A DNA stretch of 64,000 nt from positions 288,001 to 352,000 of the forward strand of contig CAVPSB010000032.1 in NCBI GenBank assembly GCA_963708025.1, read 5' to 3'. A program made the position numbers and the translations under genes. Shown here piece after piece: positions 1 to 64,000 of this stretch. Under the pieces are notes generated by a model that ran no database searches, was not told the origin of the DNA, and saw only the letters and a list, made by a program, of their open reading frames with translations. Each line of letters starts with the position of its first letter. Position 1 is the first letter of the stretch. This DNA is from an uncultured Candidatus Rokubacteria bacterium (lineage in GTDB: Bacteria; Methylomirabilota; Methylomirabilia; Rokubacteriales; DASRDR01).

Positions 1-913
1 CGACGCCGGACGGCAGCAGGCTCTTTCCCCCCTCGACCAGCGCCCGCCGAGCGCCGGAGTCCACCTCGAGGATGCCCTGGGCCGGGATCGCGAAGGCGAT
101 CCACCGCTTCCGCGCCGTCAGCCGGTCGTCGCGCGGCTTGAAGTAGGTGCCGAGCGGCTCGCCCCCGAGGACCGCCTGCAGGACGCCGGGCCGGCGGCCG
201 TCGGCGATGACCATCGGGATGCCCGCCGCCATCGCCTTCTGGGCCGCCTGCAGCTTCGTCACCATGCCGCCGGTCCCGAGCGGGCCCTGCGCCCCCGCCA
301 GCCGCTCCAGCTCGGGGGTGATCGCCTCGACAGTCTCGATACGCCGCGCCGCCGGATCCCGGTTCGGGTCGCCGGTGTAGAGGCCGTCGGTGTCGCTGAG
401 CAGGACCAGGAGGTCGGCTTCGATCAGGTAGGCGACGAGAGCGGCCAGGTTGTCGTTGTCCCCGACCTTGATCTCTTCCACCGCCACGGTGTCGTTCTCG
501 TTGATGATCGGCAGCACACCGTATCCGAGCAGGGTCAGCAGCGTGTTGCGCGCGTTCAGGTAGCGCCTCCGGTCGCTGACGTCCTCCCCGGTGAGGAGAA
601 TCTGGGCCACGCGCCGCCCGTGGGCGGCGAAGGCCTGCTCGTAATGCCACATGAGGGCCACCTGGCCGGCGGCGGCCGCGGCCTGCTTCTCCGGGATCGA
701 CCGCGGCCGCTCCTTGAGGCCGAGGCGGGCGGTGCCTGACGCGATCGCTCCGGACGAGACGAGGGCCACCTCCAGTGGCCGGGCGGTGATCGCCGCCAGC
801 TCCGCCGCCAGCCGCCCGATCCGCGCCGGATCGGGCCCGAGGCGGGCCTCGGCCACCAGGCCGCTGCCGACCTTGACCACGAGCCGCCGGATCGGGGGGA
901 GCTGTCGGGTCAT
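1..913 (-). CDS. proB: Glutamate 5-kinase (3' end beyond window)
   Basis: Manual translation from ATG at 913: MTRQLPPIRRLVVKVGSG..., with SSGAI, INENDTVAVEEIKVGDNDNL and GTGGMVTKL motifs and the start of a PUA domain; canonical position downstream of obg. Confidence 0.93.
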   Translation of the reverse strand, partial: MTRQLPPIRRLVVKVGSGLVAEARLGPDPARIGRLAAELAAITARPLEVALVSSGAIASGTARLGLKERPRSIPEKQAAAAAGQVALMWHYEQAFAAHGRRVAQILLTGEDVSDRRRYLNARNTLLTLLGYGVLPIINENDTVAVEEIKVGDNDNLAALVAYLIEADLLVLLSDTDGLYTGDPNRDPAARRIETVEAITPELERLAGAQGPLGTGGMVTKLQAAQKAMAAGIPMVIADGRRPGVLQAVLGGEPLGTYFKPRDDRLTARKRWIAFAIPAQGILEVDSGARRALVEGGKSLLPSGV

Positions 914-980
914 CCCGTCGCCCGGGCCGGACGCGCGGGCCGGATCTGATCTTCAGGGGCGACACACGGGAGCAGTCGGG

Positions 981-2036
<1,056 letters not shown>

Positions 2037-2094
2037 TCAGGGCGCTCGGCCGATCGGGTTTCCGGGGCGGCCGCCGGGACGCGGCCGCCCGCGC

Positions 2095-2352
2095 TCAGCC
2101 GGCCGAGGGGAGGACGCTGACGAACCGGCGGCCGGCCCGCTCGTCGAAGCGGACCACGCCGGCGGTCTTGGCGAACAGCGTGAAGTCCACCCCGAGGCCG
2201 ACGTTGGTGCCGGGACGGAACCGGGTGCCCCGCTGGCGGACCAGGATCGAGCCCGCCGTGACCACCTGGCCGCCGAACCGCTTGACCCCCAGCATCTTGG
2301 GCTGGCTGTCCCGTCCGTTCCGGGAGCTGCCGACGCCCTTCTTGTGTGCCAT
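2095..2352 (-). CDS. rpmA: 50S ribosomal protein L27
   Basis: [16 protein letters not shown]...RQRGT signature. Confidence 0.98.
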
Positions 2353-2377
2353 GGTCTCGCTCTCCGTGGTGATCGAT

Positions 2378-2701
2378 TCAGCCGCCGGCCTCGATGCGCG
2401 TGATCCGGACGGCGGTGTAGTCCTGACGATGCCCCTTGCGGCGCGTGTAGTTCTTCCGGCGCTTGAACTTCAGGACGATGACCTTGCGACCGCGACCGGC
2501 GCGCACCACCTGCCCGACGACCCGGGCACCGGCCAGCGCCGCCGGCTCGACGACGGGTCCGCCGTCACCCTGGAGATAGGCGACCTGGGTGAACTCGACC
2601 GTGGCCCCCTGCTCCGCCGGCAGCCGCTCGAGGCGGACCACCTCACCCTCGCGGACCCGGTACTGCTTTCCACCCGTGACGATCACCGCCTCCACGCCCA
2701 C
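2378..2701 (-). CDS. rplU: 50S ribosomal protein L21
   Basis: TGGKQYRV...[13 protein letters not shown] signature; GGAGG upstream (start may be GTG at 2695). Confidence 0.96.
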
Positions 2702-2762
2702 ACCTCCATGGCTTCTCTGCGATCACAATCGGAAGCCCTGATTTCACCACAGCCGGTCCCCG

Positions 2763-3593
2763 ATGTCAACGCGCGCGTGGTACGATCGGCGCGTGAGACG
2801 CGCTCCGATCGCCCTCCTCTCGGGCGCCGTGGCCCTCCTGCTCGTCCTGGCGCTCCCCGGCGTCCGCGCCGGGACGGCTCACGCGCTCGGTCTCCTGGCG
2901 GCCGGCGATCTCGGCGGTCTCCGCGAGTATCTCCGCGGCTTCGGACTCTGGGCCCCGCTCGTCTCGGCCGCGCTCATGCAGGTCCAGGCGGTCATCGCGC
3001 CGCTCCCGTCGTTCCCCCTCATGTACGCCAACGGGCTGCTCTTCGGCACGCTCTGGGGGGGCCTCCTGTCCTGGACGAGCATCCTGGTCTCCGCGATGGT
3101 CTGCTTCGGTCTGGCGCGCCTCTTCGGCCGGCCCCTCGTCGAGCGCATGGTGAGCCCGGCCGCCCTCACCCGGGCCGACCGCCACCTCGCGCGACTCGGT
3201 CCGCTCGCCCTCTTCGTGGCCCGGCTGATCCCCCTGACCTCGTTCGACCTCCTGAGCTACGCGGCGGGCCTGACCTCGATGCGCCTCGGCCCCTTCTGCC
3301 TGGCGACCGGGCTCGGGATGGCCCCGGCCATCTTCCTGACCGCGGCCGCCGCCGATCTCGGCTGGCACTCGCCGTGGGCGCTCCTCGCGGCGATCCTGGG
3401 GATCGCCGCCGTGGCCGGGTTGGTGGTCCTCGTCCGCCCGCGGGTGGCCCGTCGGCTCGGCGGCCAGCCGGCTGGTGCGACGCCCCCTCGAGACCCCCGA
3501 GCGGCCCCCTTCGGAGGCCGCGGCAATGCTGCGGCTCGGAACGGCGCCGCGGTCGGTGATCCTAGAGTCCTTGACGCGCCAAAGTCATGGTAG
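2763..3593 (+). CDS. TVP38/TMEM64 (DedA superfamily, VTT domain) membrane protein
   Basis: Hydrophobic protein with APLP..PL..ANGLLFG..WG and [17 protein letters not shown] motifs; start uncertain, and the C-terminal tail runs into palindromic sequence. Confidence 0.85.
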
Positions 3594-3610
3594 ATGAGTC
3601 AAGTTCTCGG

Positions 3611-3734
3611 GGGCGGGGCCGAGGAGCGAGCAGCGCTAGGACGCAGGGAGTCGCCGACCGCAGGCGTACTCCGAGTACGCCGAGGATCGGCGACGACCGA
3701 GGACGACGCGATGCGACGCTCATCGGCCCCGCCC
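3611..3734. repeat. Palindromic intergenic repeat family A, copy 1 (MITE/REP-like)
   Basis: 69-bp core 3639-3707 is identical to 12829-12897 and similar to the inverted copy within 40482-40662; ends GGGCGGGGCCGA / TCGGCCCCGCCC are inverted repeats. Confidence 0.85.
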
Positions 3735-3735
3735 G

Positions 3736-4347
3736 CTAGGCCGTGCGGCCGAAGTACTCCGCCAAGCGCTGGCGCAGGAAGAGCCGCGAGCGGTGGACCC
3801 GGGACTTCACGGCCGGGAGGCTGATGCCGAGCAACTCCCCGACCTCGGGGTTCGACACCCCCTCCATGTCGTGGAGCACGAAGGCCGTCCGGTAGTCCGG
3901 CGGGAGGCTGTCGATCGCCTCCCGGAGCCGCTCCCGGGCCTCCCCCTGGAGGGCAGGGTCCTCGAAGGCCTGGGTCCAGTCCCGGACGGGCTCGGCAAAG
4001 TGACCGTCGGCGTCGAAGGAGGGCAGGAGAGTCTCCCAGGACACCTCGTCCCGGCCCCGCCGGCCGCGGAGCTTCTGGTAGGCGGCGTTCGCCGTGATCC
4101 GGTAGATCCAGCTCCCGAGCGCGGACTCGCCTTTGAAGGTGTCGATCTTCCGGGAGACGGTCCACATGACGTCCTGGGTCACTTCCTGGGCATCCTCCGG
4201 ATTCCCGGTGATCCGCAACGCAAGCCGGTACGTCTTCGGGGCGAATCGAGCCACCAGCTCCTCGACGGCCTCGGGCCGGCGGTCGAGCAGCGACTGCTGC
4301 AACTGCTCGTCCGACCACTCGGTTGTCGGCGTCACGGGTCGTGCCAT
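3736..4347 (-). CDS. ECF sigma-70 family RNA polymerase sigma factor
   Basis: Region 2 (DAQEVTQDV..FKGES.LGSWIYRIT.N) and region 4 (LPPDYRTAFVLHDMEG.SNPEVGELLGISLPAVKSRVHR). Confidence 0.92.
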   Translation of the reverse strand: MARPVTPTTEWSDEQLQQSLLDRRPEAVEELVARFAPKTYRLALRITGNPEDAQEVTQDVMWTVSRKIDTFKGESALGSWIYRITANAAYQKLRGRRGRDEVSWETLLPSFDADGHFAEPVRDWTQAFEDPALQGEARERLREAIDSLPPDYRTAFVLHDMEGVSNPEVGELLGISLPAVKSRVHRSRLFLRQRLAEYFGRTA

Positions 4348-4696
4348 GGGGCAATCCGCCCGGTCCCAGGATCCCACCGTCCGCCGCCGGACCGGCCGGG
4401 ATCCCCGCCGCCTGCCCGGGCAAGGGACGCGCTCAGCTTCGAGCGTCGACGGGTCCGGCGTCTCGGGCAGGCCGGGAACCCTGTGGGCGTGAATGTCCTA
4501 GGTACCACGGCCGACCGACCCGGTCAAGCGCGCCGGCATCTGCATCTACCCGGCCCGCCGGCGCTCGCTTGACACTGACCGCGCCCTCGGGTAGTCGTGG
4601 GGAAGGGTTCATCTGCCAGGCTGCGGTCCCGCGAGCGGGGCCGCCTGAATGGCCCACGGGGCGATCGCGTCGGAACGGGACGAGGACGGTCAGACC

Positions 4697-5023
4697 ATGC
4701 GGACTCGATGGATTCGCGCGATGCTCGCTACGCTGCTCCTGGGTCTCGGTAGTGCTCACCCGATCGGCCTCGGGGGGGCGCCGGCGCTCGCCCAGGAGCT
4801 GGCCCCTCAGCCCCCTCCGCCTCCCCAGGTGGAGTCGCCTGGCCCCCCGCCCAGCCCGAACGCCGTGTGGATCGCCGGACACTGGCTCTGGCGAGGCGGC
4901 CGGTACGACTGGGTGGCCGGGCGGTGGGAGAACGCCCTCCCCGGGGCGTCCTACATCCCGGGCCGGCACAAGCAGACGGGGCAGGGGTGGGTCTGGGAGC
5001 CCGGCCGTTGGCGCAAGCCCTAG
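4697..5023 (+). CDS. Secreted YXWGXW/WXXGXW-repeat protein
   Basis: Signal peptide, Pro-rich stretch, repeats WIAGHW, WVAGRW, WEPGRW. Confidence 0.8.
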   Translation: MRTRWIRAMLATLLLGLGSAHPIGLGGAPALAQELAPQPPPPPQVESPGPPPSPNAVWIAGHWLWRGGRYDWVAGRWENALPGASYIPGRHKQTGQGWVWEPGRWRKP

Positions 5024-5082
5024 CGGCGCGGGCCCCGGCGCCAGGCCCTGCGCCGCCATGACGGCGCCACGAATAGATCGGG

Positions 5083-6489
5083 CTAGAACAGGGGGGTGGC
5101 GGCGCGGAGGGCGGTGTCGAGGAGCGGGCGCGGGTAGAGGCCGAGGAGCACGATGGCGAGCGCGCTGACGAGGATCACGAGGGCGAGAGCCGGCGGCACC
5201 GAAACCGGCGTCGTCGTGACGGGCGGGTCGATGTACATCTGCTTGGCGACGAGCAGATAGTAGAAGAGGGCCACCACGGTCAGCACGGCACCGAGCAGCA
5301 CCAGCCCGTAAAGGCGCGCCTCCGCCGCCGCCCAGAAGACGTAGAGCTTCGCCCAGAAGCCCACCACGAAGGGGATCCCGCCCAGCGAGAGCAGGAAGAG
5401 CAGCATGGCCAGCGCCAGGAGCGGCGAGCGCTGGGCCAGCCCCCGGAACGCGGCAACGCCGGTCGATCCCTCGGCCTGGGCCACCGCCTCGACGACCAGG
5501 AAGGCCCCCATGTTCGCGAAGACGTAGGCGACCAGGTAGAAGAGGACGACGGCGACGCCGAACGGGCTCACCGCCGCCACCCCGAGCAGCATGTAGCCGA
5601 TGTGGGCGATGCCCGAGTAGGCGAGGAGCCGCTTGAGGTTCGTCTGGGGCAGCGCCATGAGGTTGCCGGCGACCATGGTGATCGCCGCCAGCGCGGCGGC
5701 CAGGGGCACCCAGACGGCCGCCCGGTCGCCGGCTCCCTCGAGGAAGACCCGGACGATGACGGCGAAGCCCGCGGCCTTGGGCGCCACCGAGAGCCAGGCG
5801 ACGAACGGCGTGGAGGCCGCCTCGTAGGTGTCGGGCACCCACATGTGGAAGGGGAAGGCCGCGATCTTGAACCCGAGGCCCGCCAGGACCAGGATGAAGC
5901 CGAGGACGAGGACCGGGTTGCCGGCGCCGAGGGCTCGGACGAGCTCGGGTACCATCGTCGTGCCGGTGGCGCCGTAGAGGAACGACAGACCATAGGCCAG
6001 GATCGCCGTGGACAGGCTCCCGACCAGGAAGAACTTCAGTCCCGCCTCCACCGCCAGCTCCTCGCGCTTGTCGAAGGCCGCCAGCACGTAGAGCGGGATC
6101 GACATCAGCTCGAAGGCGACGAAGAGCAGCACCAGCTCCCGGGCCGACGCCAGGAGCAGCATGCCGAGGAGCGAGGCCAGGATCAGGAGGTGGTACTCCG
6201 GCGCCCGCCGGTGGAACGCGGGCTGGCGGAGCGCCAGCCCGCCGACCACCCCGAGCAGCGTCGCCAGCACGAAGACCTGCTTGAAGAAGCGGGCCAGCCC
6301 GTTGACGACGTAGGCGCCCTCGAACAGGGCCCCGCGCGCGTCGAAGAGGACCGAGAGCGCCAGCAGGCCGGCCAGGCCCACCGCCGTGACGACCCCCGCC
6401 TCCCGCCGGCGGGCCGGACCCGCCACCAGACCCAGCCCGAGGACGACCAGCATGAGCCCGGCCAGCGTCAGCTCGAGCGTGAGCAGCAT
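5083..6489 (-). CDS. nuoN: NADH-quinone oxidoreductase subunit N
   Basis: C-terminal 468 aa of the long ORF; EAGLKFF, GFKIAAFPFHMWVPDTYE and KRLLAYSGIAH motifs; start overlaps nuoM stop. Confidence 0.93.
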   Translation of the reverse strand: MLLTLELTLAGLMLVVLGLGLVAGPARRREAGVVTAVGLAGLLALSVLFDARGALFEGAYVVNGLARFFKQVFVLATLLGVVGGLALRQPAFHRRAPEYHLLILASLLGMLLLASARELVLLFVAFELMSIPLYVLAAFDKREELAVEAGLKFFLVGSLSTAILAYGLSFLYGATGTTMVPELVRALGAGNPVLVLGFILVLAGLGFKIAAFPFHMWVPDTYEAASTPFVAWLSVAPKAAGFAVIVRVFLEGAGDRAAVWVPLAAALAAITMVAGNLMALPQTNLKRLLAYSGIAHIGYMLLGVAAVSPFGVAVVLFYLVAYVFANMGAFLVVEAVAQAEGSTGVAAFRGLAQRSPLLALAMLLFLLSLGGIPFVVGFWAKLYVFWAAAEARLYGLVLLGAVLTVVALFYYLLVAKQMYIDPPVTTTPVSVPPALALVILVSALAIVLLGLYPRPLLDTALRAATPLF

Positions 6490-8027
6490 CACGGCAGCAC
6501 GCCCAGCCGATCCAGCAGCGCGACCGTGGCCCGGTCGACGGGGACGAGAGCCAGGGCCGGGACGAGCCCGAAGAGGACGAGGATCGCGGAGAGGAAGACC
6601 AGGCTGAACCACTCCGGCCCCCGGGCGTCGCCGAGGTGCGCGTACTCGGCCTCTGCCAGCGGGCCCCAGAAGATCCGCCGCGCCACTCGGAGCACGTAGA
6701 TCGCCGTCAGGAAGGTGCCGGCCACCGCCGGGAAGAGCCACCACCGGTACGGCGACTGCCAGGCGCCGAGGAAGGTCAGGATCTCCGCGACGAACCCCGA
6801 GAGGCCGGGCAGCCCCAGCGAGGACAGGGCGCCCAGCGTGAACGCGGCGGCGATGCCCGGCATCCGGCGTCCGAAGCCGCCCATCCGGCCGATCTCCCGG
6901 GTGTGCGCCTTCTCGTAGATGAGGCCGACCAGGGCGAAGAAGAGTCCGGTCATGATCCCGTGGGCGAACATCTGGAAGACCGAGCCGTTCAGCCCCGCCT
7001 CCGTCAGCGTGGCCGCCCCCAGCATCACGATCCCCATGTGGGAGACCGAGGAGTAGGCGACGACGTATTTCAGGTCGGTCTGGGCCATCGCCGAGAGGGC
7101 GCCGTACACGATGTTGACGACGGCGATCGTGCCCATCAGCGGGGCCCACTCGACGGTCCCTTCCGGCAGGAGACCCATCGCGACCCGGACGATGCCGTAG
7201 GCGCCGAGCTTCATCAGCACCCCGGCGTGCAGCATCGACACGGCGGTTGGCGCCGACGCGTGGCCGTCGGGCGACCAGGTGTGGAGCGGCCAGATGCCGG
7301 CCAGGATCCCGAAGCCCACGTACAGCGCCAGGAAGACCCAGCGCTGGACCACGGGGTCGAACTCCGCCTGCTGGAGCGTCAGCAGCGAGAAGGACCGGGT
7401 GCCGGCCGCGAAGTAGAGCACGAAGATGCCGACCAGGATGAACGCCGACCCGAAGAGCAGGTACAGGGTCAGCTTCATGGCCGCGTATTCCTTCGTCCCG
7501 ACGCCCGTCGCCCGGAACGCCCACGCGAAGGGGCCTCGGGGGAGGACCCGGCCGGTCGAGCCCCAGATCCCGATCAGGAGGTACATCGGGAGGACGGCCA
7601 GCTCGTAGAAGAGGAAGAAGACGAAGAGGTCGAGCGAGACGAAGACCCCGAAGACGCCGGTGACCAGCGTGAGCAGGAGCGCGTAGAACTCCTGGTCCCG
7701 CTCCCGGACGGTCCAGGAGGCGAAGACGCCGGCGAAGATGATGATCGCGGTGAGCAGGATCAGGAGCACCGACATCCCGTCCGCCCCCAGCTCGATCGCC
7801 ACGCCGAGGGTGGGGACCAGGGAGTAACGCTCGTAGAACTGGAAGCCGCCGGTGGAGACCTGATAGGCGCCGTAGACGTAGAGCGACAGCGCGAGCGAGA
7901 TGCCGGTGGTCACCACCGCGATGCCGCGCACCGCCGCCGGTCGCCGGCGGGCGGTGAACATGATCAGGACCGCGCCGACGAACGGAGCGGCGGTGATGAG
8001 CGAGAGGACCGGCCAGCTCCCGGTCAT
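6489..8027 (-). CDS. nuoM: NADH-quinone oxidoreductase subunit M
   Basis: FFLFYELAVLPMYLLIGIWG, PLHTWSPDGHASAPT, MKLGAYG, AYSSVSHMG; ATG at 8027. Confidence 0.93.
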   Translation of the reverse strand: MTGSWPVLSLITAAPFVGAVLIMFTARRRPAAVRGIAVVTTGISLALSLYVYGAYQVSTGGFQFYERYSLVPTLGVAIELGADGMSVLLILLTAIIIFAGVFASWTVRERDQEFYALLLTLVTGVFGVFVSLDLFVFFLFYELAVLPMYLLIGIWGSTGRVLPRGPFAWAFRATGVGTKEYAAMKLTLYLLFGSAFILVGIFVLYFAAGTRSFSLLTLQQAEFDPVVQRWVFLALYVGFGILAGIWPLHTWSPDGHASAPTAVSMLHAGVLMKLGAYGIVRVAMGLLPEGTVEWAPLMGTIAVVNIVYGALSAMAQTDLKYVVAYSSVSHMGIVMLGAATLTEAGLNGSVFQMFAHGIMTGLFFALVGLIYEKAHTREIGRMGGFGRRMPGIAAAFTLGALSSLGLPGLSGFVAEILTFLGAWQSPYRWWLFPAVAGTFLTAIYVLRVARRIFWGPLAEAEYAHLGDARGPEWFSLVFLSAILVLFGLVPALALVPVDRATVALLDRLGVLP

Positions 8028-8033
8028 ATCCAA

Positions 8034-8197
8034 TAGGGGGGGGAGTCCCAACCACTCCCCCCCTAGACCCCCCCACCTGGGGGTTACGCCCCCCCACCTG
8101 GGGGTTACGCTCCCCCACCTGGGGGTTACGCCCCGTCCCCCACCTGGGGGTTACGCCCCCCCACCTGGGGGTTACGCCCCCCCACCTGGGGGTTACG
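8034..8197. repeat. Hairpin followed by six tandem copies of a ~21-bp unit CCCCCCCACCTGGGGGTTACG
   Basis: Units at 8068, 8089, 8110, 8137 (shortened), 8156 and 8177; preceded by inverted repeat TA-G8-AGT / ACT-C7-TA. Confidence 0.92.
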
Positions 8198-8240
8198 GTC
8201 TGTCTGAAGCGGTGCGTGCCATGCTGACGGCCGGATCGGC

Positions 8241-10139
8241 TCACCAGGCGCTCCAGATCACCACCAGCAGCAGGAAGCCGGCCGCGACGCCGTAGAGGTA
8301 GTCCTGGGCCCGACCGGTCTGCAGCCGCCGCAGCCCGGCCCCGGCCTGGAGGGTCCACGCGCTCGCCACGTTCACCAGGCCGTCCACCAGGTAGCGATCG
8401 ATCCACCCCACCACGCGCGCCGTCGCGAGGACGACCCCCCGGTACAGCGCCGCGTAGGCGGCGTCCAGGCCGTACCCCCGATCAGCCGCGGTGGCCAGGG
8501 GCCCGAAGGCGCGCCGGAGGGCGTCCGCGGACAGGATCTGCCGCTGGTACACCGCCCAGGCGCCGACGATCCCGGCCCCGGCGAGGACGACGGACAGGGG
8601 CGCCAGCCAGCCGGGGCCGTGCGGCAGGGCCGCCTGGACGTCCTCGCCGACGAACTGGGCCAGGCTGAGCCCGAGCCGACCGCTGGCTAGGATGCCCGCC
8701 ACGACCGAGAAGATCGCCAGCACCCACAGCGGCCCCAGCATCACCGCCGGTGGGTCGTGGGGATGGCCGGGGGCGGCGCCGGGCCCGAAGAACGCCAGGA
8801 AGATCGCACGGAACATGTAGAAGGCCGTCAGCAGCACGGTCAGCGCGAGCATGAGGAACGGCCCGACCAGGTCGGCCTCCCAGACCCCGGCCAGCACGGC
8901 CTCCTTGGAGAAGAAGCCCGAGAGCGGCGGGATGCCGGCCAGCGCCAGGGCGCCGACCACGAACACGATCGCCGTCTTCGGCATGGCCCGGCCGAGCCGG
9001 CCCATCTCGAAGAGGTCGTTGGTGTGGACGGCGTGGATCACGGCGCCGGCCGCCAGGAAGAGCAAGGCCTTGAAGAAGCCGTGGGTCAGCAGGTGGTAGA
9101 AGCCGGCCACCGGGGCGCCGGCGCCGTGGGCCGCCATCATGTAGCCGAGCTGGGAGACGGTGGAGTAGGCGAGGACGCGCTTGATGTCCCGCTGGACGAG
9201 GGCCAGCGTGGCGGCCAGCAGCGCGGTGAAGGCGCCGATCCAGGCGATGAGGACGAGGAGCTGGGGGACGGCGAAGAACAGGGGGAAGGTGCGCGCCACC
9301 AGGTACACGCCGGCGGTGACCATGGTCGCGGCGTGGATGAGCGCGGAGACCGGCGTCGGGCCCTCCATCGCGTCGGGGAGCCAGATGTGGAGCGGGAACT
9401 GGGCGCTCTTGCCCATGGCGCCGAGATAGATGAGGCCCAGGCAGAGCGCGAGGTACCGCGGCTCGATCACCCCCTGGCCCACCGTCCGGAAGAGCGAGTC
9501 GAAGGCGAACGTCCCGGTCGCGCCCCACAGGAGGACGATGCCCAGCACGAAGCCGACGTCGCCGAGGCGCGTGACCCAGAAGGCCTTGACCGCGGCGGCG
9601 GCCGCCGCCGGCCGCTGGTAGTAATAGCCGATCAGGAGGTAGGAGCAGAGCCCGACCAGCTCCCAGAAGACGAACATCTGGAGGAAGTTCGGCGCGAAGA
9701 CGAGCCCCAGCATCGAGAAGGCGAAGAGCGACTGGTAGAGGTAGTAGCGGCCGAGGCCGGCCGGCGGCTCCTCCGCGAGGTAACCGAGGGAGTAGAGCTG
9801 GACCAGGAACGCGACCAGGGCCACCAGGGCCGCCATCGCGGCGGCCAGCGGGTCCACGTAGACGCCCACGGTCGCCAGGGGCGCCCCCGTCTGCGGCAGC
9901 CAGGGGATCGTGAGCACGCTCTCGCGGCTCGGCCCGGCCCCGACCGCCAGCGACACCGTGACCGTCCGCCAGAGCCCGGCGACGAGCTGGACGGCGGCCA
10001 CGAGGGCGGCGGCCGAGCCGGCCAGCGAGACGACCGCCGCCGCCCGGCCCGCCCGGCGCAGCGGGGGGCAGACCCCGAGCACCAGGGCGGCCAGGAACGG
10101 GCCAGCGACGACCGTCAGGGCCAGGAAGGTCTCGCTCAC
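8241..10139 (-). CDS. nuoL: NADH-quinone oxidoreductase subunit L
   Basis: FWELVGLCSYLLIG, GKSAQFPLHIWLPDAMEGPTPVSALIHAATMV, KRVLAYSTVSQLGYM, C-terminal lateral helix. Confidence 0.95.
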   Translation of the reverse strand: MSETFLALTVVAGPFLAALVLGVCPPLRRAGRAAAVVSLAGSAAALVAAVQLVAGLWRTVTVSLAVGAGPSRESVLTIPWLPQTGAPLATVGVYVDPLAAAMAALVALVAFLVQLYSLGYLAEEPPAGLGRYYLYQSLFAFSMLGLVFAPNFLQMFVFWELVGLCSYLLIGYYYQRPAAAAAAVKAFWVTRLGDVGFVLGIVLLWGATGTFAFDSLFRTVGQGVIEPRYLALCLGLIYLGAMGKSAQFPLHIWLPDAMEGPTPVSALIHAATMVTAGVYLVARTFPLFFAVPQLLVLIAWIGAFTALLAATLALVQRDIKRVLAYSTVSQLGYMMAAHGAGAPVAGFYHLLTHGFFKALLFLAAGAVIHAVHTNDLFEMGRLGRAMPKTAIVFVVGALALAGIPPLSGFFSKEAVLAGVWEADLVGPFLMLALTVLLTAFYMFRAIFLAFFGPGAAPGHPHDPPAVMLGPLWVLAIFSVVAGILASGRLGLSLAQFVGEDVQAALPHGPGWLAPLSVVLAGAGIVGAWAVYQRQILSADALRRAFGPLATAADRGYGLDAAYAALYRGVVLATARVVGWIDRYLVDGLVNVASAWTLQAGAGLRRLQTGRAQDYLYGVAAGFLLLVVIWSAW

Positions 10140-10332
10140 CGGGTTATTCGGGCCGGGGGGGAGCTGCGCGCTCCTCCCCCGGTCCCCCCCTCCGGATGTC
10201 CCCTCGCAAGCGCATCCTCGGCGATTGCTTCAGGGCGCCTCCGGGCCGGGGGGGAGCTGCGCGCTCCTCCCCCGGTCCCCCCCTCCGGATGTCCCGGCGC
10301 TGGCGCAGGTTCGGCGACTCCTTCACCGCTGC
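10140..10332. repeat. Intergenic repeat family B, copy 1 (two internal units)
   Basis: CGGGCCGGGGGGGAGCTGCGCGCTCC...CCCCCCTCCGG occurs twice here and at 14175 and 14994; ends in CCTTCACCGCT. Confidence 0.85.
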
Positions 10333-10629
10333 TCAGCCCCGGAGCAGCGTCAGGTGATCCGCCTCGACGGTCCGGCGGACGCGGAAGATCACGATGACGA
10401 TCGCCAGGCCCACCGCGATCTCGGCGACGGTGATGGCGATCGTGAAGAGCGTCAGGACCCAGCCCGCGACCCCGGCGCCGTAGCGGGCGAAGGCCACGAG
10501 GTTGATGTTGACCGCGTTCAGCATCAGCTCGATGCCGAGCAGGATGCCGACCGCGTTCCGCCGGGTCAGCACGCCGAAGAGCCCGATGGCGAACACCCCG
10601 GCGGCGAGCAGTAGGTACGCCTTCAGCAC
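10333..10629 (-). CDS. nuoK: NADH-quinone oxidoreductase subunit K
   Basis: [21 protein letters not shown]...AEIAVGLAI. Confidence 0.95.
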
Positions 10630-10696
10630 GCGCCCTCCCTCGGCAAGGGGCGATGACCGACGCTGCCCGGCCCTCGCCCCGGCCCGATCCCTCGCT

Positions 10697-11194
10697 TCAA
10701 TCCTCCGTGCGCGCGACGTGGACCGCGGCCAGCAGCGCCGCCAGCAACAAGACGCCCAGCACCTCGAACGGCAGCACCCAGTCCGTCAGGAGCGCCCGCC
10801 CCAGCAACTCCGTCGTCGCCGGCCGCCCCGGCCCGGCCGGGGCCACCGGGAGGTGAGCCCGGAGCAAGACCGCGGCGACGGCCGCGAACACCGCCACCGC
10901 GACGACGGCGCCCCAGCCGATCCCCCGATTCATCTGCTGGATGCGCTCGCCGACCAGCCGCTCGGTGAGCATGATGGCGAAGACGACGATGGTCACCACG
11001 CCGCCCGCGTAGAGGAGGACCTGGGCGGCGGCGAGGAACTCGGCGTGGAGCAGGAGGAAGAGCCCCGCCGTGGCCACCAGAGCCAGGGCCAGCCACAGCA
11101 CCGAGTGAAAGAGGTTCCGGGCCAGGACGACCTGCAGGCTCCCGACGAGCAGCAGGACGGCCAGGCCGGCCAGTCCGATCGCCTCGCCGGTCAC
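10697..11194 (-). CDS. nuoJ: NADH-quinone oxidoreductase subunit J
   Basis: [21 protein letters not shown] and [17 protein letters not shown] start overlaps nuoI stop (GTGA). Confidence 0.92.
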
Positions 11195-11748
11195 TCGCTG
11201 GCGTCCGTCCCCGTGGTGGGGCGCGGCTCCCCGGCCCGGGCCCGGTCGGCTCCCCTCGGCGCCGGCGCCTGCATCGCGCGCAGGCGGGTGCCGGTCGCCC
11301 AGGACGGCGCGAACTGCTGGCCCAGCGTGTGCAGCCGGTCCTTGTCGAGCAGCAGCGTCCGGCGGTCGTCGGTGGCCAGGTCGAAGGTCTTGAGCATGAT
11401 GATCGCGTCGGTCGGGCAGACCTGGACGCACAGCTCGCAGAACTCGCAGGCGTAGAGCTCCAGGAAGAAGATCTTGGCGAAGTTCCGCTTCTCGCCCTTC
11501 AGCATCTCGACCTTGATGACCTGGGGCGGGCAGATGTACTCGCAGAGCCGGCAGCCGATGCAGTTCTCCTCGCCCGTCTCCGGATCGTAGGTGAGAGCCA
11601 GCAGCCCCCGGAAGCGCTCCGGGTACGGCCGGGTCACCTCCGGGTAGTGGACGGTGACCGGCTTGCGGAAAAGGTTCCGGAGCGTCACCCCCATCGCGGT
11701 GCCGCCGGCCCGGATCATCCGGAGCGTGGTCCGGAGCGTCTCAGCCAC
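11191..11748 (-). CDS. nuoI: NADH-quinone oxidoreductase subunit I (2x[4Fe-4S])
   Basis: VTVHYPE..RFRG; CIGCRLCEYICP and CEFCELCVQVCP ferredoxin motifs. Confidence 0.93.
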   Translation of the reverse strand: MAETLRTTLRMIRAGGTAMGVTLRNLFRKPVTVHYPEVTRPYPERFRGLLALTYDPETGEENCIGCRLCEYICPPQVIKVEMLKGEKRNFAKIFFLELYACEFCELCVQVCPTDAIIMLKTFDLATDDRRTLLLDKDRLHTLGQQFAPSWATGTRLRAMQAPAPRGADRARAGEPRPTTGTDASE

Positions 11749-12730
11749 CGCCGCCGCCTTGCAGCACCACCACGACCGCCGCCGCCAGCAGGAGGGCCAG
11801 CGAGGCGGGCAGGAACACCTTCCAGGAGAGCGCCAGGATCTGGTCGACCCGGATCCGGATGAACGACCAGCGGATCCAGACGACCAGGAGGAAGAGCATC
11901 ACCGCCTTCAGGATGAACCAGACGGGCCCGAGCCCGGCCGGCCCCGGGCCGAGCCAGCCGCCCAGGAACAGGAGCGTCCCCAGGCACGCCACCCCGAAGA
12001 GATGGGTGAACTCGGCGAGCTGGATCAGGGCGAACTTCATGCCCGAGTACTCGACACGGAAGCCGGCGACCAGCTCCGACTCCGCCTCGACGATGTCGAA
12101 GGGGATCCGGTTCTCGGAGGCGAGCGACGCGACGAGGAACGCCGCGAACGCGAGCTGGCCGAGCACGGGGTAGGTGACGAACCACCACGGATCCTGGGCG
12201 GCGACCAGGTCGCTGAGCCGCAGCGACCCCGCCAGCACGACGGGCACCAGCGCGATCAGGATGAACGGCACCTCGTACGCGATGATCTGGTTCACGGCCC
12301 GCATGGCGGAGAGGAGCGCGTACTTGTTGTTGGACCCCCAGCCGCACATGAACAGCCCGACGACCTCGAGGGAGGACACCGCCAGGACGAACAGGAGCCC
12401 GATCTGGAGGTCGGCCAGCGCCAGCCGCGGCGCGAACGGGATCGCGGCGTACATCAGGAAGGCAGGGATCAGGAAGACGATCGGCGCCAGGTTGTAAACC
12501 GGCCGGTCGGCGACGGTCGGGACGATGTCTTCCTTCAAGAGGAGCTTGAGCGCGTCGGCGATCGGCTGGAGCCAGCCGTGCGGCCGCCCGACCCGGTAGG
12601 GTCCCACCCGCGACTGGAGCCGGGCCGCGAACTTCCGCTCGAGCAGCGTCAGGTACGCGATGAACACGAGCACGCCGTTCAGCAAAATGAACGGCGGAAG
12701 CACGATCCCCACCACGTCGGCCACGCTCAT
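11741..12730 (-). CDS. nuoH: NADH-quinone oxidoreductase subunit H
   Basis: LERKFAARLQSRVGP, GWLQPIADALKLLLKED, NRIPFDIVEAESELVAGFRVEYSG; ATG at 12730. Confidence 0.95.
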   Translation of the reverse strand: MSVADVVGIVLPPFILLNGVLVFIAYLTLLERKFAARLQSRVGPYRVGRPHGWLQPIADALKLLLKEDIVPTVADRPVYNLAPIVFLIPAFLMYAAIPFAPRLALADLQIGLLFVLAVSSLEVVGLFMCGWGSNNKYALLSAMRAVNQIIAYEVPFILIALVPVVLAGSLRLSDLVAAQDPWWFVTYPVLGQLAFAAFLVASLASENRIPFDIVEAESELVAGFRVEYSGMKFALIQLAEFTHLFGVACLGTLLFLGGWLGPGPAGLGPVWFILKAVMLFLLVVWIRWSFIRIRVDQILALSWKVFLPASLALLLAAAVVVVLQGGGGG

Positions 12731-12998
12731 CCCGCGACCCCTGAGCCGGGCCGAGAACCGAGCCCGCTCATCCCGCGACCCCCGAGCCGGGCCGAGAACG
12801 GAGCAGCGCCCAAGGGAAGGCGTCCGACGGACGCAGGGAGTCGCCGACCGCAGGCGTACTCCGAGTACGCCGAGGATCGGCGACGACCGAGGACGACCAT
12901 AGGCCGGGACGGACGCCCCAGGCCGAAGGCCGTCCGATCGACGCAGGCCGAGCGCGTCACGGCCGAGATAGAGATCGCGAAGGTTCTCGGCCCGGCTC
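12725..12998. repeat. Repeat family A copy 2 with 16-bp terminal inverted repeats, plus a ~41-bp tandem duplication of the nuoH start region
   Basis: GAGCCGGGCCGAGAAC (~12784) / GTTCTCGGCCCGGCTC (~12983); GCTCATCCCGCGACCCC.GAGCCGGGCCGAGAAC at 12725 and 12766. Confidence 0.85.
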
Positions 12999-13008
12999 GG
13001 CCCGGCTC

Positions 13009-14166
13009 TCACCGGTCGACCTCGCCGAAGACTGGATCGATCGACCCCAGGATCGCGACGGCATCGGCGATCTTGTGGCCGGGAAGGATGTGGCCGGCGA
13101 CCGCCAGGTTCGAGAAGGACGCGCCCCGCCACTTCATCCGGTAGGGCTTCGTCGCGCCGTCCGACACCAGGTAGATCCCGACCTCGCCCCGCGGCCCCTC
13201 CACCCGGGCATAGGCCTCGCCCTTCGGCAGCTTCACCTGCGCCACCGACTTGACGCCGGGGCGCGAGGAGATAGGGCCGGCGGGCAGGCCGTCCAGCCCC
13301 TGCCGGACGATCCGGATCGACTCCCGGAACTCGCGCATCCGCACCCGGTAGCGGGCGAAGCAGTCGCCCTCGACCTCCACCGGGACGTCGAACTGGAAGT
13401 CCTCGTAGGAGGAGTACGGCTCGGCCCGGCGGATGTCGTGGGAGATCCCCGAGCCGCGGAGGAGCGGTCCCGAGATGCCGAGCTCCTGGGCCAGCTCCCG
13501 CGTGATGACGCCGACCCCCTGGCTGCGGACCAGGAAGATGGTGTTCCCCTCCAGCATGGCCTCGTACTCGACGAGTCGCTCCTCGATGTGGGCGAGCGTC
13601 CGCCGGCACTGCTCGGCCCATCCCTCCGGCAGGTCGTACCGCGTCCCGCCCACCTGGTGGAACCCGTAGAGGAGCCGGGCTCCGGTGAGCGCCTCGAAGA
13701 GGTCGAGGATCATCTCCCGCTCGCGGAAGCAGTAGAGGAACATGGTCGCCCCGCCCCCGAGGGCGCCGCCCATGTCCATGCACCACGTCCCCAGCCACAG
13801 GCAGTGGGAGGCGATCCGCTGCAGCTCGGCCACCAGGACCCGGAGATGCTGCGCGCGCTTCGGCACCTCGATCTGGCCGAGCTGCTCGGCGGCCCGGACG
13901 TAGGTCAGCTCGGCGGTCATCGCGGCGACGTAGTCGGTCTTCGAGGCGATCGAGGGGTACTGGACGTAGGTCAGCGTCTCGCCCAGCTTCTCGTGGCAGC
14001 GATGGAGGTAGCCGATCACCGGGTCCACCGCCACGATCGTCTCGCCCTCCAGCGTGAGGATCATCCGGAAGACGCCGTGGGCGGACGGGTGCTGCGGCCC
14101 CATGTTCATCACGAGGCGCTCGTTGCCGCCGTAGCCGTACTCGATGACCGTTCGCCCCTCGGCCAT
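13009..14166 (-). CDS. nuoD: NADH-quinone oxidoreductase subunit D
   Basis: NMGPQHPSAHGV, GYLHR, ELQRIASH, EGPRGE, C-terminal DPVFGEVDR; no NiFe cysteine motifs. Confidence 0.95.
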   Translation of the reverse strand: MAEGRTVIEYGYGGNERLVMNMGPQHPSAHGVFRMILTLEGETIVAVDPVIGYLHRCHEKLGETLTYVQYPSIASKTDYVAAMTAELTYVRAAEQLGQIEVPKRAQHLRVLVAELQRIASHCLWLGTWCMDMGGALGGGATMFLYCFREREMILDLFEALTGARLLYGFHQVGGTRYDLPEGWAEQCRRTLAHIEERLVEYEAMLEGNTIFLVRSQGVGVITRELAQELGISGPLLRGSGISHDIRRAEPYSSYEDFQFDVPVEVEGDCFARYRVRMREFRESIRIVRQGLDGLPAGPISSRPGVKSVAQVKLPKGEAYARVEGPRGEVGIYLVSDGATKPYRMKWRGASFSNLAVAGHILPGHKIADAVAILGSIDPVFGEVDR

Positions 14167-14331
14167 GGGTTAATCGGGCCGGGGGGGAGCTGCGCGCTCC
14201 ATCCGGATCGCCGCGGCGCCACGGGCCTGCGGCCCTCGGGACGCCGCGTCCCTCTGGTGGCCCGGACCCCCCCTCCGGGTTTCCCACCGTTCAGACGTCC
14301 TCGGAGATTCCTTCACCGCTTTCATCACTTC
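14167..14331. repeat. Intergenic repeat family B, copy 2
   Basis: About 110 bp nearly identical to 14987-15097; shares both ends with the copy at 10140. Confidence 0.85.
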
Positions 14332-14970
14332 TCAGTGGAGTGGGGAGAAGAAGGTCGGGATCAGGAGCTTCGACTCCTGCGCCTGCATCAGGGGATGGAA
14401 CTTCGCCCGCACCTCCTGCCAGGCGGCGTCGCTGGCCAGCCCCTTCCAGACCTCCGCCCGGTGCTGCCAGTCGCGATAGGGCCAGAAGTGGACCACCGTG
14501 TTGAGCGGGCCCACCTCGGTCTGCCAGAAGCCGACCGGCGACGAGTGCTTCTCGCGGATCGGCAGGGCCGCCTGGACCGCGCGGGCCCACTCCGCCATCG
14601 TACCGGGCCGGAGCCGGTAGATCCGGAGCTCGTACACGCCCATGCCCGTCGCCGGCCGGACGGGGTACCAGTCGAACGGCGTGAGCAGCATGTTCTCCTG
14701 GCGGGTGAGCAACGGCGCGCTGCGGGGGACGTACTCGGTCATCCAGCGCTGGTCCTTCGCCAGCCCTGCCCGCGCCTCGGCCCGGGCGGCGACGTCGGCG
14801 AACTCCCAGAGGTGGAGCGCCTGGTTCAGCGGGCCGTGCTCGGTGGTCCAGTAGCCGAGGAGCTTGCCGAAGCGGTCGCCCCGGATCGGCCGGCTGACGT
14901 TCCCGGCCAGCTCCACGAACTCGGCGAGCTTGCCCGGCTGGACCTCGTAGGTGCGCAGTTCGTGGATCAT
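14332..14970 (-). CDS. NIPSNAP family protein (two NIPSNAP domains)
   Basis: Duplicated (I/V)(H/Y)ELR.Y...PG...G.W.TE.GPLN...H.W pattern; SD GGAGGA upstream. Confidence 0.9.
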   Translation of the reverse strand: MIHELRTYEVQPGKLAEFVELAGNVSRPIRGDRFGKLLGYWTTEHGPLNQALHLWEFADVAARAEARAGLAKDQRWMTEYVPRSAPLLTRQENMLLTPFDWYPVRPATGMGVYELRIYRLRPGTMAEWARAVQAALPIREKHSSPVGFWQTEVGPLNTVVHFWPYRDWQHRAEVWKGLASDAAWQEVRAKFHPLMQAQESKLLIPTFFSPLH

Positions 14971-14984
14971 CCTGTCCTCCGGAC

Positions 14985-15142
14985 TCGGTTATTCGGGCCG
15001 GGGGGGAGCTACGCGCTCCATCCGGATCGCCGCAGCGCCTCGGGCCTGCGGCCCTCGGGACGCCGCGTCCCTCCGGTGGCCCCGGACCCCCCCTCCGAGT
15101 TTCTCGTCGCTCAAATGTCTCGGGCGATGATCTCATCGCCTC
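14985..15142. repeat. Intergenic repeat family B, copy 3
   Basis: Direct repeat of 14167-14280. Confidence 0.85.
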
Positions 15143-15613
15143 TCATCGGTACGGCGGATGGGCCGTGTTGACGGCATAGTCCTTGCGGAGCGGGTGACCC
15201 TCCCAGTCCTCGGGGAGGAGGATGCGCCGCAGATCCGGGTGCCCGTCGAACCGGATCCCGAACAGGTCGTAGCACTCGCGCTCCATCCACAGGGCGCCCC
15301 GAAAGAGCCCGGTCAAGCTCGGGCACGACGCCTCCCGGCCGATGCGCGTCTTGAAGGTCAGGCCCAGCCCGCTCTCGAGATTCTCCAGCCGGCAGACGAC
15401 GTCGAACCCGTCCGCCTTCCAGTCCACCGCGGTGAGGTGGCAGAAGTACCGGCAGCCGAGCCTGTCCCGAGCGAACCCCGCCGCCTCGGTCCAGCGCTCG
15501 ACGGGGACGGAGACGACGAGGTGCCGGGCGTCGAGCGGCCGCTTCGGGTCCTCTCCCGCCGCCTCGACCCCCAGGTGCTCGCGAATCGCGGCGAGGGCGG
15601 CTTCGAGGGTCAC
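15143..15613 (-). CDS. nuoC: NADH-quinone oxidoreductase subunit C
   Basis: LTAVDW, ERECYDLFGIRFDGHPDLRRILLPEDWEGHPLRKDY; GTG at 15613. Confidence 0.93.
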   Translation of the reverse strand: MTLEAALAAIREHLGVEAAGEDPKRPLDARHLVVSVPVERWTEAAGFARDRLGCRYFCHLTAVDWKADGFDVVCRLENLESGLGLTFKTRIGREASCPSLTGLFRGALWMERECYDLFGIRFDGHPDLRRILLPEDWEGHPLRKDYAVNTAHPPYR

Positions 15614-15621
15614 CGAGCCTG

Positions 15622-16263
15622 TCAATCGGGGGTCGGCGCGGCTGCGGGCCGCCGGCCCGTCTTCTGGAACTCCGCCACCTTCTCCTGGAGCTTCAGGATG
15701 CCGAACATCAGCGATTCCGGGGTCGGCGGGCAGCCGGGCACGTAGACGTTGACGGGGACCACCCGGTCCACGCCCTTGACCACGTGGTAGCCGTGGCGGA
15801 ACGGGCCGCCGGAATTCGCGCAGGAGCCCATCGAGATGCACCACTTGGGGTCCGCCATCTGCTCGTAGATCCGCTTGAGCATCGGCGCCATCTTGATGGT
15901 GACGGTGCCGGACACGATCATCAGGTCCGCGTGTCGGGGCGAGGCCCACGGCACCATGCCGAAGCGCTCGACGTCGAAGCGGGAGGCGAACGTCGCCATC
16001 ATCTCGATCGCGCAGCAGGCGAGTCCGAACGTCACCGGCCACATCGACGACTTCCGGGCCCAGTTGAAGATCTTCTCGGTGGAGGCGACCATGAGCCAGC
16101 CGCCCGGGAAATGCTCCAGCCGGTCGGCCAGGCTCGAGAAAGTCTCCGAGATCTGGTCCCCGTCGACGCGCTCCTGACGGTACTTCACCCACTGCTGGAG
16201 GTCCTTGAACTCCTCCCACTCGACCGGCGGGATGGCGTACGGTGTCGGGGGAGGCGCTTTCAT
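15622..16263 (-). CDS. nuoB: NADH-quinone oxidoreductase subunit B
   Basis: [36 protein letters not shown] at 16263 overlaps nuoA stop (ATGA). Confidence 0.96.
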
Positions 16264-16625
16264 CTCCACGCCAGCACCCCCTCCCGGTACGCGTACAGCC
16301 AGCCGAGCAGCAGGATGCCCAGGAACACCAGCATGGGGGCGAGGGCGGCCCAGCCGAGCGCGCGCAGGACCAGGGCCCACGGGAAGAGGAAGACCGCCAG
16401 CGCGTCGAAGACGATGAAGAGCAGCGCCACCAGGTAGAAGCCCACCGGGAACTGGATCCAGGCCGAGCCGATCGGTTCCGGCCCGCACTCGTAGCTGTCG
16501 AGCTTGACTGGATTCGGCCGAGCCGGCCGGACGATGCGGGCCACGGTCAGGCTCACGACGGAGAACGCGACGATCATGGCGAGGAACACGAGGACCGGCA
16601 GGTATTCGGTCACGGCGGGCCTCAT
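16260..16625 (-). CDS. nuoA: NADH-quinone oxidoreductase subunit A (true start possibly GTG at 16613)
   Basis: [27 protein letters not shown]. Confidence 0.94.
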
Positions 16626-16632
16626 TATACCA
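16624..16632 (-). promoter_or_regulatory. Extended -10 promoter TGGTATAAT for the nuo operon
   Basis: Perfect TGnTATAAT on the minus strand in otherwise very GC-rich DNA, directly at the 5' end of nuoA. Confidence 0.65.
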
Positions 16633-16792
16633 ATACCCGCCCGCGGCGCGGCTCAGGGATCGGCCCCGTCCCTGGCCTGGCGTCCAGCGCGACGATATAA
16701 TGCCCCGCGGGAACCTTTCGCGAGATCGGTCGGTTGACCGTAACGTGAGAGACCCATCGAGGGCCCAAACCTCGCACACAGGAGGCCGATCC

Positions 16793-17086
16793 ATGCGAAT
16801 CCTCGTGCTGACCGTCGTGGCGCTGGTGGCGGTAGGGCTGGTGGCCGGGCAGGCGTTCGCGTTCAGCTGCCCGACGCTTCAGAAGGCCGCCGGCGAATCG
16901 ATCACCAAGGCCGAGGCGAACGCCGCCAAGGCGTCGGGCGACCGGGAAAAGGCCCGGGCGACCGCGATGGTGGAGGAAGCCAAGGAGCTGAACAAGCAGT
17001 CCGACGCGGACCACAAGGCGGGCAACCACGCCAAGTCCGAGGCGAAGGCGAAGGCGGCCAAGGCCCTCGCCGACATGGTTCAGTAG
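16793..17086 (+). CDS. Small secreted helical protein of unknown function (CP and HxxGxH motifs)
   Basis: SD AGGAGG, signal peptide ending AFA, Ala/Lys/Glu-rich helices; TATAAT at 16696-16701 upstream. Confidence 0.8.
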
Positions 17087-17099
17087 CGCCCCGGCCGGC

Positions 17100-20000
17100 T
17101 CACCGCAGACCGCCCCTGCCCCCGCGGGGGCGGTCGCGGACATACCGCTCGACCAGCCCGCCCACCTCCCGCAAGAGCTCGTCGCGGCCGTAGGCGCCCT
17201 TCTCGATGATCTGCTCCACCACCCCCGTCAGGCGCCTCCGGTCCTCCGGGCTCAGCTCCTTCGCCGTCACCACCACGACGGGGATGCCCCGCCACTCGGG
17301 GCGCGCCCGGAGCGCTTCGATGAACTCGAAGCCGTCCATCTCCGGCATCATGAGGTCGAGCAGGATCAGGTCGGGCGGGCGCTCGGCCACGCGGTCCAGC
17401 GCCAGCCGGCCGTCCGGCGCCTCGGAGACCTGCCAGCCCTCACGCTCCAGGAGCCGCCGTGCGAGGTCGCGGGCGGCCGGGTCGTCGTCCACTACAAGGA
17501 CCGTGGGCAGGACCGTGGGCGCGGCCGACCCCGGGCGGTGACCCTGGAGGACGGCCAGCAGTCGGTCCCGGTCGACGGGCTTCGTCAGGTAGTCGGTCGC
17601 GCCGAGCGCGTAGCCGTGCGCCCGGTCGTCGACGATCGTCAGCATCACGACGGGGATCTCCGCCAGCTGGGGATCCGCCTTCAGCGCGCCGAGCACCATC
17701 CAGCCGTCGAGCCCCGGCATCATGACGTCGAGGGTGATCGCCGCCGGCCGCTCCTGGCGCGCGAGCCGGAGGCCCTCCTCCCCGCTCGCCGCCACCACGA
17801 CCCGCAGGCCCTCCCTGGCCAGGAAGCGCCGCAGCAGGTCGTGCACGGTCGGGTCGTCGTCGATGACCAGCACGGTGCTCGCCGGCCTCCCCGGCGGCCG
17901 GCGACGCCGCGGCCGCCGCCGCGGGCTTGCCGGGGCCTCGGCCGGGCGCGGGCGGCCGGCTCGGCCTCGGCGGCGGGGACCTCGGCCGGGAGCCGGATCG
18001 TGAACGTCGAGCCCCGGCCGGGCTCGCTCACCACGCTCACGTCGCCGCCCATCATCTGGCAGAAGCGCCGGCTGAGCGCGAGCCCGAGCCCGGTCCCGCC
18101 GTACCGGCGCGCGGTGGACGCCTCCGCCTGGGAGAACGGCTGGAAGAGCTTCCCCATCTGCTCCGGCGTCATCCCGATCCCGGTGTCGCTCACGTCGAAG
18201 ACGACCCACGCCCGGCCGCCGGACTCCTCCCGCACCACCCGGAGCCCGATGACCCCGCGCTCCGTGAACTTGCTCGCGTTGCTGATCAGGTTGAACAGGG
18301 CTTGCCGGACCTTGGTGAGATCCGCCCGCATGCCGCCCACCGACGCCGGGCAGTCGACCTCCAGCCGGTTCGCCTTCTTCGCGACGAGCGGCCGCGCGAT
18401 GTTGACGACGTCGCCGACCAGGTGAGCCAGGTCGAAGCTCTCGAGGTAGAGCTCCATCCGCCCGGCCTCGATCTTGGACAGGTCGAGCACGTCGTTGATC
18501 AGCGCCAGCAGGTGCTTGCCGGCGCCGTTCATCTTCTGGAGGTCGGCCACGAAGTCGCCGCGGCCGATCTCCTCCGCCTCCTCCTGGAGCATCTCGCTGT
18601 AGCCGATGATGGCGTTGAGCGGCGTCCGCAGCTCGTGGCTCATGTTGGCGAGGAACGCGCTCTTCGCCCGGTTCGCCGACTCGGCCGCCTCCTTGGCCCG
18701 CCGCAGCTCCTCGGCCGCCCGCTTCCGCTCGGTGATGTCGCGGACGATGTTCTGGATCGCCGGCTGCCCCAGAAAGGTCACCGGGACGGCGGCGATCTCG
18801 ACGTCCACGACCCGGCCGTCGAGCCGGACGAGCCGCTGCTCGACCAAGTCGGTCCGCTGCCCGGCTTCGGCCAGCGAGAGCCGGGCCTCGATCGCCGCGC
18901 GCTCCTCCGGGTGGACGAAGTCGAGGATCGAGCGGCCGGTCAGCTCGGCCGGGTCCGCCGCCCCGAACAGCCGGGCTCCGGCCGAGTTGACGAACATCAG
19001 CCGACCCTCGCGGTGGACCGCGATCGTGTCGGGTGACAGCTCCACCAGGCGGCGGTACCGCTCGTCGCTCTCCCGCTGCTCGCGGCGCGCGCGGTCGAGC
19101 GCGGCCAGCATGCCGTTGATGTCGCCGGCCAGCCGCGCCAGCTCGTCCGACCCGCTCAGGGCGAGGCGATCGGACAGGTCCCCCGTGGCGGCGATCCGCC
19201 CGACTTCCGTCCCGAGGGCGGCCAGGCGGGCCAGGACCAGCCGCTCCACCAGGCCGAGGGCGACCGCCCCGAACACCAGCCCCACCAGGGCGAGGGCGAT
19301 CAAGAGGTAGCGCAGCCCGGCCCGCCCCCGCTCGTAGGTCATGCGGGGCGTCGTCAGCCGCAGGAGGAGCGCCGGACGGCCGTCCAGGTCGGCGAGGAGG
19401 AGGTAGCCGGCGATCGTCTCCTCGCTCAGGACCCGGACCCGGATGTCCCGGCCCGGCGACATGGCGGCGGCGGCGTCCCGGACGTCCGCCGGGGCGGCCG
19501 GGTCAGCGGGCCGGTACCCGGTGAGCGCCAGCCGCGTGCGCCTCCCGATCGCCTCGATGCCGGAGTCGTCGAGCCAACGGCCGGTGATCAGCGTGCCTCG
19601 GCTCGGCCCCGACTTGTCGGTCCGGAGGATCGGGCGCGACGCGACGAGCAGGAACCCGTCCGGGAGCGACAGGATCCCGGTCGCGCCGACCCCGTGGTCC
19701 GGCGGGCCGAGGAGGGGGCGCCCGGGCTCCAGGTGGGGGAGCACGCCGGAAGGCGGCGGCGTCGGCCGGCCGGCCGCCAGGTCGAAGCCCTCGGCGAAGA
19801 CGATCCGGCCGGAGGCGTGCACGTACGCGATGAGGTTGAGCCCGAGTGACCTGATGCTGGTGTCCTGCAGGTTCGCCTTCACGTAGTCCGGGCTGCCCGT
19901 CTCCATGAAGGCGTAGGTGTCGTCCCACTCGGCCCAGTCGCGGACGGTGTAGGCCAGCTTGTTCAGCTCGTCCGCAAACGCCTCGCCGACCCGCTTGACG

Positions 20001-20134
20001 TGCTCCTGGGTGCGCTGCTCCGCCAGCTCGGCGATGCCCCTCAGGACGACGCGGGAGGTCACCGCGTAGACGACCACCATCAGGGCGACGAGGGTCAACC
20101 CGACGACGAGGAGGGTCTTCTTCCGGAGGCTCAT
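17100..20134 (-). pseudogene. Hybrid sensor histidine kinase CHASE4-HAMP-PAS-HisKA-HATPase-REC-REC, frameshifted in the linker near 17880-17960
   Basis: DWAEWDDTY (CHASE4), [14 protein letters not shown] and N/G boxes in ORF 17720-20134; two receiver domains (VLVIDDD..LDVMMP, VLVVDDD..LDLMMP) in the different-frame ORF ending at 17100. Confidence 0.8.
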
Positions 20135-20435
20135 GGAGTGCCCGCCCGACGGCTCCCGCGGGCGGCATTATCGCATGCACCGCGGGCGGATCGGGAGCGA
20201 CACGGCGAACGGCCGCCGCTGCGACCGGCCAGCGGGCTTGACACCCCGTCGTCGCCGATGCTCTATTGCTCGTACGCTCCCGAGCCCTGTTGAATGGACC
20301 TCCCGATGTGCGACGTCGTCCGTATCGAGGACCGGGCGCTATCCGCCCGCCGGTGGCGCCCGATGATGTCGGGCCCGATCGAGCACGCCCTTCCGGAGAT
20401 CCTCGCCGGCCACGAGACGATGGTCCCGACGCCGG

Positions 20436-21590
20436 GTGCCGGCACCGAGAACCTGGTCCGGATGTCTCGGTAGACCGCCATCTGCGGGGGCGTCGACGGC
20501 GACCGTTCGGCTCGAGCACGCCTGGAAGCGGTACGGCGCCGTCGAGGCGGTGACGGACCTGACCCTGGCCTGCAAGGACGGTGAGTTCGTCGCCCTGCTC
20601 GGGCCCTCGGGCTGTGGAAAGACGTTGACGCTCCGGATGGTGGCCGGGCTGGAGACCGTCTCCGAAGGAGACGTCTTCATCGGCGATCGGCGCGTGAACG
20701 AGCTGCCGCCTCGCGATCGCGACATCGCCATGGTCTTCGAGGACTATGCGCTCTACCCCCACATGCGCGTGTACGACAACATCGCCTTCCCCCTCCAGAT
20801 CCGCGGACTGTCCCGCGCCATCATCGAGGACCGGGTCTCCCGCGCCATGGCGATGCTCGGGCTCCAGACCCTGCGGAACGAGAGCGTGCAGCGCCTGAGC
20901 GGCGGCGCCCAGCAGCGGGTCTCGATCGGCCGCGCGATCGTGCGTGATCCCCGGGTGCTGTTGATGGACGAGCCCATCTCCCACCTCGACAGCGCCCACA
21001 AGATCCAGCTCCGGGGGGAGCTCAAGCGATTGCAGCGGTCGCTCGGCGTGACGACGCTCTACGTCACCCACGACCAGGTGGAAGCGATGGCCCTCGCCGA
21101 CCGGGTCGCCGTGATGAACCTCGGCCGTCTCCAGCAACTCGGGCCACCGCGTCAGCTCTACGAGCATCCAGCCAACCTCTTCGTCGCCGGCTTCATCGGC
21201 GAGCCGCCGATGAACCTCGTCCCCGTCGAGCTGGCGGAGGACGGGCAGCGCCTGCGGGGGGCCGACCTGGACCTCGCGCTGCCGGCGCGATTCCACGGCG
21301 TCCTCCAGAGGACCACCTCGCCACGCCTGGTCCTCGGCATCCGGCCGGCCGACCTCACGGTCGAGCTCTCGCCTACGGCGGGCGGCCGACGGGGCGGCGT
21401 GTACTCCGTGCAGCCGCGGGGGGACTCGGTGGTCGTCGCGGTGCGGACGACGATCGGGCTCTTGCTCGCCGAGACGCCGGCGGGGGCGGGCCTCGCCGTC
21501 GGCGACCTGGTCGGGCTCGGCTTCGCTCCCGACCGCATCCATCTCTTCGACGCCGAGAGCGGCGGCAACGTCCTCGGAGCGGCGGTCTAG
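20436..21590 (+). CDS. CUT1 (MalK-like) ABC transporter ATP-binding protein
   Basis: GPSGCGKT, LSGG, LLMDEP, YVTHDQVEAM, TOBE tail; start uncertain. Confidence 0.9.
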   Translation: MPAPRTWSGCLGRPPSAGASTATVRLEHAWKRYGAVEAVTDLTLACKDGEFVALLGPSGCGKTLTLRMVAGLETVSEGDVFIGDRRVNELPPRDRDIAMVFEDYALYPHMRVYDNIAFPLQIRGLSRAIIEDRVSRAMAMLGLQTLRNESVQRLSGGAQQRVSIGRAIVRDPRVLLMDEPISHLDSAHKIQLRGELKRLQRSLGVTTLYVTHDQVEAMALADRVAVMNLGRLQQLGPPRQLYEHPANLFVAGFIGEPPMNLVPVELAEDGQRLRGADLDLALPARFHGVLQRTTSPRLVLGIRPADLTVELSPTAGGRRGGVYSVQPRGDSVVVAVRTTIGLLLAETPAGAGLAVGDLVGLGFAPDRIHLFDAESGGNVLGAAV

Positions 21591-21595
21591 AGTCC

Positions 21596-22705
21596 ATGCG
21601 GTCGGTCGTCCTCCATCGGGTCACGAAGCGATACGGCCGGACGGAGGCGGTGAGGAATCTCGATCTCACCTGCCCGGCCGGTGAGGTGACGGTGCTCCTC
21701 GGGCACTCGGGCGCGGGCAAGACCTCGATCCTCCGGGTGGTCGCCGGGCTCGAGACCGTCGAGGTGGGCGAGGTCGTGATCGGGGGCGCGGTCGTCAACG
21801 AGCTGGCGCCGCGCGATCGCCACGTCTCGATGGCCTTCGAGAGCTATGCCCTGCATCCCGAGCTCACCGTGTTCGAGAACATCGCCTTCTCGCTCAGAAT
21901 CGCGCGGGCCGGAGGGCGGCCGGGGCCGGGCGAGCTCGATCGCCGGGTGCGGGAGGTCGCCGAGCTCCTCGAGATCACGCCGCTGCTCACCCGCCGCCCG
22001 CGCGAGCTCTCCGGCGGACAGCGCCAGCGGGTCGCGCTCGGCCGAGCCCTCGTCCGGGAAGCCGGCGCGCACCTGCTCGACGAGCCCATCGCGCATCTCG
22101 ACGCAAAGCTCCGGTACCAGCTCCTGGCGACGCTGAAGCACTTCCAGAAGTCACGAGGGATGACGACCCTGTGGACCACGCCCGATCAGCTCGAGGCGAT
22201 GGCGGTGGCTGACCGCCTGGCCGTCCTCCGCGACGGCTCCCTCGAGCAGATCGGCCCGCCCGAGGAGATCTATCGTCGCCCGCGCACCCAGTTCGTCGCT
22301 GCCCTGCTGGGTGACCCTTCGATGAACTTCGTCGCCGCGCGGGTCCGACCCGGCGGCGGCGGCTTCACCCTCGAGGCGGGCGGCGTCGGGCTGCCGGTTG
22401 CCGCCGGGCTCGAAGGTGTCCTGGCCCGCCTCGGCGGCGAGGGGGCGGTCCGTCTCGGCGTCCGCCCGAGCGACATCGACCTGAGGCCGGCGCAGATGGG
22501 CAGCGCCGGGCTAGCCGCCGAGGTGCTGCTCTACGAGCCGTTCGGACGGTACGGCGTGACCACGGTGCGCGCGTTCGGTGCCGACTTGAAGGTGAAGACA
22601 CCGGGTGCGGCGGAGTACCTGCCGGGGACGGGGGTGTCGCTGGTCCTCGATCCTGCGCGGTACTGCTTCTTCCATCCCGAGACGGGCGAGGCGCTCGGGC
22701 CCTGA
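21596..22705 (+). CDS. CUT1 (MalK-like) ABC transporter ATP-binding protein, second subunit
   Basis: GHSGAGKT, LSGGQRQR, LLDEP; H-loop degenerate (TTPDQ). Confidence 0.9.
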   Translation: MRSVVLHRVTKRYGRTEAVRNLDLTCPAGEVTVLLGHSGAGKTSILRVVAGLETVEVGEVVIGGAVVNELAPRDRHVSMAFESYALHPELTVFENIAFSLRIARAGGRPGPGELDRRVREVAELLEITPLLTRRPRELSGGQRQRVALGRALVREAGAHLLDEPIAHLDAKLRYQLLATLKHFQKSRGMTTLWTTPDQLEAMAVADRLAVLRDGSLEQIGPPEEIYRRPRTQFVAALLGDPSMNFVAARVRPGGGGFTLEAGGVGLPVAAGLEGVLARLGGEGAVRLGVRPSDIDLRPAQMGSAGLAAEVLLYEPFGRYGVTTVRAFGADLKVKTPGAAEYLPGTGVSLVLDPARYCFFHPETGEALGP

Positions 22706-22749
22706 GCGCCCCGCCCAGAACAGTCCTGACCCGGACAAGGAGGACGGAC

Positions 22750-24192
22750 ATGTACCGTATGAGACGGTTGGCGGAATCCGTGCGCCGCGGGTGGCTCGGC
22801 AGCCTGGCGCTCGCGACGCTCGTGCTCCTCGGGGCCCGACCCGCCGGGAGCTGGACGCTGGAGGAGGCGGCCCGGCCCTACAAGGGCACGACCGTCCGGG
22901 TCGGGGTCGCGGTCGTTCCCGTGATGGATGGGCTCCTGGCGCTGGTCGAGAAGGAGTTCGTGGCGCGGACCGGGATCGACGTCAAGATCGAGAAGTTCAC
23001 GCATGACCAGTGGGATCCGAAGGGCGACGCGGACCTCTACTCGAAGACGGGCTACTTCGACATCCTCCAGATGCACTCGAACCGGTCGGAGGACTGGGCG
23101 ACGAACGGGCACGTCCGGCCGATCAACGAGTACATGGACAATGCGAAGCTGCGCGACCCCGCCCTGGACCCCGGGGACTTCTTCCAGCCCCTCTGGGACG
23201 ACATCTGCCTCTTCGAGGGCGGCAAGCGGATGTGCTTCCTGAACTACAACTTCCAGTTCATCTACTGGTTCCGCAAGGACCTGATCAACCACCCGGAAGA
23301 GCGTGCCAATTTCAAGAAGCGTTACGGCTATGACCTCGGTCCGGCCAAGACGTACACGCAGTACCGAGACATCGCCGAGTTCTTCACGCGCAAGAAAGGC
23401 GAGCGACTGGCCGGGAAGGCGCTCGACGACAACTTCTACGGCACCGGCCTCGTGGGCAAGCGCGAGCCCTCGTTCTCGTGGGAGTGGCACGTCGTCCTCT
23501 CCGGGTGGGGTGGGTCCCTTTTCGACAAGGAGGGTCGGCCGACCTACAACTCCAAGGAGAACATCGAGGCCACCAAGTGGTGGTTCGACCTCCGGAAGTT
23601 CGCGCCGCCCGGCGTGACCGAGGCAGGGTTCGTCGACCTCTTCGTGCTGATGACGAAGGGCAACGTGGCGCAGGCGTTCCAGTGGATCGACTTCGCCTTC
23701 GCCATCGATGAGCCCAAGATCTCCAAGGCGGTCGGGGTCTACAGCTACGACGTCCTGCCCGTCCGCGAGAAGGGCATCACGCCGGGCGGGTGGGGGGAGC
23801 CCGAGCCCCTGGTCATCAGCAAGTACAGCAAGAACCCCGAAGCCGCCTACCTCCTCATCCAGTGGATGTCCTCGAAGGACGTCCAGCGGAAGTGGATCGA
23901 GGGGCCGGGAAGCGGCCTGCCGCTCCGGAAGTCGTCGATGAACCTGCCGTTCGCCAAGAAACACCCGGCCTTCGCCCCCGCCGTCTCCTCCATGAAGCGG
24001 GGCTGGTTCGACCCCGGCTTCTCCAACTACATCCAGATCCGCGAGGAAGTGGCGATCCAGCTCACCCAGGCGGCGGCCGGCCAGCAGACCGTCGAGCAGG
24101 CGCTCGGCAAGGTCCAGGAGCTGGCGCTGAAGATCCACGCCACGGGCCCGATCAACCCTGGGCGGGCCCAGAAGAACCACTTCGCGAGGTAG
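22750..24192 (+). CDS. ABC transporter extracellular solute-binding protein (family 1)
   Basis: Signal peptide, FRKDL, KYSKNPEAAYLLIQW; located within the CUT1 operon. Confidence 0.9.
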   Translation: MYRMRRLAESVRRGWLGSLALATLVLLGARPAGSWTLEEAARPYKGTTVRVGVAVVPVMDGLLALVEKEFVARTGIDVKIEKFTHDQWDPKGDADLYSKTGYFDILQMHSNRSEDWATNGHVRPINEYMDNAKLRDPALDPGDFFQPLWDDICLFEGGKRMCFLNYNFQFIYWFRKDLINHPEERANFKKRYGYDLGPAKTYTQYRDIAEFFTRKKGERLAGKALDDNFYGTGLVGKREPSFSWEWHVVLSGWGGSLFDKEGRPTYNSKENIEATKWWFDLRKFAPPGVTEAGFVDLFVLMTKGNVAQAFQWIDFAFAIDEPKISKAVGVYSYDVLPVREKGITPGGWGEPEPLVISKYSKNPEAAYLLIQWMSSKDVQRKWIEGPGSGLPLRKSSMNLPFAKKHPAFAPAVSSMKRGWFDPGFSNYIQIREEVAIQLTQAAAGQQTVEQALGKVQELALKIHATGPINPGRAQKNHFAR

Positions 24193-24199
24193 GCCCGTC

Positions 24200-25150
24200 C
24201 TGAGCAAGGTCCACGCGCACGGCGAGAGGCGGGGTACCGGCCCCCCCGTCTCTCGCCCCTTCCTGACGCGCGCGCGCCGGGACGCCTACCCTTACCTCCT
24301 GCTGGCGCCGAGCCTGCTGGCCCTCGTCCTCGTCGGGATGTACCCGTTCCTCTACATGATCGTGCTGAGCTTCCGAAAGCTCGATTTCCGGCGTTCGAGC
24401 ACGGCGGGCCCGTTCATCGGCTTCGACAACTACCGGGCGCTGTTCGGGGAGCCCGTCTTCTGGTCCTCGCTCGAGACCACGGCGCTCATCGTCCTCACCT
24501 CGGTCCCCCTCGAGCTGGCGCTGGGCTTCGCCGCCGCCTACCTCTTCAATCGGCAGTTCCCGCTCAAGCGTCTGGCGGTGACGGTGACCGTGATCCCGAC
24601 CATCCTCGCCCCCGTCGCCATCGCCGTCATGTGGAAGATCATGCTGGCGACCCCGTGGGGATTCTTGACCTACAACGTCTTCTACAAGCTGGGGCTCTTC
24701 ACCGACACGTCGATCTTTGGAACAGCCGGATGGGCCCTGGTCGCCATCATCGGGATCGACGTCTGGCAGTGGACCCCGTTCATGTTCCTCGTCCTCCTGG
24801 CCGGGCTCGGCGCCCTGCCTCAGAAGCCCTACGAGGCGGCCGCGGTCGACGGCGCCTCGCCCTGGCAGGTGTTCTCGCGCATCACGCTCCCCATGCTGCG
24901 GCCGTTCCTCCTCGTGATGCTCTTCATCCGGCTCATCGACGCCTTCAAGATCTTCGACACCGTCTTCATCCTGACCAAGGGCGGACCGGGCGTGGCCACC
25001 GAGGTCCTCTCCGTGTTCGCCTACCGCTACAATTTCGAGTACTGGAAGCTCGGGGAGACGTCCGCCCTCGCCATCGTGATCTTCCTCATGTTCTTCGCCG
25101 TCTTCGGACTGCTGTTCGCGGTGCTCCAGAAGCGCTACCGGGTCTTCTAG
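24200..25150 (+). CDS. CUT1 ABC permease (MalF-like); start upstream of ATG 24338, probably CTG at 24200 or 24263
   Basis: WQWTPF, EAAAVDGASPWQVFSRITLP; frame open upstream through first TM helix YPYLLLAPSLL. Confidence 0.85.
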   Translation: MSKVHAHGERRGTGPPVSRPFLTRARRDAYPYLLLAPSLLALVLVGMYPFLYMIVLSFRKLDFRRSSTAGPFIGFDNYRALFGEPVFWSSLETTALIVLTSVPLELALGFAAAYLFNRQFPLKRLAVTVTVIPTILAPVAIAVMWKIMLATPWGFLTYNVFYKLGLFTDTSIFGTAGWALVAIIGIDVWQWTPFMFLVLLAGLGALPQKPYEAAAVDGASPWQVFSRITLPMLRPFLLVMLFIRLIDAFKIFDTVFILTKGGPGVATEVLSVFAYRYNFEYWKLGETSALAIVIFLMFFAVFGLLFAVLQKRYRVF

Positions 25151-25959
25151 TGCGGCGACTCGTTCTCGGCGTCCTCATCGTGTTCGTCGTCGCGACCTCG
25201 CTCTTCCCCTACCTCTGGATGCTCGTCTCGAGCGTCAAGCCCGAGAACATCATGTACGCCACGCCGCCGGTCTGGATCTTCCGCCCGACCGCCGATCACT
25301 ACTGGAACGCCTTCGTGACCAAGGGGTTCTGGCGGAACTTCCTGAACTCGGCGATCGTCTCGGTCTCGACGACGGCGCTCGTCGTGCTCGTCGGGACCCC
25401 GGCCGCCTACAGCTTCGCCCGCTTCCGGATCCGTCGCAGCGACGACCTCTTCATGTACATCCTCTCCACCCGGATGGCCCCCTCGATCTCGCTCGCCATC
25501 CCGTTCTACCTGATGTTCGCGAGCCTCGACCTCCTCAATACCTACACGGGGCTCGTCTTCGCCCATCTGACCTTCAACCTGTCTTTCTACATCTGGGTCC
25601 TGCGCGGGTTCTTCCGGGACGTCCCCGTCGAGCTGGAGGAGAGCTCGATGGTCAACGGCTACACCCGCTGGCAGGCATTCACGCGGGTGACGCTGCCGCT
25701 GGCGCGCTCCGGGATCATCGCCGCCGCGATCTTCTGCTTCATCTTCTCGTGGAACGAGTTCCTCTTCGCCCTCATCCTGGGCGCCGGGGACGTACGGACG
25801 CTGCCGATCGTCATCCCCTCGCTCATGAACCAGCGCGGGGTGGAGTGGGGCGAGATCGCCGCCATCGCCAGCGTCGTGATCCTGCCGATCCTGCTCCTCG
25901 TCTTCGCCGTCCAGAAGCACATCGTGCGGGGCCTCACGATGGGCGCCGTGAAGGGATAG
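25150..25959 (+). CDS. CUT1 ABC permease (MalG-like)
   Basis: NSAIVS, PVELEESSMVNG, FSWNEFLFA, VQKHIVRGLTMGAVKG; GTG at 25150. Confidence 0.9.
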   Translation: MRRLVLGVLIVFVVATSLFPYLWMLVSSVKPENIMYATPPVWIFRPTADHYWNAFVTKGFWRNFLNSAIVSVSTTALVVLVGTPAAYSFARFRIRRSDDLFMYILSTRMAPSISLAIPFYLMFASLDLLNTYTGLVFAHLTFNLSFYIWVLRGFFRDVPVELEESSMVNGYTRWQAFTRVTLPLARSGIIAAAIFCFIFSWNEFLFALILGAGDVRTLPIVIPSLMNQRGVEWGEIAAIASVVILPILLLVFAVQKHIVRGLTMGAVKG

Positions 25960-25968
25960 GAGACACCG

Positions 25969-26910
25969 ATGGGTGCTCACCACGAGCTCCACGCCTCGTC
26001 GAAGACGGTCCATTGGGGGTTCTTCGACGCCCGGCTGCCACCCGTGCTGCGGGTCGCGTCGGGCGACCGCGTCACCTTCCACTGCCTGACCGCCGAGCCG
26101 GAGGACCTCCCGCCCGACCCCTCCTGGGTGCTCCCCGAGCTGCGCGAGGTGCACGCCGGGTGCGAGCGCGGGCCCGGGCCGCACTTCATGACGGGGCCGG
26201 TGTGGGTGGAGGGGGCGGAGCCGGGTGACGCCCTCGAGGTGCGGATCCTCGACTGCTGGCTGCGGCAGGACTGGGGTTGGAACCTGATCGCCCCGCTTCT
26301 CGGCACGCTGCCCGAAGACTTCCCGCGGCTCCGGCGCCTGCACCTGACGATCGACCGGGAGGCCATGGAGGCCCGGCTGCCGTGGGGGATGCGGGTGCCC
26401 CTCCGGCCGTTCTTCGGCGTCATCGGCGTGGCGCCGCCGCCGGCGTACGGGCGGATCACGTCGGTCGTCCCCCGCGAGCACGGCGGCAACCTCGACAACA
26501 AGGAGCTCGTCCCCGGCGCCACGCTCTACCTTCCGGTGTGGAATCGCGGCGCCCTGCTCTCGGTCGGCGACGGCCACGCCGTCCAGGGCGACGGCGAGGT
26601 GTGTCTCACGGCGGTCGAGGCGACCGTGTCGGGGACCTTCGAACTGGTCGTCCGGAAGGACCTCCGCCTCGCCTTCCCGCGGGCGGAGACCCCGACGCAC
26701 TGGATCACGATGGGGCTCGACCCGGACCTCGACGACGCGGCCAAGCAGGCGTTGCGCGAGATGATCGCGCTCCTGGGAGACCTCGTCGGCCTCGCGCCCG
26801 AGGACGCCTACACCCTCTGCAGCCTCGCCGCCGACCTCCGCGTCACCCAGCTCGTCGACGGCAACAAGGGCATCCACGCCATGCTGCCGAAGTCCGTGCT
26901 GGCGAGGTGA
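25969..26910 (+). CDS. Acetamidase/formamidase family protein
   Basis: HFMTGPVWVEGAEPGD, HGGNLDNKEL, GDGHAVQGDGEV. Confidence 0.92.
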   Translation: MGAHHELHASSKTVHWGFFDARLPPVLRVASGDRVTFHCLTAEPEDLPPDPSWVLPELREVHAGCERGPGPHFMTGPVWVEGAEPGDALEVRILDCWLRQDWGWNLIAPLLGTLPEDFPRLRRLHLTIDREAMEARLPWGMRVPLRPFFGVIGVAPPPAYGRITSVVPREHGGNLDNKELVPGATLYLPVWNRGALLSVGDGHAVQGDGEVCLTAVEATVSGTFELVVRKDLRLAFPRAETPTHWITMGLDPDLDDAAKQALREMIALLGDLVGLAPEDAYTLCSLAADLRVTQLVDGNKGIHAMLPKSVLAR

Positions 26911-26947
26911 TCGGCGCGCGTACGTCCGTCGGCGGCGGATGGCCCGA

Positions 26948-27350
26948 TCACCGCCCGGGCTCGACCGGGAGCCCGCGCTTGACCCACTCGGCGAAGCCGC
27001 CCTCCAGGATCTCGACGTTGTCGTGCCCGCGCTTCTGGAGGAGCCGCTGCGCCTCGACCATCTCGACGAGGATGTCGGCGTATAGCACGACACGCCCGGC
27101 CCGCGGGATCTCGCCGGCCCGCCGGGCGAGATCGCCGAGCGGTACCGAGCGCGCGCCAGGCAGGCAGCCCTTCCGATAAGCCTCGGCCGGGCGAACGTTC
27201 GACCAGGGCGACGACCTCGCGCTGGTCGAGGAGGCGCTTGAGGAGCCGCGGCGAGACCTGGGGGACATCGAGGCCGAACCCGTGGCCGGCGGGGACGGCG
27301 GTGGGCGCGGCGGCGACCAGGACGAGCGCGAGGGCAAACCTCAGGCCGAC
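26948..27350 (-). pseudogene. Exported rhodanese-like domain protein, frameshifted near 27198
   Basis: Signal peptide and N-terminus (..LKRLLDQREVVALV) in one frame; VRPAEAY..G.LPGA..LEGGFAEW..GLPV in another; start not defined. Confidence 0.6.
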
Positions 27351-27400
27351 GACGACACCCCGCAGGCTTCGGGTCCCGCCGGATGCCGGACGGCGGGCGC

Positions 27401-28849
27401 CTACGCCTGGCTCACGATCGGGGGCCAGCGGTCCTTCCACGGACTGGCGGCCTCGAACGCGGCGGACGCCGCGAGCACGAGCGGGTCGTCGAGGTGCCGG
27501 CCGACGATCTGCATGCCCACGGGCAGGCCATCGTCCGTCCAGCCGGCGGGGACCGTCGCGGCGGGCTGCCCCGTCATGTTGATCGGGAACGTGAAGGACA
27601 GCCAGTGATTCGGGCTGACCTTCCGCCCCGCGATCTCCTCCGGCCCCTGGATGCCGACCGGGAAAGGCGGGACGCCGAGCGTGGGGGTGAGCAGGAGGTC
27701 GTATCGGCGCATGAACTTCCACATCGTGTTGTAGAGCCCCTTCCGACCGACGACGGCGTCGGTCAGCTCCTCGGCCGTCCATGGCAGGCGCAGGAACTCG
27801 ACGAGGTGAGGCGACATCCGCTCGCCGAGGCGGTCCGCCAGCGCGCGCATGCCGCGCAGATCCGTGTCGAGCGCCACCAGGCCCCAGAAGATGGGCTCGG
27901 GGTCGGTCCAGCCCGGATGCGCCTCCTCGACGACGCAGCCGAGATCACGCTCGAAGACCCGGACCGCCTGCCCGACGATCTCGCGGACGCGGCGGTCCAC
28001 CGCCGCGTAGCCCCAGTCCGCGCTGTAGGCGACCCGGAGCCCTCGCACGTCCCGCCGGAGCGCCTCCCGCCAGTCGAAGTTCGGCCAGGGCCGGCTGTGC
28101 CGATCGCGGGGGTCGGGACCGGCGATCACCGAGAGCACCAGCGCCGCGTCGGCCACGGTGCGGCTGATGGGACCGATGTGCTCCAGGGACTCCCAGCTCG
28201 AGACGCCGGGATAGCGCTCGTCGCGGCATCCGGGGTAGAGCGGGACGCGACCCATCGAGGCCTTGATGCCGTAGAGGCCGCAGAAGCTCGACGGGATGCG
28301 GATGGAGCCGCCACCATCGCTGGCGATGGCCACCGGTCCCATTCCGGTAGCGACCGCCACCGCCGAGCCGCCGCTCGAGCCGCCGCAGTTCAGCGTCGTG
28401 TTCCAGGGGTTGCGGCTCGTCTCGAACACGGGGTTGATGGTCGTCCCGCTATAGCCGAACTCGGGCACGTTGGTCTTCCCCAGCCCGATCGCCCCCGCCG
28501 CCCGCAGCCGCTCCACCACGACGTCGTCCTCGTCGGGGACGAAGTCGGCGTAGGCGAGCGACCCCGAGACGGTCCGGACGCCGCGGGTGAGGACGAGATC
28601 CTTGATCCCCAGGGGCACACCCGCCATCGGCCCCACGTCCTTCCCGGCCATGATGTCGCGCTCGAGGCGCCGGGCGTCGGCCCGCGCCACGCCCGGGGTC
28701 GGGGTGCAGAAGGCGTGGAGCCGCGGCTCGAGCGTCTGCATGCGATCGAGCACTGCCTCCACCACTTCCACCGGCGAGAGCTTCCGGGCGCGGACGAGTC
28801 CGGCGAGGGCGACGGCGTCGAGCCGGCAGATCTCGTCGTTGTTCGGCAT
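27401..28849 (-). CDS. Amidase signature family protein
   Basis: [38 protein letters not shown] at 28849 with GGGAGG. Confidence 0.93.
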
Positions 28850-28879
28850 GGCGGCCTCCCAGCCGGTGGGCGCCGGCGC

Positions 28880-29063
28880 CCGACACCCCCCCAGTTCGGG
28901 ACCTCCCGCCCACCCCCAGCCCCCCTCCCGATTGACCGGATCGATCGGACGGCCTTCGGCCTGGGGGGACGGCTCGGGCCTACGGCCCTCGCGACGTCCC
29001 GTCCCTCCGGCGGGCACTGGGGGGAGGGGGGGGGCCGGACGGCTCCATTCCTTCACACGCTCG
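28880..29063. repeat. Intergenic repeat family C, copy 1 (mosaic with A and B modules)
   Basis: CGGGACCTC.CGCCCACCCCC...CTGGGGG.AGGGGGG...ATTCCTTCACACGCTC is shared with 42422-42512. Confidence 0.75.
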
Positions 29064-29103
29064 CGTGACACCAGGTTCGAGCATGGTCGCCAGAGGCCGC
29101 GGG

Positions 29104-29607
29104 TCAGGCGCGCAGGGCGCGCGCGGCCTCGGCGATCGCCTCCACGATGAAATGATACCCGGTGCAGCGGCAGAGGTTCCCCGCCAGCATCTCGCGGATC
29201 TCGGTCTCGGTCGGCGCGGGGTTCTCGCGCAGGAACGCGTGGGCTGTGAGCAGGATGCCGGGCGTGCAGTAGCCGCACTGGAGGCCGTGCTTTTTCCGGA
29301 AGGCTTCCTGGAGCGGGTGGAGCGGTTCGCCCTCGTCACCACCGGGACCGGCCGCCTCCGCCAGGCCGGCCAGACCTTCAATGGTCGTGACGCTCCGCCC
29401 CTCGACCTGGACGGCCAGCAAGAGGCAGCTGCGCACGGGCTCGCCCTCCAGCAGCACGGTGCAGGCGCCGCACACGCCGTGCTCGCACCCGAGGTGCGTC
29501 CCGGTCAGATCGAGCTGCTCGCGCAGGAAGTCCGCCAGCGACGTCCGGGGCTCGGTCTCCCCGGTGCGCGGCCGCCCGTTCACGGTCACGCGGATCGCGC
29601 GCTTCAC
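29104..29607 (-). CDS. Molybdenum hydroxylase small subunit, 2x[2Fe-2S] (CoxS-like)
   Basis: [29 protein letters not shown]. Confidence 0.95.
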
Positions 29608-30494
29608 CGCGGCCGCTCCCCGTCCGTCCCGCGTCGCCCCGCGCGCCCGGTGGCGGCGAGGAGGGTGCGCTCCGCCAGCACCGCCGCGACCCGGCGGCGG
29701 TACTCCGGCGTGGCGTGGAGGTCACCGTCCGGTGACAGCGCCGCGGCCGTCGCCCGGGCCGCCTCCCGGATCCGCGCCGCGGTGGGCTCGCGACCGGTCA
29801 GTAGCGCCTCGGCCGCCCCGCCGCGCACCGGGATCCCGCCCACGCCGAAGAGCGCGAGGCGTGCGCCGGCGAGGACGCCGTCGTCTCCGCGCCAGACGAC
29901 GGCCACCGCGCCGACCAGGGCGAAGTCGCCGTGGCGGCGCGCCACCTCGGCGAAGCCCCACCCGGCGCCGGCCGGCGGCAGGTCGAAGCGCACCTCGGTG
30001 ATCAGCTCGTCGGCCGCGAGCGCCGTGGTGAGCGGCCCCCGGAAGAAATCGCCGGCCGGGATCACCCGCTCCCCCGCCGGGCCGCGCGCCACCACCGAGC
30101 CCTCGCTGCAGAGCAGCAGCGCCGGCAGCTCCGCGGCGGGGTCGGCGTGCGCGACGCTCCCCGCCACGGTCCCGCGGTTCCGGATGGCGACGTGGCTCAC
30201 CGAGCGCATGATCTCGGCGACCAGCGGGGCACGCCCGGCGGCCCAGCGCTCGAGCGCCCGCTGGCGGCAGAGCGCGCCGAGGGCGAGCACGCCGTCGGCC
30301 TCGCGCAGCCAGTCCAGCCCGGCCACGCCGTTGATGTCCACGACGACGGCGGGCCGGGCCAGGCGGAGGTTCAGCAGCGGCACCAGGCTCTGGCCGCCGG
30401 CCAGGACCTTCGCCGCCTCCTGGTGCCGGGCCAGCACCTCCACCGTCTCCGCCACGGTCGCCGGCGCCACGTAGTCGAACGGGGCCGGCTTCAC
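29604..30494 (-). CDS. Molybdenum hydroxylase FAD subunit (CoxM-like)
   Basis: KPAPFDY, AGGQSL, IRNRGTVAGS.AHADPAAE, RRHGDFA; GTG at 30494. Confidence 0.93.
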   Translation of the reverse strand: MKPAPFDYVAPATVAETVEVLARHQEAAKVLAGGQSLVPLLNLRLARPAVVVDINGVAGLDWLREADGVLALGALCRQRALERWAAGRAPLVAEIMRSVSHVAIRNRGTVAGSVAHADPAAELPALLLCSEGSVVARGPAGERVIPAGDFFRGPLTTALAADELITEVRFDLPPAGAGWGFAEVARRHGDFALVGAVAVVWRGDDGVLAGARLALFGVGGIPVRGGAAEALLTGREPTAARIREAARATAAALSPDGDLHATPEYRRRVAAVLAERTLLAATGRAGRRGTDGERPR

Positions 30495-32857
30495 GGGACC
30501 CCTCCGCCGGCCCCCGCCTCGCGGGCGGCCTCGATCAGCCCCAGCACCGGCGACGGGCCGAGCGGGGCCCGGGTGACGCGAACCCCGAAGGGCCGGAGGG
30601 CGTCCTCCACCGCGTTGGCGATGGCCGCCGGCGGCGAGATGGCCCCACCCTCGCCGACGCCCTTGATGCCGAGGGGGTTGCGGGGCGACGGGAACTCGAG
30701 GTGGACGGTCTCGATCGGCGGCAGCTCCATCGCCGTCGGGACGAGGTAGTCCATGAAGGTCCCGGTGAGGAGCTGGCCCTGCTCGTCGTAGACCATCTCC
30801 TCCAGGAGCCCGCCGCCCACGCCCTGGGCGACGCCGCCGTGGATCTGTCCCTCGACGATCATCGGGTTGATCAGACGGCCGCAGTCGTGGGCGACCACGT
30901 AGCGCAGGAGGCGGACGGCGCCGGTGCCCGCGTCGACCTCGACGACGGCGACGTGCACCGCGCTCGTGTACGTGACGGTGGGCTGGTGGTGATAGACCGT
31001 CGCCTCGAAGTCGGGCGAGACCGCGCCGGGCCGGGCGAAGGTCGGCAGCGACCCCTGGATCACGCGCGCCAGCGGGAGCGCCGCGCCGGGGGCGCCCCGC
31101 ACCGAGGCCACGCCGTCGGCGATCTCGATGTCGGCGGGCGCGGCTTCCAGGAGCGCGGCCGCCGCGGCCGCCAGCTTCTCCCGCACCCGGGTGGCGGCGA
31201 CGTGGATCGAGCTGCCGGCGTTGACCGCGCTCCGGCTGGCGAAGGTGCCCACCCCGAACGGGATCGCCGCGGTGTCGCCGCCCACCACGGTGACCCAGTC
31301 GAGCGGGATCCCCAGCGCGTCGGCGGCGACCTGCGCGAAGGAGGTCTCGTGCCCCTGCCCCTGGCTGGCGGCCCCGGTGGCCACCACCGCCCGGCCGGAG
31401 GCGTCCATCCTCACCGTCGCCCCCTCGTAGGGGCCGATGGCCGTGCCCTCGACGTAGCCCGAGATCCCGATGCCGCGATAGATCCCCCGCGCCCACAGCT
31501 CGGCCTGCTCGCGGCGGCGCGCGTCGTAGTCGACGGCCGCCAGCGCCGCCTCGAGGTCGGCCCGGAAGTCACCGCTGTCGTAGACGAGCCGGTTGCCGTC
31601 GCGATAGGGGATGTCCAGCTCGTAGGGCAGGTCGGCCGCGGTCAGGTAGTTCCTCCGCCGGAGCTCGGCGGGGTCCAGGCCGAGCTCGCGGGCCAGGCAG
31701 TCGACGATCCGGTCCATGGCGAAGACCGTCTCGGGGCGGCCGGCGCCCCGGTAGGGCGCACTCGGGGTCTTGTTGGTGACGACGCCCCGGCACTCCACGG
31801 CGAAGTGAGGGATCCGGTGCGGCCCCAGGAGATGCGCCACCGTGTTGTAGGGCAGCACGATGCCCCACGTGTTGTAGGCGCCGAGGTCCACCCAGATCCG
31901 GTCGCGCACCGCGAGCATGGTCCCGTCCCGGCGGGCCGCGATGGCGATGTCGTGGACCTGGTGCCGCGCGTGCGCCGCGGCCATCATGTGCTCGCGCCGG
32001 TCCTCCGTCCACTTCACCGGCCGCCGGCACACGATCGCCGCCACCGGGACCAGGAGGTCCTCCGGGTACCCGTTGGCCTTGGTGCCGAAGCCCCCGCCCA
32101 CGTCGGGGGCGATGACCCGGATCTTGTGAGGTGGCAGCCCGAGCGCGCTCACGAGCCCCTGCTGGACGAAGTGGACCACCTGGGTCGCGTTCCAGGTGGT
32201 GAGGCTCCCATCGCCGGGGTCCCAGCGGGCCACCACCCCCCGGGTCTCGATCGGCATGCCCACGTAGCGCTGGACGTGGAAGCGCTCCTGGACCCGCACG
32301 TCGGCCTCGCGGAACGCGGCCTCGACGTCACCGAAGCCGGTCGCGAAGTGCACGGCCACGTTGTCGCCCCACTCGGCGTGGATCAGGGGACTCCCCGCCT
32401 CGCACGCCGCCAGCATGTCCACGACCGGCGGCAGCGGCTCGTACTCCACCTCGACGAGATCGCCGGCGTCCTCGGCCACCGCTCGGCTCTCCGCCACCAC
32501 CATGGCCACGATCTCACCCACGTAGCGGACGACGTCCTTGCCGAGGGCGAGCTGGGAGACCTGCTTCATCCGGACGTCCACGCGGGCGCCGAGCCCGGGG
32601 GGGATCGCGCCAAAAAGCGGGAGGGGCTTCATCCAGCGCGCCAGGTCGTCGAAGGTGAAGACGCGGACGACGCCCGGTAGGGCGGCCGCGACCCCGGCGC
32701 GGATCGTCCGGATCCGGGCGTGGGCGTGGGGGCTCCGGACGAAGGCCGCGTGGAGCAGGCCGGGCAGCTTGATGTCGTCCACGTACCGGCCCTCGCCCCG
32801 CAGCAGACGCGGGTCCTCCTTTCGCACCACCGACGCCCCGAAATACCTGGCCCCCAT
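30491..32857 (-). CDS. Xanthine dehydrogenase family molybdopterin subunit (CoxL form II-like)
   Basis: VGGGFGTK, PYRGAGRPE, GQGHET, GQIHGGVAQG, KGVGE. Confidence 0.93.
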   Translation of the reverse strand: MGARYFGASVVRKEDPRLLRGEGRYVDDIKLPGLLHAAFVRSPHAHARIRTIRAGVAAALPGVVRVFTFDDLARWMKPLPLFGAIPPGLGARVDVRMKQVSQLALGKDVVRYVGEIVAMVVAESRAVAEDAGDLVEVEYEPLPPVVDMLAACEAGSPLIHAEWGDNVAVHFATGFGDVEAAFREADVRVQERFHVQRYVGMPIETRGVVARWDPGDGSLTTWNATQVVHFVQQGLVSALGLPPHKIRVIAPDVGGGFGTKANGYPEDLLVPVAAIVCRRPVKWTEDRREHMMAAAHARHQVHDIAIAARRDGTMLAVRDRIWVDLGAYNTWGIVLPYNTVAHLLGPHRIPHFAVECRGVVTNKTPSAPYRGAGRPETVFAMDRIVDCLARELGLDPAELRRRNYLTAADLPYELDIPYRDGNRLVYDSGDFRADLEAALAAVDYDARRREQAELWARGIYRGIGISGYVEGTAIGPYEGATVRMDASGRAVVATGAASQGQGHETSFAQVAADALGIPLDWVTVVGGDTAAIPFGVGTFASRSAVNAGSSIHVAATRVREKLAAAAAALLEAAPADIEIADGVASVRGAPGAALPLARVIQGSLPTFARPGAVSPDFEATVYHHQPTVTYTSAVHVAVVEVDAGTGAVRLLRYVVAHDCGRLINPMIVEGQIHGGVAQGVGGGLLEEMVYDEQGQLLTGTFMDYLVPTAMELPPIETVHLEFPSPRNPLGIKGVGEGGAISPPAAIANAVEDALRPFGVRVTRAPLGPSPVLGLIEAAREAGAGGGVP

Positions 32858-32860
32858 CGC

Positions 32861-33565
32861 TCAGCCGCCGAGGTAGGCCCGCTTGACGTGCTCGTTCTCG
32901 AGCAGATCCGGCGCCGGGCCCTCGAGCGTGATGCGACCGGTTTCCATGACGTAGGCGCGGGTCGCCATCCGGAGGGCCAGGAACGCGTTCTGCTCCACCA
33001 TGAACACCGTCGTACCGTCCTTCCGGATCTCGGCGATGATGCCGAACGTCGCCTCCACCACCGCCGGCGCCAGCCCCAGGGACGGCTCGTCGAAGAGGAT
33101 CAGCCGGGGTCGCGCCATGAGGACCCGGCCGATGGCGAGCATCTGCTGCTCGCCACCGGAGAGCGTGCCCGCCGCCTGGCGGCGCCGCTCGGCCAGGATC
33201 GGGAAGTGCGCGAGGACCCGCTCGAGGTCGGCGGCCACGCCCCGCGCGTCGGTCCGGACGTAGGCGCCCATCGCCAGGTTCTCCCGCACGGTCAGGTGGG
33301 GGAAGACGCGGCGGCCCTCGGGGCAGTGGGCGATCCCGCGCCGCAGGATCTCCTGGGGCGACAGGCCCTGGATCTCCCGCCCCTCGAAGACGATGCGCCC
33401 GGCGGTGGGGCGCAGGAGACCCGAGATCGTCTTGAGCGTCGTCGTCTTCCCCGCTCCGTTGGCCCCGACGAGGCACACGAGGTCGCCCCGGCCGACCTCG
33501 ATGGTCACGCGGGTGAGGACCCCGAGCCGGCCGTAGCCGGCCGAGACCGCCTCAAGCCGCAGCAT
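32861..33565 (-). CDS. HAAT ABC transporter ATP-binding protein (LivF-like)
   Basis: GANGAGKTT, PEGRRVF, LSGGEQQMLAI, DEPSLGLAP, VEQN. Confidence 0.92.
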   Translation of the reverse strand: MLRLEAVSAGYGRLGVLTRVTIEVGRGDLVCLVGANGAGKTTTLKTISGLLRPTAGRIVFEGREIQGLSPQEILRRGIAHCPEGRRVFPHLTVRENLAMGAYVRTDARGVAADLERVLAHFPILAERRRQAAGTLSGGEQQMLAIGRVLMARPRLILFDEPSLGLAPAVVEATFGIIAEIRKDGTTVFMVEQNAFLALRMATRAYVMETGRITLEGPAPDLLENEHVKRAYLGG

Positions 33566-34319
33566 GGCCGGCGCCGAGATAGGCGCGGATGACGTCGGGG
33601 TCCCGCTGCACCGCCGCCGGCGGCCCGTCGGCGATGAGCCGGCCGTGGTTCAGGACCAGCACCCGGTCCGAGATGCCCATGACCAGACGCATGTCGTGCT
33701 CGACGACGAGGACGGTGACGCCCCCGTCGGCGATCCGGCGGACGAGCGCGGCCACCGCGGCCTTCTCGGAGAGCGTCATGCCCGAGGCCGGCTCGTCGAG
33801 CAAGAGGAGCTTCGGCCCGGCGGCCAGCGCCACCGCCAGCTCGACCCGGCGCTGGTCGCCGAAGGAGAGGTCGCCCGCGACCTCGTTCCGCTTGGCGCCG
33901 AGCCCCACCGTCTCGAGCAGCGCCGCCGCCGCCTCCCGCAGCCGCCGCTCCTCGTCCCGGACCCGGGTCCGGGCGAGCAGCGCCGCCGCGAGGCCGGTGC
34001 GGCCGCGGAGATGGAGCCCGGTGAGGACGTTCTCCACCACGGTGAGCGCGGGGAAGACGCTCGTCTTCTGGAACGTCCGCACCAGGCCCAGCGCCGCGAT
34101 CCGGCAGGGGCGCCAGCGCGTGATCGGCGTGCCCCCCCAGAGGACTCGCCCGGCGGTCGGCGACTGGAAGCCGGTGATCACGTTGAAGGCGGTGGTCTTC
34201 CCGGCCCCGTTCGGCCCGATCAGGCTGGTGATCCCGCCCGGCCGGACGGCGAAGCTGACGCCGGCCAGGGCGGCCACGCCGCCGAAGCGGACGGTGACGT
34301 CCTCGACGTCGAGGCTCAC
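33552..34319 (-). CDS. HAAT ABC transporter ATP-binding protein (LivG-like)
   Basis: GPNGAGKTT, RTFQ, LDEPASG, VEHDM, VIRAYLG; GTG at 34319. Confidence 0.92.
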   Translation of the reverse strand: MSLDVEDVTVRFGGVAALAGVSFAVRPGGITSLIGPNGAGKTTAFNVITGFQSPTAGRVLWGGTPITRWRPCRIAALGLVRTFQKTSVFPALTVVENVLTGLHLRGRTGLAAALLARTRVRDEERRLREAAAALLETVGLGAKRNEVAGDLSFGDQRRVELAVALAAGPKLLLLDEPASGMTLSEKAAVAALVRRIADGGVTVLVVEHDMRLVMGISDRVLVLNHGRLIADGPPAAVQRDPDVIRAYLGAGHAAA

Positions 34320-35284
34320 GCGGCCCCCGGGCCCGGGCGCCGGCGGGCGGCCCACCGATCGGCCAGCTCGGGCACGATGCCGCGCGGCAGGAAGAAGAGC
34401 GTGGCGATCAGGAGTATCCCGTACAGCAGCATCTGCCACTGCCACGAGGTGACGGCCCGCAGCGCTTCCGGCAGCACGGTGAAGGCCACCGCGCCGACGA
34501 TGGGGCCGGCCAGCGTGCCCTTCCCGCCGGCCACCACCATGATCACCATGGTGACGGTGTACGTGAAGAGGAAGACCTCCGGGCTCACGAAGCGGGTGTA
34601 GTGCGCGTACAGCCCGCCGCCGGCGCCGGCCATGCCGGCGCTGATGACCGCCGCCAGCACCAGGTAGTGGGTTCCGTCGATCCCCACCGACTCGGCGAGA
34701 GCCTCGTTCTCGCGGAGGGCGACCAGCGCCCGTCCCGGACGCGAGTGGACGAGGCGGCGGCAGGCGCCGTAGCACAGGATCACCGTGACGAGGACCAGGT
34801 AATAGTAGGCGCCCTTGGAGCGGAGCGACACCGCCCCCAGCCCGGGCAGGGCGAGCTCCACCGGCGGGATCCCCGGCAGGCCGAGGGGCCCGTTGGTCAG
34901 GTCCATCCAGTTCACGCTCACCAGCGACACGACGCCCGCGAAGCTGATGGTCAGCAGGACGAAGTAGGCGCCGCGCAGCTTGAGGGCGAGCCGGCCGATG
35001 GCGAAGCCGGCCAGGGCCGGCAGGAGGATCGCCGCCAGGAGCCCGAGCCACGGCGAGCACTCGAGCCTGAGCGTGAGGAGGGCACTGGCGTAGGCCCCGA
35101 TGCCGAAGAAGGCCGCGTGGCCCAGGGAGAGCTGGCCCGTGTAGCCGAGGAGGAGGTTCAGGCTCAAGGCCAGGACGGCGAAGATCCCGGCCATGATGAG
35201 CGTGTGGAGGTGGTAGGGGTTCCAGACCCAGAGCGGCGCGGTGCCGGCCACGCCCAGCACGGCCACGGGCCCGATCCACCTCAT
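34316..35284 (-). CDS. HAAT ABC permease (LivM-like)
   Basis: GYTGQLSLGHAAFFGIGAY, LRGAYF.L.T, A.RENE.LAES.G. Confidence 0.92.
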   Translation of the reverse strand: MRWIGPVAVLGVAGTAPLWVWNPYHLHTLIMAGIFAVLALSLNLLLGYTGQLSLGHAAFFGIGAYASALLTLRLECSPWLGLLAAILLPALAGFAIGRLALKLRGAYFVLLTISFAGVVSLVSVNWMDLTNGPLGLPGIPPVELALPGLGAVSLRSKGAYYYLVLVTVILCYGACRRLVHSRPGRALVALRENEALAESVGIDGTHYLVLAAVISAGMAGAGGGLYAHYTRFVSPEVFLFTYTVTMVIMVVAGGKGTLAGPIVGAVAFTVLPEALRAVTSWQWQMLLYGILLIATLFFLPRGIVPELADRWAARRRPGPGAA

Positions 35285-36153
35285 CCGACGCGAGCCGCCC
35301 GCGCGAACAGGCCGGAGGGCCGGACCAGCAGCATGGCCACGATGATGACGAACCCGACGGCGTCCCGGTAGCCGGAGGAGACGTAGCCGGCCCCCAGCTC
35401 CTCGGCGATCCCCAGGAGGAGCCCGCCGGCGGCGGCGCCCGCGAAGTTGCCGAGCCCCCCCAGGATCACGACCGAGAAGGCCTTGAGCGCGGCCAGGTCA
35501 CCCATCGACGGGTTGACGAGGAACACCGGACCCAGGAGCGCCCCGGCCGCCGCCGCCAGGCCGGCGCCGAGAGCGAAGGTGAGGGTGTGGATGCGCTCGA
35601 CGCTCACCCCCATCAGCGCGGCGGTCTCGCGGTCCTGGAACGTGGCCCGCATGGCCGTGCCGAGCTTGGTCCGCGCGAGGAGGAGGTGGGCGCCCACGAT
35701 CAGGAGCGCCGACATGGCGAAGACGAACAGGCGGAGCGGCGCCACGGAGACCGGGCCGATCACGATGGGATCGGTGGCAAACGGGGTGGGGACGCTCTTG
35801 GCCACCCCGCCCCAGACCAGGAGCTCCGCGTTCTGGAGGGCGATCCAGAGGCCGATCATGACCAGCATGGTGGTGTCGATGGAGGCGGCGCCGAGCGGCC
35901 GGAGCAGCAGCCGCTCGCACGCCGCGCCCACCAGCATCCCGGCCACGAGCGCCAGCGGGATGGCGAGGGCGAAGGGCACGGACGCCAGGTCGAGCGCCGC
36001 GAACGTGGCGTAGGCCCCGAGCGTGTAGAACTCCCCGTGGGCGAAGTTCACCACGTTCATCAGGCCGAAGACCAGGGTGAGGCCGATCCCGAGCAAGCTG
36101 TACGTGCTCCCCAGCAGGAGCCCGTTCAGCAGGTGCTGGAGAAGCGCCTCCAC
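35281..36153 (-). CDS. HAAT ABC permease (LivH-like)
   Basis: GLTLVFG..NVVNFAHGEFY, A.LMGV, VILGGLG, RPSGLF. Confidence 0.92.
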   Translation of the reverse strand: MEALLQHLLNGLLLGSTYSLLGIGLTLVFGLMNVVNFAHGEFYTLGAYATFAALDLASVPFALAIPLALVAGMLVGAACERLLLRPLGAASIDTTMLVMIGLWIALQNAELLVWGGVAKSVPTPFATDPIVIGPVSVAPLRLFVFAMSALLIVGAHLLLARTKLGTAMRATFQDRETAALMGVSVERIHTLTFALGAGLAAAAGALLGPVFLVNPSMGDLAALKAFSVVILGGLGNFAGAAAGGLLLGIAEELGAGYVSSGYRDAVGFVIIVAMLLVRPSGLFARAARVG

Positions 36154-36180
36154 CCTGACCGTCGTGGGGACGTCGCGCGG

Positions 36181-37368
36181 CTACTTCTTCGCGAGGAACG
36201 CCGGCAGCGCGATCTTGCCGTCCTTGATCTGGACGATGAAGATGCTCGGGCGGCTCTGGCCGCTCTCCTTGCCGGCCGGCCCGTCCTTCTCGAACTGGAT
36301 CGGGCCGTTGACGCCCATGACGTTCACCTTCCACAGCGCGTCGCGGACCGCCTTGGGATCCGGCTTGCCGGCGAGCTTGATGGCCTCGGCGGCCGTGAGG
36401 ATGCCGTCGTGTCCGCGGAAGCCTTCGGTCAGGCCTTCGAACGGATGGCCGCGCTTGCCCCACTCGTCCACGAAGGCCTTGGCCAGCCGGCCATCGGGCA
36501 TCGCCTCCGGGAACCACGGCAGGAAGAACAGGATGTGGTAGGTCCCTTCGGCGGCGGCGCCCGCCTGCTTGATGAGCTGGCTGGGGGACGAGCTGCCGCC
36601 GGTGGTGATGATCCGGCGCGTCAGGCGCTGCTCCTGGGCCTGCTTGAGGACCAGGGTGATCTGCTCGACGCTGGTCGTCACGAACAGCGTGTCGCTACCG
36701 CCCGCCTTGATCTTGGTGATCTGGGCGTTCATGTCGGTGGCCGCCTGATCCATGAACTCGGTGGCGCTGAGCGTCGCGCCGGAGCGCTTGAGCAGGTCCC
36801 CGAAGGCGCTGACGGCGCCACGGCCCCAGTCGGTGTTGACGGCGAGGAAGTCCGCCTGCTTGATGGCCAGGTCCTTCACGTACTTCTCGAGGCCGAGCGC
36901 CTCCATCTCCGAGGGGGGGCTGATCCGGAAGACCCACGGGTTGCCGCGCTTGGTGATGCTGGCCGCGCTCGAGGTCTCCACGATCATCGGCACCCCGTAC
37001 TCCTCGAGCTTCGGCATCGCCGCCAGCGTCATCGAGCTGCCCCAGGCCCCCATGATCACCGGCACCCGGTCACGGACGATCAGCTTCTCGGCGGCGGTGG
37101 CGGCCTCCTTGGGATCGGACTTGTTGTCCTCGATCAGGAGCTGGACCGACCGGCCCAGCACGCCCCCCCGACCGTTGATCCAGTCCCGTCCGATCTCCGC
37201 CCCCATCCGCACGTAGCTGCCGGAGGCCGCCACCGGGCCGGACAGCGGCTGGATCACCCCGATCTTGATCGGCTCGCCTGTCTGGGCGACGGCGGCGAGC
37301 GTGCCGAGGCCGGCCAGGAACACCACGGCCAGAGCGACTGCCTGGATACGCCGCACGGTGTGTCTCAT
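36181..37368 (-). CDS. HAAT ABC substrate-binding protein (LivK-like)
   Basis: Signal peptide, IKIGVIQPLSG, INGRGGVLGR, NPWVFR; ATG at 37368. Confidence 0.92.
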   Translation of the reverse strand: MRHTVRRIQAVALAVVFLAGLGTLAAVAQTGEPIKIGVIQPLSGPVAASGSYVRMGAEIGRDWINGRGGVLGRSVQLLIEDNKSDPKEAATAAEKLIVRDRVPVIMGAWGSSMTLAAMPKLEEYGVPMIVETSSAASITKRGNPWVFRISPPSEMEALGLEKYVKDLAIKQADFLAVNTDWGRGAVSAFGDLLKRSGATLSATEFMDQAATDMNAQITKIKAGGSDTLFVTTSVEQITLVLKQAQEQRLTRRIITTGGSSSPSQLIKQAGAAAEGTYHILFFLPWFPEAMPDGRLAKAFVDEWGKRGHPFEGLTEGFRGHDGILTAAEAIKLAGKPDPKAVRDALWKVNVMGVNGPIQFEKDGPAGKESGQSRPSIFIVQIKDGKIALPAFLAKK

Positions 37369-37470
37369 CGGGGACCTCCCTGAGGACGGGCTGAGAAGTG
37401 AGGGCCTGTCTCCGGACCTCGACGCGATCAGACGGGGACTCAGCGTGCCCGATCCGCGCTTGCGACCGGC

Positions 37471-37541
37471 ATCATCCCGTGTTTCATTTCTCGTGTCAAC
37501 GGAGAAACGAATTGACACCTCCCGAGTCCTTCGGCTAACGT
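37471..37541. promoter_or_regulatory. Back-to-back sigma70-type promoters with a candidate operator
   Basis: Plus strand TTGACA 37512-37517 with TAACGT 37536-37541; minus strand TTGACA 37499-37494 with GATGAT 37476-37471; inverted repeat TTTCTC-N9-GAGAAA 37487-37507. Confidence 0.6.
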
Positions 37542-37672
37542 CAACGGCCGATGACGCCGTCCCCGCTCGTCGCTCCGATCGTCCACGAAGGTCTCGGTGA
37601 TCGAACGGTCTCCCGCCGGCACGCCGCGCGGGTTCTGGAGGACGCGCTGACGGCGGTGCGGGCGGCCGCGTC

Positions 37673-38713
37673 ATGAGCTGGACCCGCTACGCCGCCGCGC
37701 TCGACTCCATCGCCCGGGCGGTGGGCCACACCCCCCTGGTGCGCCTCAATCGGATCACCGCCGGGCTCGCCACCGCGATCTACGTGAAGGTGGAGTGGTA
37801 CGGCGCGACGGGGAGCCTCAAGGACCGCATCTACCTCCACATGTTCGAGCGGGCCGAGCAGCGAGGCGACCTGCGCCCCGGCATGCACGTCCTCGAGTGC
37901 TCGACGGGCAACGCGGGCATCGCCTGCGCCTGGGTGTCCGCCGTCAAGGGCTATCCCTGCACCATCGTCATGCCGGAGGGGATGAGCGAGGAGCGGAAGA
38001 AGATCATGCGAGCCTACGGGGCGGAGCTGGTCTTCACCCCCGGCGGGGAGAGCGACGTGGACCTCTCCCTGGCTCGCCTGGCGGAGATCCGCGCCGCCGA
38101 CCCGCGCCGCTACTGGGTGCCCGGGCAGTTCGACAACCCGGACAACGTCGAGACCCACCTCACCGCCACCGGGCCCGAGATCTGGGAGCAGATGAACGGG
38201 AGGATCGGGGCCTTCGTGGACTCGCAGGGAAGCGGCGGCCTCCTCACCGGCGTGGGTCGGTATCTCCGCCAGCGGGACCCCGGCGTCCGGCTCTACGCGG
38301 TGGAGCCGGCCGAGTGCGCGCTGCTCTCGCGCCGCGCGTGGGGTCCCCACGGTATCGAAGGGATCGGCGACGGCTTCGTGCCGGAGAACCTCGACGTCTC
38401 GCTGCTCACCGGCGTGATCACCACGACCACCGCCGAGAGCGTGGACACCGCCCGCGCGCTGGCCCGCCAGGAGGGGATCTTCTGCGGCATCTCCAGCGGC
38501 TGCAACGTGGCGGCGGCCCTGAAGCTCGCCCGCCGGCACCCCGAGCTGGCCTCGATCGTCACCATCGTGAACGACACCGGGCAACGGTACTTCACCACCC
38601 CGCTCTGCGGGGAGGACAAGCACGTCGACGTCCCCGAGCGCGGCCACCCGCTCGACGCCCGCACGGTCGCCCAGCTCGACCGCTACCAGGCGGGCTGGGA
38701 GCTCATCGCGTGA
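37673..38713 (+). CDS. PLP-dependent cysteine synthase/CBS family protein
   Basis: VGHTPLVRL, TGSLKDR (PLP lysine), STGNAG, QFDNPDN, HGIEGIG, EGIFCGISSG. Confidence 0.88.
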   Translation: MSWTRYAAALDSIARAVGHTPLVRLNRITAGLATAIYVKVEWYGATGSLKDRIYLHMFERAEQRGDLRPGMHVLECSTGNAGIACAWVSAVKGYPCTIVMPEGMSEERKKIMRAYGAELVFTPGGESDVDLSLARLAEIRAADPRRYWVPGQFDNPDNVETHLTATGPEIWEQMNGRIGAFVDSQGSGGLLTGVGRYLRQRDPGVRLYAVEPAECALLSRRAWGPHGIEGIGDGFVPENLDVSLLTGVITTTTAESVDTARALARQEGIFCGISSGCNVAAALKLARRHPELASIVTIVNDTGQRYFTTPLCGEDKHVDVPERGHPLDARTVAQLDRYQAGWELIA

Positions 38714-38749
38714 GGTGGCCGGAGCGGGCCGCGTTCCCGGGATGATCCC

Positions 38750-39712
38750 GTGAGCCCACGCCTGGCCGAGCTGGACTTCCGCGTCGCACGGCAGCGGCTG
38801 GAGGCCAAGCCGAAGTCGGCGGGGCCCAAGCTCGGCCCGCTCGAGGACGCGGTGGCGCGGATCGGCGACGGCGCCCACGTCGCGTTCGGCGGCATCCTCT
38901 ACTCGCGGACGCCGCTCGCCCTGATCCGGGCCATGCTGAGGCGGCGCCCGAAGCACCTGACCATCTCGCGCAACCTCATGTGCTACGAGGGGGAGTGGTG
39001 CATGGTCGCCGGCGCGGTCGACCGCGTGGTGACCTCCTGGATGGGCATCGGGCTGCCGTGGGGCCTGTCCCGGATCATGCGCGAGCACGTGGAGTCGGGC
39101 CGGGTCTTCGTCGAGGAGTGGAGCCACCTCGCGCTCGGCCTCCGCTACCGGGCCGCCGCCATGGGCGTGCCCTTCCTGCCGTCGCTCACGATGCTGGGCT
39201 CGGACCTGATGGCCCTCACGGAGTCGGGCACCGTGACCTGCCCGTACACCGGCGAGACGCTCCACGCGGTGCCGGCGCTCTTCCCCGACGTGGCGCTGAT
39301 CCACGTGCACCGCGCCGACCGCCTCGGCAATTGCCAGATCGACGGCTACCGGCACATGGACGCCGACATCGCGCTGGCCGCCGGCACGGTCCTCGTCACC
39401 GCCGAGGAGATCGTCTCCGAGGAGGAGATCCGGCGCCATCCCGATCGCACCGTGATTCCCGGGTTCGTGGTCGATGCGCTGGCCCACGTACCCTACGGGG
39501 CCTACCCCCACGAGTGCTACGGTCTCTACGACTCGGAGCCGGATCACTTCAGCGAGTACGTGGCCGCCATCCGGGACGCCGGGTCAGAGGGCGTGGCCCG
39601 CTACCTCGACCGCTACGTGTACGGCCCCGCCAGCCACGCCGACTACCTCGCCCTGTTCCCCGACGGCCGGCGGGCCGAGGCAGCGACGCGGGCGCGGGAG
39701 CTGGTCTCGTGA
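38750..39712 (+). CDS. Family I CoA-transferase subunit A (GctA/PcaI-like)
   Basis: EEWSH, RYRAAAMGVPFLP, PDVALIHVHRADRLGN, PYGAYP. Confidence 0.88.
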   Translation: MSPRLAELDFRVARQRLEAKPKSAGPKLGPLEDAVARIGDGAHVAFGGILYSRTPLALIRAMLRRRPKHLTISRNLMCYEGEWCMVAGAVDRVVTSWMGIGLPWGLSRIMREHVESGRVFVEEWSHLALGLRYRAAAMGVPFLPSLTMLGSDLMALTESGTVTCPYTGETLHAVPALFPDVALIHVHRADRLGNCQIDGYRHMDADIALAAGTVLVTAEEIVSEEEIRRHPDRTVIPGFVVDALAHVPYGAYPHECYGLYDSEPDHFSEYVAAIRDAGSEGVARYLDRYVYGPASHADYLALFPDGRRAEAATRARELVS

Positions 39713-40482
39713 GCGCGGTGGCGGGGGTCACCCACAACGAGCTGCTGGCGGTCATGGGCGCGCGACAGCTCCGCGACCATCAGACCGTCTTCACCGGGGT
39801 GGGCGCGCCCATGATGGCCTCGGTGCTGGCCCAGCGGCTCCACGCGCCCCGTCTGACCATGGTGATCGAGGGGGGGATCGTGGGTCCCGAGTGGCGGCCC
39901 GGCTGGCTGCCCATCTCGACGAACGAGATGCGGACCGCTTACCGCGCCCAGATGCTCCTGGCGATCACGGACGCCTTCCTCCTGGCCCAGCGGGGCTTCC
40001 TCGACGTGGGCTTCATCGGCGGCGCCCAGATCGACCGGTTCGGGAACGTCAACAGCAGCTTCATCGGCCCGGTCGCGCGGCCCCGGGTCCGGCTCCCGGG
40101 GAGCGGCGGGGCCAACGACATCGTCTCGCTCTGCCGCGAGGTGATCATCCTGACCGCCCACGAGCCGCGGCGCTTCACGGAGACCGTCGACTTCATCACC
40201 AGCCCCGGCTGGCTCCGGGGCGGCGACTCGCGGCGCCGGAGCGGCCTCCTCTTCGGCGGGGTGACCCGGGTCGTCACCACCCTCGGCATTCTCGGCTTCG
40301 ACCCGGCGAGCCGGCGGATGCGCCTGGAGGCCGTCCATCCCGGGGTGACGGTGGAGCAGGTCCGGGCCAGCACCCCCTTCGACCTGCCGGTGGCCGACCA
40401 CGTGGACACCACGGCGCCGCCCACCGACCAGGAGCTCGCGATCTTGCGCGAGCTCGACCCCGATCGTCGCTTCATCGGCTAG
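39709..40482 (+). CDS. Family I CoA-transferase subunit B (GctB/PcaJ-like)
   Basis: VIEGG (putative catalytic Glu), GGAQIDRFGNVN, RLPGSGGAND, VDFITSPG; GTGA overlap with subunit A. Confidence 0.88.
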   Translation: MSAVAGVTHNELLAVMGARQLRDHQTVFTGVGAPMMASVLAQRLHAPRLTMVIEGGIVGPEWRPGWLPISTNEMRTAYRAQMLLAITDAFLLAQRGFLDVGFIGGAQIDRFGNVNSSFIGPVARPRVRLPGSGGANDIVSLCREVIILTAHEPRRFTETVDFITSPGWLRGGDSRRRSGLLFGGVTRVVTTLGILGFDPASRRMRLEAVHPGVTVEQVRASTPFDLPVADHVDTTAPPTDQELAILRELDPDRRFIG

Positions 40483-40662
40483 CGGCAGGGGCGATGAGCT
40501 TCGCGATGTTCGACCTCGGCCGGGACGCGCTCGGCCTACGGCCTCGCGTCCGTCCCGACCTATGGTCGTCCTCGGTCGTCGCCGATCCTCGGCGTACTCG
40601 GAGTACGCCTCCGGTCGGCTCCTCCCTGCGTCCTAGCGCTGCTCGCTCCTCGCCCCTGCCGC
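40482..40662. repeat. Repeat family A copy 3 (inverted) with terminal inverted repeats
   Basis: GCGGCAGGGGCGA / TCGCCCCTGCCGC ends; GGCGTACTCGGAGTACGCC palindrome. Confidence 0.85.
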
Positions 40663-40694
40663 CGAGACCGTGACTCTCGGTCCGGGAGGATGAT

Positions 40695-41630
40695 GTGACG
40701 CAGTTCGGTCTTGCCATCCGCAACTTCGTCGGACCCCGCGAGGTCCCCGACATCCAGGGGCTCTACGCTTACGCCCGGCGCGCCGAGGAGCTCGGCTTCG
40801 AGTCCCTCTGGGCGTGGGACCACATCCTGCTCGGAGTCGAGCCGTCGTTTCCGATCCTCGATTCCATCACCACGCTCGGCGCCATCGCGGCCCGCACCAG
40901 CCGGATCAAGCTGGGCACGGGCATCCTCGTGCTGCCGCTCCGGAACCCGGTGGTGGCCGCCAAGGCGCTGGGGAGCCTGGACGTGATCTCCGGCGGGCGG
41001 CTGATCCTGGGCGTCGCCGCGGGCTGGTACGCCCGCGAGTTCGACGCGGTCGGAGTGCCCTTCAAGGAGCGCGGCCGGCGGTTCGAGCGGAACCTCGACG
41101 TCCTGGTCCGCCTCTGGACCCAGGAGCGGGTCACGCTCCGGGTGGACGAGCTCAACCTGCGGGAGGCGGTGATGGTCCCGCGCCCGGCCCAGTCCCCGCG
41201 CCCGCCCATCCTGATCGGCGGCTACGTGGACGCCGTCCTCCGGCGCGTGGCGACCTCGAGCGACGGCTGGCTCACCTACTTCTACACGCCCGAGAGCTTC
41301 AGCCGGAACTGGGCGAAGGTGAAGGCGTTCGCCCGCGAGGCCGGCCGGGACCCGGCGACGCTCACGGCCACCAACCAGCTCGCCGTCTACGTCGGCCGGT
41401 CCCGGGCCGAGACCGCCGCCGACATGCGCCAGTGGCTCAGCACCGAGTGGGACACCGCCGCCTGGAGCGAGTCCACCGTCGAGCACGCCGTCCACGGCAG
41501 CCCCGCCGAGTGCATCGAGCAGCTTCGGGCCCACGTGGCCACCGGCGTTGACCGCCTCATCCTGATCCCCTACCGCTACCAGCCGGAACAGGTGGAGCGG
41601 ATCGCCCGGGAGATCCTGCCCGGGCTATGA
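40695..41630 (+). CDS. Luciferase-like (LLM) flavin-dependent oxidoreductase, possibly F420-dependent
   Basis: AEELGFESLWAWDH, TSRIKLGTGIL, LDVISGGRLILGVAAGW. Confidence 0.9.
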   Translation: MTQFGLAIRNFVGPREVPDIQGLYAYARRAEELGFESLWAWDHILLGVEPSFPILDSITTLGAIAARTSRIKLGTGILVLPLRNPVVAAKALGSLDVISGGRLILGVAAGWYAREFDAVGVPFKERGRRFERNLDVLVRLWTQERVTLRVDELNLREAVMVPRPAQSPRPPILIGGYVDAVLRRVATSSDGWLTYFYTPESFSRNWAKVKAFAREAGRDPATLTATNQLAVYVGRSRAETAADMRQWLSTEWDTAAWSESTVEHAVHGSPAECIEQLRAHVATGVDRLILIPYRYQPEQVERIAREILPGL

Positions 41631-41670
41631 GCCTCCCCATCCCGCGCTGATCCGGTCGCGTCGCGCCGGC

Positions 41671-42384
41671 ATGTACCCCGAGCCGAAGCTGCTCCCCGCC
41701 GGGGACCGGGCCGTCTCGGTCGAGTTCGCCGATCGGGTCAGCCTGGACGCCAACACCCGGGTGCGGACCCTGGCGCATCTGATCGCGCAGGAGGCGCCGC
41801 TCGGGATCGTCGAGACGGTGCCGACCTTCCGGTCGCTACTCGTCTACTACGACCCGCTGGCCCTGTCGTGGGACACGCTGGTCGCCACGCTGAGAGCCCT
41901 CCTCGCGCGGGTCGGCCTCGAGGCGGCGCCGCCCGGCCGGGCCGTGGAGATCCCGTGCGCCTACGGCGGCGAGCTGGGGTTCGACCTGCCGGCGGTGGCC
42001 GCGCGGCTGGGGGTGTCGCCGGACGAGGTGGTCCGGCTCCACACCGAGGACGAGTACCTGGTGTACTTCATCGGCTTCACCCCCGGCCTGCCCTACATGG
42101 TCGGGGCGTCCGGACGCCTCACCATCCCCCGACTGGACACGCCCCGGACGAAGACCCCCGCCGGCAGCGTGGGGATCGGCGGGCAGCAGTGCTGCATCTA
42201 CCCGGTGGAGAGCCCCGGCGGGTTCTGGATCCTCGGCCGCACCCCGCTCGCCCTCTACGACCCCGCTCGGTCCGAGCCCATCCTACTCCGCGCCGGCGAC
42301 CGCGTGCGCTTCCGCGCCATCGACCCCGCCGAGTTCGAGCGCCGCGCGGCGGAGGCCGCCGGCGGGCTCGTCATCAGCTCCTAG
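41671..42384 (+). CDS. pxpB: 5-oxoprolinase subunit B / allophanate hydrolase subunit 1 family
   Basis: VPTFRSLLVYYDP, GFTPGLPY, PAGSVGIGG, SPGGFWILGRTP. Confidence 0.85.
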   Translation: MYPEPKLLPAGDRAVSVEFADRVSLDANTRVRTLAHLIAQEAPLGIVETVPTFRSLLVYYDPLALSWDTLVATLRALLARVGLEAAPPGRAVEIPCAYGGELGFDLPAVAARLGVSPDEVVRLHTEDEYLVYFIGFTPGLPYMVGASGRLTIPRLDTPRTKTPAGSVGIGGQQCCIYPVESPGGFWILGRTPLALYDPARSEPILLRAGDRVRFRAIDPAEFERRAAEAAGGLVISS

Positions 42385-42513
42385 CCCGGTTCCGACTTCC
42401 CCGCCAGTACTCTCAGGATTGCGGGACCTCGCGCCCACCCCCCAACCCCCCGTCCACCTTGACCCATCTGGGGGAAGGGGGGAGTCGGAGGACCCGATTC
42501 CTTCACACGCTCT
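42385..42513. repeat. Intergenic repeat family C, copy 2
   Basis: Homologous to 28895-29063; lies between convergent stop codons. Confidence 0.75.
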
Positions 42514-42515
42514 CA

Positions 42516-44036
42516 CTACGGCTCGACGATGCGCCCCTCGACCGCCGGCGAGACGGTGCCGCGCGCCGTGATGTAGTCCATGACGACGTTGGCCATGAGC
42601 GCGCCGCCGCTGGCGTCGATGATCGGCCGGCCCTTCTTGAGCGACGCGTAGCCGTCGCCACCGGCCATCATGTACTCGTTGGTGGCCAGCCGGTACGTGG
42701 CGGCCGGATCGAGCGGCTTGCCGCCGATGGTCACCTGCAGCACCCGGGCGCCCTTCGGCCGCTTCGGGTCGAAGACCAGGACCAGGCCGGACACGTGCGG
42801 GAACCGGCCGGCCACGTCCTCGACGGCGCTGACCCCCTCCTCCAGCGCGGCGCGGAGGTCGGCGCCGCTGATCTCCATCAGCACCGCGACGTTGCCGAAG
42901 GGCAGCTCGGTGAGGATGTCCCGGCGGGTGAGCGTGGTGCCCGCCGGGTAGGTGCGATCGCCGCGGATGCCGCCGCCGTTGGTGACCGCCACGTCGGCCT
43001 TGGTGGCCTCGCGGATGGCGTCCGCGAACAGGTTCCCGATGGCGCTCTCCTTGAGGCGCACCGTCGCCCGCCGGGAGTCGAGCTCCACCCCGGTCGTGCC
43101 GACCGCGATCTTGAGGCTCTCGTCGAGCTTGTCCTCGTGGCCCTTGACGATGGCGGCGACGGTCGGATCCGGCGCGACCCCGGCCGTCGAGACTACCCGC
43201 CACCCGCGCGGCCACACCTTCACCTGGGGCCCCCGCGGGGTCTGGGTCTTCTCGATCTCGATCTGGGCGACGCCGAGGTACTCCGCGTCGTGCCCGACCT
43301 TGAAGATGAGCACGCCGCCTTCGTAGAAGGTGATGGGATCGTGCTCGTGCCCCCCCAGGATCACGTCGATCCCCTTGACCTCGCGCACCAGCTCGCGGTC
43401 GTCGGCGATGGTGAGGTGCGTCAGCGCCACCACCGCGTCGGCCCCCTGGTCCTTGAGCTGCTTGACCGCGGCGCGAGCGGTGTCCACGACGGGCGCGAAG
43501 GTCACCTCGGGTCCGGTGTTCGAGAGGTGGCGCGTGTCGGGCGTGATAATCCCGAAGAAACCGATCGTCAGCTCGCCCACCTTGCGGGTCGCCGTGGCCA
43601 CCAGGCCCGGGAAGATCTTGCCGTCCGTGCCCAGGACGTTGGTCCCCAGCCAGGGAAACTTCGAGTCCCCCACCCGCTGCTTGAGGACGTTGGAGCCGAA
43701 GTCGAACTCGTGGTTCCCGACCACGGCGATGTCGAGCCCGATGGCGTTCATCAACTCGATCATCTGCGTCCCCTTGGTGATCCCCGACATCATCGACGAG
43801 CCGATGAGGTCGCCCCCGAGCGTGGTGATCGCCCCGGGTGCCGCCGCCCGCTCCTGCTTGAGCAGCGTCATGAGCGGGGCGAACCCGCCGCGCCCCTGCT
43901 TGGGGCTGATCTCGTAGACGTCGTTGAGGTGCAGGAAGGTGATGGTCGTCGTCTGGGCGGAGGCCGACGTGGCCAGGGCGATGACGACGACCAGCGCCAC
44001 CAGCGTGGTCAGGGGGAACCTCGATCGGGTCGGCAT
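42516..44036 (-). CDS. Secreted bifunctional metallophosphatase/5'-nucleotidase (UshA-like)
   Basis: LHLNDVY, GGD, GNHEFDFG, GGHEH, NGGGIR, GGDGY; signal peptide from ATG 44036. Confidence 0.93.
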   Translation of the reverse strand: MPTRSRFPLTTLVALVVVIALATSASAQTTTITFLHLNDVYEISPKQGRGGFAPLMTLLKQERAAAPGAITTLGGDLIGSSMMSGITKGTQMIELMNAIGLDIAVVGNHEFDFGSNVLKQRVGDSKFPWLGTNVLGTDGKIFPGLVATATRKVGELTIGFFGIITPDTRHLSNTGPEVTFAPVVDTARAAVKQLKDQGADAVVALTHLTIADDRELVREVKGIDVILGGHEHDPITFYEGGVLIFKVGHDAEYLGVAQIEIEKTQTPRGPQVKVWPRGWRVVSTAGVAPDPTVAAIVKGHEDKLDESLKIAVGTTGVELDSRRATVRLKESAIGNLFADAIREATKADVAVTNGGGIRGDRTYPAGTTLTRRDILTELPFGNVAVLMEISGADLRAALEEGVSAVEDVAGRFPHVSGLVLVFDPKRPKGARVLQVTIGGKPLDPAATYRLATNEYMMAGGDGYASLKKGRPIIDASGGALMANVVMDYITARGTVSPAVEGRIVEP

Positions 44037-44270
44037 GGGACTACCCTCCCGGCAGCTGAAAGCTCGGCGGTTCACGCGGTCCGGGCACGGCACGGCGCCG
44101 CTCCTCGCTGCCCATCACCATAGCTGATCCCCGGTGCGTCGCGCCAGGGCCGCGAACGAGCCGGCCGTCCGGCAGACGATCAGGGCTCGCCGGATGGGAC
44201 GTGATGGCGGCGTCGCGGGCGTACCGTGTCTCCGGGCGGGGTCCGGCCGCCGCGAGATCTCCCGTGCGCC

Positions 44271-44329
44271 GTGGCCGTGACGCTCACTCCGGCGCACACT
44301 CGGGCTTCGGCGACCACTCGCGGTGCTGC
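44271..44329. repeat. 59-bp direct repeat, left copy
   Basis: 58/59 identical to 45649-45707. Confidence 0.92.
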
Positions 44330-44491
44330 AACATCGAGCCACTACCGAAGCGCGTGACGTCGCAGGCACGGGTTGGTCCCCGACCGCCCAGCCCGTGCCG
44401 CGGACACGTCAACGGGGGTACGGACGGATCCGCAACGGCCTTGACACGGCCCGCGCCCGCCGCGCATCATCGCGGCTGAGCGAGCCACGCG

Positions 44492-45610
44492 GTGACCTCT
44501 CCCATCTCCAAGAGCCTGTTCATCGGCATCGAGCACGTCGCGCACCTCGCCGCGGGCGGGGAGGCGCCGGTCCTCCGCTCCCATGTCGACGCCGCCACGC
44601 GCTACCTCCTCGACAAGGGCGACGGCATGCCGGGGCGCGAGCGCTTCTTCACCGTGGTGGGCCGCGCGCGGGAGCGGTTGGCGTCGTTGCTAGGGGGTGG
44701 GCCCCACGAGGTCAGCTTCCTCGCCCACGCCTCCGAGGGCCTCTTCGTCGCCTCCGAGGGTATCGACTGGCGTCCCGGCGACAACGTGGTCGTCGAGCGG
44801 AGCGAGTACCCCTCGGTCCTCCAGGCGTGGCAGCGACTCCGCGGGAAGGGCGTCGAGGTCCGCGCGGTTGGCGAGGAGCCGGTCGTGCCCCACGCCGAGC
44901 TGGAAGCGGCCGTCGACGGCCGGACGCGCGTCGTGGCCGCCAGCCACGTGAGCTACCTGACGGGCGCGCGGCACGATCTGGCCGCCCTCCGCCGCCTGGC
45001 CGACCGGGTGGGGGCCCGCCTGGTGGTGGACGCGTCGCACGCCCTGGGCGTCGTGCCCGTGGACGGCACGCTCTGCGACGTCGTGGTGTCGTGCTGTTAC
45101 AAGTGGCTCTTCGGGGTCCACGGCGCCGGGGTCTTCTTCGTGAACGGGCGGCGCTGGCCGGACCTCGCGCCGCCGTGGGTCGGCTGGCACTCGACCGAGC
45201 GGGACGAGGACTGGCGCCGGCGGACGGAGTATCGTCTGCGCGCGGGCGCCGAGCGCTTCGAGGCCGGGAACCCTCCGTTCCTGCCCCTCTATCTCCTGGA
45301 GAACGCCCGGCGGACCCTCGGCGGCGTCGACGGGCGGGCGGTCGAGGCGCACGTCCTCGCCCTGGGCGGGGAGCTGCGCCGGGGGCTGGTCAAGCTCGGG
45401 CTTCCCGTCCTGACGCCCGAGGCCCCGGAGACCCGGGCGGGGAACATCGTGTTCGCGACGGACCGCTCGCGGGAGCTGGAGCAGCGGTTGCGCGCGGCCG
45501 GCGTCCTCACGTGGTCCGGGGACGGGCGGCTCCGCCTCTCCGTCCACGGGTACAACGACGAGGGCGACGTGGCGCGCGCCCTCGACGCCCTCGCCCGCCT
45601 CCCCGCCTAG
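44492..45610 (+). CDS. Aminotransferase class V / cysteine desulfurase-like PLP enzyme
   Basis: ASEG, EYPS, VDASHALG, SCCYKWLFG, RFEAG, RLSVHGYN; TTGACA at 44441 upstream. Confidence 0.88.
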   Translation: MTSPISKSLFIGIEHVAHLAAGGEAPVLRSHVDAATRYLLDKGDGMPGRERFFTVVGRARERLASLLGGGPHEVSFLAHASEGLFVASEGIDWRPGDNVVVERSEYPSVLQAWQRLRGKGVEVRAVGEEPVVPHAELEAAVDGRTRVVAASHVSYLTGARHDLAALRRLADRVGARLVVDASHALGVVPVDGTLCDVVVSCCYKWLFGVHGAGVFFVNGRRWPDLAPPWVGWHSTERDEDWRRRTEYRLRAGAERFEAGNPPFLPLYLLENARRTLGGVDGRAVEAHVLALGGELRRGLVKLGLPVLTPEAPETRAGNIVFATDRSRELEQRLRAAGVLTWSGDGRLRLSVHGYNDEGDVARALDALARLPA

Positions 45611-45648
45611 GTCACCCCCCTCGCCGACGAGCCGGTCGCCGCGCGCCG

Positions 45649-45707
45649 GTGGCCGTGACGGTCACTCCGGCGCACACTCGGGCTTCGGCGACCACTCGCG
45701 GTGCTGC
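45649..45707. repeat. 59-bp direct repeat, right copy
   Basis: 58/59 identical to 44271-44329. Confidence 0.92.
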
Positions 45708-46002
45708 GGAAACCGGGCCAGCAGATCGCGGATCTGCTCGCACGGTGAGAGTCCAGCGCGGGCTGCCGGCGCTTGACTCCCCGCTCGGTACCGGGTCAGC
45801 AGCCAGACGTTCTGGCCCTCCGGGCGCTCCTCCCAGAAGCAGCGGCGGGCGGTCTGCACGCGGGGAAGGCGGCGCGCCGGCCCGGCCCTCGGGTGATCGA
45901 ACGCGTGGTGGGCGCCGACATGACACTGCATGAGCGGTCATGGGCCGAAGGCCCACAGGGTCCCCGTCTTGCGGCGGAGCGATAACGATGCGGCCTGAAG
46001 AG

Positions 46003-47022
46003 TTACGGCAATCTCGGCGCGCTGGCGATCTCCGGTGACACCTCGCCCGTCAGAGCGTGCAGGAAGGCAATGAGATCGGCTTGCTCGTCGGCCGTCAGAT
46101 CCAGCGGCTTGATCGCTTCCGACAGCCACGGGTTCTTGTGCCCGCCCTGGTTGTAGAAGGAAACGACTTCTTCGAGCGTCTTCTGGCTGCCATCGTGCAT
46201 GTAGGGCGAGCGCTTGGCAACATCGCGGAGCGTTGGCGTCTTGATGGCGCCCTTGTCCGATTCCTTCTTGGTCACGACAAATCGGCCCAGGTACGGGTTC
46301 TCCTTGTCCATGCCGACGCCGAGGTTGTGGTAACCCTCGTCAGTGAAGTTGAAACCGGCGTGGCACTTCTGGCAGGCGGCCTTGCCCTTGAAGAGCTCCA
46401 AGCCCCGCTGAGCTGCGGCGGACATCGCGTTCTGGTCGCCGGCCTGGAACCGATCATAGGGTGACTTGCCGGACAGGAGCATCCGCGTGTAGGAAGCGAT
46501 TGCCTTGGCGACGCCGTCGGGGTTCAGGTCCGCTCCAAACACCTTGCGGAACTGTTCCTGATACTCCGTAATCGCGCCGAGGTTCTTCACGATCAACTCC
46601 GGTGATTGGTCAACGGCATGAATCGCCTGATCCTCCAGCGACTTTCGCCCGCCTGAGTATGTCTGCTCCGAGCTGAAGAGCCGATTGATCACGGTCGGGG
46701 AGTGGCGCGGAGTCGGGCCACCATCGAATCTCGTCGAGAACCGGCGTGGATCCGCCCACGCATGATCGGGCAGGTGACAGGAGACACAGGCCACGGTGCC
46801 GTTCTTCGACCAGCGCTTGTCCCAGAAGAACTGCTTGCCGAGCGCAATCTTCTCGGGCGTGAGCGGATTGTCGTCCGGAATGTTGGCGGCCTGTTCCTGC
46901 AAGCCAAGTGGAAGCTCGAGCTTGAACTCTGCCGCGCCCGCGGTGTCGATGAGGAAGGAAGCACACAAGAGCACACCACCAGCCAGGCCTGCGGCTCGGT
47001 TCCGTGTTCGGTTCCGTGTCAT
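46003..47022 (-). CDS. Di-haem cytochrome c peroxidase / MauG family protein
   Basis: Signal peptide, DNPLTPEKIALG, CVSCH, CQKCH, KTPTLRDV...PYMHDG; visibly lower GC than the core region. Confidence 0.9.
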   Translation of the reverse strand: MTRNRTRNRAAGLAGGVLLCASFLIDTAGAAEFKLELPLGLQEQAANIPDDNPLTPEKIALGKQFFWDKRWSKNGTVACVSCHLPDHAWADPRRFSTRFDGGPTPRHSPTVINRLFSSEQTYSGGRKSLEDQAIHAVDQSPELIVKNLGAITEYQEQFRKVFGADLNPDGVAKAIASYTRMLLSGKSPYDRFQAGDQNAMSAAAQRGLELFKGKAACQKCHAGFNFTDEGYHNLGVGMDKENPYLGRFVVTKKESDKGAIKTPTLRDVAKRSPYMHDGSQKTLEEVVSFYNQGGHKNPWLSEAIKPLDLTADEQADLIAFLHALTGEVSPEIASAPRLP

Positions 47023-47179
47023 GTCCCGTTCTCCCTGGCGAGCCCGCGCCCGCGGACCCGCATCGCCACGTTTGGGGGCCTGCCGCCAGATCAGCACGTT
47101 CCGCGCCAACCGTGACAACCCAGGGCATGACGACCCTAACTTCTCACCAAACAATAAGATCACGCTCTTCAAGTAGGCC

Positions 47180-47345
47180 CTCCTGAACGGGAAAATCCCA
47201 GGGCTGGCTCGGATCTGGCCAGCAGCGGACGAATGGGACCGGCCAGGTAGGCGCGATCCTGGCCTCGAACACCACCGTGTCGCCCGGACGGATCGTGAGC
47301 TGGGCCGGCGAGAAGATCCACGCGCGGCCGCTTTCTAGAACGCCG
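47180..47345 (-). pseudogene. Possible cupredoxin (plastocyanin/amicyanin-like) fragment
   Basis: WIFSPAQLTIRPGDTVVF matches the F.P..LTI..GDTV.F pattern; no copper ligands visible. Confidence 0.35.
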
Positions 47346-47376
47346 GCCAACCTGCCTCCTGATCCTGCACGTCCAT

Positions 47377-48069
47377 TTGTCCCGAGCCGCCAGGTCAGCT
47401 TGCGTGGCCCTCGGAGATCCAGGCGGACCGCGGCTGCTGGCCAGCCACACGCGACGACGGGCTGCCGACAGCTTCTACTTGCAGGGGAACTATGCCTACG
47501 TCGCGTGGCAGGAGGAAGGACTGAAGATTCTCGATGTGCGCGACCCGGCACGGATCCGTCTCGCCGGGAGCTTCGCGACTGGTCCGTGCAGGACTCCATA
47601 CCTGTCCCGATGTACCGACGTGTACGTGACGGGGCGCCACGCCTTTCTGGCCTACGACGGGTGGCTCTCGGTCCTGGACGTCCGGCAGCCGAATCGCCCG
47701 GTCCTGGTCGGCCGGGTAAACCTCGACACGGCCGAGCCGGTGGCGATGATCGCGGGCCGCGGACGGCAGCTCTACCTGGCCACGCTGGCCAGGCGGATCT
47801 ACAGGCTCGACGTCTCCTCGCCGTCCAGGCCCGTGCTCGTCTCCTGGTACGATTCCGGCTACTACTACGCCCCCAGGACGCTGAGGCTCTTCGGGGATCG
47901 TCTCTACGCGGTCGCGACGCGGGGGCTCTTCGTGCTCGATGCCTCGGATCCCTCCCGGCTCACGCTCGACGCCTGGTATCCCGGGACGGATGCCGTCGAC
48001 GTCCACGTCGCGAACGACCTCGTGTACCTGACGACCCACCACGGCGTCACCGTGCTGAGACTCCGGTAG
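47377..48069 (+). pseudogene. LVIVD-repeat beta-propeller protein, probably 5'-truncated
   Basis: Repeats GNYAYVA..GLKILDV.DP, GRHAFLA..LSVLDV..P, LFVLDASDP; no convincing start. Confidence 0.65.
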
Positions 48070-48070
48070 C

Positions 48071-48230
48071 GTGGCGGCCGGCGGCAAGGTGCTCCTCGAC
48101 TGCATGCAGGCGGAGCTGGACCGCGCGTACGACCAGCACGCCTGGCGCCGAACGCTGACGCGGTGGTCGCTTGGTATGCGGCGTCCAGCCGACCGCGCGA
48201 GAACGAGCTGGCGGCCGCGCGGTGTTGTTG
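48071..48230 (+). pseudogene. Possible degenerate DinB-family N-terminal fragment
   Basis: LDRAYDQHAW...SWRP resembles DinB-like N-termini; degrades afterwards. Confidence 0.25.
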
Positions 48231-48470
48231 TTATCAGGTGTCCCGCCTCCCCACGATGCGGGCGGCCCGCCGCACCACCCGCGCCTTCGCGGCGGGCGCC
48301 GTGGAGGGTCTCTCGCCGTCAGGTGACCGGCCAGCGGCGCTCTCAACGTTCTGGCTCAGGAAGACAAGGCCGGCGTTGAGGTACGGGGCCCACCGGCTGT
48401 CCAGGGGAAGCTTTCTCCTTTCTTGCCTGCAGTAAGGAGTCCTTGTATCCTTCCATCCGGGAGACACGCA

Positions 48471-48707
48471 ATGCTGGCAAAGAAGACCACGAAGAACCAG
48501 ATCACCCTACCCAAGGCCATCGTTCGTCAGCTTCCCGACGTGGAGTACTTCGACGTCTCCTTGCGTGGTGACGAGATCGTGCTGCGCCCGGCGACGGTAA
48601 CGGCGCCCGGGCGTCGACTCGATGCGGTCCGGGCGAAGATCAAGGCTCTGGGCGTGACCGAGAAGGACATCGACGCCGCGATCGTGTGGGCCCGCCGCCG
48701 GCCCTGA
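48471..48707 (+). CDS. AbrB/MazE-family antitoxin
   Basis: MLAKKTTKNQITLPKAI..GDEIVLRP; SD GGGAG; abuts the PIN gene. Confidence 0.88.
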   Translation: MLAKKTTKNQITLPKAIVRQLPDVEYFDVSLRGDEIVLRPATVTAPGRRLDAVRAKIKALGVTEKDIDAAIVWARRRP

Positions 48708-49115
48708 ATGCGTGCCGTCCTCGACACGAACACGATCATCTCGGCTCTCCTCTTTTCGGGCACGGCTTCGCGGCTCGTACCGATCTGGCAGTCGGGAAGG
48801 ATCCAGCCGCTGCTCTCGCGAGCCATCCTCGACGAGTGTCTACGAGCGCTCGCGTACCCCAAGTTCGGGCTCGCTGCCGACGACATCAAGGAGCTTCTCG
48901 GCGAGACATTCCTGCCGTTCGCCGAGGTCGTTCGAAGCACGAAGCGCCTGGCCATCCGTGTGCGAGACCCTGACGATCGGAAGTTCCTGGAATGCGCCGT
49001 TGCCGGGCGAGCCGAGTTCCTGGTGACCGGCGATCGAGATCTCTTGGCGCTGCAGTCGTATCGAGGCATCGCAATCCTGACGGCCGGTGACCTCCTGAGG
49101 CGCTTCGAAGAGTAA
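48708..49115 (+). CDS. PIN-domain toxin (VapC-like, PIN_3)
   Basis: RAVLDTNTIISA, RDPDDRKFLECA, LVTGDRDLL. Confidence 0.92.
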   Translation: MRAVLDTNTIISALLFSGTASRLVPIWQSGRIQPLLSRAILDECLRALAYPKFGLAADDIKELLGETFLPFAEVVRSTKRLAIRVRDPDDRKFLECAVAGRAEFLVTGDRDLLALQSYRGIAILTAGDLLRRFEE

Positions 49116-49265
49116 ACGCCACGGGCTTGGCCCCCCCGGGCGGTGCAGGCGGGAACTTGTCGCAGAACTGCAGGAGTTCCTCAAGCTCTTCAACACGGGA
49201 AGCGGGGGCAGTCGCCGACACGGCGGCGAGTTGATCGGCTGGATAAGGGCGAGACGGCCGTACGA

Positions 49266-49393
49266 CTACCCGCCGAAGCCGTCCTCGTTCGCGGCGTAGT
49301 CGCTCCAGCTCAGGTGGAGCACCCCGCCCGAGCCGACGACGTCCAGCAGAGGACGAGCAGGGAAATGGTCAAGGCGACCCGCCCGCGGTGCAT
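49266..49393 (-). pseudogene. Possible relic of a secreted fibronectin type III-like protein
   Basis: Signal peptide MHRGRVALTISLLVLCWTSSARA, then frameshifted LHLSWSDYAANEDGF. Confidence 0.3.
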
Positions 49394-49501
49394 GGACGGC
49401 CCCGTGTGCCTGATCGGCAGCACGACGTCCATCGCCCGCGCCTCGAGGAACGGGCGGTCGCCGCGGAGGCCGTGGAGAGACAGACGCGTCACGACGTGCC
49501 G

Positions 49502-50275
49502 CTACGCCGTTCCGTCGTGCTCGGGAGCATCGGCTTCCAGTGCCGCGACGCTGCGCGCGTAGGCGGCCATGCCGGGGACGGCGCTCAGCCCGTGGGCAAG
49601 AATGCTCAGCAAGACGGTCGCCATGACGGCGAGGGGAATGGTGGGTCTGCCGCCTCGATCGGTCTCCTCCAGATAGACCAGTCCGAGCACGATCGACGCC
49701 AGCCCGCGTGGGCCGAACCAGCCCATGAACAGGACGGTGGCCCGACTCAGTCGGGCACCGCGGAGCGCGACTGCCACCGGCACCATGCGCACCACCGTCA
49801 GGCTCAGCACGGCATACAGCGCGACCGGCACGCTGAACTGTCGCCAATCTCGCGCAACCAGCATCCCGAAGGTAAAGAAGACGGTGAGATTCAGCGCCTG
49901 TCCCCACTCCTCCGTGAACCCCGCCTCCCACAGGGAGAGCGCGGGGAACACCAGTCGCGCGCCGAGGGCGCCCAGAAGCAGGGTCAGCAGCATCCCCGTG
50001 GTCAAGAGCCGGAGCGGCAGGTTGCGAATGCTCCTCAACACCCGGAGGTCGGTGCGGCTGGCGTCGGTGAACAGCAGCAGCACCAGGCCGACCTCGGCCA
50101 GCTGTAGGAAGACATGGATGTCACCCTGCGGGCGCCGCAGCGGGGGCAGGCAGAGCAGCACCACGATTCCTGCGCCGGTGAAGACCATCGGCGCGGTCAC
50201 CACCGTTCGCTCCAGCCGCCGGGAGGCCAGGGTGTACAGGAAGAGTAGCGCGACGAAGACGGTGACGAGGCTCAT
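49502..50275 (-). pseudogene. NhaP/CPA1 cation:proton antiporter with in-frame internal deletion
   Basis: N-terminal LAEVGLVLLLFTDAS/LPLRLL and C-terminal VRMVPVAVAL/GWFGPRGLAS are present; the core PTD/ESG.ND region is missing at the WEAG|FTEEWG junction near 49920. Confidence 0.7.
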
Positions 50276-50318
50276 GCCCGTACGCTGTACGACCGGCGGG
50301 GCATGGTCGCGCCATGGG

Positions 50319-50984
50319 TCACGGGCTGTCGTCCCGCGAGGCAAGATACATCGCCATCAGCCGCGCCAGCACGATCGTGCCGAACGCGAACCCCGTGAAG
50401 GCCTCGAGCGTCGCGAGCGAGCGGGCCCACCCGTGGACAGGCGCGATGTCCCCGTACCCCACGGACAGCATCGTGACGAGGCTGAAGTAGAGCGCCGTGT
50501 CGAACTGCGGGTGACCATCGGCGTCCACGACGGGCACGGTGAACGCTCCACCGACCAGTTGATCCACCAGCAGGAACGCAAATGCCCAGGTGATCCCGAG
50601 CATGAGGTAGCTTCCCATGGCGCCCGCCAGCACATCGCGGGTAACCTGCCGGCTGCGCAGGACACCGCCGAGGAACAGCCCCGTGGCGTACGCGAAGAAC
50701 AGCAGGGCCGTGATCGTCGATCCGACGGGCGGGACCAGAGCAGGGAGGCTCAGCCACCGCGCGTTGGTCGCCGCGCTGGCCAGGGCGAGGCTGCCGGCGA
50801 CCACGAGGTGGCGTCGGTCGGTCGCCACGGCGTAGACTGCGAGCAGCGGGATCGCGAGCCCGAACACCCCGGTGATCCTCTCCCCCACACCCAGCACACG
50901 GAGCACGGGCGAGAGCACGAAGGTGGCAAGCAGTCCCACCAGCACGACCGTGTAAGGCGCCAGCGGGTAGGATCGCTGCACCAT
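50319..50984 (-). CDS. Potassium channel family (Ion_trans_2) membrane protein
   Basis: YFSLVTMLSVGYGDIAP pore motif after several TM helices. Confidence 0.85.
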   Translation of the reverse strand: MVQRSYPLAPYTVVLVGLLATFVLSPVLRVLGVGERITGVFGLAIPLLAVYAVATDRRHLVVAGSLALASAATNARWLSLPALVPPVGSTITALLFFAYATGLFLGGVLRSRQVTRDVLAGAMGSYLMLGITWAFAFLLVDQLVGGAFTVPVVDADGHPQFDTALYFSLVTMLSVGYGDIAPVHGWARSLATLEAFTGFAFGTIVLARLMAMYLASRDDSP

Positions 50985-51199
50985 CGGGAGTCTTCCCGGT
51001 ACGGGCATCCGATGAGGCCTCCTCGAATCGACAGTACGCGCCCCGACCTCTCCCCGTGCCCCTAGCCCGGACACCACGATCGCGCCCCGGGGAGACCGTC
51101 GTCAAGGGCCGGGCCGTGACCGAGGAAGGGGAGTGGGCGAGCGGTGAGGCCGCCTTGCGCACGCGGGAGACGGCCACGACCGTGTCGATCGAGCGCTAA

Positions 51200-51400
51200 A
51201 ATGCAGAGAGAGGGGATCCCGTCTGCGGCTTCGGTCCGATCTCTCGCCTGCAGGTCGCTCGCCTGCGTGGAGGAGCAGATGGGCCACTACTCGGTCAAGG
51301 TGACCGTCAACATCTACGGGAAGCTGGTGCCGGGCGCCAACAAGGCGGCGGTGGATCGGCTGGACGCCGTGGAGGACGCGGTGCGGAAGGCACAACCATC
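51200..51400 (+). pseudogene. Tyrosine integrase C-terminal relic
   Basis: SLACVEEQMGHYSVKVTVNIYGKLVPGANKAAVDRLD matches box II (GH...Y) and the tail of phage integrases; the N-terminal catalytic part is absent. Confidence 0.75.
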
Positions 51401-51434
51401 CGCAACCCCCGCGCAACCGACATCCCGAAAAGCA

Positions 51435-51493
51435 GAATCCGCGGAGCCGGGGCGTCCCGGAACCCCGCGGATTCAAATGGTGGAGCTGAGGGG
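51435..51493 (-). mobile_element. Relic att site: tRNA-Ala/tmRNA-like 3' end plus adjacent hairpin
   Basis: Minus strand of 51478-51493 reads CCCCTCAGCTCCACCA, followed by inverted repeat GAATCCGCGG/CCGCGGATTC (51435-51474), next to the integrase end. Confidence 0.65.
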
Positions 51494-51776
51494 TGCTGTC
51501 CTTGACGGTGTCCGCGTCGAGACACTCGTGCTGCCAATGCCACGATGGGCACAGGGTCCCCGATGACCGGCGCGCAGCCGCGGCGATCGGTCCACCTCTT
51601 GCGAATGGTTCCGGGGGGCGCCGTGTCTTCACTGCAACCGGCGCCCAGCAGTTCGGGTTCGAGGCCGACACCTGGCTCGGGAGCCGGGACCGGGGCATCC
51701 GGCCACATCAGCTCGGTCCCGATCTCGAAGCCCACCTCGAGGAAGCCACGCGTCGGCGCCCGGAGTCTCGTCCCTG

Positions 51777-52052
51777 TCACCTGGCTGCAGAGGCGAACAG
51801 AATCCACAGCCCGATGGCGATGAAGCCGACGCCGGCGACGCTCCGGAGAAGGGCGGGCGGCAGCCAGCTCCCGATCTGGGCACCGACGACCACCGCCAGG
51901 GCGCTCGATACCACGAGGGCGGCAGCGGCCGCGAGAAACACGGCCGGCTTGCTCACCGCGGGATTCGCGGCAAAGATCAGCGTCGCGAGCTGGGTCTTGT
52001 CGCCGAGCTCCGCCAGGAAGACGCTGACGAACACCGTGACGTATGCGCGCAT
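51777..52052 (-). CDS. TMEM165/GDT1 (UPF0016) single-domain Mn2+/Ca2+ transporter
   Basis: FLAELGDKTQLAT signature; ATG at 52052 with GGGAGGAG. Confidence 0.9.
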   Translation of the reverse strand: MRAYVTVFVSVFLAELGDKTQLATLIFAANPAVSKPAVFLAAAAALVVSSALAVVVGAQIGSWLPPALLRSVAGVGFIAIGLWILFASAAR

Positions 52053-52065
52053 GAGCTCCTCCCGT

Positions 52066-52521
52066 TCACCGGGTCGAGGCGGGCCACGCGTCTGCCTCGG
52101 TCGATCGAGCGGTCGGAGCGTCCGGCCGTGGCACCAGCAGGAGCGGCGTCCGGGCTCGGCGCAGCACGGCCTCGGCGACGCTCCCGAGGGCGAGGCGGCG
52201 CAGCCCACCCCGGCCGTGCGTCGTCATCACGATGAGGTCCACCTTGTGATGGCGTGCCACCTTCAGGATCGCGCCGGCCGGATCCCCTTCCCAGACGGAG
52301 ACCCGCACGTTCCGGCAGCCCTCAGCGGCCAGTCGTTCGGCGACGCCGGTCAGGTACTCCTGGCACTCCCGCACTCCGCCTTTCCCGTACGGGCGGGACA
52401 CTGCCGTCCGCAGGACCTCGATCCGGGTGCCCGAGCTCCGGGTGAGCTCGATCACGCGTGGCAGCACGCTTGCGGCCAGGGCGGACCCGTCGAGGGGAAC
52501 GAGGATGCGTTGCGCGAGCAT
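52066..52521 (-). CDS. Universal stress protein
   Basis: RILVPLDGS, DLIVMTTHGRGG, LGSVAEAVLR. Confidence 0.92.
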   Translation of the reverse strand: MLAQRILVPLDGSALAASVLPRVIELTRSSGTRIEVLRTAVSRPYGKGGVRECQEYLTGVAERLAAEGCRNVRVSVWEGDPAGAILKVARHHKVDLIVMTTHGRGGLRRLALGSVAEAVLRRARTPLLLVPRPDAPTARSTEADAWPASTR

Positions 52522-52636
52522 CGTGGCCTCCGTTGTCGAGTATCAGAGGTGCAGGATCAGCCCTCGCCACGCCCCGCCGGCGCGGCTCGCGTGCCTCCGG
52601 CGGCCTGCGCCGCGGCGCCCCCGGGCGGTGTGATGC

Positions 52637-53968
52637 TCAGCCAGGAGAACGGGCCGTGGTGGGCGGACCCCCGTCCGGCTCCAGGAACAGCTCGTCCGTG
52701 TCGTCCTCGAACCCGAAGAGCTCGGCATACCGGCCCCAGTCGATCGCGGTCGCGAGCTGCCGGCGGGCCTCCTCGGCGCTGAAGTGCTTCTCCAGCACGT
52801 CGAGGAAGAACGCGTCGGGGAGCCGCCGGTCGTGTTTGGCCTGGAGCGCGGCGTGGATCCGCGAGACCAGGGTCGGCCGGCTCAGCAGATGGCGGCGGAA
52901 CAGGTCCTTCCGCACCAGGATCGGGGCCTCCACGAACGCGCTCCCCTCCGCCGTCAGCACGGCGTCCCCGTCCTCGACCCGCGCGAATCCCAGGAGCGCC
53001 GCGGCATCGACCAGCGGCAGCAGGTCGTCCACCTCGAGCTGGAGGTCGCCGGCCAGCCGGTGGAGGTCCTCGCGCCCGCCCCGCTCGGCCAGGAGCTCGA
53101 GGAATCCCGTGAGGGCGCCGACCCGGGCGTGCGGCAGGGGCGGGAGGGACGGGCGGGCCGGGGCGACCCGGCGCGCCTCCTCGGGGGTCTCGGGCCGGGT
53201 CATCAGCTGGTAGAGGCGGTCAACCAGGGCCTGGACCTCGGCGGCGTCCCGGGCCCGGGGCCGCTGCAGGTCAACGGGCACCTCGGCCCGGACGTGCCCG
53301 GGGTTCGAGCCGAAGACCACGATGCGGTCGGCGAGGAGCACGGCTTCCTCGATGTTGTGCGTCACGACGAGCATCGCGCGTGTCGGGATCGTCTGCCCGA
53401 GCCAGAGCTCCATGAGCTCGCCCCGGAGACTCTCCGCCGTCAGGACGTCGAGCGCCGAGAACGGCTCGTCCATGAGGAGGACATCCGGCTGGACCACGAG
53501 CGCGCGGGCGAGCCCGACCCGCTGCCGCATGCCCCCGGAGAGCTCCCGCGGGTACGCGGATTCGAAGCCGTCGAGCCCGATGAGGTCGATCATCTGGAGG
53601 GCCTTCGGCCGCCGCACCGCGGGCGGGACCCCCTGGGCCTCGAGCCCCAGCTCGACGTTGCCGAGCACGTCGAGCCAGGGTAACAGGGCAAACGCCTGGA
53701 AGGCCATCGCGACGCCGGGACAGGGACCCGCGACGGGCCGGCCGCGATAGCGGACCTCGCCCTCGTTGGGTGGAATCAGCCCGGCCAGGATCCGGAGGAG
53801 CGTGCACTTGCCCGAGCCGGACTTTCCCAGAAGCGCCACGATCTCCCCATCCCCGAGGCTGACGTCCACCGCCTGCAGGACGGTGTACTCCCCGGTTCCG
53901 TCGGGGAGCGGAAAGCGGCGGGCCACCTGCCGGGCGTCCAGGAGCAGTCCGTTCGAGCGCGCCGCCAC
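52637..53968 (-). CDS. NitT/TauT-family ABC ATP-binding protein with C-terminal AAA-associated domain
   Basis: GKSGSGKCT, LSGGMRQRVG, MDEPFSALDVLTAE, C-terminal IDWGRYAELF; GTG at 53968. Confidence 0.85.
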   Translation of the reverse strand: MAARSNGLLLDARQVARRFPLPDGTGEYTVLQAVDVSLGDGEIVALLGKSGSGKCTLLRILAGLIPPNEGEVRYRGRPVAGPCPGVAMAFQAFALLPWLDVLGNVELGLEAQGVPPAVRRPKALQMIDLIGLDGFESAYPRELSGGMRQRVGLARALVVQPDVLLMDEPFSALDVLTAESLRGELMELWLGQTIPTRAMLVVTHNIEEAVLLADRIVVFGSNPGHVRAEVPVDLQRPRARDAAEVQALVDRLYQLMTRPETPEEARRVAPARPSLPPLPHARVGALTGFLELLAERGGREDLHRLAGDLQLEVDDLLPLVDAAALLGFARVEDGDAVLTAEGSAFVEAPILVRKDLFRRHLLSRPTLVSRIHAALQAKHDRRLPDAFFLDVLEKHFSAEEARRQLATAIDWGRYAELFGFEDDTDELFLEPDGGPPTTARSPG

Positions 53969-53970
53969 GG

Positions 53971-55240
53971 TCAGCCGAGTCGGTAGCGGCTCTCCGCGAG
54001 CCGCGACAGCGGGTGCCAGAGCATTCGGTTCACCCCCACCACGTACGCGCTCATCACCGCGATGCCCAGGACGATGCGCGGCCAGTCGCCGCCGGCGGTC
54101 GCCTCCGTGATGTACGCCCCGATCCCGGTCGCTGTCAACCGCGTGTCCCCCCAGGTCACGACCTCGGCGACGATGCTCGCGTTCCATGCGCCTCCGGCGC
54201 CGGTGAGCGCCCCGGTCACCCAGGCGGGAAAGATCGCGGGCAGAATCAGAACGCGCCAGCGAAGCCACCCGCGGATGCCCAGATTCCGCGCCATCTCGCG
54301 GAGGTCATTCGGCATCGCCATCGCACCGGCGATGGTGTTGAAGAGCACGTACCATTGGGCGCCGAGCGCCATCAGCGCCGCGCTCCCCCACTCCAGGCTC
54401 AGGTGAACCCGCAGGAAGACGATCGTCACGAACGGGAAGAGAAAGTTGGCGGGAAAGGAGGCCAGGACCTGGGCCACCGGCTGAGCGACCTGGGCCGCGC
54501 GCGGGCTCAGCCCGATCCCGACGCCCACCGGCGTCCAGACGAGGCCGGAGAAGGCGACGACCGCCACGACCCGGAGCAGGGTCAGGCCACCGAGCCCCAC
54601 GACGCGCAGGCCCTCGCCCCACGCCACCCGGGTCATGACGAAGGCCGCGCCCTGGATCGCGAAGAGCAACAGGCCCGCCGCCAGCACGGCCGTCAGGACC
54701 CAGTCCTTCAGATACTCCCGCCGCGGGTCCGGCGGGCGGCCGGGCGCCGGACGGGAGCGCCGCCAGATCCGGTCAACCGCCTCGTTCAGCCACCCCGCTC
54801 CGACGTCCGCCCAGGCGACGAGACGAGAGCGCCGGAGGAGATCGAGGAGGGCGGAGCGGGGCACGTCGGCGGCGCCCGATTCCTCGAGCTTGAACCGCTC
54901 GGCCCAGGCCACCAGCGGTCGCCAGAACCCGCGGTCAACCAGCACGATCATGGCGGTCATGGTCAGCAACGCCCAGCCCATCGCCTCGAGGTCCTTGGCC
55001 TTCACGGCCAGGGCCATGTACGACCCGACGCCGGGAAGCAGCCACTCCTGGTTGAGCACGGTGATGGCTTCGCTCGCGGCGAGAAAGAACCAGCCGCCGC
55101 CGAACGACATCATGCCGTTCCAGACCAGCGGGATCACGGCGGCCGGCAGCTCCAGGCGGGTAAAGCGCTGCCAGGGGGACAGCCGGAAGACCCGGGTGGC
55201 CTCGATCTGGTCGCGGGGCAGGGTCAGGAGCGAGTGGTAG
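53971..55240 (-). pseudogene. NitT/TauT-family duplicated ABC permease, 5'-truncated
   Basis: Begins abruptly at YHSL..LPRD..EA..FRLSPWQRF; WNGMMSFGGGWFF and ASFPANFLFP motifs present; first TM segments absent. Confidence 0.7.
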
Positions 55241-55419
55241 TCACGGGCGCGGTCATCGTCGTCCACGGACCGGAGTATCATCCCGCATACATGAAGGAAT
55301 CCTGAAGCGTGACGCCGGTCCCGACGTCGTAGAATCGAAGCCAACGCAGGCCACGCCGTGCGGCTCCGGCGACCCGCCGGTGACTCCGGGCCGAGGGCGG
55401 AGTCATCGACGTCACGGCC

Positions 55420-58068
55420 ATGGCGAGCCCGGCGGGCGGCACGGGGCGGGAGGCGTTGGCGACGATGGCAGACCCGGCAAGACCGGTGACGAGGACGGCG
55501 GCCCGCGAGCCACGTGAGGCATCGCCATCCGGGACCCTCCCGGTCGCCACCCTCTCGGCCGATCCCTCGGCCCCCCCACTGTCAGCCGTGTTCGAGCTGC
55601 TCCACGCGTCGCCGCAGGGCCTCACCAGCGCAGAGGCGCGCCGCCGCCTCGCCGAGGTGGGACCGAACGAACCGGCGCCGCGTCAACGCGGCGCGGCGCT
55701 CGTCGACGTGCTCGCCTTTCTCGTCAATCCGCTCGTGATCATCCTGGTCATCGCCAGCGTGGTCTCCGCGATCCTGGGCGATCCCGTCAACGCCACCATC
55801 ATCATCCTGATGGTCGGGCTGAGCGTGGTCCTCAACTTTGTCCAGTCCTACCGGTCGCACCGGGCGGCCGACCGGCTCCGCGAAGAGGTGGCGCCCACGG
55901 CCAGCGTCCTGCGGGACGGGGCGTGGGCCGAGATTCCGCGCCGAGGCCTGGTTCCCGGCGACGTCATCCGGCTGACGGCCGGGGACCGTGTCCCGGCCGA
56001 CGCGCGGCTGATCGAGACGCGCGACCTGCACGTCCAGCAGGCGGCGCTCACGGGGGAATCGCTGCCGGTCGAGAAGGATGCGACCGATGCCCCGCCCGCC
56101 GCCCGGCAAGTCGCCGAGGCTCGCAACGTCATCTTTCTGGGCACCTCGATCGTGAGCGGGACCGGATTGGCCCTGGTCGTCGCCACCGGGCCCGCCACGG
56201 CCTTTGGCGATATCGCCGCCCGCCTCGGCAGCCGGCCGCCCGAGACCGAGTTCGAGCGCGGCACCCGCCACTTCGCGCTGCTGATCATGCGCACGGTCTT
56301 CTTCCTGGTGCTCTTCGTCCTGCTCGCCAGTGCCGTGCTGCATCGGCCCCCGCTGGAGTCCTTGCTGTTTGCCGTGGCCCTGGCCGTCGGCCTGACCCCG
56401 GAGTTCCTGCCGATGATCACCACCGTGACGCTGGCACAGGGCGCGCTCCGGATGGCGCGACACCGGGTCATCGTCAGGCATCTCGCCGCGATCGAGGACT
56501 TCGGGAGCCTGGAGATCCTGTGCAGCGACAAGACCGGCACCCTGACGACGGGCGAGATGCGGCTCGACCAGTGCCTCGACCCGCTCGGCCGGCCCGCCGA
56601 GCGGCCGTTCCTCCTCGCCTCCGTCAACAGCGCGCATGAGACCGGTATCCGCAGTCCGCTCGACGCGGCCATCCTCGCCCATCGGACGCTGGACGTCGCC
56701 GAGTATCGCAAGCTCGATGAGATCCCCTTCGATTTCGAGCGCCGGCGGCTCTCCGTCGTCGTGGAAACCGACGGCCGGCGGCTCCTGATCACGAAGGGGG
56801 CGCCGGAAGCGATCGTGGAGCGATGCACCGCGTACGAAGCGGACGGGCTGTCGGTGGCGCTGGATGCGACGGCGCGCCGTCGCTGCGCCACGACGTACGA
56901 GACGCCCAGCGCGCGAGGCGACCGCGTCCTCGCCGTCGCCTGCCGGGAGGTCCCGCCGCAGGCTCGCTACACGGCGGCCGACGAGGAGCAGCTGGTGCTG
57001 GTCGGCTTCATCACCTTTGCCGACCCGCCGATGAAGGATGCCGCGGAGTCGCTCGCGGCGCTCCGGCGGGACGGCGTCACCGTCAAGATCCTGACCGGCG
57101 ACAACGAACTGGTGGCGCGCCACGTCTGCGCGCAGGTGGGCCTCGATGGCGGTGAGGTGGTCCTGGGCGATCAGCTCGAGGGCATGACCGAGAGCGCGCT
57201 GGGGGCCGTTGCGGAGCGGACCACCGTCTTCGCCCGCGTCTCGCCGGGCCAGAAGAACCGGATCATCCTGGCGCTGAAGCACCGAGGGCACGTGGTCGGC
57301 TTTCTCGGCGATGGGATCAACGACGCCCCGTCGCTCCACGCGGCCGACGTCGGGATCTCCGTGTCGAACGCCGTCGACGTCGCGAAGGACGCCGCCGACA
57401 TCCTGCTGGGGGAGCGGAACCTGCGGGTGCTGCATCAGGGCATCCTGGAAGGGCGGAAGGCCTTTGCCAACGTGATGAAGTACCTGCTGATGGGCACCAG
57501 CTCGAACTTCGGCAACATGTTCAGCATGGCGGGGGCCGCGCTGTTCCTGCCCTTCCTGCCCATGCTCCCTACCCAGATCCTGCTCAACAACTTCCTGTAC
57601 GACCTCGCCCAGGTGACCATCCCCACCGATCACGTGGACGAGGCCTTCATCCGGAAGCCGCAGCGGTGGAACATCGCCACCATCCGGAACTTCATGCTCG
57701 TCATCGGACCGATCAGCTCGCTCTACGACTTCCTGACCTTCCTGGTCCTGCTCTGGGGGTTCCAGGCCTCCGCGCCGCTGTTCCACACCGGCTGGTTCGT
57801 GGAGTCGCTCGCCACACAGACCCTCGTCCTCTTCGTGATCCGGACAACGGGTAATCCACTCCACAGCCGGCCCAGCGTACCCCTCGCGACGACGACCATC
57901 CTCATGGTCCTCATCGGCGCCGTCTTGCCATTCACGCCGCTGGCGCCGCCCCTCGGGTTTGTCCCGCTGCCGCCGGCCTATCTCCTGTTCGTCGGCGCGG
58001 CGACGCTGACGTATCTGGCCTTCGTGGAGCTGGTCAAGCGACGGCTCATGGGCCGACTGATCGGATAG
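55420..58068 (+). CDS. mgtA: Magnesium-translocating P-type ATPase
   Basis: TGES, VGLTPEFLP, DKTGTLT, IPFDFERRR, GDGINDAP, SSNFGNMFS, GWFVES; start may be ATG at 55465. Confidence 0.88.
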   Translation: MASPAGGTGREALATMADPARPVTRTAAREPREASPSGTLPVATLSADPSAPPLSAVFELLHASPQGLTSAEARRRLAEVGPNEPAPRQRGAALVDVLAFLVNPLVIILVIASVVSAILGDPVNATIIILMVGLSVVLNFVQSYRSHRAADRLREEVAPTASVLRDGAWAEIPRRGLVPGDVIRLTAGDRVPADARLIETRDLHVQQAALTGESLPVEKDATDAPPAARQVAEARNVIFLGTSIVSGTGLALVVATGPATAFGDIAARLGSRPPETEFERGTRHFALLIMRTVFFLVLFVLLASAVLHRPPLESLLFAVALAVGLTPEFLPMITTVTLAQGALRMARHRVIVRHLAAIEDFGSLEILCSDKTGTLTTGEMRLDQCLDPLGRPAERPFLLASVNSAHETGIRSPLDAAILAHRTLDVAEYRKLDEIPFDFERRRLSVVVETDGRRLLITKGAPEAIVERCTAYEADGLSVALDATARRRCATTYETPSARGDRVLAVACREVPPQARYTAADEEQLVLVGFITFADPPMKDAAESLAALRRDGVTVKILTGDNELVARHVCAQVGLDGGEVVLGDQLEGMTESALGAVAERTTVFARVSPGQKNRIILALKHRGHVVGFLGDGINDAPSLHAADVGISVSNAVDVAKDAADILLGERNLRVLHQGILEGRKAFANVMKYLLMGTSSNFGNMFSMAGAALFLPFLPMLPTQILLNNFLYDLAQVTIPTDHVDEAFIRKPQRWNIATIRNFMLVIGPISSLYDFLTFLVLLWGFQASAPLFHTGWFVESLATQTLVLFVIRTTGNPLHSRPSVPLATTTILMVLIGAVLPFTPLAPPLGFVPLPPAYLLFVGAATLTYLAFVELVKRRLMGRLIG

Positions 58069-58108
58069 GCCGCTGGGCTCATCGGCCGGACCCGTCGGTC
58101 TGCGCCTA

Positions 58109-58136
58109 CGACGCCGGCGAAAGGCCGCCGGCGTCG
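58109..58136. other. 11-bp perfect hairpin between the two P-type ATPase genes
   Basis: CGACGCCGGCG-AAAGGC-CGCCGGCGTCG; no U-tract. Confidence 0.5.
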
Positions 58137-58146
58137 AACGGAGATC

Positions 58147-60045
58147 GTGATCGCGAACGCCTCGGGCCACGCGATACCGCGCCCATCGCCGCCGGCGGCG
58201 CCGAAACCGGCGTCGCGCAAAGACTGGTACATCACCGGAGGATCCCTCGCGGCGATTCTGCTCCACGTGGTCCTGCGCCATGGCATCGGGGCGGGGATCG
58301 TCGGCGACGTGCCGCTCTTCGCCGCCCTCCTCTTCGGCGGTGGCTCCCTGCTGTTCGATCTCCTGCGGAAGCTCGCGCGCCGGGATGTCGGGGCGGACCT
58401 TCTGGCGGGGATCGCGATCGTCACGTCGGTGCTCCTCGGGGAGTACCTCGCCGGTGCCCTCGTCGTCCTGATGCTGGCCGGTGGCACGGCGCTGGAGAGC
58501 TTCGCCGTCGACCGCGCCTCCTCGGCCCTGCACGCGCTCGCCCGGCGAAGCCCCTCGGTGGCGCATCGACGGGACGGGGATCGGCTGGAGGACATCGCGC
58601 TGGACGACGTGGCGGTTGGCGACGTGCTGGTCGTCGTCCCGCACGAGATCTGTCCGGTGGACGGCGTGGTCGTCGAGGGCCACGGCCTGATGGACGAGTC
58701 CTACCTGACGGGCGAGCCCTTCGAGATTCAGAAGACCCCCGGCGCCGAGGTCCTGTCCGGCGCGGTGAACGGTGACCGGGCGCTCACGATCCGCGCCGCG
58801 AGACTCGCGGTCGACTCCCGGTACGCCAAGGTCATGCAGGTGATGCGGGACACGGAGCAGAAGCGGCCGCGCCTGCGCCGGCTCGGCGACTGGCTGGGCG
58901 CGGTCTACACGCCCGTGGCCATGGCCGTCGCCCTGGGCGCCTGGCTCGCCACCGGCAACCCGGTCCGGTTCCTGGCCGTGCTCGTCATCGCGACGCCGTG
59001 TCCCCTGCTCATCGCCATCCCCGTCGCCATCATCGGCGCGATCTCGCTGGCGGCGAAGCGCGGCATCATCATCAAGAACCCGGCCGTGATGGAGCAGGTC
59101 GAGACGATCCGCACGATCATCTTCGACAAGACCGGCACCCTGACCTACGGCCGACCCCAGCTGACCGACCAGTTCCTGGCCCCTGGCGGGGATGCCCGGG
59201 AGCTGCTGCGGCTGGCCGCCAGCCTGGAGCAGTACTCGAAGCACCCCCTCGCCGGAGCGATCCTACGGGCCGCCCGGGAGGCGGGCGTGGCGCTCGACGC
59301 GGCCGCCGCGATGACGGAGCGACCGGGTGAGAGCCTCCGGGGGGCCATCGGCGGTCACGACGTCCTGATCACGGGACGTCGGGCCCTGGCGTCCCTCGAT
59401 CCCGCCACGGCCGCGAGCCTCCCGCCGGCCGGTCTGGGGCTGGAATGTATCGTGCTGCTCGACGGGCGCTTTGCCGGCATGTACCGCTTCCGCGATGCGC
59501 CGCGCGAAGAGAGCCGTCCCTTCGTCGGGCACCTGGCGGAGCGGCATGGCTTCCGGCGCGTGTTGCTCGTGTCGGGCGACCGGGAACCGGAGGTCGCCTA
59601 CCTCGCGCGAGAGGTTGGCATCACGGAGGTCCACGCCGGGAAGACCCCCGAGGAGAAGGTGGCGATCGTGGCGGAGGAGACCCGCCGGGCCCGCACGCTC
59701 TTCATCGGCGACGGGATCAACGACGCCCCGGCGCTCCTCGCCGCGACGGTCGGCGTGGCCTTCGGCCGGCAGAGCGACGTGACCGCCGAGGCGGCCGGAG
59801 CCGTCATCATGGAAGCGTCACTCACGCGCGTGGACGAGTTCTTTCACATCAGCCGGCGCATGCGGCGACTCGCCCTCCAGAGCGCGGTGGGTGGCATGCT
59901 GCTGAGTGTCCTCGGCATGGCGTTCGCCGCGACCGGGCTCCTCCCTCCCGTCGCGGGCGCCGTCGCGCAGGAAGTCATCGATGTCTGGGCGGTGCTCAAC
60001 GCCTTGCGCGTGCTGCTGCCGGGCCGGCCGCTGACCGACTTTTGA
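58147..60045 (+). CDS. Heavy-metal P1B-type ATPase, P1B-5-like
   Basis: TGEP, ATPCPL, DKTGTLT, SKHP, GDGINDAP, QEVID in the last TM; no hemerythrin tail. Confidence 0.9.
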   Translation: MIANASGHAIPRPSPPAAPKPASRKDWYITGGSLAAILLHVVLRHGIGAGIVGDVPLFAALLFGGGSLLFDLLRKLARRDVGADLLAGIAIVTSVLLGEYLAGALVVLMLAGGTALESFAVDRASSALHALARRSPSVAHRRDGDRLEDIALDDVAVGDVLVVVPHEICPVDGVVVEGHGLMDESYLTGEPFEIQKTPGAEVLSGAVNGDRALTIRAARLAVDSRYAKVMQVMRDTEQKRPRLRRLGDWLGAVYTPVAMAVALGAWLATGNPVRFLAVLVIATPCPLLIAIPVAIIGAISLAAKRGIIIKNPAVMEQVETIRTIIFDKTGTLTYGRPQLTDQFLAPGGDARELLRLAASLEQYSKHPLAGAILRAAREAGVALDAAAAMTERPGESLRGAIGGHDVLITGRRALASLDPATAASLPPAGLGLECIVLLDGRFAGMYRFRDAPREESRPFVGHLAERHGFRRVLLVSGDREPEVAYLAREVGITEVHAGKTPEEKVAIVAEETRRARTLFIGDGINDAPALLAATVGVAFGRQSDVTAEAAGAVIMEASLTRVDEFFHISRRMRRLALQSAVGGMLLSVLGMAFAATGLLPPVAGAVAQEVIDVWAVLNALRVLLPGRPLTDF

Positions 60046-60336
60046 GACGGACTCGCTGCGACAGTGACCCGGCCCGAAGGACTCCTGAAGATGGGGTCCC
60101 GCCCGACGGCGTACCGTTGACCCCGACGGATCTGGTGCCGTGCGATTCCTCCGGATCGAGGCCGATCGGCAGACGGCCCCGCAGCTCACGGAGAGAACCC
60201 GGGGGGTCGGCGTCGCGGCGGCTTCACCCGAGCAGCCGATCGAGAACGCGCTCCTCGAGAAGGCGAGCCAGCGGGATGCGTTCGGAGCCGTCCAGAAGCC
60301 GCTCTGGGCATTCCGGGATCCGGTCCTATCGGCGTC

Positions 60337-60936
60337 TCACTTCTGATGCGCTAACATCGGGCCGGGCACCGGGGTCAGCTTGCCGGTCTCGCCCGGCCGG
60401 ATCCAGCGGACCACGAGGGTCGCGGTGTAGCGCTTCTGAAAGTACATGATCCGGAGCGGATACCAGCCGGGCTGATCGATCGTCACCTCGACGCGCTCCG
60501 ACGTCGTGTCGGGGTGGACGCCGGGGTCCTCGTGCAGGAGCTTGCCGCCGATCTCCACCCGCACCCCGTCGTTGGAGGTGACGTCGAAGCCGTAGGTCCC
60601 CGCCGTCTCGAAGCGGATGAAGCCCGTGATGATGGCGCCCACGCCTTCCCGGGCCTTGCTGGTCAGCACGATGCCGCTCCCCATCCGCCAGTCGAGGTGG
60701 GTGATCGGGGGCCCGCTCTCGAACTTGCGGCCGTTCATCTCGCCGAGGTAATTCATGATGGCATAGGTGTACTCGACGGCGAGGCCGGGTGCGAGTTGGT
60801 CACCGATCGGCTGGGGCTCAGCCGGCCGAACACCGGTGATCGTCGGGGTCGCGATGGCGGGCCCGAGGGGCTGAGTCGTGGCACAGCCACTGAAGGTGGC
60901 CATGCAGAGGGCGACGGTGAGGGCGCGCAACTTCAT
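60337..60936 (-). CDS. PA14-domain lipoprotein
   Basis: Lipobox FSGC; GFI..ETAGTY.F...SNDGVRV.IG and GWYPLRI.YFQ patterns; SD GAGGAGG. Confidence 0.8.
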   Translation of the reverse strand: MKLRALTVALCMATFSGCATTQPLGPAIATPTITGVRPAEPQPIGDQLAPGLAVEYTYAIMNYLGEMNGRKFESGPPITHLDWRMGSGIVLTSKAREGVGAIITGFIRFETAGTYGFDVTSNDGVRVEIGGKLLHEDPGVHPDTTSERVEVTIDQPGWYPLRIMYFQKRYTATLVVRWIRPGETGKLTPVPGPMLAHQK

Positions 60937-61040
60937 CGGGTCGCCTCCTCGAGGCTCACTGGCCTTACGCGAGTACGCCGCGATCCAGCTCGGACAGGAG
61001 GGACGGCAAGTATGCTATCCGGCAACTCGCTGCGTCGTCA

Positions 61041-61076
61041 AGAGCCCAGACCTTCGTCAGAGCCCAGACCTTCGTC
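61041..61076. repeat. Perfect 18-bp tandem duplication AGAGCCCAGACCTTCGTC x2
   Basis: Directly visible upstream of the PA14 lipoprotein. Confidence 0.85.
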
Positions 61077-61528
61077 TTGGCGGCCGATCACGGCCAGTCT
61101 GTCCTTAACCCGGCCTGAATCGCTCATTCGCTGATGCCGATGGTGGCGCCTGGACGGTGGCGCAACAGGCAGCGTGGGAGGCGCTCAGAAGGCGGCGGCA
61201 GGCGGGACTCTACATCGGCCGAGAACCTGGCGCACGCTCTGGCAAGATCTCCAGCGTGGCCATCCTCTACAACCCAGGAACTGTTGCAGCGATTGCGGGA
61301 CGCAGGCGGGCGTTACCCCATGTCGGCCATCCAGCAACTGAGTCCGATAGAAGCTGAGAATACGCTTCTTGGCCCGCTGTTCGACGTGTCGGACCGCGCG
61401 GATGAAGCGCGGTCCGTCAAGCAGCGGCAGATCTGGCGGTCGGGACCGGCGGAGCCTCCGGAATGGGGGAAGTCGCCTCGGACTGGGACGTTGAGGCGGC
61501 GATGATCCTCGGGGAGGACACCGGACGA

Positions 61529-62053
61529 TCAGGGTGCCTCCGGACGGGCTCGGCGTCGGAACCTCGATTGTGCGACCCGCTTGCCGGCACAGGCAGGGCA
61601 GAGCCCACGGAATATGATTTCGACACCGCTGACCACAAAGCCGTGGCGTTCTCCGGACGGAAGACTGAGGCGCGACTCACCCTCAGGGTGAACGTCGCGG
61701 GTCGCGCCGCAGCCCTGGCACACGAGGTGGTGGTGGGGATCGGCGGTATTGGGATCGTAACGCTTGGCCCCCCCGTCGGGCGCGAGCTCGAGAACCTCTC
61801 CCAGCTCGACGAGCTCGTTGAGCGTGTTGTAGACAGTGGCCCGGCTGATCTCCGGAAGCCGGGCCCTCGCCCGGGCATGGACCTCGTCGGCCGTGATGTG
61901 CACGTGCTCGCCGGCCAGCACCTCGGCAATCACCCGGCGCTGCGCCGTCATGCGCCACCGCCGCTGTCGCAGGCGCCCCAGCAGCTCCTTCCCCTTCGCC
62001 GGCAACGTCCCTCCTGGATTCGTCCGGATCGCTTCCCGGGTGCTAGCCGCCAC
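61529..62053 (-). CDS. Fur-family regulator, FurA/PerR-like
   Basis: RMTAQRRVI, H.TADEV, ISRATVYNTL, RYD, HHHLVC..C, GLC..C; start uncertain. Confidence 0.9.
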   Translation of the reverse strand: MAASTREAIRTNPGGTLPAKGKELLGRLRQRRWRMTAQRRVIAEVLAGEHVHITADEVHARARARLPEISRATVYNTLNELVELGEVLELAPDGGAKRYDPNTADPHHHLVCQGCGATRDVHPEGESRLSLPSGERHGFVVSGVEIIFRGLCPACAGKRVAQSRFRRRARPEAP

Positions 62054-62068
62054 CAGCCATCCAGTATC

Positions 62069-62150
62069 CCATAGGACGCGGTCCGATAGGTCTCGGTCCG
62101 ATAGGTCTCGATCTAGATGAAGTCTAGTATGATATTATGTCGTTAATTAT
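62069..62150. promoter_or_regulatory. Candidate operator array and AT-rich promoter between the fur-like gene and the di-haem protein
   Basis: Three ~15-bp tandem units CC(G)ATAGG(A/T)C(G/T)CG(G/A)T, palindrome CTAGA-N5-TCTAG at 62113-62127, then TATGAT. Confidence 0.55.
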
Positions 62151-62307
62151 CCGGCTCCCAGCGTCAAGGAGGGAACAATCGCGTCGAGAGCAGCCCGATC
62201 GCCGACGACTAACGTGGAGACGGTCGGCGCCACCGGAGATCGACTCGCCTGCGTCACTCATCATGAGCTGAGCCGTGAGGATCTGCTCGCGTAAGGGAGG
62301 ATGCCCC

Positions 62308-63705
62308 ATGAAGCTCCATAAGAGTCGGGGTGTGTGGTTGACGATGGCCATGGCCAGCGTGCTGCTGATCTTGGGTCCTGGCCTGGCCCAGGTCCGCGGA
62401 CAGTCGAGCTATGCTCCCGTGGACATCAAGGAGACCTTCGCGTCGATCATGGCGCGCATGACCCGGGCGAAACCGGAGATCGAGAAGCGACAGGCCGACC
62501 TGCTGAACGAGCGCTACGACCTGGGCAACCGGCCCGCCCCGAGTGTCACGATGTCACGAGGGAAGCCGGTTCAGGAAGGCCCCCGCGCCACGCTGGCCCC
62601 CGGAGTGACCTGGGAAACCCTGGCGGCCATGAGTTCCGACGAGATCCGGGACAGGAACGTGTTCCCCAAGGGGTTCTATCCGCTGCCTCATCCCAACCAT
62701 CCTGAGGGGGGCATGCTCTTTCCGCGGTTCGAGATCGAGGAGATCAAGAAGCAGGAGGGGCGCGACCTGACGCGCTTCGATCTCGACTACGATCTGCCCG
62801 ATCATTTCCTGCCCGAGTTTCCGGCCCCCATCTACCTGACCACCCGCCCCGACCTGGGCGACGTGTCCCGGGGCAAGCTGGTGACCATCGACAACTACTA
62901 CGAGCTGTTCAACGGCCTCCTGAATCCCAAGCAACTGGAGGGGCTCCGGTTGCTGGTGACGCCTTTCCCCCAGCAGCAGTTCAACCAGACCGAGGATCGC
63001 CGTTCCGAGAGACCGAGCCGGGGGGTGGCTTGCCTCGATTGCCACGCCAACGGCCACACGAACGCCGCCACGCATCTGGTCGGCGACATCCGTCCCCAGG
63101 AGTTCCGGCACCGCCTCGATACGCCGTCGCTGCGGGGCGTGAACATCCAGCGTCTGTTCGGCTCGCAGCGGGCATTGAAGTCGGTCGAGGACTTCACCGA
63201 GTTCGAGCAGCGGGCGGCCTACTTCGACGGGGACCCGGTGATCGCCACCAAGAAGGGGGTCAACATCCTCGAGCGCGGCAGCCAGGTCCATGACATGGCC
63301 GAATTCCAGGAGCTGCTGGACTTTCCGCCAGCGCCGAAGCTGGACCTCATGGGACGGCTCGACCCGAAGAAGGCCACGCCGGCCGAGCTCCGGGGACAGG
63401 CCCTCTTCTTCGGCAAGGGCAACTGCGCCGTCTGCCACGTGCCGCCCTACTACACCGACAATCTCATGCACAACCTCCGGACCGAGCGCTTCTACAAGCC
63501 GCTGCTGATCAACGGGCGCATGGCCAGCGCCGACGGCCCGATCAAGACGTTTCCCCTGCGCGGCATCAAGGACTCGCCCCCATACCTCCACGACGGGCGG
63601 TTGCTGACGTTGGAGGATACGGTGGAGTTCTTCAACCTGATCCTCGGCGTGCAACTGACGCCGCAGGAAAAGCAGGACCTGGTGGCATTCCTGCGCACCT
63701 TGTAG
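62308..63705 (+). CDS. Secreted di-haem c-type cytochrome of the peroxidase/MauG superfamily (often labelled cytochrome B6)
   Basis: SD AAGGGAGG, signal peptide, CLDCH, DTPSLRG, CAVCH, KTFPLRG...PYLHDG. Confidence 0.88.
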   Translation: MKLHKSRGVWLTMAMASVLLILGPGLAQVRGQSSYAPVDIKETFASIMARMTRAKPEIEKRQADLLNERYDLGNRPAPSVTMSRGKPVQEGPRATLAPGVTWETLAAMSSDEIRDRNVFPKGFYPLPHPNHPEGGMLFPRFEIEEIKKQEGRDLTRFDLDYDLPDHFLPEFPAPIYLTTRPDLGDVSRGKLVTIDNYYELFNGLLNPKQLEGLRLLVTPFPQQQFNQTEDRRSERPSRGVACLDCHANGHTNAATHLVGDIRPQEFRHRLDTPSLRGVNIQRLFGSQRALKSVEDFTEFEQRAAYFDGDPVIATKKGVNILERGSQVHDMAEFQELLDFPPAPKLDLMGRLDPKKATPAELRGQALFFGKGNCAVCHVPPYYTDNLMHNLRTERFYKPLLINGRMASADGPIKTFPLRGIKDSPPYLHDGRLLTLEDTVEFFNLILGVQLTPQEKQDLVAFLRTL

Positions 63706-63901
63706 ATGATCGCCGGCGACGGAGCGCGTTCCTAAACGGTCTACGCCTTCTGAGTGGAACTCATCACGTGTCGCAATTGCAGGATTGTGAATGAAGCACA
63801 CCCGCACTCCCAGCTAGACTAGCTCGGGACAGAGAACCTGGCCGTACGGTAGTTGGATGGATAGGATTGCAAGGCCTGACCCCATGGGAGGTCACACGTC
63901 G

Positions 63902-64000
63902 ATGCCGAGCCGCCGGTCGCTGCTCTTCCCGCCCGTGCTCCTCGCCGTCCTCACGGGCTGCGCCGTGTCCCAGCCGCCCCTCCGGCCCGCCGATCTGCCC
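63902..64000 (+). CDS. Putative lipoprotein, 5' end only
   Basis: GGGAGG upstream; MPSRRSLLFPPVLLAVLTGC lipobox; runs off the window. Confidence 0.6.
   Translation, partial: MPSRRSLLFPPVLLAVLTGCAVSQPPLRPADLP

Follow-up and report, generated by a model that had tools for sequence, protein, structure and literature searches.

How ribosomes reach nuoL and nuoD is the question raised by the minus-strand nuo operon of the window, by which we mean the whole stretch of 64,000 nucleotides analysed here, from an uncultured Candidatus Rokubacteria bacterium. Both genes start 165-193 nt past the stop codon of the preceding gene, just behind a strong hairpin, and no SD-like tetramer was found within 30 nt upstream of either start, in agreement with the preliminary description, which had recognised no Shine-Dalgarno (SD) sequence there. 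Other nuo junctions are either stop/start overlaps or consist of a stop, 8 nt and a GTG and, therefore, coupling is the normal mode of this operon. The sequence intervening ahead of nuoL and nuoD belongs to a repeat, family B, that we interpret, with a probability of roughly 0.5, as a mobile, mosaic element placed after stop codons, in which a built-in open reading frame (mini-ORF) preserves translational coupling.

Four copies of family B fill three junctions of the operon (Table 1; gene identities were assigned by Pfam). At all three, the element begins at the TGA of the upstream gene and lies in sense orientation; the units measure ~93-96 nt, or ~150 nt with an insert. Between nuoK and nuoL (nuoK stop codon at 10335-10333), two 93-nt units lie in tandem (10149-10241 and 10242-10334), and their inner boundary lacks a stop owing to an in-frame 3-nt difference; the stop of the frame that crosses both units is separated from the nuoL GTG (10139) by 4 nt. 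Between the NIPSNAP gene (stop codon at 14334-14332) and nuoD, an insert (net +57 nt) lies within the copy and leaves its frame intact; this frame has a second in-frame start (GTG 14316) and stops 3 nt before the nuoD ATG (14166). In the copy between nuoC and NIPSNAP, this insert is one nucleotide longer (58 nt), which puts the terminal TAA (14991-14989) in another frame; the reading frame opened by ATG 15136 continues into NIPSNAP. The filling of the three junctions, the extent of both intact frames and the loss of the stop in the third copy had all been put forward in the preliminary description and were borne out. NIPSNAP itself lies between nuoC and nuoD, with the two long-form copies in direct orientation around it. 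Elsewhere in the operon, two further junctions carry two other hairpin-rich repeat types; a true terminal inverted repeat element, from a family other than B, is present at the nuoD-nuoH junction. Integron attC sites were dropped as an identification because the genes form a conserved nuo operon rather than cassettes, and a CRISPR-like array because there are only two units, the 'spacer' of which includes a shared module.

Table 1. Family B and family C elements of the window, their mini-ORFs and the adjoining genes.
Feature	Position	Strand	Details
Family B unit w2, short form	10242..10332	-	6-nt leader after nuoK stop, 5' module with GTG 10326; variable stretch, then core hairpin ~10243-10279
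Short-form family B unit w1, latter of the tandem pair	10144..10241	-	First codon CTG 10233, no start codon; core hairpin ~10150-10186; terminal TAA 10146-10144
Mini-ORF 1 (P0001)	10144..10326	-	60 codons + stop; GTG 10326 to TAA 10146-10144
Long-form copy w3 of family B (NIPSNAP-nuoD junction)	14170..14331	-	Nested insert 14205-14261 (57 nt)
Mini-ORF 2 (P0002)	14170..14325	-	51 codons + stop; ATG 14325 to TAA 14172-14170
Long-form copy w4 of family B (nuoC-NIPSNAP junction)	14989..15142	-	Nested insert 15024-15081
Spacer with SD of NIPSNAP	14971..14988	-	GGAGGA, ahead of ATG 14970
nuoK, upstream of mini-ORF 1	10333..10629	-	PF00420
nuoL, downstream of mini-ORF 1	8241..10139	-	Pfam; no SD
NIPSNAP-family gene, long-form B copy on each side	14332..14970	-	PF07978
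nuoD, downstream of mini-ORF 2	13009..14166	-	Pfam; no SD
Family C element C1	42410..42515	-	Directly after TAG of 5'-nucleotidase gene; B-like 5' leader and module, other internal hairpin
Family C element C2	28892..29062	-	Nested insert related to long-form B insert

A scan of public genome contigs yielded 9 loci (L001-L009), 6 of which were accepted as further copies of family B, all in one MAG labelled Ca. Methylomirabilota; the other three (L004, L006 and L007) were dismissed as chance matches without any other part of the element. An nhmmer search of the window and of the 9 loci with the short-form profile found no additional copies. The total sample comprises 10 DNA copies from two genomes, related by descent. 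All five MAG copies with upstream sequence begin at the upstream TGA in sense orientation (the upstream ORF being backed by Pfam in 4/5), and every copy in the window (4/4) and in the MAG (6/6) has the same orientation as the gene or genes next to it. The idea that the upstream TGA is recoded or read through was discarded since ordinary genes of the window also end in TGA.

The MAG copies occupy junctions of ABC-transporter and catabolic operons, where the mini-ORF stops 5 nt ahead of a permease gene (L003), 5 nt (or 11 nt) ahead of a TIM-barrel gene (L005) and 4 nt ahead of an ABC ATPase gene (L009). The Liv-type permease and ATPase genes of the window were considered as empty-site counterparts of L003 and L009 and rejected because, at 34-48% identity, they are paralogues. 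The tetranucleotide CTGA stands at both ends of all five complete MAG copies and, because it is identical in every copy, a target duplication looks the same here as element termini; the window copies end otherwise. Family B has probably moved as a mobile element or spread through recombination. No transposase, RAYT-type included, was found among the 25 window ORFs scanned, and the tandem pair had no blastn match in the plasmid collection.

The element has one designated frame, which starts 6 nt past the upstream stop codon, is open through the hairpin and stops at the 3' end. In the alignment, the stops of the two subfamilies share one column, where the MAG copies have TGA and the window copies TAA. 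The preliminary description had called for shuffled controls, and these came out in favour of the design: an ORF with its start no more than 20 nt from the upstream stop and its end no more than 10 nt from the downstream start appeared in only 42/5000 and 71/5000 dinucleotide shuffles of the nuoK-nuoL and NIPSNAP-nuoD junctions, respectively. Across seven junctions, the frequency was 0.8-2.2% of shuffles each (41-112/5000), in trials that are not independent because the copies share ancestry. If the terminal stop is present for a different reason, for example as part of a terminal CTGA motif, we estimate that a start in the same frame with an open frame between them could arise by chance in ~10% of cases.

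Under the model that we favour, ribosomes at a tight operon junction would terminate at the upstream gene, re-initiate on the mini-ORF, melting the hairpin of ~15 GC-rich pairs inside it during translation, and terminate again 3-5 nt before an SD-less start, from which they would re-initiate on the next gene. With such a relay, the upstream and downstream genes would stay translationally coupled despite the insertion, and the encoded peptide would have no function. The anatomy fits this part of the preliminary proposal, with the mini-ORF start at +6 nt and the stop 3-5 nt before the next start at 5 junctions (2 in the window and 3 in the MAG); at 4 other junctions the distance is greater. Weighing against the model, the mini-ORF start itself has no SD, the GC-rich hairpin lies within the ORF, and the folding energies of the long forms are not clearly better than those of shuffles (z = 0.12 and -2.07). 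Among the downstream genes, the one preceded by the only broken copy, NIPSNAP, has an SD of its own 5-10 nt ahead of its ATG; SD-like tetramers were also found for nuoK and for the amidase gene discussed below.

An alternative that we consider unlikely overall, but that deserves serious attention, is that family B belongs with the selfish or structural repeats of REP/MITE type and that its open frame is an inherited, untranslated accident, with the downstream genes using an SD-independent route or the copies being too young to show a cost. The mini-ORF is intact whatever the need for it: it was so at 4/4 tight junctions versus 3/4 loose ones, a difference that is not significant, and the association of intact mini-ORFs with SD-less downstream genes, anticipated earlier, was not upheld. 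In L001 the ORF is intact although the next start is 38 nt off, and in L008 although the next start lies ~80 nt away, beyond promoter-like hexamers. In the latter copy, -1 and +1 indels cancel each other and restore the frame; this compensated frameshift occurs where nothing needs coupling. Frame-keeping indels were found in 3/4 of the indel-bearing copies, with p ~0.11 under a one-third null, which is suggestive only. Moreover, an open frame is nothing unusual at 70.7% GC, and frame 2 of the tandem pair in the window is likewise fully open; in the protein searches, this other frame matched 0/270 candidates, a result that favours the designated frame and the relay. What an untranslated accident leaves unexplained is the translation of the SD-less nuoL and nuoD behind a strong hairpin, the placement of a start near the 5' end and a stop at the 3' end (1-2% of shuffles), and the maintenance of the terminal stop as TGA or TAA depending on the subfamily.

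The pattern of conservation likewise agrees with the REP/MITE-type alternative. The core hairpin of ~47 nt is nearly identical between the window genome and the MAG, with identity at all three codon positions, and the 5' half of the element is variable without a codon-position pattern (29/26/35 variable sites by codon position). Given this combination, selection appears to act on the DNA or RNA and not on the peptide. GC3 of the mini-ORFs is 0.73-0.82, compared to 0.83-0.97 for the genes of the window. The same observations bear against the view that the mini-ORFs are genuine genes for functional, Arg/Pro/Gly-rich small proteins, a suggestion of the preliminary description that found no support in the analysis and that we regard as highly improbable. 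Variation shows no third-position excess, the N-terminal half of the peptide is almost wholly different from copy to copy, a 19-residue insert and the doubling of the unit are both tolerated, and six mini-ORF peptides had no match in Pfam. In favour of small proteins, three related ORFs (P0004-P0006) are annotated as hypothetical proteins in metagenomes; all three, recovered from the protein collections, are tandem dimers in the mini-ORF frame, a point that also favours the relay. Counting against such genes, they were the only 3 matches in a library of 1.84 billion representatives; a search among proteins of near length gave 2 matches among 33 candidates, and a search among proteins of 30-32 aa gave none. 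Single units comprise 29 residues and fall below the latter band, so these searches favour intact read-through dimers and cannot count single copies.

The near-invariant 3' half of the element is the GC-rich hairpin of ~15 bp, which is kept in all short forms and which appears to be the part under sequence selection, in all likelihood because the spreading agent recognises it. The hairpin could also function as RNA and set the relative amounts of operon segments, by stabilising the transcript between cistrons, by being processed or by binding a protein. This explanation, which is compatible with a relay, seems to us quite improbable. It accords with the retention of the hairpin and the near identity of its core in the two genomes, with the location of every copy on the sense strand of transcribed operons, and with the two other hairpin-rich repeat types in the nuo operon. 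However, no Rfam family matched at gathering scores over the whole window, nor at E <= 1 on 10100-15200; the stem is without variation and so contains no countable covariation; and the elements have no U-tract, nor did a promoter and terminator scan find either kind of site in them. In the long forms, the insert splits the 5' arm of the hairpin. Furthermore, a hairpin under translation cannot double as a stable exonuclease barrier.

Two family C elements on the minus strand (42515-42410 and 29062-28892) contain the 5' module of family B. The preliminary description had extended the coding design to them; their shared modules are indeed read in one frame, but the start-to-stop arrangement does not carry over, as neither of the 2 copies has an in-frame stop at the element end. 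The ORF of C1 runs from GTG 42506 to TAG 42383-42381, beyond the element, and has nothing to relay to because the downstream gene is convergent. In C2, no stop interrupts the frame that leads from GTG 29056 into the amidase ATG (28849), and this frame would add 69 residues to the protein; the amidase gene has its own SD. Families B and C are best explained together as a non-autonomous mosaic intergenic repeat.

The preliminary description had considered the system undescribed, and in this respect it does not stand: the logic is in print for the mycobacterial MIRUs. Their description traces to Supply et al. 1997 via PMC12548453 and PMC3184786 and, in the accounts given by these two papers, MIRUs have a built-in ORF that is coupled translationally to its neighbour such that insertion barely alters expression. 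As portrayed there, MIRUs are repeats of 40-100 bp within polycistronic operons, often in tandem and co-oriented with the flanking genes, as family B is, and filled sites have tetranucleotide direct repeats; the CTGA around the MAG copies, being the same in every copy, may be such a repeat or the ends of the element. In contrast, the MIRU ORFs in these accounts have a -4 spacing, overlapping the stop and start codons of the genes on either side, and MIRUs insert at start codons, whereas family B abuts the upstream stop codon without overlap, at +6 and +3 to +5 nt, and has a strong, near-invariant hairpin core and nested inserts of its own. This spacing is close enough for termination-reinitiation, even if it is not the described MIRU geometry. 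The host lineages also differ, the nearest family B copies being those in the Ca. Methylomirabilota-labelled MAG. In the full-text literature, subscription papers being outside the scope of the search, no such elements were described in other phyla.

Other known systems share parts of this anatomy. REP/BIME elements of enterobacteria and pseudomonads, a group reviewed in PMC3184786, consist of short, GC-rich hairpins repeated in the transcribed spacers between operon genes, clustered and forming mosaics of modules. However, REPs, which are imperfect palindromes associated with a RAYT transposase, occur in both orientations, compared to one orientation for 10/10 family B copies, which have a palindromic core, and neither a designated start-to-stop frame nor fixed abutment on a stop codon, both of which are present in family B, is described for REPs. 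The MITEs that fuse open frames to chromosomal genes (Correia, RUP, Nezha, RPE and others; PMC3184786) are small and non-autonomous, contain internal stem-loops, are transcribed together with genes and sometimes supply stop codons, start codons or in-frame segments. In family B, the 5' module is unrelated to the 3' end and terminal inverted repeats are absent; it also differs from these MITEs in its strict orientation and in a separate intergenic ORF instead of a gene extension. The engineered bicistronic designs outlined in PMC12548453 also use a short ORF that ends at or beside the target start, so that ribosomes melt structure and re-initiate; unlike family B, these are synthetic, non-repeat and equipped with their own SD.

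A broader interpretation, which we advance tentatively and hold to be rather doubtful, is that family B represents stop-codon-seeking mobile elements outside actinobacteria with a self-contained termination-reinitiation cassette, in effect a natural bicistronic adaptor, that lets selfish DNA enter the tight junctions of essential operons such as nuo without polarity and could also slot whole genes into operons by recombination between copies, as the position of NIPSNAP between two long-form copies may illustrate. Without a real relay, the region would be no more than a repeat-rich nuo operon. If the relay is real, the expression of SD-less genes behind inserted hairpins would be accounted for, annotators would be warned that such mini-ORFs are relays rather than genes, and the element would provide a naturally occurring, portable cassette for coupling. 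It would then also be possible to test directly what selfish DNA costs a compact operon, and the MIRU strategy would be no mycobacterial oddity but a convergent solution for repeats within operons.

The nuo operon of the window (G+C content, 70.7%) lies on the minus strand and comprises, as assigned with Pfam, nuoA, B, C, a NIPSNAP-family gene, nuoD, H, I, J, K, L, M and N, in that order. Repeat finding identified four copies of family B in the window, every one within this operon and on the minus strand (see the table below). The undisturbed junctions of the operon are stop/start overlaps or short gaps (nuoA/B and nuoI/J; nuoB/C with 8 nt). The tandem pair between nuoK and nuoL contains a mini-ORF, a small start-to-stop frame, that terminates 4 nt before the GTG of nuoL, and that of the long copy between the NIPSNAP gene and nuoD terminates 3 nt before the nuoD ATG; no SD-like tetramer is present within 30 nt before either of these starts. 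In the remaining copy, after nuoC, one extra base causes the frame from ATG 15136 to miss the terminal TAA and to continue into the NIPSNAP gene, the ATG of which is preceded by GGAGGA. When the window was printed by coordinate and translated, every detail that the preliminary description had given for family B was borne out.

Features of the window, matched loci in the contigs of another genome (MAG) and parts of the family B element
Feature	Position	Strand	Description	Basis
Family B tandem pair (w1 + w2)	10149-10334	minus	93-nt units	repeat finding
Family B longer copy (w3)	14170-14331	minus		repeat finding
Family B longer copy (w4)	14989-15142	minus		repeat finding
nuoK stop	10335-10333	minus		window printed by coordinate
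Mini-ORF of tandem pair	GTG 10326 to TAA 10146-10144	minus	60 codons spanning both units	translation
NIPSNAP stop	14334-14332	minus		window printed by coordinate
NIPSNAP-nuoD mini-ORF	ATG 14325 (in-frame GTG 14316) to TAA 14172-14170	minus	51 codons	translation
Family C copy C1	42515-42410		begins right after TAG of 5'-nucleotidase gene; faces convergent gene	
Family C copy C2	29062-28892		42 nt after 2Fe-2S subunit gene	
Inverted arms of nuoD-nuoH repeat	12743-12759 and 12782-12799 vs 12982-13000			
Third repeat module	3596-3707, 12829-12916, 40546-40676		93-100% identity between sites	
MAG locus L001			between solute-binding protein gene and pdxA; mini-ORF stop to next start, 38 nt	
MAG locus L002			flanking ORFs both without Pfam match; mini-ORF stop to next start, 11 nt	
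MAG locus L003			between two Liv-type permease genes; mini-ORF stop to next start, 5 nt	
MAG locus L005			between TPP-enzyme gene and TIM-barrel gene; mini-ORF stop to next start, 5 nt (or 11)	
MAG locus L008			after ABC ATPase gene; mini-ORF stop to next start, ~80 nt	
MAG locus L009			before ABC ATPase gene; mini-ORF stop to next start, 4 nt	
Element part 1, leader	immediately 3' of upstream stop		6 nt; 15 nt in one copy	alignment
Element part 2, 5' module			14 nt; start codon at its beginning	alignment
Element part 3			~25 nt, roughly half differing between copies; length identical in 8/9 complete copies	alignment
Element part 4, core			~47 nt; element's stop codon at its end	alignment

Within the window, the operon (5083-16625) lacks nuoE, nuoF and nuoG between nuoD and nuoH and is of the 11-subunit type, with NIPSNAP in addition; nuoN, the identity of which was confirmed by Pfam, occupies 5083-6492 in the frame of a 1107-codon ORF. 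The NIPSNAP gene, between nuoC and nuoD (14170-15142), has long-form family B copies on both sides, in direct orientation and with 89% identity over 117 nt. Recombination between family B copies may have brought the gene into the operon.

A scan of contigs from genomes other than that of the window, using the most conserved 21-mer of family B as the query, returned nine loci. Six of these, all from a single MAG labelled Ca. Methylomirabilota bacterium, contain genuine copies of the short form, of which one is truncated at the end of its contig. The other three (L004, L006 and L007) have only the 21-mer in common with the element and were rejected as chance matches; we take the ~70% G+C of the L006 and L007 contigs, filed under Microcystis and Asaia, to be foreign-looking for these genera, which would suggest contaminant contigs. 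The core of the MAG copies differs from that of the window short forms at one position, and the terminal stop occupies the same alignment column, as TGA in the MAG copies and TAA in the window. No additional copies were found in the window or the loci with an nhmmer profile. In the protein collections, no more than three ORFs (P0004-P0006) proved related; each is a read-through tandem dimer, the unit lengths being 32, 28 and 32 residues. The control query, namely the remaining frame that is open throughout the window dimer, had no match at E ≤ 0.01 among 270 candidates. There was no match among the 30-32-residue proteins searched, where single copies, which encode 29 residues, are therefore uncountable.

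The placement of the elements is uniform. At all three window junctions, the TGA of the upstream gene is the beginning of the element, which has the same sense as that gene, and the same is true of all five MAG copies with upstream sequence (the flanking ORFs have Pfam support in 4/5 cases upstream and 4/6 downstream). CTGA occurs at both ends of each of the five complete MAG copies and is identical everywhere, so that target duplication and element termini look alike. These data would fit an element that enters directly 3' of a (C)TGA stop, carrying its own terminal stop; the native stop-to-start spacing would then survive as the spacing between the mini-ORF stop and the next start. Directly after the L008 copy (~1535-1565), sequences similar to -35 and -10 promoter hexamers were spotted by eye, with the next start beyond them; this copy would thus appear to close an operon.

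Alignment of all family B copies resolves the element into four parts (table). In every short form, the core forms a GC-rich hairpin of ~15 pairs; in the two long forms, its 5' arm is interrupted by a nested insert (57 nt at 14205-14261 and 58 nt at 15024-15081), and the folding energies of these forms compared with shuffles give z = 0.12 and -2.07. Searches for Rfam matches to the elements (at gathering scores or E ≤ 1), for promoter-like or terminator-like sites within them, for blastn matches in plasmid records and for a transposase among 25 window ORFs were all negative. A module related to the long-form insert is also present in one family C copy, and the nuoD-nuoH junction contains part of the insert module in inverted orientation, which indicates that the elements have a mosaic, modular build. 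The two family C copies have the leader and 5' module in common with family B and a similar 3' end, with a different G-run/C-run hairpin. Their common modules indeed lie in one frame, as previously described, but neither copy contains a relay cassette: the C1 frame, of 41 codons, ends at a TAG past the element, and that of C2 remains open without a stop into the amidase ATG (28849), the amidase having its own SD.

Several other repeats occur in the window. The nuoD-nuoH junction (12724-13008, minus strand) contains a repeat of another kind, the terminal inverted arms of which (17-18 nt) match perfectly, and a 41-nt tandem duplication (12724-12804) takes in the start region of nuoH. The stop of a 77-codon ORF in this junction (GTG 12960 to TGA 12729-12727) overlaps the nuoH ATG (12730) in a four-base stop/start arrangement, so that a second repeat type of the operon also ends in a coupling arrangement. 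The nuoL-nuoM junction (8068-8197, minus strand) consists mostly of six tandem 21-nt units, one of them of 25 nt, each a small C-run/G-run hairpin with TAA inside; the two candidate starts of nuoM are TTG 8051, which follows a G-rich SD-like run, and ATG 8027. The third repeat module, with an internal 22-nt palindrome (12840-12884), follows a sigma-factor gene, recurs within the nuoD-nuoH element and lies, inverted, before a luciferase-like monooxygenase gene. Finally, a 59-nt direct repeat with 98% identity (44271-44329 and 45649-45707) lies on both sides of a class-V aminotransferase gene.

Is the frame of the mini-ORF selected? An ORF that starts ≤20 nt from the upstream stop and ends ≤10 nt from the next start is present at four of the seven tested junctions and arose in 41-112 of 5000 dinucleotide shuffles per junction. 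Because the copies are related by descent, the question becomes whether later changes respect the frame. The frame is kept at the tandem boundary (a 3-nt difference, with the inner stop also lost), in the long form before nuoD (net +57 nt) and in L008, where -1 and +1 indels cancel, and is lost through the extra base after nuoC. Three of the four indel-bearing copies or copy pairs thus retain the frame, which is suggestive but not significant (p ~0.11 under a one-third null). The correlation of intact mini-ORFs with SD-less downstream genes that had been predicted did not emerge, the ORF being intact at all four tight junctions and also at three of the four loose ones. The main rival explanation, that the frame is untranslated and simply came down with a selfish or structural repeat, appears to us possible, although on the doubtful side.

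Variable sites are distributed over codon positions 1, 2 and 3 as 29/26/35, GC3 is 0.73-0.82 in the mini-ORFs versus 0.83-0.97 in the window genes, the core does not vary at any codon position, and the mini-ORF peptides have no Pfam match. None of this is a sign of selection on a peptide, and selection is therefore at the nucleotide level, on the sequence or structure of the core, and otherwise at most on there simply being a start codon and a stop codon with an open frame between them. A functional peptide encoded by the mini-ORF is highly improbable. An RNA-level role of the conserved hairpin, which could coexist with a relay, seems rather unlikely as the explanation.

The system had been put forward as a candidate for an undescribed one; it is not new in kind, given that the logic of the MIRUs is already in print, as far as the MIRU passages of two reviews go. 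The passage in a 2025 review of translational coupling, which credits Supply et al. 1997, reports a MIRU ORF coupled to a gene with -4 spacing, likely with minimal impact on expression (PMC12548453). Those in a 2011 review give a length of 40-100 bp, transcription as part of polycistronic messages, tetranucleotide direct repeats beside filled sites, G-C-rich internal inverted repeats and ORFs that overlap neighbouring genes (PMC3184786). Family B would work similarly but lacks the overlap geometry, and the comparison is one of published features. Unlike MITEs, it is without terminal inverted repeats and, unlike REPs, without two-way orientation. In full-text searches of literature that includes few subscription journals, we found no description of such elements beyond mycobacteria.

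Alongside the observed placement, orientation, ORF geometry, absence of an SD at nuoL and nuoD, and conserved hairpin, we infer a ribosome relay through the family B mini-ORFs, a plausible but unproven mechanism to which we assign a probability of roughly one half. On finishing the upstream gene, ribosomes would reinitiate 6 nt further on, at the start of the mini-ORF, and open the hairpin as they translate it; having terminated 3-5 nt short of the next gene, they would initiate again at its start codon. Translational coupling would, in this manner, survive the insertion of 165-193 nt.
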